Shown piece after piece: positions 1 to 64,000 of a DNA stretch of 64,000 bases. Position numbers and translations under genes: made by a program. Origin of the DNA: Octopus bimaculoides (lineage: Eukaryota); the NCBI RefSeq assembly GCF_001194135.2, contig NC_068992.1, forward strand, positions 22,280,298-22,344,297. Direction: 5' to 3'. Every line of letters starts with the position of its first letter. Positions within the stretch are counted from its first letter, which is position 1. The notes under the pieces were generated by a model. The model did not search any database, was not told where the DNA came from, and was given only the letters and a program-made list of their open reading frames with translations.

Positions 1-24497: not shown

Positions 24498-24716
24498 CAC
24501 CCACTCTTTGTTCCATCTGAAGCTTAGCGTCAAACTAATACATTCACTGTGTACTTCTTTTTCATTTGTTGCTTTTCGTTTTATTTTCGATTTTCGTTTT
24601 GCCAACACACACACATACACACACGCGCACACACACACACACAGACACACAAGCACACGCACACAAATATACATATATATACATACACGTTCATACAGAC
24701 ATAATCGCACACATAC

Positions 24717-24847
<131 letters not shown>

Positions 24848-25957
24848 TACATACATACATATATGCGTATATATGTATATATATANNNNNNNNNNNNNNN
24901 NNNNNNNNNNNNNNNNNNNNNNNNNNNNNNNNNNNNNNNNNNNNNNNNNNNNNNNNNNNNNNNNNNNNNNNNNNNNNNNNNNNNNNNNNNNNNNNNNNNN
25001 NNNNNNNNNNNNNNNNNNNNNNNNNNNNNNNNNNNNNNNNNNNNNNNNNNNNNNNNNNNNNNNNNNNNNNNNNNNNNNNNNNNNNNNNNNNNNNNNNNNN
25101 NNNNNNNNNNNNNNNNNNNNNATATATATATATATATATATATATGCATATATACATATATACACCCACATATTACGAATGAGCTAAACAGTCAGTCCAT
25201 TGTGCACGTTTCGATATCTTTATATCAAATCTGAACAGCTTATGGACTATTATATTTATACTATTTATCACTATTAATGATATCTCACACGTTATATCAT
25301 ACATACAATACGTGCTATTTTTTTTCTCTCACTTTGTCTAGTTTATAATGAAATATTGTAGATATTCTATATGTTCTTATGCTATGTTATTTACTTGAAG
25401 TTCATTTTTATTTTTCATGACTTCTTCTTGCGCATTGATATTGCATAATTGAATGTGTTGCATGTATACTCAAAGAATATTATACACCTTATTACACAAC
25501 GTTTGGAACACTCAATGAATAAAACAAACAAGTACCTCCCCCTCACACACACAGATACACGATCACATTTACAAACATATAGCTTTACGCATATGTAGTC
25601 ACTTATCTATGTTCACACAAACATATATATGAATAGAAATAAGTATTGAATCAAATTTTTGAGATATTTTCTGTTCAAATATGAATTGTCATTGGGTTTT
25701 ATCTCTCTTTTACCATCCCGCATCTAACTCTTTCTCTGTCACTCTCTACCGCTTTCTTTCCATCCTTCCTTCTCTCTCTCTATCACTCTCTCACTCACTT
25801 TATCTCCCGTTCATGTGCATAAATGTGTGTGTGTGTGTGCATGTGACGTTGTGCGTATGAATGTGTCCCTATGTTGTGTGAAAAAAGATTAACGCATAGA
25901 ACCACATCAACGTAGATACACGCATACATATATACAGGCATACATACGTACATAAAA

Positions 25958-25993
<36 letters not shown>

Positions 25994-26132
25994 TAAATAT
26001 AAGGGATTAGCAATTGAGTTGCTTCTCCAACATACTGAAAATTCAGAAACAGCAGTCAAAGAACTACTGATTCTAAACTACAAATTTTTCTCTAAAATGG
26101 ATGGCGATATTTATGGCACACATAGAACAAAA

Positions 26133-26209
<77 letters not shown>

Positions 26210-26288
26210 CATATATATATGTGTGTGCATATATGTATATATATATATGTATTCTATTATTAATTGACGATTCCTTGCCCTCATTTCT

Positions 26289-26323
<35 letters not shown>

Positions 26324-26354
26324 CCAAAGTACACATGTGTGTGGTATGTAAATA

Positions 26355-26360
26355 TATGGA

Positions 26361-26438
<78 letters not shown>

Positions 26439-26450
26439 ACTACGTGTCTG

Positions 26451-26510
<60 letters not shown>
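26355..26510. repeat. (TATC)n microsatellite
   Basis: Directly visible. Confidence 0.93.
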
Positions 26511-27842
26511 CGCTCTCTATATATATGCACATATGTGTATATCATAAGTATGACCATCTAAATATGTGTAGAAACGCGTGTACACTTGTGTTGTTATCTC
26601 CATAGATCTTGCTCTATACAGGCTCCACATACACATTTGCACACGCACAAGCACACATATACAAGCATAGAAACGCGTGCGCACATACACTTGAACGCAT
26701 AAGTTTACAATCACACANNNNNNNNNNNNNNNNNNNNNNNNNNNNNNNNNNNNNNNNNNNNNNNNNNNNNNNNNNNNNNNNNNNNNNNNNNNNNNNNNNN
26801 NNNNNNNNNNNNNNNNNNNNNNNNNNNNNNNNNNNNNNNNNNNNNNNNNNNNNNNNNNNNNNNNNNNNNNNNNNNNNNNNNNNNNNNNNNNNNNNNNNNN
26901 NNNNNNNNNNNNNNNNNNNNNNNNNNNNNNNNNNNNNNNNNNNNNNNNNNNNNNNNNNNNNNNNNNNNNNNNNNNNNNNNNNNNNNNNNNNNNNNNNNNN
27001 NNNNNNNNNNNNNNNNNNNNNNNNNNNNNNNNNNNNNNNNNNNNNNNNNNNNNNNNNNNNNNNNNNNNNNNNNNNNNNNNNNNNNNNNNNNNNNNNNNNN
27101 NNNNNNNNNNNNNNNNNNNNNNNNNNNNNNNNNNNNNNNNNNNNNNNNNNNNNNNNNNNNNNNNNNNNNNNNNNNNNNNNNNNNNNNNNNNNNNNNNNNN
27201 NNNNNNNNNNNNNNNNNNNNNNNNNNNNNNNNNNNNNNNNNNNNNNNNNNNNNNNNNNNNNNNNNNNNNNNNNNNNNNNNNNNNNNNNNNNNNNNNNNNN
27301 NNNNNNNNNNNNNNNNNNNNNNNNNNNNNNNNNNNNNNNNNNNNNNNNNNNNNNNNNNNNNNNNNNNNNNNNNNNNNNNNNNNNNNNNNNNNNNNNNNNN
27401 NNNNNNNNNNNNNNNNNNNNNNNNNNNNNNNNNNNNNNNNNNNNNNNNNNNNNNNNNNNNNNNNNNNNNNNNNNNNNNNNNNNNNNNNNNNNNNNNNNNN
27501 NNNNNNNNNNNNNNNNNNNNNNNNNNNNNNNNNNNNNNNNNNNNNNNNNNNNNNNNNNNNNNNNNNNNNNNNNNNNNNNNNNNNNNNNNNNNNNNNNNNN
27601 NNNNNNNNNNNNNNNNNNNNNNNNNNNNNNNNNNNNNNNNNNNNNNNNNNNNNNNNNNNNNNNNNNNNNNNNNNNNNNNNNNNNNNNNNNNNNNNNNNNN
27701 NNNNNNNNNNCATATATATGTATGTGTATGTATACATCTCTCTGTGTCTATATATATATTCATAATACATACCTACACACACATATATATATACATATAC
27801 ATAAACCTATGCATTTGTGCGTATATACACACACACACACAC

Positions 27843-27874
<32 letters not shown>

Positions 27875-28000
27875 GTGTGTGCATATATGTACATATATAT
27901 GTATGTGTATGTATACATCTCTCTGTGTCTATATATATATATTCATAATACATACCTACACACATATATATACATATACATAAACCTATGTATTTGTGCG

Positions 28001-28050
<50 letters not shown>

Positions 28051-28235
28051 CATATATACATGTGTGTGCATATATGTATATATATTTATGTATGTATATG
28101 TATATATATATATGTATATATATGCATATACGTACGCGTGAAATTTAATCTGTTTTGACACTATAAGGCGATACTTGAAAAACAATTTTACAACTTTACA
28201 AATATTACAAAAGTCTTGCTTAAAATAACAATATT

Positions 28236-28256
28236 AATAATGATAATAATAATAGC

Positions 28257-28340
<84 letters not shown>

Positions 28341-28465
28341 AAGAAGAAGAAGAGGAAGAAAGAAGAAGAAGAAGAAGAAGAAGAAGAAGAAGAAGAAGAA
28401 GAAGAAGAAGAAGAAGAAGAAGAAGAAGAAGAAGAAGAAGAAGAAGAAGAAGAAAAAGAAGAATT
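28236..28465. repeat. (AAT)n(AAG)n compound microsatellite
   Basis: Directly visible; it produces the poly-I/R/K ORF. Confidence 0.95.
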
Positions 28466-29277
28466 AGGATGAAGAAGAAATTTTACCTAAAAACGTTACA
28501 TAAAATTAGATGTTTTTCAATATTTTTCGCTACTTCACAATTGGTTTAATCTTCATATTCGGTTCCATCGTATATGTTATTTTCAAAATTGAACAATAAA
28601 AATACACCGCCAAAACACAACAGCAAAAAGTAAATATATGTGTTTAATATTTTTTTTTTTAAAAGTACTTTTATTTTTATTATTTTTTTTTGGTAACCAA
28701 ATCAATTTGAATCAGTTTAAATAGATTACAGCTATTGTAAATCAAGTTACCTTTGCCAATATTTCGACATAATTAGTTCAAGACCAACGTTCTAGATATT
28801 AAGCATGTTTTAATCAAATTGTCGTAGACGAAGTGAGGCTGTTGTAAAAATTTAATCAATTGAAGCCGTTTAATAATATATGTTTAAAGTTATATCCTTT
28901 ATTTGCTTTCAGAAGTTTATTGTGTAAATATTACTGGCTTTTAGTATTATTATTATTACTATTATTATTGTTATTGTTATTGCTGTTGTTGTTGTTGCTG
29001 TTATTATTATTATTATGATTATTATTATTATGATTATTATTATTATTCAGGTTGTTGTTGTAGTTATTGTATATTTGTTTTGTATTTCTTTTCTTGTATC
29101 TGCAAGTACAATTTAAATTTAAACAGCTCCCATAATCCAGTTTCCATTTATAGATGATGCAAAACAGATTTTTATTTTTCGTGCGTGTAAATATGCGTCT
29201 GTGTGTATGTGTGTGGCTGTTTGTACACGAGTCTGTGTGTGTCTACGTGTGTGTCGGTTTAGTAGAGAGAGATAGAG

Positions 29278-29317
<40 letters not shown>

Positions 29318-30132
29318 NNNNNNNNNNNNNNNNNNNNNNNNNNNNNNNNNNNNNNNNNNNNNNNNNNNNNNNNNNNNNNNNNNNNNNNNNNNNNNNNNNN
29401 NNNNNNNNNNNNNNNNNNNNNNNNNNNNNNNNNNNNNNNNNNNNNNNNNNNNNNNNNNNNNNNNNNNNNNNNNNNNNNNNNNNNNNNNNNNNNNNNNNNN
29501 NNNNNNNNNNNNNNNNNNNNNNNNNNNNNNNNNNNNNNNNNNNNNNNNNNNNNNNNNNNNNNNNNNNNNNNNNNNNNNNNNNNNNNNNNNNNNNNNNNNN
29601 NNNNNNNNNNNNNNNNNNNNNNNNNNNNNNNNNNNNNNNNNNNNNNNNNNNNNNNNNNNNNNNNNNNNNNNNNNNNNNNNNNNNNNNNNNNNNNNNNNNN
29701 NNNNNNNNNNNNNNNNNNNNNNNNNNNNNNNNNNNNNNNNNCATGTGTATGTGCGTGCGTGTAAATGTGTATTTCTTTCTTTGTTTTCTTTCTTTTGTTT
29801 GTGGGTTAAACGTTTCTAGAAATTTTCTTTTTTTTTTTTCTTCTTCGAGCGGCATATCACAAACAATAATTAGTACTGGTTCAACTCACTATTAAACAAA
29901 GAATGTTTAACCAGTTCTATGTTCAAAATGTGTTGGTGGATTTGACTGAGAATGTAGAAGCATTTGACTTTTATGTTATCCCTGTCAGTATGTCTGCAGG
30001 CATACGCGAGATTACACATAAATCAATTTAAGGTATGTGTGTGTGTGTGTGTGTGCGTGTGTGTGTTTGTGTGTGTATTTGTGTATGCATGTGTGGTACA
30101 CGAAACTTGTTTATATTATTAACATTATTAAG

Positions 30133-30454
30133 AATACCTCCGCCTTTGCTATTGCGGAGGTATTGTTTTCAGTCGGGTTAGTTTCCAATGGATTCCGATG
30201 AAGCTTTCAGGGATGTTTGGCCTCGTGACTGGCACGAACAGATTAGATTTTGGAATCGATCCGGTCCTGGACAAAGATTCTGGATTATTTTCCTGTAATT
30301 TACTTAACTTTTGAGAGCGATCGGGTTCGTATTCTCGTTTGTGAGAGCAGTCAAGTTTATTTCAAATATTCTCATTTAAAAAATCATTTCCTGCTAATCG
30401 CTGGGAGAACGTTGATGTTGCCTTGACGGATGTTTGCGTTCTCTGAGTGCTCTT
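30133..30454 (+). mobile_element. HINE/DINE-1-like non-autonomous element
   Basis: 5' hairpin AATACCTCCGC-CTTTGCTATT-GCGGAGGTATT. The body is homologous to 9790-10166. The 3' end is CCTTGACGGATG..CTCTGAGTGCTCTT. Confidence 0.72.
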
Positions 30455-30458
30455 ATTA

Positions 30459-30521
30459 TTATTACCTCCGCTTTCGCTAAGGCGGAGGACATTAGTGTTA
30501 CCTTGGTGGAGTGCTCTTGTT
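30459..30521 (+). mobile_element. About 60-bp deletion derivative of the same HINE
   Basis: ATTACCTCCGCTTTCGCTAAGGCGGAGG (5' hairpin) is joined almost directly to CCTTGGTGGAGTGCTCTTGTT (3' end). Confidence 0.65.
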
Positions 30522-30621
30522 GAAAATGATTTCGAGTCATATACAAAAGTGAACCCAGGTAAATTTACGTCAATCGTTGACAAAGTTGATCATCGCTTCC
30601 TGGGCTGGCAGACATCATCTG

Positions 30622-30782
30622 TCTTCTTTCGGTCAATGAACTGCAGCCATGCTGGGGCACCGCGTTGCATGGTTTAATCGAACAAGTCGACCTCAGTAAT
30701 TGTTTACTCGTTTATCGAACCGATATGTTACAGGGGCATAAAGATACCACCACTCGTTGCTGTGGGATCAAACATAAACAAA
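30622..30782 (-). mobile_element. SINE group B 3' module, degraded
   Basis: GTCAATGAACTGCAGCCATGCTGGGGCACCGC..TCGAACAAGTCGACC..GAACCG..GTTACAGGGG. Confidence 0.7.
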
Positions 30783-31008
30783 AAAATGACATCTATGTGT
30801 GCGTGCAGGACATATACACACATGCACGCACGCACACACACACACACAGACAGATACACACACATCTATATATAATTGTCACTGAATGTAACTAAACGTG
30901 TTAGAACACCTACATTGCTAGAAATAAGAGCTAAAATGTTCTTATGCTGGAGTTAAAGCACATAAGTCTGTACATATATACTGACAGGGACCGTAATCCG
31001 CTGCAAAC

Positions 31009-31087
31009 ACCGGTCGAGAATTCCTTATATTCATCGGTCAATTTCGGATATTACGTAGCCTCATCAGTAAGGATCGCTCGATACGGC
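31009..31087 (-). ncRNA. Canonical type I hammerhead ribozyme
   Basis: Minus strand: gccg-ua-UCGAG-cga-UCCUUA-CUGAUGA-GGcUA-cguaa-UAuCC-GAA-AUUgA-ccga-UgAAU-A/UAAGGA-auu-CUCGA-c-cggu. All core nucleotides are present, with G10.1-C11.1, A15.1-U16.1 and an AUA cleavage triplet. Stems II and III each carry one mismatch. Confidence 0.85.
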
Positions 31088-32478
31088 TGATTCCGGACTT
31101 AATTCTCTATCAGTTCATCTATCAGTTACTGTTTTACTTGTTTCAGGCTCGTGGTAATTGTTATACCTGGCCAATACAAGTTCGAAGGACGTGAGAGTAG
31201 GACTAGCTCTGCACAAACTGTACCCACTATAATAATACTCAACGTGCGGGTTACTAACCAAACCCTGACGCCAGCAGCAACACCATCACACTCTCCGCGT
31301 ACGTCTAGTTACGATTGGGAAAGCGGTGCCGGGGATAGGTACAAGATGCTGCGAGAAATCTTCACCGTTGACCCTGCACACAGGTGACCATAGGGTGACA
31401 GTAATTTTAGCTGTGTCTTGCAGAGATTTCATTAGTGAAAGGATTTTTTGAGCATTCGTATTAAAAGAAGACTAAACAACAATACATATCTGTAGCAATG
31501 AACTATCTAGAATGTTGCATTTGTGTTTTGTACATAGTTGTTTTATCAACTTCTTAAGTGGTATACATCTGTATGAGCATAGATTTCTTGGGACTACATA
31601 GCGACAATAACAATAGCAGAAGCCGCACCAACACGAGCCAATGTTCTTTACACTATACTGCAATGATATTGTGACTCCACTCCCAATAGTTCCCGCATTA
31701 ACCACTTCTTTATATCCCAAATATACATTTTGAATTCTCTCTATCCGTGTGTTTTTTCCTACGACCGTAACCTCATACATGTTGGAAAAGAACATTTAAA
31801 CCGTGTTAAAACCAAGTCGATCTCATTGGTTTGGGTGAGCGTGTGATGGCCATTGGCAAGTACCTTTTCTTCCGGGCGAAATCTATAAAACGGAATTTAT
31901 TTATTGACTTATTATTTTCATTAATCCGCGACGAAATACAAACCTTTAGCTATTTACGATGCGTCAAAAAACTGAAATGGTATGACGAAAATACCAGGCA
32001 GTTTAGTAAAGTAAAACAATTTCAGTTACCATTTGAAATCGTATCATGGAAAACTTATGGCTTCCCAATTTCTCCGCATTTTTCTCCCTCTCTTTTGACA
32101 GACATTGCAACAATAATTTTCCACAGATTCAAAATAAACTTTCATTAAAAAGAGTAATCCATTTCCATAGCAACATATTAACAATACTTTATCGTTTGTC
32201 TTGATTTCTATATTGGATTTGACATTTGTTGTTAAAGTTAGAGTTATTTTTTTCTTTCCTTGATGCAAGAGTATTTGTTTTTCTTCATATTTTTAATCAA
32301 TGATTTCTAGTCAAATAAATTTTTCAAAATAAGAAAAAGAAAAATTAATTTAGATTTTAAATAGACACATATTGTAATATACTATTTTTGATATTCCTTT
32401 TTTTCTTTCTGATTGCTTTTGTATGTCATTTGGTATTTTATAAATACATACATATATACATATATACATACATACATG

Positions 32479-32554
<76 letters not shown>

Positions 32555-33389
32555 NNNNNNNNNNNNNNNNNNNNNNNNNNNNNNNNNNNNNNNNNNNNNN
32601 NNNNNNNNTATATATATATATATATATATATATCTTTGGATTTAATTTTGTAAAAAAAATTCAACAGAACAAGCAAAAGCAAGTGATAAAATATAATATT
32701 AAAAAACATTGAGGAAAATAAAACAAAAAATAATTTGAGTTATGATTTCTTTCAGATTTAATCTTTAAAAGAAAAAAATATATATAATGAAATGAGTGTT
32801 TTGTAGTCTTGTCAAGCCAGTGTGATTGCTATTGGCTATTATCAATCAGATGTATTATTAAGCAGACACATATATGTCCCTGCTGGCCTATCATACAACA
32901 GCTCAAGTATTATTTCTTTCTATTAACTTTCCTTTTCAGAATGTGCATATAAAAATAACCATATTGATGGTCGACCATTTTCTATTGAATGTATTGGGAC
33001 GCAAAAGTATTATAAGATAAATCCAATATTTATATATTATAGAATAATAAACCATTAAAATGATCGAGGAATCATAGAAAAATGGTACTGCGTTAAGCAC
33101 TTTACTTTCGATTAATGATGCTTATATAACACATACAACTAGAACATTATGTCAATTTTCTTTAATGAAAATCTGTGGTGTTGTGGGATGACATAAGTGC
33201 GTCAGACAAAAGAGTGATGACAAAATAGTGTGGACAAAACAGTGAAGAACGAATGAACACCAATACGAAAGACAAAAGAGCAAATGACAGCAAAGAGCAC
33301 ATTTTAAAATATGATGTTTCATATTCTAAAATTATTTCGTTTTGTAGGTTTGTTGTTAAGCTGAGATAATAACATTTGGTCCTCATTGA

Positions 33390-33600
33390 TATTGGTTTCA
33401 AATTTCGGCACAAGGCTGCAATTTAGTGGGAGGAGGCTCGTCTATTACACCGACCCCAGTACTCAACTGCTACTTATTTTATCGAACTGGAAATGAGGAA
33501 AGCCAAAGTCGACCTCAGCGGTATTTCGTTCAAATTCCGCTGAGTATTTTGCTCAGCGTGCTACGGTTCTGTCAGCTAGCCACCTTTGTTGATATTAATA
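33390..33600 (-). mobile_element. SINE group A (first of a tandem pair)
   Basis: AAATTTCGGCACAAGG..ACCGACCCCAGTACTCAACTG..AAAGTCGACCTCAGCGG. Confidence 0.8.
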
Positions 33601-33797
33601 ATCCTTTCTACTATAGGCACAATTATGGAGAGGGGACTAGTCGATTACATCGACCCCAGTGTTTCACTGGTACTTAATTTATCGACCCCGAAAGGATAAA
33701 ATGCAAAGCAAAGTCGACCTCGGCAGAATTTGAACTCAGAACGTAAAGACATACGAAATACCGCTAAGTGTTAACGATTCTGCCAGCTCACCGCCCC
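33600..33797 (-). mobile_element. SINE group A (second of a tandem pair)
   Basis: AATCCTTTCTACTATAGGCAC..TCGACCCCGAAAGGAT..TTTGAACTCAGAACGTAAAGAC..GATTCTGCCAGCTCACCGCC. Confidence 0.85.
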
Positions 33798-33959
33798 TTT
33801 CATTGATATTAATAATAAATACATAAAAAGTAATGAATGTAGAATATTTATCCTATTTTGTTAGAATAGAATTTAGTTCTATGAAAGGGGGAAACGAACT
33901 ATCCAATCACCCGGCCATCTTTTCTGCCAATTATTCTTGGAAGGACCATCAGTGTAGAG

Positions 33960-34260
33960 ACTTCAGGTTTCTCCTCCATAAGGTCCTATGAGAAGCAACC
34001 ACCATTAGACTTTCTGAGATTATGGATATTGTCCAACGATCTTGTTTTTCGTCTACCCTGGTTTTACGGCCATTTGTCTTGGCTTGAGGTAGCCGCCTTC
34101 TGTTTCTTTCCTACGACATTCTAATCGCATGTCCGTTAAACTAGAGCTCAATATAGAGAAGTAGTGACTCGACCTGGAGGAACACCCTGATCTCCGAGCT
34201 ACGCACACTATCGAGTAACGTTACTCTGGAGATCCTTCGAGGAGCCCCGTTCTCAGTTGC
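33960..34260 (+). mobile_element. Possible highly degraded RTE 3' fragment
   Basis: RLPWFYGHLSWL and VTRPGGTP only loosely resemble the RTE motifs QLRLYGHVAR and W.RPRGRP. Confidence 0.35.
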
Positions 34261-34294
34261 TTGTATTCTTTATTGTAGTTTTTCGATTATTATT

Positions 34295-34529
34295 CTTTTC
34301 TTTTCTTATTCGTTTCAGTCATTTGACTGCAGTCATGCTACAGCATCACCTCGAAGGATTTTAGTCGAACGGATCGACCCCAGGACTTATTTTTAAAGCC
34401 TAGTACTTATTCTATCGGTATCTTTTGCAGTGTTGAGTTACGGTAGCGTAAATACAGCAACACCGCTTGTCAAGGGGGAGGACAAATAGAGGCACGCAGA
34501 CACAGACACAGATACACACACACAAACAC

Positions 34530-34560
<31 letters not shown>

Positions 34561-34770
34561 TACACACCCACCCACACACGCACACGTATATATATATATA
34601 TATATATATACGACGGGCTTCTTTCAGTTTCCGTCCTCCAAATCCACTCACAAGGCTTTAGTCGGCCCGTGACTATAGTAGAAGACACTTGCCCAAGCTG
34701 TAACGCAATGGAACTGAATCAGGAGCCATATGGTTGGGAAGCAAGCTTCTGTAACCACACAGCCATGCCT
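34295..34770 (-). mobile_element. SINE group B, complete composite (head + microsatellite + 3' module)
   Basis: The 3' module (TTTCAGTCATTTGACTGCAGTC..) is at 34295-34490, the (CA)/(TA) linker at about 34500-34610, and the head (CGACGGGCTTCTTTCAGTTTCC..ACCACACAGCCATGCC) at 34611-34770. Confidence 0.88.
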
Positions 34771-35244
34771 GGGCCTTCAACTTTGATGAGACCTGACTGN
34801 NNNNNNNNNNNNNNNNNNNNNNNNNNNNNNNNNNNNNNNNNNNNNNNNNNNNNNNNNNNNNNNNNNNNNNNNNNNNNNNNNNNNNNNNNNNNNNNNNNNN
34901 NNNNNNNNNNNNNNNNNNNNNNNNNNNNNNNNNNNNNNNNNNNNNNNNNNNNNNNNNNNNNNNNNNNNNNNNNNNNNNNNNNNNNNNNNNNNNNNNNNNN
35001 NNNNNNNNNNNNNNNNNNNNNNNNNNNNNNNNNNNNNNNNNNNNNNNNNNNNNNNNNNNNNNNNNNNNNNNNNNNNNNNNNNNNNNNNNNNNNNNNNNNN
35101 NNNNNNNNNNNNNNNNNNNNNNNNNNNNNNNNNNNNNNNNNNNNNNNNNNNNNNNNNNNNNNNNNNNNNNNNNNNNNNNNNNNNNNNNNNNNNNNNNNNN
35201 NNNNNNNNNNNNNNNNNNNNNNNNNNNNNNNNNGTATATGTGCA

Positions 35245-36265
35245 TATAGTTATCATAAGGGCACACGAAGCGCCTACCTGCTAGAATGTGGAATTAAAAC
35301 ACTCAACCGATTCAACCGATAACAACGGTAGTCGGGCGAACGAGCAAAAAAGTTGCTGACGTACCATTACAGATTAATGCTATAGAGTTTGGTATTTTGG
35401 ATATACTTGTATCATGATCTCGAGTTTTGGCGGAAAACTTTAACTCTCTTCAGCAAGTCTTACCAAGTGAAAAATTCAGCTCTTCACGTCGGAGTCTGCT
35501 GGCGTTCTGAGTTGTTTCGCCCCAAATTCAGAACAAATTCAGTGTAAATATATTTATAATAAGGAATAAATATTCAAAAACGAATTTTTATAGAGATATT
35601 ATTATTTGTTATTACTATCTGTGGTAAATATAAATTGATAATAACAACAACAATAATATAGGAGGCTGCAGACGTTAAATAGCGTTAGATAGCTGCAAAA
35701 TAAAATTTATATTTATCATAACGGAACACGGAGCGCCTACCTGCTAGAAAGTGGAGTTAAAACACTCAACTTAACCACTAATGACACTAAAATATTCAAC
35801 AAATAACTACAGTAGTCGGTCAAAGGAGCAAAAATAAATTTTGACATACCATCACAGCTTAGTGCTATATAGTTGGGTATTTTGGATATACTTATATCGT
35901 GATTTCGAGTTTGACTGAAAAACCACAACTCTCTTTAGCAAGTCTTTTCAAGTGAAAAATTCAACTCGTCACGTTGGTGTCTGCTGGCATCCTAAATTGT
36001 TTGTTTTGCTCGTTTGCCAGACTACTATTATTATCTGTAGAATCTTTCAGTGTCATTGGTGTGTAATTTGAGGGTTTTAACTCCACTTTCTAGCAGGTAG
36101 GCGCTTCGTGTGCTCTTATGATAAATATGAATTTTAATTGTATAGCCATCTAACACTATTTAACACCTCCAGTCACCTAGATTATTGTTGTTATTATCAA
36201 TTTATATTTACCGAAGATATTAATTCACGTGTGAATATTTACTCATTACATATGTATATATTTCT
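35245..36265. mobile_element. Long-TIR foldback/MITE-like element plus a partial tandem copy
   Basis: Inverted arms at about 35623-35833 and 36004-36212. Segment 35251-35515 is a direct repeat of 35714-36000. GCGCCTACCTGCTAGAA occurs twice on the plus strand and once on the minus strand. Confidence 0.75.
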
Positions 36266-37599
36266 TTAGAGATGTTTAAAAAATTGTAATATTTTCTCCA
36301 TCTTTTGATTTGCGTTCTTTTTCAGGCATTCTCGTTTAATGCATACATTCTTGATTCTAATCTATGCATCAAGTTAGACTCATTTGGACAGCATTGACTT
36401 GGTTCTTGAAAGAGTTTGCACCATAGAAATAGGCAAACATTTTCATTCACATCTGAGTCACTCAGAATGTTGCTAATAGCAACGTCTCTAATGACAATGA
36501 AATTAAATCTATTGACTATCTTTCGAGTCATTAGATTTAAAGGCTACTCATCATTTAACGTATTGAAAATAAAGCAGCCTGGTGGAAGTTGTCTGTTTCT
36601 AAGATATAACCATACGAAGAATTTCCCTTAAACAATGCAAAATTTCAAAACGCTCCTCGATTTTACTGTGCCATTGTTGTTTAAAATGTTCATGCTCAGT
36701 GGAATCATTTTACAGCGAAGCTGACAGTGCCCTCTGATAATCAATAATGTTAACAACATATACAACAAAGCGATAGAGGCAAGATATACACTGTTACATT
36801 TATGTCTGATTATTTGGTTTACTATCATTTCAACCATCCACGCTCTCTTAAACATTGTAGCCTCACGTAAAATCAACTGAAAGCATTAAAAAGAAATAAT
36901 TATATTCCACTTTTGTGTATTTCCAGTATTTATTGGAAATATCAGATGGCATGTCTCACTAAGAGGCTTCAGGCACACTGAATAATAAATCTATATTTTG
37001 AACAGCAGGAAATACATTTCAAACTGATCTTTCATTCTTAGTAAGTGGAACCGGTGGAATTGTATGAGACAATATGTAATTACGATCTCTCAACATCTAG
37101 CCAGAGGCTTTGATAACCTTTGGAAGTGGGCATTTCCTATCTGAAAATTGGAATTGCGAAAACACTTATGAAAATAAACAAACTGATTGACTGAAATGGT
37201 CTTAGAATAAACTGGATTCTTTAAAATGAAAGTAATTATGAAAATACAACGAACTAAAGAATTTTTCTACTGAATGCTGCCACCGGCATTTTATCATTTT
37301 CTCTTGTCTCAAATCTCTGTTTGTTTGTTTTATTAGTACTGGTAGAATGTATAAGTTAGAGGTAATCTTGCAACAAAATGGATTTATGAAGAGATTCTGG
37401 TTCATTTTAGAACACTTTTTCATGCTTTACACAATTATTATAAAATTTCAATATGATCCTGATTTTCTTTCCGTCTCATATTACCAAAATATTATTGAAA
37501 CAAATATTTGATAGCAAATTATGTTATTTAACATAAATCCATTAACGAATATCACAGTTTCCCAATATCCTTCCCTTCAGTTGCTATACAAAAGTCCTC

Positions 37600-37795
37600 T
37601 CTACTAGAATTTTTGGGGGGAGGGAGCAAGTCCATTATAACGACCACAGTACATGATTGTAACTTATTTTACCGACCTCGAAAGGATGACAAGCATAATC
37701 AATCTTAGCGAAATTTGAACTCAGAACGTACAGACAGAGGAAATGTTATTAACAATTTTGCCCGGGATGCTAACGAATCTGCCAGCTCGCCGGCT
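37600..37795 (-). mobile_element. SINE group A
   Basis: CGACCTCGAAAGGATGAC..AATTTGAACTCAGAACGTAC..GCTAACGAATCTGCCAGCTCGCC. Confidence 0.8.
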
Positions 37796-37934
37796 TCATT
37801 ATTTATTATAAGAAAAAAAAAAAGAAGGATTGCTTTGATCTTATAGTAGAACGCCTGCATTGTTTAAAGAGATACGAATTCGGGTCATATAGGCAGCCTA
37901 CGACTTTTCTATCTAAATTTTTTTCAAATCTCAC

Positions 37935-38040
37935 CAAGGTTAACTTGCTTTTCATCGTTTCGAAGTCGGCAAAATAGGGTGGCAATCAAGTACTGGGGTC
38001 TAATATTCGACCCTCAAATTGTGCCAAAATTTGAAACCAT
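37935..38040 (+). mobile_element. SINE group A, partial
   Basis: CTTGCTTTTCATCGTTTCGAAGTCGGCAAAAT..AAGTACTGGGGTC..TGTGCCAAAATTTGAAACCA. Confidence 0.65.
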
Positions 38041-38214
38041 AATTTTGTAAGAAAAAAAAAAGAAAAGAAATGAATGATAGGAAAATGGAAGAAAAACCGG
38101 TAGGGCAAAAGGTAGGAAAGAAAGATAAATTTCTCTTTTATAAAACACTAAAAAAAACGTAGATACGAAACAAACAATTGGTTGGTTGTGATATATTACT
38201 TATATACATGGAGA

Positions 38215-38388
38215 TGTACTGACAGAATCGTTAGGACGCCGGGCGAAATGCTTAGCGGTATTTCGTCTGTGTTTACGTTCTGAGTTCAAATTCCACCGAG
38301 GTGGACATTGCCTTTCATCCTTTCGGGGTCGATCTAATCGACTGACTCCTTCCCCCAAAATTTCAGGCCTATAGTAGGAAGGATTATT
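38215..38388 (+). mobile_element. SINE group A
   Basis: CAGAATCGTTAGGACGCCGGGCGAAATGCTTAGCGGTATTTCG..GAGTTCAAATTCC..GCCTTTCATCCTTTCGGGGTCGAT..GTAGGAAGGATTATT. Confidence 0.88.
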
Positions 38389-38478
38389 GTTAGTAATGAC
38401 TGTTGAGTATACATTTAATGGTAAATGATAATGAAATAAGTTGAATGTATATGTATGTGCAAGTATATNNNNNNNNNN

Positions 38479-38511
<33 letters not shown>

Positions 38512-38514
<3 letters not shown>

Positions 38515-38660
38515 GGCGTTTGCTGTGTGGTAAGAGGTTTAATTTCGAACCATACGGTTCGGGGTTGACTTTTACTGCTCGGTACCCTGGCCAAATGTCT
38601 TCTACTATAGCCTTCAAGCTCTGCGTGTGGACTTCGCTGACAGAAATCGAAAGAAGCCAG
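38512..38660 (+). mobile_element. SINE group B head, degraded
   Basis: GTGTGGTAAGAGG..GGTACCCTGGCCAAATGTCTTCTACTATAGCC..CAGAAATCGAAAGAAGCC. Confidence 0.7.
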
Positions 38661-41222
38661 TCTTATATATACTCACACACATATCCGATGTTGATGTATC
38701 CACATAAAACTGTTAACGGTGGAACACGAAGTAGATAACAACTATAAATAAATATGTGTAGAATAATGCTTAAAACCTCCTTGTATGGAAAAAAAAATGA
38801 AGGTTGCTCCTCGGATACAAACTCACCGACTTTCATGTCCATAGCCGATGTAGTGTAGTTTTGTGCCCCTCGTGCAGTCATCGGCTTGAAACGTAATATC
38901 TATAACAAAAAAAGAACGGAATAGTTTCAATGAACTCTAACTGGATATTGAATCGTCTTGCCTTTCAGAGAGACACTGCCTGTACGATAGTCACTAACTA
39001 TAGATCAACCCACGTTCAGGCATCGTAGTTACGCTTTACGACCAATTATGTTCAAATATACATACTACCAACCCTTGCAGTAAAACTAAATTCGAACCCA
39101 CGTAGTTGCAAAGGGAGCTTCTCAACCGCTCAATCACATCTTACTATTTTCTGAATATTTTTGATGAATAACACTTCCCTAAGATTAATTAATATATGCC
39201 TTGTGGAATTCGACAGTATATGCTAGTGAAATTTGTAAGCATAAGCGAGAAATAAAACAAAGAAATAACAAAACAAAAACCAAAAAAAACGATAAAGCTG
39301 TGTTCTTCAAATAAAAAATAAATTCTGGTATTTGTTCCGCTTGAGATGTTCAAACATTCCCTTGTTACTCTAGCCATCGTAAAAATGCGGTGAACCAGCG
39401 AATAGCTCGCTTGAAATCAGTAACCAGCAACTTTAGTTTTTTTTTATTTATTTTCTTTTCCAAAATACAATATAAAATATACAAATATAAATTACCATAG
39501 TGGAAGTTATACTGTGAAACATAAACGATGTATAACGGCAATATTTTAGCTCAACACTGTACTTTGTTACTTTTGCCAAGATATGTTTACTACCATATTT
39601 TTGTATGTAAACACGCAATGCATACATATTCTTTGTTTCAATAAGTTGAAATTTATTTTACTTTGATATTATTTTTAGACACACACAGACACGGCAACAA
39701 GAGGCACACACAGAGCATATACGCCACACTCATACATACATACATACAAACATACATACATACATACAGACATACACACATACATACATACATTCATAAG
39801 TATTAAACCTCATAAAATATTCTGTGCAGTTTCCAGATACGTGGGAAGATGTTGAATTCCAAATCATTTCACCCTATGCTAGTACAAAATGAATGGATAA
39901 AGAAAAGCTATGGCGATAATATATACGTTATGTGTATGTATTTCTGTGCGTATATCTATGTTTATATTATCATATGTATGTGTATAGTTCCCTGTTTTCC
40001 TCTTCGTTGGAGCTGTGTTGCTTATTTTGACAAGCAATTTACCTAAGAGATATATGTTTGTCTATTTGTACGAGTATGTGGTTATAAATCTTATATATTT
40101 TTTCGCTTCACAAACTTTTATAAAGTATATAGAAGTGAAATAGTTTAATAAATGCCAAACTGCTTAAACAAATTAGCACTTCCCTTGAAAAACCACCCAC
40201 TTTGCCAAATAGTAAAAAAAAAATTAAAAAAATAAAATAAAAACAACAACAAAAAGACTATAAAATAAAAAAAAATTGAAAGTACATATTTTCAAATATA
40301 TATTTGAGTTAATTTAAAAAAGAATAAAAAAACAAGAAAAACAAACAAACAACCCAAAAAATAAAAATAAACCGAAGTTTCACACTGTAATTTCCTGAAA
40401 TTTAGTCAATAAAATAGAATTTTGTGAACATGTATTTCTAAACGTATTTTTATATAAATTTATTCTCTTGAAAAGCAAGCAATAAATTTCCGGTTTAGAG
40501 AATACAGATGTACGCATATATGTATGTATTCACGCATATATCAATATATAGATATGAATGTACATAAATACATATAAATATGTATATATNNNNNNNNNNN
40601 NNNNNNNNNNNNNNNNNNNNNNNNNNNNNNNNNNNNNNNNNNNNNNNNNNNNNNNNNNNNNNNNNNNNNNNNNNNNNNNNNNNNNNNNNNNNNNNNNNNN
40701 NNNNNNNNNNNNNNNNNNNNNNNNNNNNNNNNNNNNNNNNNNNNNNNNNNNNNNNNNNNNNNNNNNNNNNNNNNNNNNNNNNNNNNNNNNNNNNNNNNNN
40801 NNNNNNNNNNNNNNNNNNNNNNNNNNNNNNNNNNNNNNNNNNNNNNNNNNNNNNNNNNNNNNNNNNNNNNNNNNNNNNNNNNNNNNNNNNNNNNNNNNNN
40901 NNNNNNNNNNNNNNNNNNNNNNNNNNNNNNNNNNNNNNNNNNNNNNNNNNNNNNNNNNNNNNNNNNNNNNNNNNNNNNNNNNNNNNNNNNNNNNNNNNNN
41001 NNNNNNNNNNNNNNNNNNNNNNNNNNNNNNNNNNNNNNNNNNNNNNNNNNNNNNNNNNNNNNNNNNNNNNNNNNNNNNNNNNNNNNNNNNNNNNNNNNNN
41101 NNNNNNNNNNNNNNNNNNNNNNNNNNNNNNNNNNNNNNNNNNNNNNNNNNNNNNNNNNNNNNNNNNNNNNNNNNNNNNNNNNNNNNNNNNNNNNNNNNNN
41201 NNNNNNNNNNNNNNNNNNNNNN

Positions 41223-41284
<62 letters not shown>

Positions 41285-41555
41285 CACTAAAATATTGTTA
41301 ATATTTTAAGGCGTGTTTAAGAATAACAGCGGGACTGTTATTGCTTGGGTTGATATACTGCGTGTAAACCTGTTGAAGAAACCAATTGGCATAATTCGAA
41401 GTTTTAGTGAACTTGAACTTGTTCATACATACATACATACATACATACATACATACAAACATATATTCACGCATATGTACTTACGTATATACATACATAC
41501 ACGGACGCATACATACATACAGTAATAATGCACGCATAATACATATATACGTAGG

Positions 41556-41595
<40 letters not shown>

Positions 41596-42444
41596 NNNNN
41601 NNNNNNNNNNNNNNNNNNNNNNNNNNNNNNNNNNNNNNNNNNNNNNNNNNNNNNNNNNNNNNNNNNNNNNNNNNNNNNNNNNNNNNNNNNNNNNNNNNNN
41701 NNNNNNNNNNNNNNNNNNNNNNNNNNNNNNNNNNNNNNNNNNNNNNNNNNNNNNNNNNNNNNNNNNNNNNNNNNNNNNNNNNNNNNNNNNNNNNNNNNNN
41801 NNNNNNNNNNNNNNNNNNNNNNNTGTGTGTGTGTGTGTGTTTGTGTGTTTGTGTGTGTTTATGTGTGTGCGTATGTTCCTTATGCATTCGAAAACTGAGT
41901 TGCCAATTTTCGCGTATGAAAATAGTTTCCCATTTTCAATTTGAACCTAAATTACAATGTGTTGCATTATGAAAGTGACGACGTGTGAATAACAAAAGTA
42001 ATGTTTCTCCGTACTAGTCATATTTGTACTATAATAAAGACAGTTGTTTATCATCTATCTCTCTATATAAAGGCTACCAAATAAGCTGTGTTTTTGTCAC
42101 ATCTCTTTTCTGCTACTGAAATAATATCGGAAACAAGGTCGGGGCGCACAATTTTGAGGTCCTTTCGGGCAATATTTCGATTTGCTTCCAATGTTTCACG
42201 CCCTATGATTCACGCATGCGTAGAATTTCTATTCAGACAAATATTTATGAAACTATACTCATAAATATTGTATTTAAATATCCCACAACCAAAACATTTC
42301 ATTAAACGATAACCGTTTCTCTATATGTCATGAGGAAATGCAGTCAATCACTCTCTCTCACTCTCACATGCACACGCACACGGACACATACATAGAAAAT
42401 TGATGTATACATACGTATTTATGTACGCGTATATGAAAGATAAT

Positions 42445-42527
<83 letters not shown>

Positions 42528-42861
42528 GAGTGAGTGCCACTTACACATACATGCAAAAAACACAAACATGACAACATGCATGTTTACTCACTCATTCTCC
42601 CTCTCTCTCACGCACGCACACACACACGCACACATTTCCAATTCATATACACGTCTCATACATCTTTCACTTTTTCCTCTCTTTCACTTCCTCCACTCTT
42701 TCAATTTCTGCTCTCTTCAAAGCATGAAGAAATAACAAATTTTACAGAAATTAATGAACAATCATATGATCCCATATGATCGACCATGTGATCGAGTTGA
42801 CAACTTTGCTGCGTCAGACGAAAGAATGCCATAAAATAACTTCCTTTGGCACACACACACA

Positions 42862-42922
<61 letters not shown>

Positions 42923-43689
42923 ATACACACGCACACACACACACACACGCACGCACGCACACATACACAGACACGCTCACAGATACACACACACTCACAC
43001 ACTGTAGGTAAAACGTCTGTACGAATTATGTTATTTCTTGCAGTGTGCACGCACAGAATTACAATTGAAATTACCTTTTTCTGTTCTGTAATTAGTGTTT
43101 GTGATGAACGTATTTAAAATGCTGATATCCCATTTTAAAAATTAAAAGAAAGTTTTCTCAGAAATCTCGTCCTTTACCTGCTGTTTCTAGCATGTCCCAG
43201 GTGACATTTACGCCCCCACCATTATTTTTTACTAAATTTCTTCTGATTCCCATGTTTTCGAAGCAGTAGGTTAGGATTTCACCCCTCAAACGCGTTCTCA
43301 ATATTTGGCGAGGTGGGGGAAGTGGCATCCTGTGGTCTTTAATAAAAAATAAGTTAAAAAAAACATATATTTCCCAGATTCGTAACATATGCATTTTTCT
43401 ACGTTATACGATGAAACAATACATACTTTGTGATGTTTGTTAAGAACGGAAAGCACTTTCATGCAAACCCATGCAAATTGTATCCTTCCCCTTCACTTTG
43501 AAACAAGCAATAACTTCCATTACGCCAGTAATCAAGTTCACTATATAGTAGCTGTGCCGATTCCACTCACAAGAAAGGAACAAATAATACAATGTGGCTG
43601 TAGGTCATAACACTTGGGCAACGCCGGGATGCATTACCACAGAGTATGTATATATATATATATATATATATATTTGTGAGTGTGTGTAT

Positions 43690-43834
43690 GAGTGAGTGTA
43701 TGGGTGTGTGTGCGCGTGGGCGACTTTGCGTTTGTCTTTGTCCTCCACCACCGTTTGGCAACCGTTGTTGCTTTGTTTACGTTCCCCTAACTTAGCAGTT
43801 CGGAAAAAGAGAACGATAGAATAAGTACCAGGCT

Positions 43835-43901
<67 letters not shown>

Positions 43902-43908
43902 TAACAGC

Positions 43909-43947
<39 letters not shown>

Positions 43948-44070
43948 AATAATAATAATAATAAAAATAACGGCCTCAATTCATTCGACAAAAAAAATCC
44001 CCAAGGCGGTGCCCCAGCATGACCGCAATGTAATAACTGAAACTAGTTAAGGAAGAAAAAAAAATGAAAG
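43690..44070 (+). mobile_element. SINE group B 3' module split by an (AAT)n(AAC)n(AAT)n expansion
   Basis: ..GATAGAATAAGTACCAGGCTT is followed by about 130 bp of trinucleotide repeat, then ATTCGAC..CCAAGGCGGTGCCCCAGCATGACCGC..ACTGAAAC. Confidence 0.82.
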
Positions 44071-45028
44071 ATAAAAAGCATTTTTCTCACCCGATCTTCC
44101 TGAACCGTTTGTGCAATTGTTTTAACATCATTAGTTGTCCATTATATACGTTTTATTTGTTTGACGTCGGCAATTGATTGAGCAAGATTAATGATTTGGT
44201 TTTTAGTTAATATATTGAGGCAATTTAAACTCATTTAAAGTTGTAATACATTTGAAAAATATTTGACAGGTGTTTTGAAACAAAGAGGAATATTAAACAC
44301 CATGAAATCATAATCAAAATGAATAACAATGGTTGTTATATTTGTGTTTCGGAAAAATAAACTGCAGAGTATTTTTTATCTAACACAGTTCAAAGTTAAT
44401 ATTTTTGATACTATCAAATGATTTTTTTTAAATACTTTAAAATATCTAACGGTTGTACACCACATAGGATTATAGCATACGGTTAAACATTCCACACAAA
44501 ATGAATTGGTTGACACATTTCAATGTGCTTAGAAATTGTAAACTGGAAAGCTTTGTATCATAGAATTGCACAAGTTAAGCCTGTCAAAATTTTAAACCTT
44601 CTCTCTTTTCATTTTTTTATTCGGCTGTTTTTCAGTTTCTGCATAAATATGAGATTACTTCATAAACTGATCAGTAAAAATTCGTAAAACCTGAAACTTA
44701 GAGTAGGAATTTGCGAAGATTCAGCTCAAAATTGCTTACATATCTGCACCTACCACACACAGAAACAGACAAATACGCACATACGAATACGTGCACCATA
44801 CAAACACTCTCATACACATTTATTTAGATACTAACGTACGTGCATAGTCAGTTAACACCTTTTTTTTATCGATATTACTTTTGGATTTTGACAAAGCTAA
44901 AAACACTACGGCTGCAATAACGCCGACGACAACAACAACAACAACAACAACAACAACAGTAACAACAACAACATGTTTGTGGATAAAAAAAATGGATTTA
45001 CATAGGAATGTATGTATGGATGTGAGTG

Positions 45029-45083
<55 letters not shown>

Positions 45084-46033
45084 TTGTGTGTGTAGACAAC
45101 TGTAGACGCGAATGTGTATATTTATAGGTAGGTTTGAATGTGAAACTTTTCTGGTTTCGTTCAGTTGATAAAAAATTAAAAATGGAGTAACGAATAGCCT
45201 TATTCGCTAAAACGCAAACCTAACAATCTGATCACGAAAGCAAAAATATATTACTTATCAACCAAAATACCTATTTGATAAGTAGGAATTAAGATAGGCT
45301 TATAGAAAGTCTATTGATATGCATTTATAAGTACATAGAGAGCCAACGTGTAAATAAGCAAAATGTAGAAAAATTAAAAGAACATATATTGTATGGTAAA
45401 ACAAACTGATAAAAAAACTAAGAAGAAATAATTTGAAAAATGTGTCTTTTAATTGATAATGAGACTGTTAAGGAAAATCCATATGTTAGGTAGATAACAG
45501 TCATTTATTAGCTCAGATTATACTACATGTTCCTGCTAAAGGAAATATGTGGATATATCGAAACTTTAAAAAAATACTTTTTTACAAAGAAAGTGCAAAA
45601 CTAAAACACAAGGCAAACAGAAGCAAGCAAGCAAACTGCAATTAATATCTACAACACAGGAACGCCAAAAATGGAGATTAGAAAAGTAAAAATAAATGTC
45701 GGAAGAAAATAGAGTATATATNNNNNNNNNNNNNNNNNNNNNNNNNNNNNNNNNNNNNNNNNNNNNNNNNNNNNNNNNNNNNNNNNNNNNNNNNNNNNNN
45801 NNNNNNNNNNNNNNNNNNNNNNNNNNNNNNNNNNNNNNNNNNNNNNNNNNNNNNNNNNNNNNNNNNNNNNNNNNNNNNNNNNNNNNNNNNNNNNNNNNNN
45901 NNNNNNNNNNNNNNNNNNNNNNNNNNNNNNNNNNNNNNNNNNNNNNNNNNNNNNNNNNNNNNNNNNNNNNNNNNNNNNNNNNNNNNNNNNNNNNNNNNNN
46001 NNNNNNNNNNNNNNNNNNNNNNNNNNNNNNNNN

Positions 46034-46065
<32 letters not shown>

Positions 46066-46967
46066 TTCAAAAATTAAACAGAAGCACGACAAAGGAACGA
46101 ACGGAAAATTCACACGCAGGATATGGACGTATATATACATACATACATGCATACTTACATACATACATACATACATGCATACATACATGCATGCATCATG
46201 CATACATATATATTATATACATACATGTATATATATATAGGTACGTATGTATAAATGTATACACACATATATATATAAATACATATACATATGATATATA
46301 TTTATATATTTATAGGAAAATATATATGCATGTATATAGATATATAAATGTATAGCAGTCTGTATAAATATTTATTTATCTAAATGTATTATATGTATTA
46401 TATATAATATATGTATAAACATATACTAAATATATATCATATATATATGTGTACATATTTACTATATTTACATTATATTCATATTACCTATATGTGAGTG
46501 CGTTAATGAGAATATTTGTGTACATGTGTGTGTTTGTCTGTGAGAAATATTCTCACTTCTATGTAAAGAAGTAGATACAAATCCGATCACAAAAGAAAAA
46601 ACAAAAAAAATGCCATTAATTTCTAGCAAAATACGTGTAAAAAATTTATAAAATATTGTTCCCTGATTATGTACCCTATTTTTCGTGTAATGCAGAGAAC
46701 CGAGTGAAGACGTGAAAAATATACTTTCCAGTGTTTCGGTATGTTATATTTATAAAGTGAAATTAATTTGTTTTATGTTAAACATTTTTTTTCTGTATCT
46801 ATAAACGTTCTATATTTCTGTACCTTTGCGTGTCATCAAGATAGAAGTACAGTCTGTTTCTTATAGTTAAGTGATAGTTTTCGTTGTAGAAAGCTGGAGA
46901 GCGAGACGGTGTAAGATAGAAAAGGAAAATACATCATAGATAATATCATAAATATTTTTAGGGATAG

Positions 46968-47335
46968 GTACCAGCATTGCTGTGTGCTAAGTAGTTCACT
47001 TCCCAACCGCATGATTCCGTGTTCAGTCCCGCTGCGCGGCATGTTGGGCAAGTGTCATTTGCTATAGCCTCGGGCCGACCAAATCCTCGTGAGTGGATTT
47101 GCTTGACGGAAACTGAATGAGGGACGTCGTGTGTATTTTTGTGTCTGTGTTTGTGCCTCCATCCTTGCTTGACAACCAGTGTTGGTGCATTTATGTCCCC
47201 ATAACTTAGCAGTTCAGCAAAACAGAACGATTGAATAAGTCATGGGGTTGACTTGTTCGAGTAACATTCTTCAAAGATGTGCTTTCAGCATGGCCGCAGT
47301 CAAATGACTGAAACAAGTAAAACAATAAAAGAATT
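46968..47335 (+). mobile_element. SINE group B, complete composite
   Basis: The head (GTTCAGTCCCGCTGCGCGGCATGTTGGGCAAGTGTC..CTCGGGCCGACC) is directly followed by the 3' module, which ends GACTGAAACAAGTAAAAC. Confidence 0.88.
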
Positions 47336-47354
47336 TTATATACATATGTACGTG

Positions 47355-47402
<48 letters not shown>

Positions 47403-47406
47403 TGTC

Positions 47407-47474
<68 letters not shown>

Positions 47475-48027
47475 CAACGATATGAATATTGATATGAATG
47501 AATTAGGAAATATAAAATAAACAATTATATTTGTATAAACATAAAATTTTCGGTAACTTGAAAAACAACAAATAAACGAAATAGCAATTCACTTCACCTT
47601 TTCACTCCTTTCCTTACATAAAAGGCACAAGCAATATGGGAAGCAAATTTATGAGAAGTAAAAATAAGTAACAACCACCATGTTGGAAAGGTACTGAAAA
47701 TGTGCTGGACATATAGAATCGTTACATTTTTATACGAGAATAAGTGCGTGTGCATCGAGTGCGCCTTCGGAAAATATATATATTGACTGAAAATTGGGTA
47801 ATGCCACGAGGACAGGCTAAAAGCGGAATATATATCTAAAACAGGTAAATATGAAATAAGGATGTTTAATTTAATGATGAAATGAAACTTGAATAGACAC
47901 GAAATATAANNNNNNNNNNNNNNNNNNNNNNNNNNNNNNNNNNNNNNNNNNNNNNNNNNNNNNNNNNNNNNNNNNNNNNNNNNNNNNNNNNNNNNNNNNN
48001 NNNNNNNNNNNNNNNNNNNNNNNNNNN

Positions 48028-48065
<38 letters not shown>

Positions 48066-48167
48066 ATATAGGATAAAATCTTTATAAGAATTTATCAAGT
48101 AGTCAGCGTGAAAAAAAACTCATAATGAAAAAAAAATAATCATATATGTATATATATACACATACAT

Positions 48168-48560
48168 ACGGGAGTATCTGTATGGTAAGAAGTTTGCTTC
48201 GCAATCACATGGTTCCAGGTTCAGTTTCACTACGTGGCACCTTGGGCAAATATCTTCTACTATAGCCTCAGGCCGATAAAAAGCTTGAGTGGATTTGGTA
48301 GACGGAAACTGAAAGAAGCCCGTCGTATATATATAAATATATATATATATATATTTGTGTGCCTGTATTTGTCCCCCACCATCGCTTGACAGCCGATGTT
48401 GGTGTGTTTACGTTCCCTCAAATTAACAGTTTGACAAAAGAGGCCGATAGAATAAGTACTAGGCTTAAAAGGAATAAGTCTTGGAGTCGACTAAAGGCGG
48501 TGCTCCAGCATAGCCGCCGTCAAATGACTGAAACAAGTCAAAGAATAGAAAATAAAAAAA
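48168..48560 (+). mobile_element. SINE group B, complete composite
   Basis: Head, short (TA)n linker and 3' module ending CAAATGACTGAAACAAG. Confidence 0.9.
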
Positions 48561-48571
48561 ATATATATAGG

Positions 48572-48722
48572 ACAGGTTTATTTCAGTTTCCTTCTACCAA
48601 ATCCATTCACAAGGCTTTGGTCGGCCCGAGGCTATAGCGAAAAAGGCTTGGCTAAGCAGTCGGACTGAACCCGGAAGCATTGGGGTTGGGAAGCAAACTT
48701 CTTATCATACTGCCATGCCTGC
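48572..48722 (-). mobile_element. SINE group B head, inverted relative to the adjacent copy
   Basis: TTTCAGTTTCCTTCTACCAAATCCATTCACAAGGCTTTGGTCGGCCCGAGGCTATAG..ACTGAACCCGGAAGC..GAAGCAAACTTCTTATCA. Confidence 0.85.
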
Positions 48723-50033
48723 ACATACTTATGCACTTAGGTGAAGCATATACACACACACTTACATACACATCGGTGTATGTCTACATGCGTGCGTGTG
48801 CACCTCTCTATATATTATTAGACATATATGTAACTAAAACCACTAATTCTTGCCTACAAACACTAAATAAAAAAAAACCATTAAAAAAGCATATAAACAA
48901 TCTCTAAACAATTTTTCACAGTCTAAGGAACGCCATTAACACCGTACGCTTTCCAAACGTTCCATCTTCCTTCTGCTTCTCTCGTGTGACTTTCTTTTTC
49001 TCTATTCCTCTCTCTTTTTACTCGCTTCAATTTCGCTGCCTACCTTATTAATTTGCATAAATATCCTTAATAAAAATCTGAAATATTAAACCGAATACGT
49101 TTTGACATTTGTTAAAAAAAAATAACCAAGTATGTACTATGTGAAAAATATTCTCCTAAACTATTGATTAATTATGTGTTAAACTAAATAAAACACGTTT
49201 GCTCACATAAATTTCTGATGAAGTAGATAGAGAAGAAATAATCAAGAACTTTTTTGTCACTTAATGTTATTTATATTGCAATCATATTTATTTCTTCCAA
49301 GCTTCCAAAATCAGTGCATTTATATAAATATCGTTGAACATATTCTACAGCACAAAAATACATATACCTACATGCTTGTATATATGAGTATGTGAGTGTA
49401 ATATAAATGTATGTATATATATATATATATAACATGTATGCACAAATATGTATACATATTTGTGCATGTATGCATATATATATCTATGCATATATATATA
49501 TATATATATATANNNNNNNNNNNNNNNNNNNNNNNNNNNNNNNNNNNNNNNNNNNNNNNNNNNNNNNNNNNNNNNNNNNNNNNNNNNNNNNNNNNNNNNN
49601 NNNNNNNNNNNNNNNNNNNNNNNNNNNNNNNNNNNNNNNNNNNNNNNNNNNNNNNNNNNNNNNNNNNNNNNNNNNNNNNNNNNNNNNNNNNNNNNNNNNN
49701 NNNNNNNNNNNNNNNNNNNNNNNNNNNNNNNNNNNNNNNNNNNNNNNNNNNNNNNNNNNNNNNNNNNNNNNNNNNNNNNNNNNNNNNNNNNNNNNNNNNN
49801 NNNNNNNNNNNNNNNNNNNNNNNNNNNNNNNNNNNNNNNNNNNNNNNNNNNNNNNNNNNNNNNNNNNNNNNNNNNNNNNNNNNNNNNNNNNNNNNNNNNN
49901 NNNNNNNNNNNNNNNNNNNNNNNNNNNNNNNNNNNNNNNNNNNNNNNNNNNNNNNNNNNNNNNNNNNNNNNNNNNNNNNNNNNNNNNNNNNNNNNNNNNN
50001 NNNNNNNNNNNNNNNNNNNNNNNNNNNNNNATG

Positions 50034-50078
<45 letters not shown>

Positions 50079-50599
50079 CAAATCTATTCAGCTCTTCTAG
50101 AAACGTACTCACTTTTCACAGCAGTTAATTTTTATAGCAATGTTCGATAACTCTTATTTAGCTCCGGATCAGGTCATTTCAAGCTCACATTTGGTAGACA
50201 TGAACAGGCGGCGCCCATCGTCTCTGTGTCACTTATCTATAGCTCTGATAGAACAGTCTCTTATGAAATGAATCTACACATAGAAATATTTCTACCTTCG
50301 CTATAAAATTATGTTGCTGTGACTCAATGATGAAACGTTTATGCGGTCCCTAGATGGTACTAAAATGGCAGCCAGATATCTCTCTGATGTCGCTACGATA
50401 ATGGTGCTTAAAGTATAGCAATGGATATTGTACGGCTTGACTGAATCCCTAAAAAAATATATCATTGCAGGATGAGAAGAGACCTACAGCTAGTCATCAT
50501 CAGCATCCTTCTCATCCTCATCATCATCGTCTTCGTTTTCATCACTACCATCAACATGAACAACAGCAATAAATATAATATATGACTATAATTGCTGGC

Positions 50600-50825
50600 C
50601 TTGTGCAAATTTGGGAATTCCAATTTTTGCATAACGCCAGCAATTTCGAGGAAGAGAGTAAGTCGATTACATTAATCCCAGTGCTCAATTGGTACACAAT
50701 TTACCGATCTCGAAAGGGATGAGAGGCAAAGTCGACCTTGGTAGGGTTTGAACTCAGAACGTAAAGACGTACTAAATGTCACTAAGCGTTTTGTCCGGCT
50801 AACGATTCTGTCAGCTCGCCGCCTT
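50600..50825 (-). mobile_element. SINE group A (first of a tandem pair)
   Basis: GTCGATTACATT..CCCAGTGCTCAATTGGTAC..GGCAAAGTCGACC..TTTGAACTCAGAACGTAAAGAC..CAGCTCGCCGCC. Confidence 0.85.
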
Positions 50826-50839
50826 AATAACTACAATAT

Positions 50840-51050
50840 TGGTTTCAAAATTTAGTAGAGAGCCAGTAATTTCGAGGAAGAGGGTTAGTCATTTACATTG
50901 ACCACAATACTCAACTGGTAGTTATTTTATTGATTCAGAAAAGGATAAAAGACGAAGTAGACCTCGGCAGAATTTCAACTCGGGAGACAGACAAAATACT
51001 GCTAAGCATTTCGCCTGGCGTGCTTAACGATTCTGCCAGCTCGCTACCTT
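50840..51050 (-). mobile_element. SINE group A (second of a tandem pair)
   Basis: ATACTCAACTGGTAG..GACCTCGGCAGAATTTCAACTC..TAAGCATTTCGCCTGGCGTGC..TTCTGCCAGCTCGC. Confidence 0.82.
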
Positions 51051-51494
51051 AACAGTACCTATAATATTAGTTTAAATTGCAACTCCTACCAGGAACCTGA
51101 AAGTTAGTAAAACTAAGGACCGCTTCAAACAAGCCACATTGTTGTTAGAATCACAGATGTTATTGCTTTTATTTCAATTAGCTCTATCTAAACTGCTCAT
51201 GTCTATAACGTTCACCCGTGATTATTTCGATTGGTTGCGTTCGTATTGAACGTTCTGGAGCTTTTGAAATAGTAATCGAAAAAAATTCTTCCAGATATCA
51301 ACAACAACAACAACAACAACAACAACAACGACGAAGTCGATGAAAGCTTCTATTTTATACACTTGGGGGTGCCACTAATGGTCAGATAGCACAGGGGAGA
51401 CAATCGCTTCTAGATTAAGTTAAGGCGGAATAGTAAGTTTGAATTTTAATTCAAGGAGTAATGAAAAAGGTGTTTGAAATATTTCCTTTTACTA

Positions 51495-51690
51495 GGTCGG
51501 TGGTGAGCAGGCAGAATCGTTAGCAAACGGGCACAATGTTTAAATTTTCTGATTTCAAATCCTACCGAGGTCAAATTTATCGTTTATCTGTTTGGGTTCG
51601 ATAAAATAAGTACCACTTACTTTATCAGTAGGGTCGATGTAATCGACTTCTCCCCTAAAACTGCTAGCCTTGTACCAATAACCAATATTT
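51495..51690 (+). mobile_element. SINE group A, internally deleted
   Basis: GCAGGCAGAATCGTTAGC..ACCGAGGTC..TCGATAAAATAAGTACC..GGGTCGATGTAATCGACTT. Confidence 0.75.
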
Positions 51691-52494
51691 CTTTTCCCTA
51701 CTCATTGAAAAGATCTTAAAATTTCCTATTTTGGTTAAGGTATATTTCAATCATATGAGACTAAAAGCTATGCTCTAAGATACGGCGACTGCTAATTCCC
51801 ATTTATATTCAGCGTCGACAATACAACTACCAGCTTCATACTGTGATTTTGGGCAGTAAGATGAAATGGAACATAGGATAAGCAAAAAATACTTTGCAGT
51901 ATTCAATTAAGTCCCTATATTTTCTGAGTTCAATTCTTCAACTTGATGTTTAGTTACAGATTTGCTTGGTGAAATAACAGTCGAACGCTGACATCATTTT
52001 AATCAACATTGCTCGTCCATGTCAAATCAATTTTTGGCCATGTACGACTAAACACAACCTTATATTAACATTACTAGTAATAGAAGTACTAGTAGTAATG
52101 ATGATAACGATAGAAGTAGAAGTAGTAGTATTAATATATTATTAGATCCTTTCAATAGAATCTCTTCTTTAGTGTTTAGTATGCATCAAATTTCATATAT
52201 ACTAAAAATATATTGGATCTGGATATGACAGTGATGCATGAAACCGGAGTTAAGAACTACCAAAGTGAATGGCTCTACATAAACGCATATTTATGAACAT
52301 TCTGGTACTCTCTTAAGCATTGCAAATAAAAATACACTTCCAATAAACTACACACACACACACACATATACATAAACACACACACACAGAGGCACGCACA
52401 CAAATATATGCATGTGTGTATAAATAAGTATATATGTACATATATACACACACATATATATCATATAAATATATACAAACACACACATATATGA

Positions 52495-52533
<39 letters not shown>

Positions 52534-52697
52534 CATGTGTGTATGTCTGCAACTATATATATATTTCATTATTTATTTATGCATAAGAACAGTTATTAAA
52601 ACTTTTTCCTAAAAGCTAACATTCAAAAATAAGTTATATATATATATATATGTATATATNNNNNNNNNNNNNNNNNNNNNNNNNNNNNNNNNNNNNN

Positions 52698-52731
<34 letters not shown>

Positions 52732-52918
52732 CATATATAGATATGTGTATATGTATATATAAATGTGTGTGTATGCGTGTGTACACACACTCACATAAAC
52801 ACTCACACATACACACACAACACTACCTAAAGTAAAATGCTATTAGAGAAAAGAACATTTCAGGTTGGCTCCAAACCAACGCACACAAACTCACATGCAT
52901 AGGCATTCATGCATACAC

Positions 52919-52955
<37 letters not shown>

Positions 52956-53135
52956 TATATATACACACATGTGTGCATCCATATATAAATTTCTAAAAAT
53001 GTATACTAGTTTGTACATACGCGCATACTTACATACATAGACGTAGTCCTGCACATGTATACACCGTTCTACACGTACTCTCACAAAATTAGTAACAAAC
53101 ACACATATACGTAAGTGTGTGTGTGTGCGTGCGTA

Positions 53136-53175
<40 letters not shown>

Positions 53176-53543
53176 AAGAGACGAGGGGAGAATTTTCCTT
53201 GCCAATATTAGAGAGAGTAAATGAACAGTCAAGAAGAAAAGAGAAGGAATCAAAAGAAATTCAAAGAGACTAAATGTTCTTTCTTGTGAGATCAAAGCAA
53301 ATCTTTCAAAGTTGTGCCAACAGTTATTCCACTTTGCATGACAACATAAAGTTCCAGCCTCCAAAGCACAATTTCTGGAAGCAACTTCAATGAAATTTCT
53401 TCGGTGGAATTTTACTGAACATATATAATCTATCTAACGGTCACGACGATTTTATATGGCATATATATATGTGTGTGTGTGTTTGTGTGTGTACATGTGT
53501 GTGTGTATGTACATGTAAGTAAATGTATGCTTACATGTGTGTG

Positions 53544-53606
<63 letters not shown>

Positions 53607-54010
53607 NNNNNNNNNNNNNNNNNNNNNNNNNNNNNNNNNNNNNNNNNNNNNNNNNNNNNNNNNNNNNNNNNNNNNNNNNNNNNNNNNNNNNNNNNNNNNN
53701 NNNNNNNNNNNNNNNNNNNNNNNNNNNNNNNNNNNNNNNNNNNNNNNNNNNNNNNNNNNNNNNNNNNNNNNNNNNNNNNNNNNNNNNNNNNNNNNNNNNN
53801 NNNNNNNNNNNNNNNNNNNNNNNNNNNNNNNNNNNNNNNNNNNNNNNNNNNNNNNNNNNNNNNNNNNNNNNNNNNNNNNNNNNNNNNNNNNNNNNNNNNN
53901 NNNNNNNNNNNNNNNNNNNNNNNNNNNNNNNNNNNNNNNNNNNNNNNNNNNNNNNNNNNNNNNNNNNNNNNNNNNNNNNNNNNNNNNNNNNNNNNNNNNN
54001 NNNNNNNNNN

Positions 54011-54042
<32 letters not shown>

Positions 54043-54537
54043 GGATATTCATAGATATGTTGTTTATATGTATAGTAATATATGTGTGTTTCCACATATA
54101 TAAACACAAGCACATATAGAGATACTCATATACATACATACATACATACATACATTTACACAAATAGACAAATAAGGGCACACACTTGCACACACATATA
54201 CACACCCGTATATATATATATATATATATGTACATATATGCATACATATATTGACAACTGGTGTAGAAATGTGTGTGGAGGCTCAGTGTTTGTATTGTTC
54301 ACCACTTCGTATTTATTAGTCGTTGAAGTTACACAGCCGTTTATGGACTTGGCATAGAAATTCACTCTTCATTCATTCATCTATAAAATTACACACGCTC
54401 GCGCACACACTTGCTCAGACTCTCGCACAAACACACATAAATATAACTATATCAATATATGTATTTGCACGTCTATTTTTGATACATATGCATGCATGTA
54501 CGCACAAATTGCATAAATACTCACACACATGGTACCA

Positions 54538-54572
<35 letters not shown>

Positions 54573-54573
54573 G

Positions 54574-54644
<71 letters not shown>

Positions 54645-56077
54645 GCTATATCGTAAAGGAACAACGTGTGAGTACAGTCATTTATGGTAGCATAACTTAT
54701 TGTCCTTTCCTTTTCCCGCAGGTGATTTCACGATCTGAATTCTAAACCGGATCCTCTTTGGCTTTCTTCTTTTCTAGGTCCAGTGCAACATCATGTTCAA
54801 TAGACTTAGCCCTACTTTATAAATTTGTAGTACTGTGTCAGTGTTATGGGGGAAAGACATTTAGAATATGCTGAAGCAAAATGTAGAATATATAGTAACT
54901 GACGTTCGGGTGATTTAACGCTTTCTGTTTTACGTAAGAAGCCACAGCCATGAGAGAAACCGAATTCCTCTCAACGACTTTAGAAAATGAGACCGGTGAA
55001 TGTCGGCAAATGCGTTTTAATCAATAGATATGAAGCAATTCCTTTTATAATTCATCAAATAAATCCATAAATTCAATGATAGTACATGGGCGCCCATAGA
55101 TAGGCACGCAGATACACAGATACACATAAGTAAATACATGTTAATGAAGAATTCGAAAATAAGTGCCCAGTACAACGGTGAAAAAATAATTCTTTTAAAT
55201 AAAATTTATATTAAATCCCGGTGTCGATTTGTTCGACTAAAGGCAATGCTCCAACATGGCTACACTCAAATGACTGATTCAAATAAAAGAATATATATAT
55301 ANNNNNNNNNNNNNNNNNNNNNNNNNNNNNNNNNNNNNNNNNNNNNNNNNNNNNNNNNNNNNNNNNNNNNNNNNNNNNNNNNNNNNNNNNNNNNNNNNNN
55401 NNNNNNNNNNNNNNNNNNNNNNNNNNNNNNNNNNNNNNNNNNNNNNNNNNNNNNNNNNNNNNNNNNNNNNNNNNNNNNNNNNNNNNNNNNNNNNNNNNNN
55501 NNNNNNNNNNNNNNNNNNNNNNNNNNNNNNNNNNNNNNNNNNNNNNNNNNNNNNNNNNNNNNNNNNNNNNNNNNNNNNNNNNNNNNNNNNNNNNNNNNNN
55601 NNNNNNNNNNNNNNNNNNNNNNNNNNNNNNNNNNNNNNNNNNNNNNNNNNNNNNNNNNNNNNNNNNNNNNNNNNNNNNNNNNNNNNNNNNNNNNNNNNNN
55701 NNNNNNNNNNNNNNNNNNNNNNNNNNNNNNNNNNNNNNNNNNNNNNNNNNNNNNNNNNNNNNNNNNNNNNNNNNNNNNNNNNNNNNNNNNNNNNNNNNNN
55801 NNNNNNNNNNNNNNNNNNNNNNNNNNNNNNNNNNNNNNNNNNNNNNNNNNNNNNNNNNNNNNNNNNNNNNNNNNNNNNNNNNNNNNNNNNNNNNNNNNNN
55901 NNNNNNNNNNNNNNNNNNNNNNNNNNNNNNNNNNNNNNNNNNNNNNNNNNNNNNNNNNNNNNNNNNNNNNNNNNNNNNNNNNNNNNNNNNNNNNNNNNNN
56001 NNNNNNNNNNNNNNNNNNNNNNNNNNNNNNNNNNNNNNNNNNNNNNNNNNNNNNNNNNNNNNNNNNNNNNNNNNNNN

Positions 56078-56109
<32 letters not shown>

Positions 56110-56274
56110 TGTATATAGATATATATAGGCATATAGATATATATAGGCATATATATATATATCAGTATATGTGTGTGTGTGTGTGGCATATATATATATA
56201 TATATATATATACATGCACATATGTATATATAGTTATATATGTTAGATAAAAGAGCTCAAAGGTGTATCCAGAG

Positions 56275-56432
56275 CCATGGCCGTCTGGACAGAACGCCAG
56301 TCCGTCACAGTATTTTCCCCAGATTAGTGGAATCGTGCAACGTCGAATGGAGTGGTTTGCATCGCCTGGCCCAGGAATCGAAACTACGGTCTTACGATCA
56401 TGAGTACAACACCACTAACCATGCGTCTCCAC
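56275..56432 (-). mobile_element. tRNA-derived SINE (group C-like), degraded
   Basis: GGAATCGAAACTACGGTCTTACGATCATGAGTAC..CTAACCATGCGTCTCC; tail CTGGACAGAACGCCAGTCCGTCACAG. Confidence 0.65.
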
Positions 56433-56482
56433 ACACAGATACAAAGACACAGACACACACACACACACAAATGCTCACACAC

Positions 56483-56762
56483 ACATGCATGAGAACAGTA
56501 ATGGTGGTGCCAATTATAATTGGTGCGTGCGGAACAGTAAGCAAAGATGTAGACAGTTGGATGAAGGAGATTGGAATAGAATGCTCGGTAGAGCTCCTAC
56601 GGAAGGTTTGTCTCTTAGGAAGAGCAGGAATTATCAGGAGGGTTTTAAACACTTGAAAGATAACTGAAAACTTGTGGATACCTAAGGATACAGGTAGTAA
56701 GCCGCTACCCACATAAACCCTACCAGGAATAAGACCGAACCTGAGCCAAACTAAAATAATAA
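56483..56762 (+). mobile_element. R4/Dong-clade LINE, 5'-truncated 3' end
   Basis: MRTVMVVPIIIGACGTVSKDVDSWMKEIGIECSVELLRKVCLLGRAGIIRRVLNT* matches the recalled R4/Dong C-terminus (VVPVVIGALG.V...QK..LLGTA.ILR..L). It has a 3' UTR of about 100 bp ending in AAATAATAAA. Confidence 0.85.
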
Positions 56763-57799
56763 ATTTTTCTTTATTGGCCACAAGGGCCGAATACAAATGA
56801 AAAGGGACAATACAAAATAAGGGACAAGTGATACTCAGCACAAAAGTTCGTGTACAAAATAAAACAATAACAATTGACAACATCACGTATTTTGTGATAA
56901 GCCACAGTATGCATCAGACTGATGACGTCAGCAATAAATTGACCAGTCAAGATTGAGAAATGCTAATAATTAGCCATGCTATAGGCAGCCCCGTCATGGT
57001 AATAGAATACACAAAAGCAGACGTAGCAAGTGTTTACCAAGGGCTATACGACTACCAGCTGATTTTCGGCAGCGTTCGATTTCTGAAACACAAACTATCT
57101 TTTGTAGAGAGTTGAATTAAAACTTAAGTATGTGGGGCCACACTCGTATTCTTACTTACGTTTATTTTCCTCACTTTTGCTTATGTTCTCAAAATTTGTC
57201 TGTTTACAAGATGAAGTTAGCTATATAACTACAGAACCAGTTTACTACATAATTTGAACTATATTCTACAACTTGTTTGTTTAACTGACATGTATGAACA
57301 AGTGTATAATTTACAAATGTTTATAGTTTGATAATCATAACATTTTCTCCTTTCTGTGTTATAATACCGTCAGCTTAGATCTGTTTTTACATGAGGGCCA
57401 TTTTAGTATGATTAAACGGTTGTAGTAAACGGAATTGATTTTTTTTACTTATCATGGTTTCTTTCTGAACTGCCCCTTGCTAGACGATAAACATTGAATA
57501 AAAAGTAGTCAGCATAAGCAAAAGATATAAGAATAAAAGAATTCAACAAGACAGCTTCCCCAATAGTGGGGAAGACTACCAAAATAAATTTGGGAAACAT
57601 TTAAGACAGTGGACCGGCTTAAAGTATCAAAAGTGCTCTTTCTGATTTCATTTCTCCCTCCTTAATAAAGTATATTCATGGAAGGCCCATTCACCATAGC
57701 TTTTTGAACGTGCACTCATTTCGTTAAAGAGACTATAAGGCAGCACCTTCCTCTATATCCTTACATTCCTCTTCAAGTGGCACTTGATGTTGATGAGAG

Positions 57800-58330
57800 C
57801 ATAGCCACAGAATAAAATGAAACCTTTCAGACGAGTCGACCGAATCAGTTCTTATTGCTAAATCCACCAAGAAGAGAAAGACTAATCGTCCATCTCTATG
57901 AATGAATGTGATCATTTCATTTTCTCTCGTAACGACTCGTAACAGCGGAATTCGTCCAACCAATGTCAACAACTGTTTGACACAGACTCACATGTCGGTA
58001 ATGCAAGACCATTGAACATTAGTGTGTTTGTGTGTTTCATCGCACTGTGCGAATCTCAGGCAAGCTTGGCAGTTGTCTCTCGAAATAACAGAACTTTTCT
58101 CGAGCAGGAAATTACCTCTCATGGCACTGCAATGTCGAGCACTTGAGAAGTTGTTCATCGACCACCCACTTGAATGGCTTCCAGTCACAGCAGTTCAAAC
58201 TGCTTTTGTCAAAGTTTAGAGTCATTTTCAGAGAATCGTTGCGCATTGTTTCTCTGTGAACCTTCGCTTTATGTTCTCTGTTTGTCGAGCATAAGAAAGC
58301 GAAGGTCAATTTTTCGCTTTTAGCGTTGTC
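57800..58330 (-). pseudogene. Possible very old pogo/Tigger-like transposase remnant
   Basis: Minus-strand fragments EKLTFAFL..TMRNDSLKM, SSGWSMNNF..RH and AQCDET occur in the order of a CENP-B HTH, the ASNGWL..F..RH motif and the N.DET motif. Similarity is weak. Confidence 0.33.
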
Positions 58331-58713
58331 CACCTGACAGCGCTGTCAGTGCCTGAACACATTCTAGTGTCAGGCGCTCAAATTTGGTCGGCAGAAATGC
58401 GTGTCGCACGAAAGGCGCCCACACGACTTCTTAACTCTCGTCATCGTCGCCGCCATCGAAATGGTCCAGAAATTTCTGCAAGTGCGTCAGCCTCAGTGCG
58501 AGCTGACATAATCATCGACGGCATCTCATGAAGACCAGAAAGGTGGTGTTGACAGCTGACCCTTCCACAAGTAGAGGAAAAGCATGTGTTCCAGTCTGGA
58601 CTGATAATTTTAAAGACAAGCTGTTACATCAGGCGGTAGCACACCACCAAGGCGATGTAGGCACTAACCATTTCCGCCTTTGACAGCGACAGGTTTTATG
58701 TGTTTGTGTGTGA

Positions 58714-58769
<56 letters not shown>

Positions 58770-59231
58770 NNNNNNNNNNNNNNNNNNNNNNNNNNNNNNN
58801 NNNNNNNNNNNNNNNNNNNNNNNNNNNNNNNNNNNNNNNNNNNNNNNNNNNNNNNNNNNNNNNNNNNNNNNNNNNNNNNNNNNNNNNNNNNNNNNNNNNN
58901 NNNNNNNNNNNNNNNNNNNNNNNNNNNNNNNNNNNNNNNNNNNNNNNNNNNNNNNNNNNNNNNNNNNNNNNNNNNNNNNNNNNNNNNNNNNNNNNNNNNN
59001 NNNNNNNNNNNNNNNNNNNNNNNNNNNNNNNNNNNNNNNNNNNNNNNNNNNNNNNNNNNNNNNNNNNNNNNNNNNNNNNNNNNNNNNNNNNNNNNNNNNN
59101 NNNNNNNNNNNNNNNNNNNNNNNNNNNNNNNNNNNNNNNNNNNNNNNNNNNNNNNNNNNNNNNNNNNNNNNNNNNNNNNNNNNNNNNNNNNNNNNNNNNN
59201 NNNNNNNNNNNNNNNNNNNNNNNNNNNNNNN

Positions 59232-59293
<62 letters not shown>

Positions 59294-59716
59294 CATTCAT
59301 ATATACGCGCATGTATGTATATATGTGTATGTTCACATGTATGGGTATACATGTATATATACGTGTATGTGTGTAAATATGTGTGTATATACATATATAT
59401 GTATATATATATATATGTGTGTATGTATATATGTGTTTATACGTATGTATGCATATATACGCGCATGTATGTACATATATGTATGCATTTGTTTGTGTTT
59501 ATGTGTGTGAGTGTATATGTATGTAAATGTATCAATGCATATATGTGACTGTATATATATGTATATGAATGTATATATATATATAAATGTATATGCGTGT
59601 ATATATATATATTTGTATATAATAAATAAATACATATATATGCCTATATATATATATATACAGGCATACACACACACATATATATAATGTATATATGTAT
59701 ATGAGTATATATATGT

Positions 59717-59761
<45 letters not shown>

Positions 59762-59969
59762 AATAAATATAAATATACTCATGCATGTATTTATATACGT
59801 ATGTATGTATGTATCTATCAGTCTATGTATATATATCTATATCTATATATACATGCATCTATCTATATAGATATATATATGTGTGCGTGTGTATGTATAT
59901 GTATGTATTGTATACATTTTACATATATATATACATATATATACATATTTATTTATATACATATTTATT

Positions 59970-60060
<91 letters not shown>

Positions 60061-60584
60061 GCAAGTATACATGGGTGTGTATGTATATGTGTATGCAAAT
60101 ATGTACGCATATGTATGTATTGGGACACTCTATATTTCAGTAAATGTAGGCAGTCACTTCTTTTTCCAGGGGAATTGGTACATAAAATGAAATGATCTTG
60201 GCGACAAAGTCACATCTAGAAATTGCGAATTTTATCTACTTCCCATCTATGCACATTAAAGCGAGTAGAATAATTTAACTCGCCTGAGGAGATAATTAAT
60301 GTATATGACAACATTTGATCTTGTAATCTGTGACTCAGAATTACTGTAACTTTCTCATTCAGGCACAAAATTGTGCAGCTATTTTTCTTAATTAGGTGTA
60401 GTTTTCGTTTAATTAGAAGTAGTTCTGTTGATTATTCTGTTGTTTCATTTTTCTGTATTTCACTGGCAAGATTCCTGATATGAACTTGTGTGCTGAAGTG
60501 CGTGTGTTTTTATTGACTTAATGAACCGCCCGAGATTCAAGGAATTCTGCTGTTTATTTGTACATATAGGGACAGATGATGTCG

Positions 60585-60732
60585 TGTGATAAGAAGCTTG
60601 CATTCTAATTACATGGTTCCAGTTTCAATCTCACTGCGTGGCACTTTAGGCAGATGTTTTCTACCATAGCCTCTAGTCGACCAAAGCCTTGTGAGTGGAT
60701 TTGGTGAACGGAAACTGGAAGAAACCCATCGT

Positions 60733-60775
<43 letters not shown>

Positions 60776-61025
60776 CTTCAAGGCGGTGCACCATCATGGC
60801 TGCAGTCTAATGACTGAAATAATCCTCAGCCACTGCTTCACAACCGGCTTTGTTGTTTTTAATGTCCCCGTAATATAGCGGTTCGGCAAAACAGACCGAT
60901 AGACTATGTAGCAGTCTTAAAATAAAATAGAAAGGGAATCGTTTCATTCTACTAACAAGTCTTGAAGGCGGTGCACCAGCATGGCCGCAGTCTAATGACA
61001 GAAACAAAATAGATAAACGATAAAA
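60585..61025 (+). mobile_element. SINE group B with an extra tail fragment between the modules
   Basis: Head at 60590-60735, then (TA)n, a tail fragment AAGGCGGTGCACCATCATGGCTGCAGTCTAATGACTGAAA at about 60780-60820, and the full 3' module. Confidence 0.82.
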
Positions 61026-61249
61026 AGAAAAGACATATAGACGATAATATTGTTCAGTCTCCAGTATGGTTTTACGTTGAATATGATATCTTTGTTTATT
61101 TCGGGGAGTTCGACATAACCTGTCACCTGGTTTAATCCTCCTAAGTTTATTGAGCAGACTCCATTCTGTAGCAAACTCTCTGTAAACATCTGTTTGAGGC
61201 TAACTACACACTGAGATAATTTTTCTATGAATGAGAGGAAGAAGAAATT

Positions 61250-61400
61250 GAGTCTATTACTTGACTAGTACTTTATTTCACAACCCTCGAAGAGACGACA
61301 AGCAAAGTTAGACCCGGTAGAACCACGAACTCGCAGCGCAAGAACCGGAACAAACACCAGAGTGAATTCTAGCCGAGGTTTACAATAATCATTAATTCAC
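61250..61400 (-). mobile_element. SINE group A, degraded
   Basis: CTAGTACTTTATTT..ACCCTCGAAG..GCAAAGTTAGACC..CGAACTCGCAGCG. Confidence 0.5.
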
Positions 61401-62319
61401 TGCTTTTCCATAACGAATAGAATATAACAACATATTCAGTGAATATGTTTTTATATATTAATACTTTTCTATCTCAGTAAAAAAATATATATAAAAAGAT
61501 CAGTAATCATTCGATATTTTTTCATGCACTTCAATATCATTATTTACATTTATGTGGTGGTGGTAGTAGTAGTAGTAGTAGCAGATGTGATAATATTGTA
61601 AATAAGATACGAAATATAGAATAGCAACACCTTTGTTTTTCTGTTTATATATTGCTTGCTATGTAGCACCTGTCATTCAATGTGATTATGAGAGAGTCAT
61701 GAGAGAATTCTCTGTCGAACAGGATAGGTAATTAACTGGTATTGATTAAATTTAAGACAGAATAGAAGACGCAGTGAACCGTTGGTCGGTAAGTTCTTGG
61801 CAAGCCAAGAAAAATATTTAAATGCCTCCCAAGTCAGGGAAAGATTAGAAGGATTAAAGACTAATGTTTAGCTTCGGTTTCATGGTATTAAGTGAATAAG
61901 TGGTGAAAACAAATACCTACCTGAGTGGAATGATTGTTCATCCGCAATTGATATTTTAGAACATATGGTACTTATATCGTTGGGCTGTCAGATAAATTCG
62001 TTCGTTTCTTTTTTCTTACTATAAGGCATTTTATAGCTATATGCCTGCAAAGATGTAAAATTGATTCGAATTTCAAAAGCTAAAAACAAAAGTTATAGAA
62101 CGAGAATAGACCTCCGGAAAAAAAGCAAAACAAAACAAAAAGCAAGACAAAAATAACATAGGTTACTTCAATAAAACTATTCTTCGTGTTAATTTAAATA
62201 AAAATGGAAAAAAAAAATCAAATAAATGAAAACCAAAAAAGCTCAGCGAATTTATCTGACGATCTAAAAAGTATTAGGAAAAATTGTGACGTGTATAACG
62301 TAGGATTCAGTGTAAAAAA

Positions 62320-62660
62320 AAGAACGGGTAACGACCCTTTTGGTCATAAATGACCATGGAATTACACCTTGAAAGTTCCCTTCCTAGGCACAAGCTCAGG
62401 CTAGGTTGTTTATGGAAGATCAGCAGTCCCCCATGCATACCAGCCTCCCCTCTCCATGTCACCAATGTTATTTAAGGGAGGAGCGAAGGCCGATATATCT
62501 TGGCACCAGTGATGTCACAATTCATTCCCACAACTGAGTGAATTGGAGCAACGTGAAAATAAAGTGTCTTGCTCAAAAACACAACACACGGCCTGGTATG
62601 GGAATCGAACTCACTTCCTCATGATTGTGAGCCCGACGCTCTAACCACTAAACCATGCGC
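62320..62660 (-). mobile_element. tRNA-CORE SINE (group C), distinct tail
   Basis: TTGGAGCAACGTGAAAATAAAGTGTCTTGCTCAAAAACACAAC..GGAATCGAACTC..CTAACCACTAAACCATGCGCC, with tail ..CCCATGCATACCAGCCTCCCCTCTCC. Confidence 0.85.
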
Positions 62661-62694
62661 CTTCTGTGCTGTTAAAATAAACAATAAAAAGCTA

Positions 62695-63000
62695 GATCAG
62701 TGCGCTGTTTCCTGGAGCCTAGATCAATGGAAGAATGCCACCAAGGAGGTTGGCACGGCAGCTGAAACAAGTTCAAGGTGGCGATGGTTGATAAAAGACT
62801 AGTTCAGTCCTTGCTGCCCCACTCAGGCAGAGCGTACAGGCTAAGGAGCAAAATACTTGTAACTCTGAGATACGTGCTGACGATTCGGAAGGCTTTCCAG
62901 CATTGCGATGGATTTAGATCTCGCAAAACGTCTGAGTGGCTCCTGCAGTTTCTGCGTGGAGCAAAGTATCTTCGATGCTTATTTCAGCGGTACTGGATTT
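62695..63000 (+). mobile_element. CR1/Jockey-group LINE reverse transcriptase fragment, degraded
   Basis: The frameshifted pieces WKNA, KVAMVDKRLVQSLL..RAYRLRSK, RFGRLSSIAMDLDLAK and EWLLQFLRG follow the RT motif order WK.A / KVME.IIN..L..L..QYGFR / ALDI.KAFD / WI.SFL.GR. Confidence 0.55.
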
Positions 63001-63096
63001 AAAAATCCAGACCTAGATAGTCGAATTAGTGTCTGGGGTCTAATTCCTAGATAAAACAACATAATTCTAATGATTAAAATATACAGCTATATTTAA

Positions 63097-63310
63097 TGCG
63101 GCGAGCTGGTTGAATCATTAGCATGCCAGGCAAAAATGCTTATCGGCATTTCGTTCGTCTTTACGTTTACAGTTCATATTTCGCCGTGATCGACTTTAAA
63201 TTTCGTCCTTTCTGGGTCGATATAATGAGTACCAGTTGAGCACGGTGGTCGATGTTATCGGCTTACCACTCTTCCGAAATCGCTGCCCTTGTGGCAAAAA
63301 ATTGAATCCA
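63097..63310 (+). mobile_element. SINE group A
   Basis: GCGGCGAGCTGGTTGAATCATTAGCATGCCAGGC..TTTCGTCCTTTCTGGGTCGATATAATGAGTACCAGTTGAGCAC. Confidence 0.85.
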
Positions 63311-63907
63311 ATGTAAAATTTTTTTATTTGTCACACTGGTACAAGACGACCAACAATAAATCTTTACCAGTACACTACTGTCACTAATTATCGATTTTTA
63401 GAGAGATGGAAGCTAAGAACAAGGTTGAATTCAGAAAATGGAGATATGTAACAAGATACTGCCAGTCTGCTATAGAAGATTTAGATAATTACTTGCCTTG
63501 AAAATCTTAGTTATCACGTTTATCTTGAAGAAGTAACATGTAACACGAAATATCTCTAACGGCTGCAGTGGATTTTCTATGTTGATATAATGACATAATA
63601 TTTTTTTCCTATGTCTATAAACGTACAGATTTAAAAGTGAAAGGCCAAGAAACAGCTGACAGAATTAGTTGGAATAGCCTGGATGTATTGAATGAATTAA
63701 TTGAAGGATAGTTTAAACAGTTATCAAAATTTGTCCAGTGGTATAGCATTTTGTCTCCAGCACGTTTACAAAAGACATCACGTAAACACACCATTTTTTT
63801 CTTTCTGTGTCTCCGTTGACTCTCTCAACGTATCTACTTTCTCTTTATCTAAACTTTTGAGTCACAGACGATAAACATGGTAACTCACCCTACTTCTATT
63901 CTGGTCT

Positions 63908-64000: not shown

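What the first reader, a model, noticed from the sequence alone, without database searches (positions are those of the whole stretch)
31009..31087. Canonical type I hammerhead ribozyme with an extended, internally looped stem I
Seen on the minus strand: stem Ia UCCUUA/UAAGGA (6 perfect bp) and core CUGAUGA. Stem II is GG(C)UA/UA(U)CC with loop CGUAA, followed by GAA. Stem III is AUU(G)A/U(G)AAU with loop CCGA. The triplet is AUA, predicting cleavage between plus positions 31028 and 31027. Beyond stem Ia there is a 3x3 internal loop (CGA/AUU), stem Ib UCGAG/CUCGA (5 perfect bp) and a further GCCG/CGGU helix. Every invariant core nucleotide is present, and the single mismatches in stems II and III are each one substitution from pairing. 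Established: a stem I internal loop about 6 bp from the core docks with loop II in fast natural hammerheads (for example Schistosoma Sm-alpha). Canonical type I motifs in animals occur in satellite or retrozyme repeats that yield small circular RNAs. Inference: this is a slightly decayed copy of a ribozyme-bearing mobile RNA family in a cephalopod-like genome, which to my knowledge is not well described.
Basis: partly seen in the sequence, partly recalled or inferred. Interest (0 to 1): 0.85.

Follow-up and report, generated by a model that had tools for sequence, protein, structure and literature searches.

The report
Lone imperfect type I hammerhead motif
The minus strand at 31087-31009 carries a complete hammerhead self-cleaving ribozyme motif that chance is unlikely to produce in one window, but it is a single imperfect copy of a ribozyme class already known to be common in animal genomes, and no relatives could be found to show that it works.

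Summary
Minus strand 31087-31009 reads helix I (4+5+6 bp with a 3x3 internal loop), CUGAUGA, helix II (GGCUA/UAUCC with one C.U), GAA, helix III (AUUGA/UGAAU with one G.G), then A17. The predicted cut is at 31028|31027.

It is more than chance at window level. It is the only hit to my descriptors. There were 0 hits in 1200 shuffles, 0.0021 hits per random window for a generous descriptor, and 0 hits for 539 decoy cores. A covariance model built only from four validated coral, mussel and axolotl type I hammerheads ranks it first (22.3 bits, E about 3e-4; next hit 11.8 bits).

Against it:
- No Rfam hammerhead model reports it, even at E<=10 on 96 nt.
- Helix II is interrupted.
- There is no second copy, tandem array, target-site duplication, reverse transcriptase ORF or SINE homology around it.
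- No homologue was found, so covariation is untested.

Best reading (about 0.6): a solitary copy of a hammerhead-bearing retroelement of the retrozyme or Penelope kind, with activity uncertain and probably reduced. Chance remains plausible (about 0.27) across a whole genome or many scanned windows.

Type I hammerheads are already recorded in molluscs and cephalopods. I rate it a new member of a known kind, of modest interest.

The parts
31068..31087 (-). 5' strand of helix I: distal GCCG (31087-31084), UA bulge, helix Ib UCGAG (31081-31077), internal loop CGA (31076-31074), helix Ia UCCUUA (31073-31068)
   Evidence: Read directly. The parse was checked by script, and pair probabilities are 0.81-1.00 for all 15 helix I pairs.
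31061..31067 (-). Conserved core, first strand: C3 U4 G5 A6 U7 G8 A9 (CUGAUGA)
   Evidence: It aligns to the core of model R1.
31046..31060 (-). Helix II with loop: GGCUA / CGUAA / UAUCC. The pairs are G-C, G-C, C.U (mismatch at 10.3/11.3), U-A, A-U.
   Evidence: The mismatch is marked 'v' in the R1 alignment. The nearest-neighbour pair probability is about 0.02, but the validated mussel ribozyme scores 0.03.
31043..31045 (-). Conserved core, second strand: G12 A13 A14 (GAA)
31029..31042 (-). Helix III with loop: AUUGA / CCGA / UGAAU. The pairs are A15.1-U16.1, U-A, U-A, G.G (mismatch), A-U.
   Evidence: The three intact proximal pairs equal the helix III length of the four validated ribozymes (alignment A2).
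31027..31028 (-). Predicted self-cleavage site: after A17 (31028), before U1.1 (31027). The triplet is AUA.
   Evidence: The position follows from the hammerhead numbering applied to the parse. Cleavage itself was not tested.
31009..31027 (-). 3' strand of helix I: UAAGGA (31027-31022), internal loop AUU (31021-31019), CUCGA (31018-31014), C bulge (31013), CGGU (31012-31009)
   Evidence: An extension of at least 5 Watson-Crick pairs occurs at 4.6% of random places in the window.

Best explanation
This is a solitary genomic copy of a type I hammerhead ribozyme. It most likely descends from a hammerhead-bearing retroelement, either a non-LTR retrozyme monomer or a relative of Penelope-like elements.

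Mechanism (inferred from the hammerhead family, not shown here). If the minus strand is transcribed, the long interrupted helix I closes the three-way junction. The core then cuts the chain after A17 (31028|31027), leaving a 2',3'-cyclic phosphate and a 5'-OH. G12 acts as the general base and the G8 2'-OH as the general acid. In the parent element, two such cuts in a multimeric transcript release a monomer. A tRNA ligase circularises the monomer, and it is then reverse-transcribed. Here there is only one site, so a cut would merely sever the host transcript.

The C.U interruption in helix II and the all-A/U helix III probably lower the rate, and the copy may be dead.

Shown: the motif, its statistical non-randomness and its match to validated animal hammerheads. 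Inferred: descent from a mobile family, and any activity.
For: - The core is complete and the parse is exact.
- It is the only descriptor hit in the window.
- There were 0 hits in 1200 shuffles, 0.0021 hits per random window and 0 hits for 539 decoys.
- The helix I extension has P = 0.046-0.17.
- Model R1 was built only from four validated coral, mussel and axolotl retrozyme hammerheads. It ranks this site first at 22.3 bits and E 3.1e-4; the next hit scores 11.8 bits.
- The catalytic-centre rule CUGANGA/GAAAY/RUH of the retrozyme authors is met.
- The 6-bp helix Ia, internal loop and 5-bp helix Ib match the validated coral ribozyme (my reading of the sequence).
- The three intact helix III pairs equal the length seen in validated examples.
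- Literature base rates: about 5000 type I copies in a mussel (PMC7229834); 235 hammerhead 1 loci in the giant squid (PMC6962438); monomeric retrozyme derivatives are a recognised class (bioRxiv 10.64898/2026.07.22.740005).
Against: - No Rfam hammerhead model reports it, even at E<=10 on 96 nt.
- Helix II is interrupted, and helices II and III have pair probabilities of about 0.02. The hammerhead fold scores -11.7 kcal/mol against an MFE of -16.0. Validated ribozymes look equally poor by this measure, so this argument is weak.
- There is no other copy in the window, no tandem array and no target-site duplication.
- There is no Pfam domain in the open frames tested between 29870 and 32292, which lie in the gap-free 2.8-kb stretch.
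- There is no SINE homology over the motif.
- The 88-nt and 295-nt folds are no more stable than shuffles (z = 0.18 and -0.30).
- No homologue was found anywhere I could search, so there is no covariation evidence.
Confidence: 0.6

Rival explanations
1. Chance look-alike. An A/T-rich, repeat-rich genome of gigabase size throws up a few sequences that satisfy a relaxed hammerhead descriptor. This is one of them, noticed because many windows were read.
For: - The generous descriptor hits 0.0021 times per 56.5-kb window. That is about one hit per 27 Mb, or on the order of 100 in a genome of 2-3 Gb.
- Even with the helix I extension factor, several chance hits per genome are expected.
- No Rfam hammerhead family reports it.
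- Helices II and III are both imperfect, and helix III is A/U-only.
- Overall folding is no better than shuffles.
- There are no paralogues, no repeat context and no homologues.
- The review PMC6155905 warns that relaxed hammerhead searches mostly gave false positives.
Against: - Window-level probability is low by four separate estimates.
- A model that never saw this sequence ranks it first, by more than 10 bits.
- The architecture beyond the descriptor (6-bp helix Ia, internal loop, 5-bp helix Ib, and a 5-nt loop II whose last nucleotide is A) is that of validated animal type I ribozymes.
- True type I motifs are at least as dense as chance hits in the one cephalopod genome with a published count, at 235 loci.
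Confidence: 0.27
2. An active, host-retained single-copy ribozyme, as with the conserved intronic hammerheads of amniotes. It would cut a host transcript in cis and be kept by selection rather than being a transposon relic.
For: - It is single-copy in the window, with no transposon hallmarks around it.
- The core is fully intact, and 23 of 25 helix pairs are intact. This would be unexpected for an old neutral relic.
- Validated active ribozymes also look weak thermodynamically.
Against: - There is no evidence of conservation, because no orthologue was available.
- The Rfam HH9 and HH10 models give no match.
- The gene context is unknown.
- A mismatch in the middle of helix II is not what selection for activity would keep.
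Confidence: 0.08

Closest known systems
Canonical type I hammerheads of metazoan non-LTR retrozymes (coral Amil224, mussel Mg353, axolotl Ax353 and Ax330; PMC7229834)
   Same: - Same core and type I topology.
- 6-bp helix Ia followed by an internal loop and a second helix.
- Helix II of 4-5 pairs with a 5-nt loop, and a short helix III.
- Low G+C.
- Best hit in the window to a model built from these four sequences (22.3 bits).
   Different: - Not in a tandem repeat, and no second hammerhead nearby.
- C.U inside helix II.
- Helix III is AUU.../...AAU with an AUA site. All four models have AC.../...GU, three with GUC and one (Ax353) with GUA.
- Position 1.7 is A, not U as in the coral and both axolotl sequences.
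- Helix III is not palindromic.
Minimal hammerheads in the pseudo-LTRs of Penelope-like elements (PMC8557442; PMC6155905)
   Same: - Type I hammerhead tied to a retroelement of invertebrates.
- Penelope-like elements are present in cephalopod genomes.
   Different: - The hammerheads of Penelope-like elements lack helix III and the loop-loop architecture. This one has both.
- No reverse transcriptase or GIY-YIG ORF lies within the gap-free stretch.
- A minimal descriptor of this kind found nothing in the window.
Schistosoma Sm-alpha hammerhead (SINE-like element; PMC6155905)
   Same: Type I hammerhead with an internally looped helix I, carried by a short non-autonomous retroelement.
   Different: - The motif here is not part of the SINE family of this window. 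Head and body profile HMMs do not reach it.
- No Rfam Hammerhead_1 match.
Rfam Hammerhead_1 loci counted in the giant squid genome (235 loci; PMC6962438)
   Different: - Those loci passed the Rfam model. This one does not.
- The origin of the window is unverified.

Membership tests
Hammerhead ribozyme, type I | Conserved catalytic centre CUGANGA / GAAA(Y) / (R)UH, with A15.1-U16.1 paired | tested here: met
   CUGAUGA at 31067-31061, GAAAU at 31045-31041, AUA ending at 31028. The rule is quoted from the suppl. legend S1 of PMC7229834.
Hammerhead ribozyme, type I | Three helices around the core, with helix I open-ended | tested here: inconclusive
   - Helix I has 15 pairs and is perfect where paired.
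- Helix II has 4 of 5 pairs, with an internal C.U.
- Helix III has 3 pairs, then G.G, then 1 pair.
- The motif fails the 'perfect helix topology' filter of PMC7229834. One validated ribozyme (Ax353) also lacks a standard 10.1-11.1 pair.
Hammerhead ribozyme, type I | Reaches the curated score of an Rfam hammerhead model (Hammerhead_1, _3, _II, HH9, HH10) | tested here: not met
   No match at gathering score in the window. None at E<=10 on 501 nt or 96 nt. The RAGATH-1 hammerhead model gives only 16.8 bits against 56.3.
Hammerhead ribozyme, type I | Significant match to a model of validated animal type I ribozymes that did not include it | tested here: met
   Model R1 gives 22.3 bits and E 3.1e-4 (rough calibration). 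It is the top hit of 128 kb searched with filters off; the next hit scores 11.8 bits.
Hammerhead ribozyme, type I | Compensatory changes in the helices among homologues | not testable with these tools
   No homologue was obtained: window self-search, protein-frame searches, metagenome pattern scan and exact-ORF look-ups.
Hammerhead ribozyme, type I | Site-specific self-cleavage | not testable with these tools
   This needs an in vitro transcription assay. Thermodynamic prediction does not discriminate: the validated mussel ribozyme has a helix II probability of 0.03, and helix III is 0 in all four.
Metazoan non-LTR retrozyme | Tandem repeats of about 150-450 bp with at least two consecutive hammerheads | tested here: not met
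   No second copy in the window (blastn with word size 7). No tandem repeat other than microsatellites between 29742 and 32554. No flanking direct repeat. A monomeric derivative remains possible.
Metazoan non-LTR retrozyme | Monomer RNA that is compact and highly self-paired | tested here: not met
   The 295-nt fold around the motif has z = -0.30 against shuffles. The element borders are unknown, so the test is weak.
Penelope-like element pseudo-LTR hammerhead | Minimal hammerhead without helix III or loop contacts, next to a reverse transcriptase plus GIY-YIG ORF | tested here: not met
   Helix III and the helix I internal loop are present. There is no Pfam domain in the open frames tested between 29870 and 32292. 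Assembly gaps at 29318-29741 and 32555-32608 limit the reach of this test.
SINE-borne hammerhead (Sm-alpha type) | The hammerhead lies inside a SINE unit | tested here: not met
   Profile HMMs of the head and body of the window's SINE family hit at least 10 copies but not 30876-31110. The nearest is a 5'-truncated body at 30759-30617. Smith-Waterman scores are at the null level.

The most novel reading that the evidence does not exclude
The motif is the first sighted member of an undescribed hammerhead lineage in this probably cephalopod genome. One version is a retrozyme-like circular-RNA family with an unusually long helix I and an AUA site. The other is a single-copy ribozyme retained by the host. 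In either version it would still self-cleave despite the helix II mismatch.
Probability: 0.12. Interest if true: 0.5.

Novelty: new member of a known kind. Interest (0 to 1): 0.3.

Why it matters
If it is real and part of a family, it adds a mollusc or cephalopod lineage to the hammerhead-bearing retroelements that make small circular RNAs in animals. It would also give a natural variant (AUA site, long helix I, interrupted helix II) for asking how much helix II damage a full-length type I ribozyme tolerates. If it is a lone relic or a chance match, it matters only as a calibration point. A relaxed hammerhead descriptor hits about once per 27 Mb of such sequence by chance, so single hits need family or cleavage evidence.

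Tried and rejected
- **Rfam at three scales**: no hammerhead family. The mir-466 and mir-297 matches at 30800-30855 are (TG)n microsatellite artefacts.
- **Thermodynamics as a test of activity:** rejected, because validated ribozymes score as badly as the candidate.
- **Second copies in the window:** blastn with word sizes 7 and 9 found none.
- **The other nine CTGANGA...GAAA sites:** none has helices.
- **SINE origin:** MAFFT put the motif opposite the SINE head. Smith-Waterman against shuffles and nhmmer profiles show no homology. The 21-nt SINE-tail-like stretch at 31146-31126 is not significant under the profile (E 8.2).
- **Penelope-like element context:** no Pfam domain in individual ORFs, nor in the open frames tested between 29870 and 32292. 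One search failed on stop codons.
- **Homologues through translated frames:** nothing with the 51-aa frame. The 65-aa frame gave only artefacts from internally repetitive proteins.
- **Metagenome pattern scan:** three unrelated microbial coding sequences without a hammerhead fold.
- **Organism identification:** exact-ORF look-ups found nothing. The transposase-like ORF found one 629-nt ENA contig, which gave no organism.
- **Target-site duplications and tandem structure:** none (one search was a usage error).
- **One long shuffle run timed out** and was replaced by Markov windows.

Full report
**1. The observation**

GCCG-UA-UCGAG-CGA-UCCUUA | CUGAUGA | GGCUA-CGUAA-UAUCC | GAA | AUUGA-CCGA-UGAAU | A | UAAGGA-AUU-CUCGA-C-CGGU

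- All invariant hammerhead positions are present: C3 U4 G5 A6 G8 A9, G12 A13 A14, A15.1-U16.1 and H17 = A.
- The cut would fall between 31028 and 31027.
- Helix I has 15 pairs in three blocks (6, 5 and 4). The blocks are separated by a 3x3 internal loop and a UA/C bulge.
- Helix II has an internal C.U, and helix III an internal G.G.

**2. Is it more than chance?**

I wrote a type I descriptor scan. This site is the only hit in the window at several stringencies. A minimal descriptor of the Penelope-element kind finds nothing.

| Test | Result |
|---|---|
| Dinucleotide shuffles; helix I >=5 bp, helices II and III 5 pairs with at most 1 mismatch | 0 hits in 1200 |
| Generous descriptor (6/5/5 pairs, at most 1 mismatch per helix, at most 2 in all) on first-order Markov windows | 78 hits in 37072, or 0.0021 per window |
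| 539 decoy cores of the same base composition on the real sequence | 0 hits, against 1 for the true core |
| Helix I extension of at least 5 pairs after an internal loop, at random places in the window | 4.6% Watson-Crick only, 17% with G.U |

The generous descriptor was used to offset the fact that it was designed after seeing the site.

For a test that owes nothing to this sequence, I took four experimentally validated animal type I hammerheads from suppl. Table 2 of PMC7229834: coral Amil224, mussel Mg353, and axolotl Ax353 and Ax330. I aligned them (A2), built a covariance model with the hammerhead structure (R1) and searched the whole window with filters off. The site is the top hit at 31073-31022 (-), with 22.3 bits and E 3.1e-4. 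The next hit scores 11.8 bits (E 0.46).

So at the level of one window the motif is not a chance product. However, 0.0021 per window is about one chance hit per 27 Mb. Chance hits are therefore expected somewhere in a large genome or a long scan.

**3. What speaks against a working ribozyme**

- Rfam gives no hammerhead family at gathering score in the window. It gives none at E<=10 on 501 nt or 96 nt either. Only the RAGATH-1 hammerhead model aligns the core locally, at 16.8 bits against a threshold of 56.3.
- In the nearest-neighbour model, helix I is near-certain (P 0.81-1.00), but helices II and III have P about 0.02. The hammerhead fold scores -11.7 kcal/mol against an MFE of -16.0.
- The 88-nt and 295-nt folds are no more stable than shuffles (z = 0.18 and -0.30).

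I checked how much the thermodynamic argument is worth. The same calculation on the four validated ribozymes gives helix III P = 0 in all four, and helix II P = 0.03 for the mussel ribozyme. The paper reports efficient self-cleavage for hammerheads of most invertebrate retrozymes (abstract of PMC7229834). Thermodynamics therefore does not discriminate.

The real defect is the C.U in the middle of helix II. The three intact proximal pairs of helix III equal the helix III length of the validated examples.

**4. Context**

- The window is an A/T-rich draft with 22 runs of N, many microsatellites and a SINE family.
- The motif lies in a gap-free stretch, 29742-32554.
- It has no second copy in the window, no tandem repeat other than microsatellites and no flanking direct repeat.
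- There is no Pfam domain in the open frames tested between 29870 and 32292.
- Profile HMMs built from the in-window SINE copies find at least 10 heads and at least 12 bodies. None covers 30876-31110.
- A 5'-truncated SINE body sits downstream on the same strand at 30759-30617 (E 5.5e-19).
- A 21-nt SINE-tail-like stretch at 31146-31126 is not significant under the profile.

**5. Homologues**

None could be obtained.
- Translated-frame searches over the motif found nothing, or only artefacts from internally repetitive proteins.
- A degenerate pattern scan of metagenome contigs returned three microbial coding sequences without a hammerhead fold.
- Exact-ORF look-ups found nothing.

The organism also stays unverified.

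**6. Comparison with what is known**

- Type I hammerheads are widespread in animal genomes. They sit mostly in tandem non-LTR retrozymes that give circular RNAs of 170-400 nt. A mussel has about 5000 copies (PMC7229834).
- Monomeric derivatives are a recognised class (bioRxiv 10.64898/2026.07.22.740005).
- Penelope-like elements carry minimal hammerheads without helix III (PMC6155905; PMC8557442). These elements are present in octopus and squid genomes.
- The giant squid genome paper already lists 235 Rfam hammerhead 1 loci (PMC6962438).

The present motif has the architecture of the retrozyme type: a 6-bp helix Ia, an internal loop, a 5-bp helix Ib and a 5-nt loop II ending in A. It meets the CUGANGA/GAAAY/RUH rule. 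It fails the tandem-repeat criterion, the perfect-helix criterion and the Rfam models. It is not of the Penelope-element minimal type and is not SINE-borne.

**7. Verdict**

| Reading | Confidence |
|---|---|
| Solitary copy derived from a hammerhead-bearing retroelement, activity uncertain and probably reduced | about 0.6 |
| Chance look-alike | about 0.27 |
| Host-retained active ribozyme | about 0.08 |

With 23 of 25 helix pairs and the whole core intact, a relic would have to be young, or the mismatches native to its family. That predicts that related copies should be easy to find in the source genome, and this is the decisive test.

The finding is a plausible new member of a well-known kind. 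It is not a new kind, and its interest is modest until a family or cleavage is shown.

Noticed in passing
window 46974-47338 (+), 48177-48558 (+), 34768-34287 (-), 60582-61019 (+) and at least 8 partial copies: There is a SINE family of about 400 nt. It has a 163-nt head, an internal (TA/TG)n microsatellite and a body of about 230 nt ending ...CAGCATGGCCGCAGTCAAATGACTGAAACAAGTAAAAGAATAAAAGAA. Profile HMMs give at least 10 head hits and at least 12 body hits in 56.5 kb.
   Followed up: partly
window 22710-22754 (-): This is a sub-threshold hammerhead-like stretch: CUAAUGA (the core with G5 changed to A), then 14 nt, then GAAACACGUGUC. It scores 9.1 bits with model R1 (E 3). Helix II is absent and a direct repeat TTGAGCTA lies inside it, so it is probably chance.
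   Followed up: partly
whole window: The pattern CTGANGA-N(8-38)-GAAA occurs 10 times against 2.3 expected, and 0 of 100 shuffles reach 10. Apart from the finding, none has hammerhead helices. The excess is unexplained and may reflect local composition that a whole-window shuffle does not keep.
   Followed up: partly
window 14925-15335 (-): A 136-aa ORF looks like part of a transposase (my recollection of similar sequences, not tested). It has no Pfam match. Its only database relative is a 101-aa product at 63% identity on a 629-nt contig of ENA assembly ERZ27234783.
   Followed up: partly
window 18396-18418 (+) and 21272-21294 (+): Both sites gave the same score (8.6 bits) and the same model positions with R1. 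The alignment shown for the first reads GATCAATGGGTCGAAACGGTCGT. They lie about 2.9 kb apart. Weak SINE-body hits lie nearby at 18298-18258 and 21174-21135, so this may be a duplicated repeat unit.
   Followed up: no
window 30188-30465 vs 10074-9782: An interspersed repeat of about 290 nt at 77% identity, in opposite orientation. It is unrelated to the hammerhead.
   Followed up: no
window 30800-30855: The Rfam mir-466 and mir-297 matches here (about 30 bits, far below their thresholds of 85-90) are caused by a (TG)n microsatellite, not by microRNA genes.
   Followed up: yes
whole window: There are 22 runs of N (7490 bases in all), G+C is 22-40% per 4 kb, and di- and tetranucleotide microsatellites are dense. 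This is a draft, gap-ridden eukaryotic assembly, so anything within a few hundred bases of a gap may be incomplete.
   Followed up: yes
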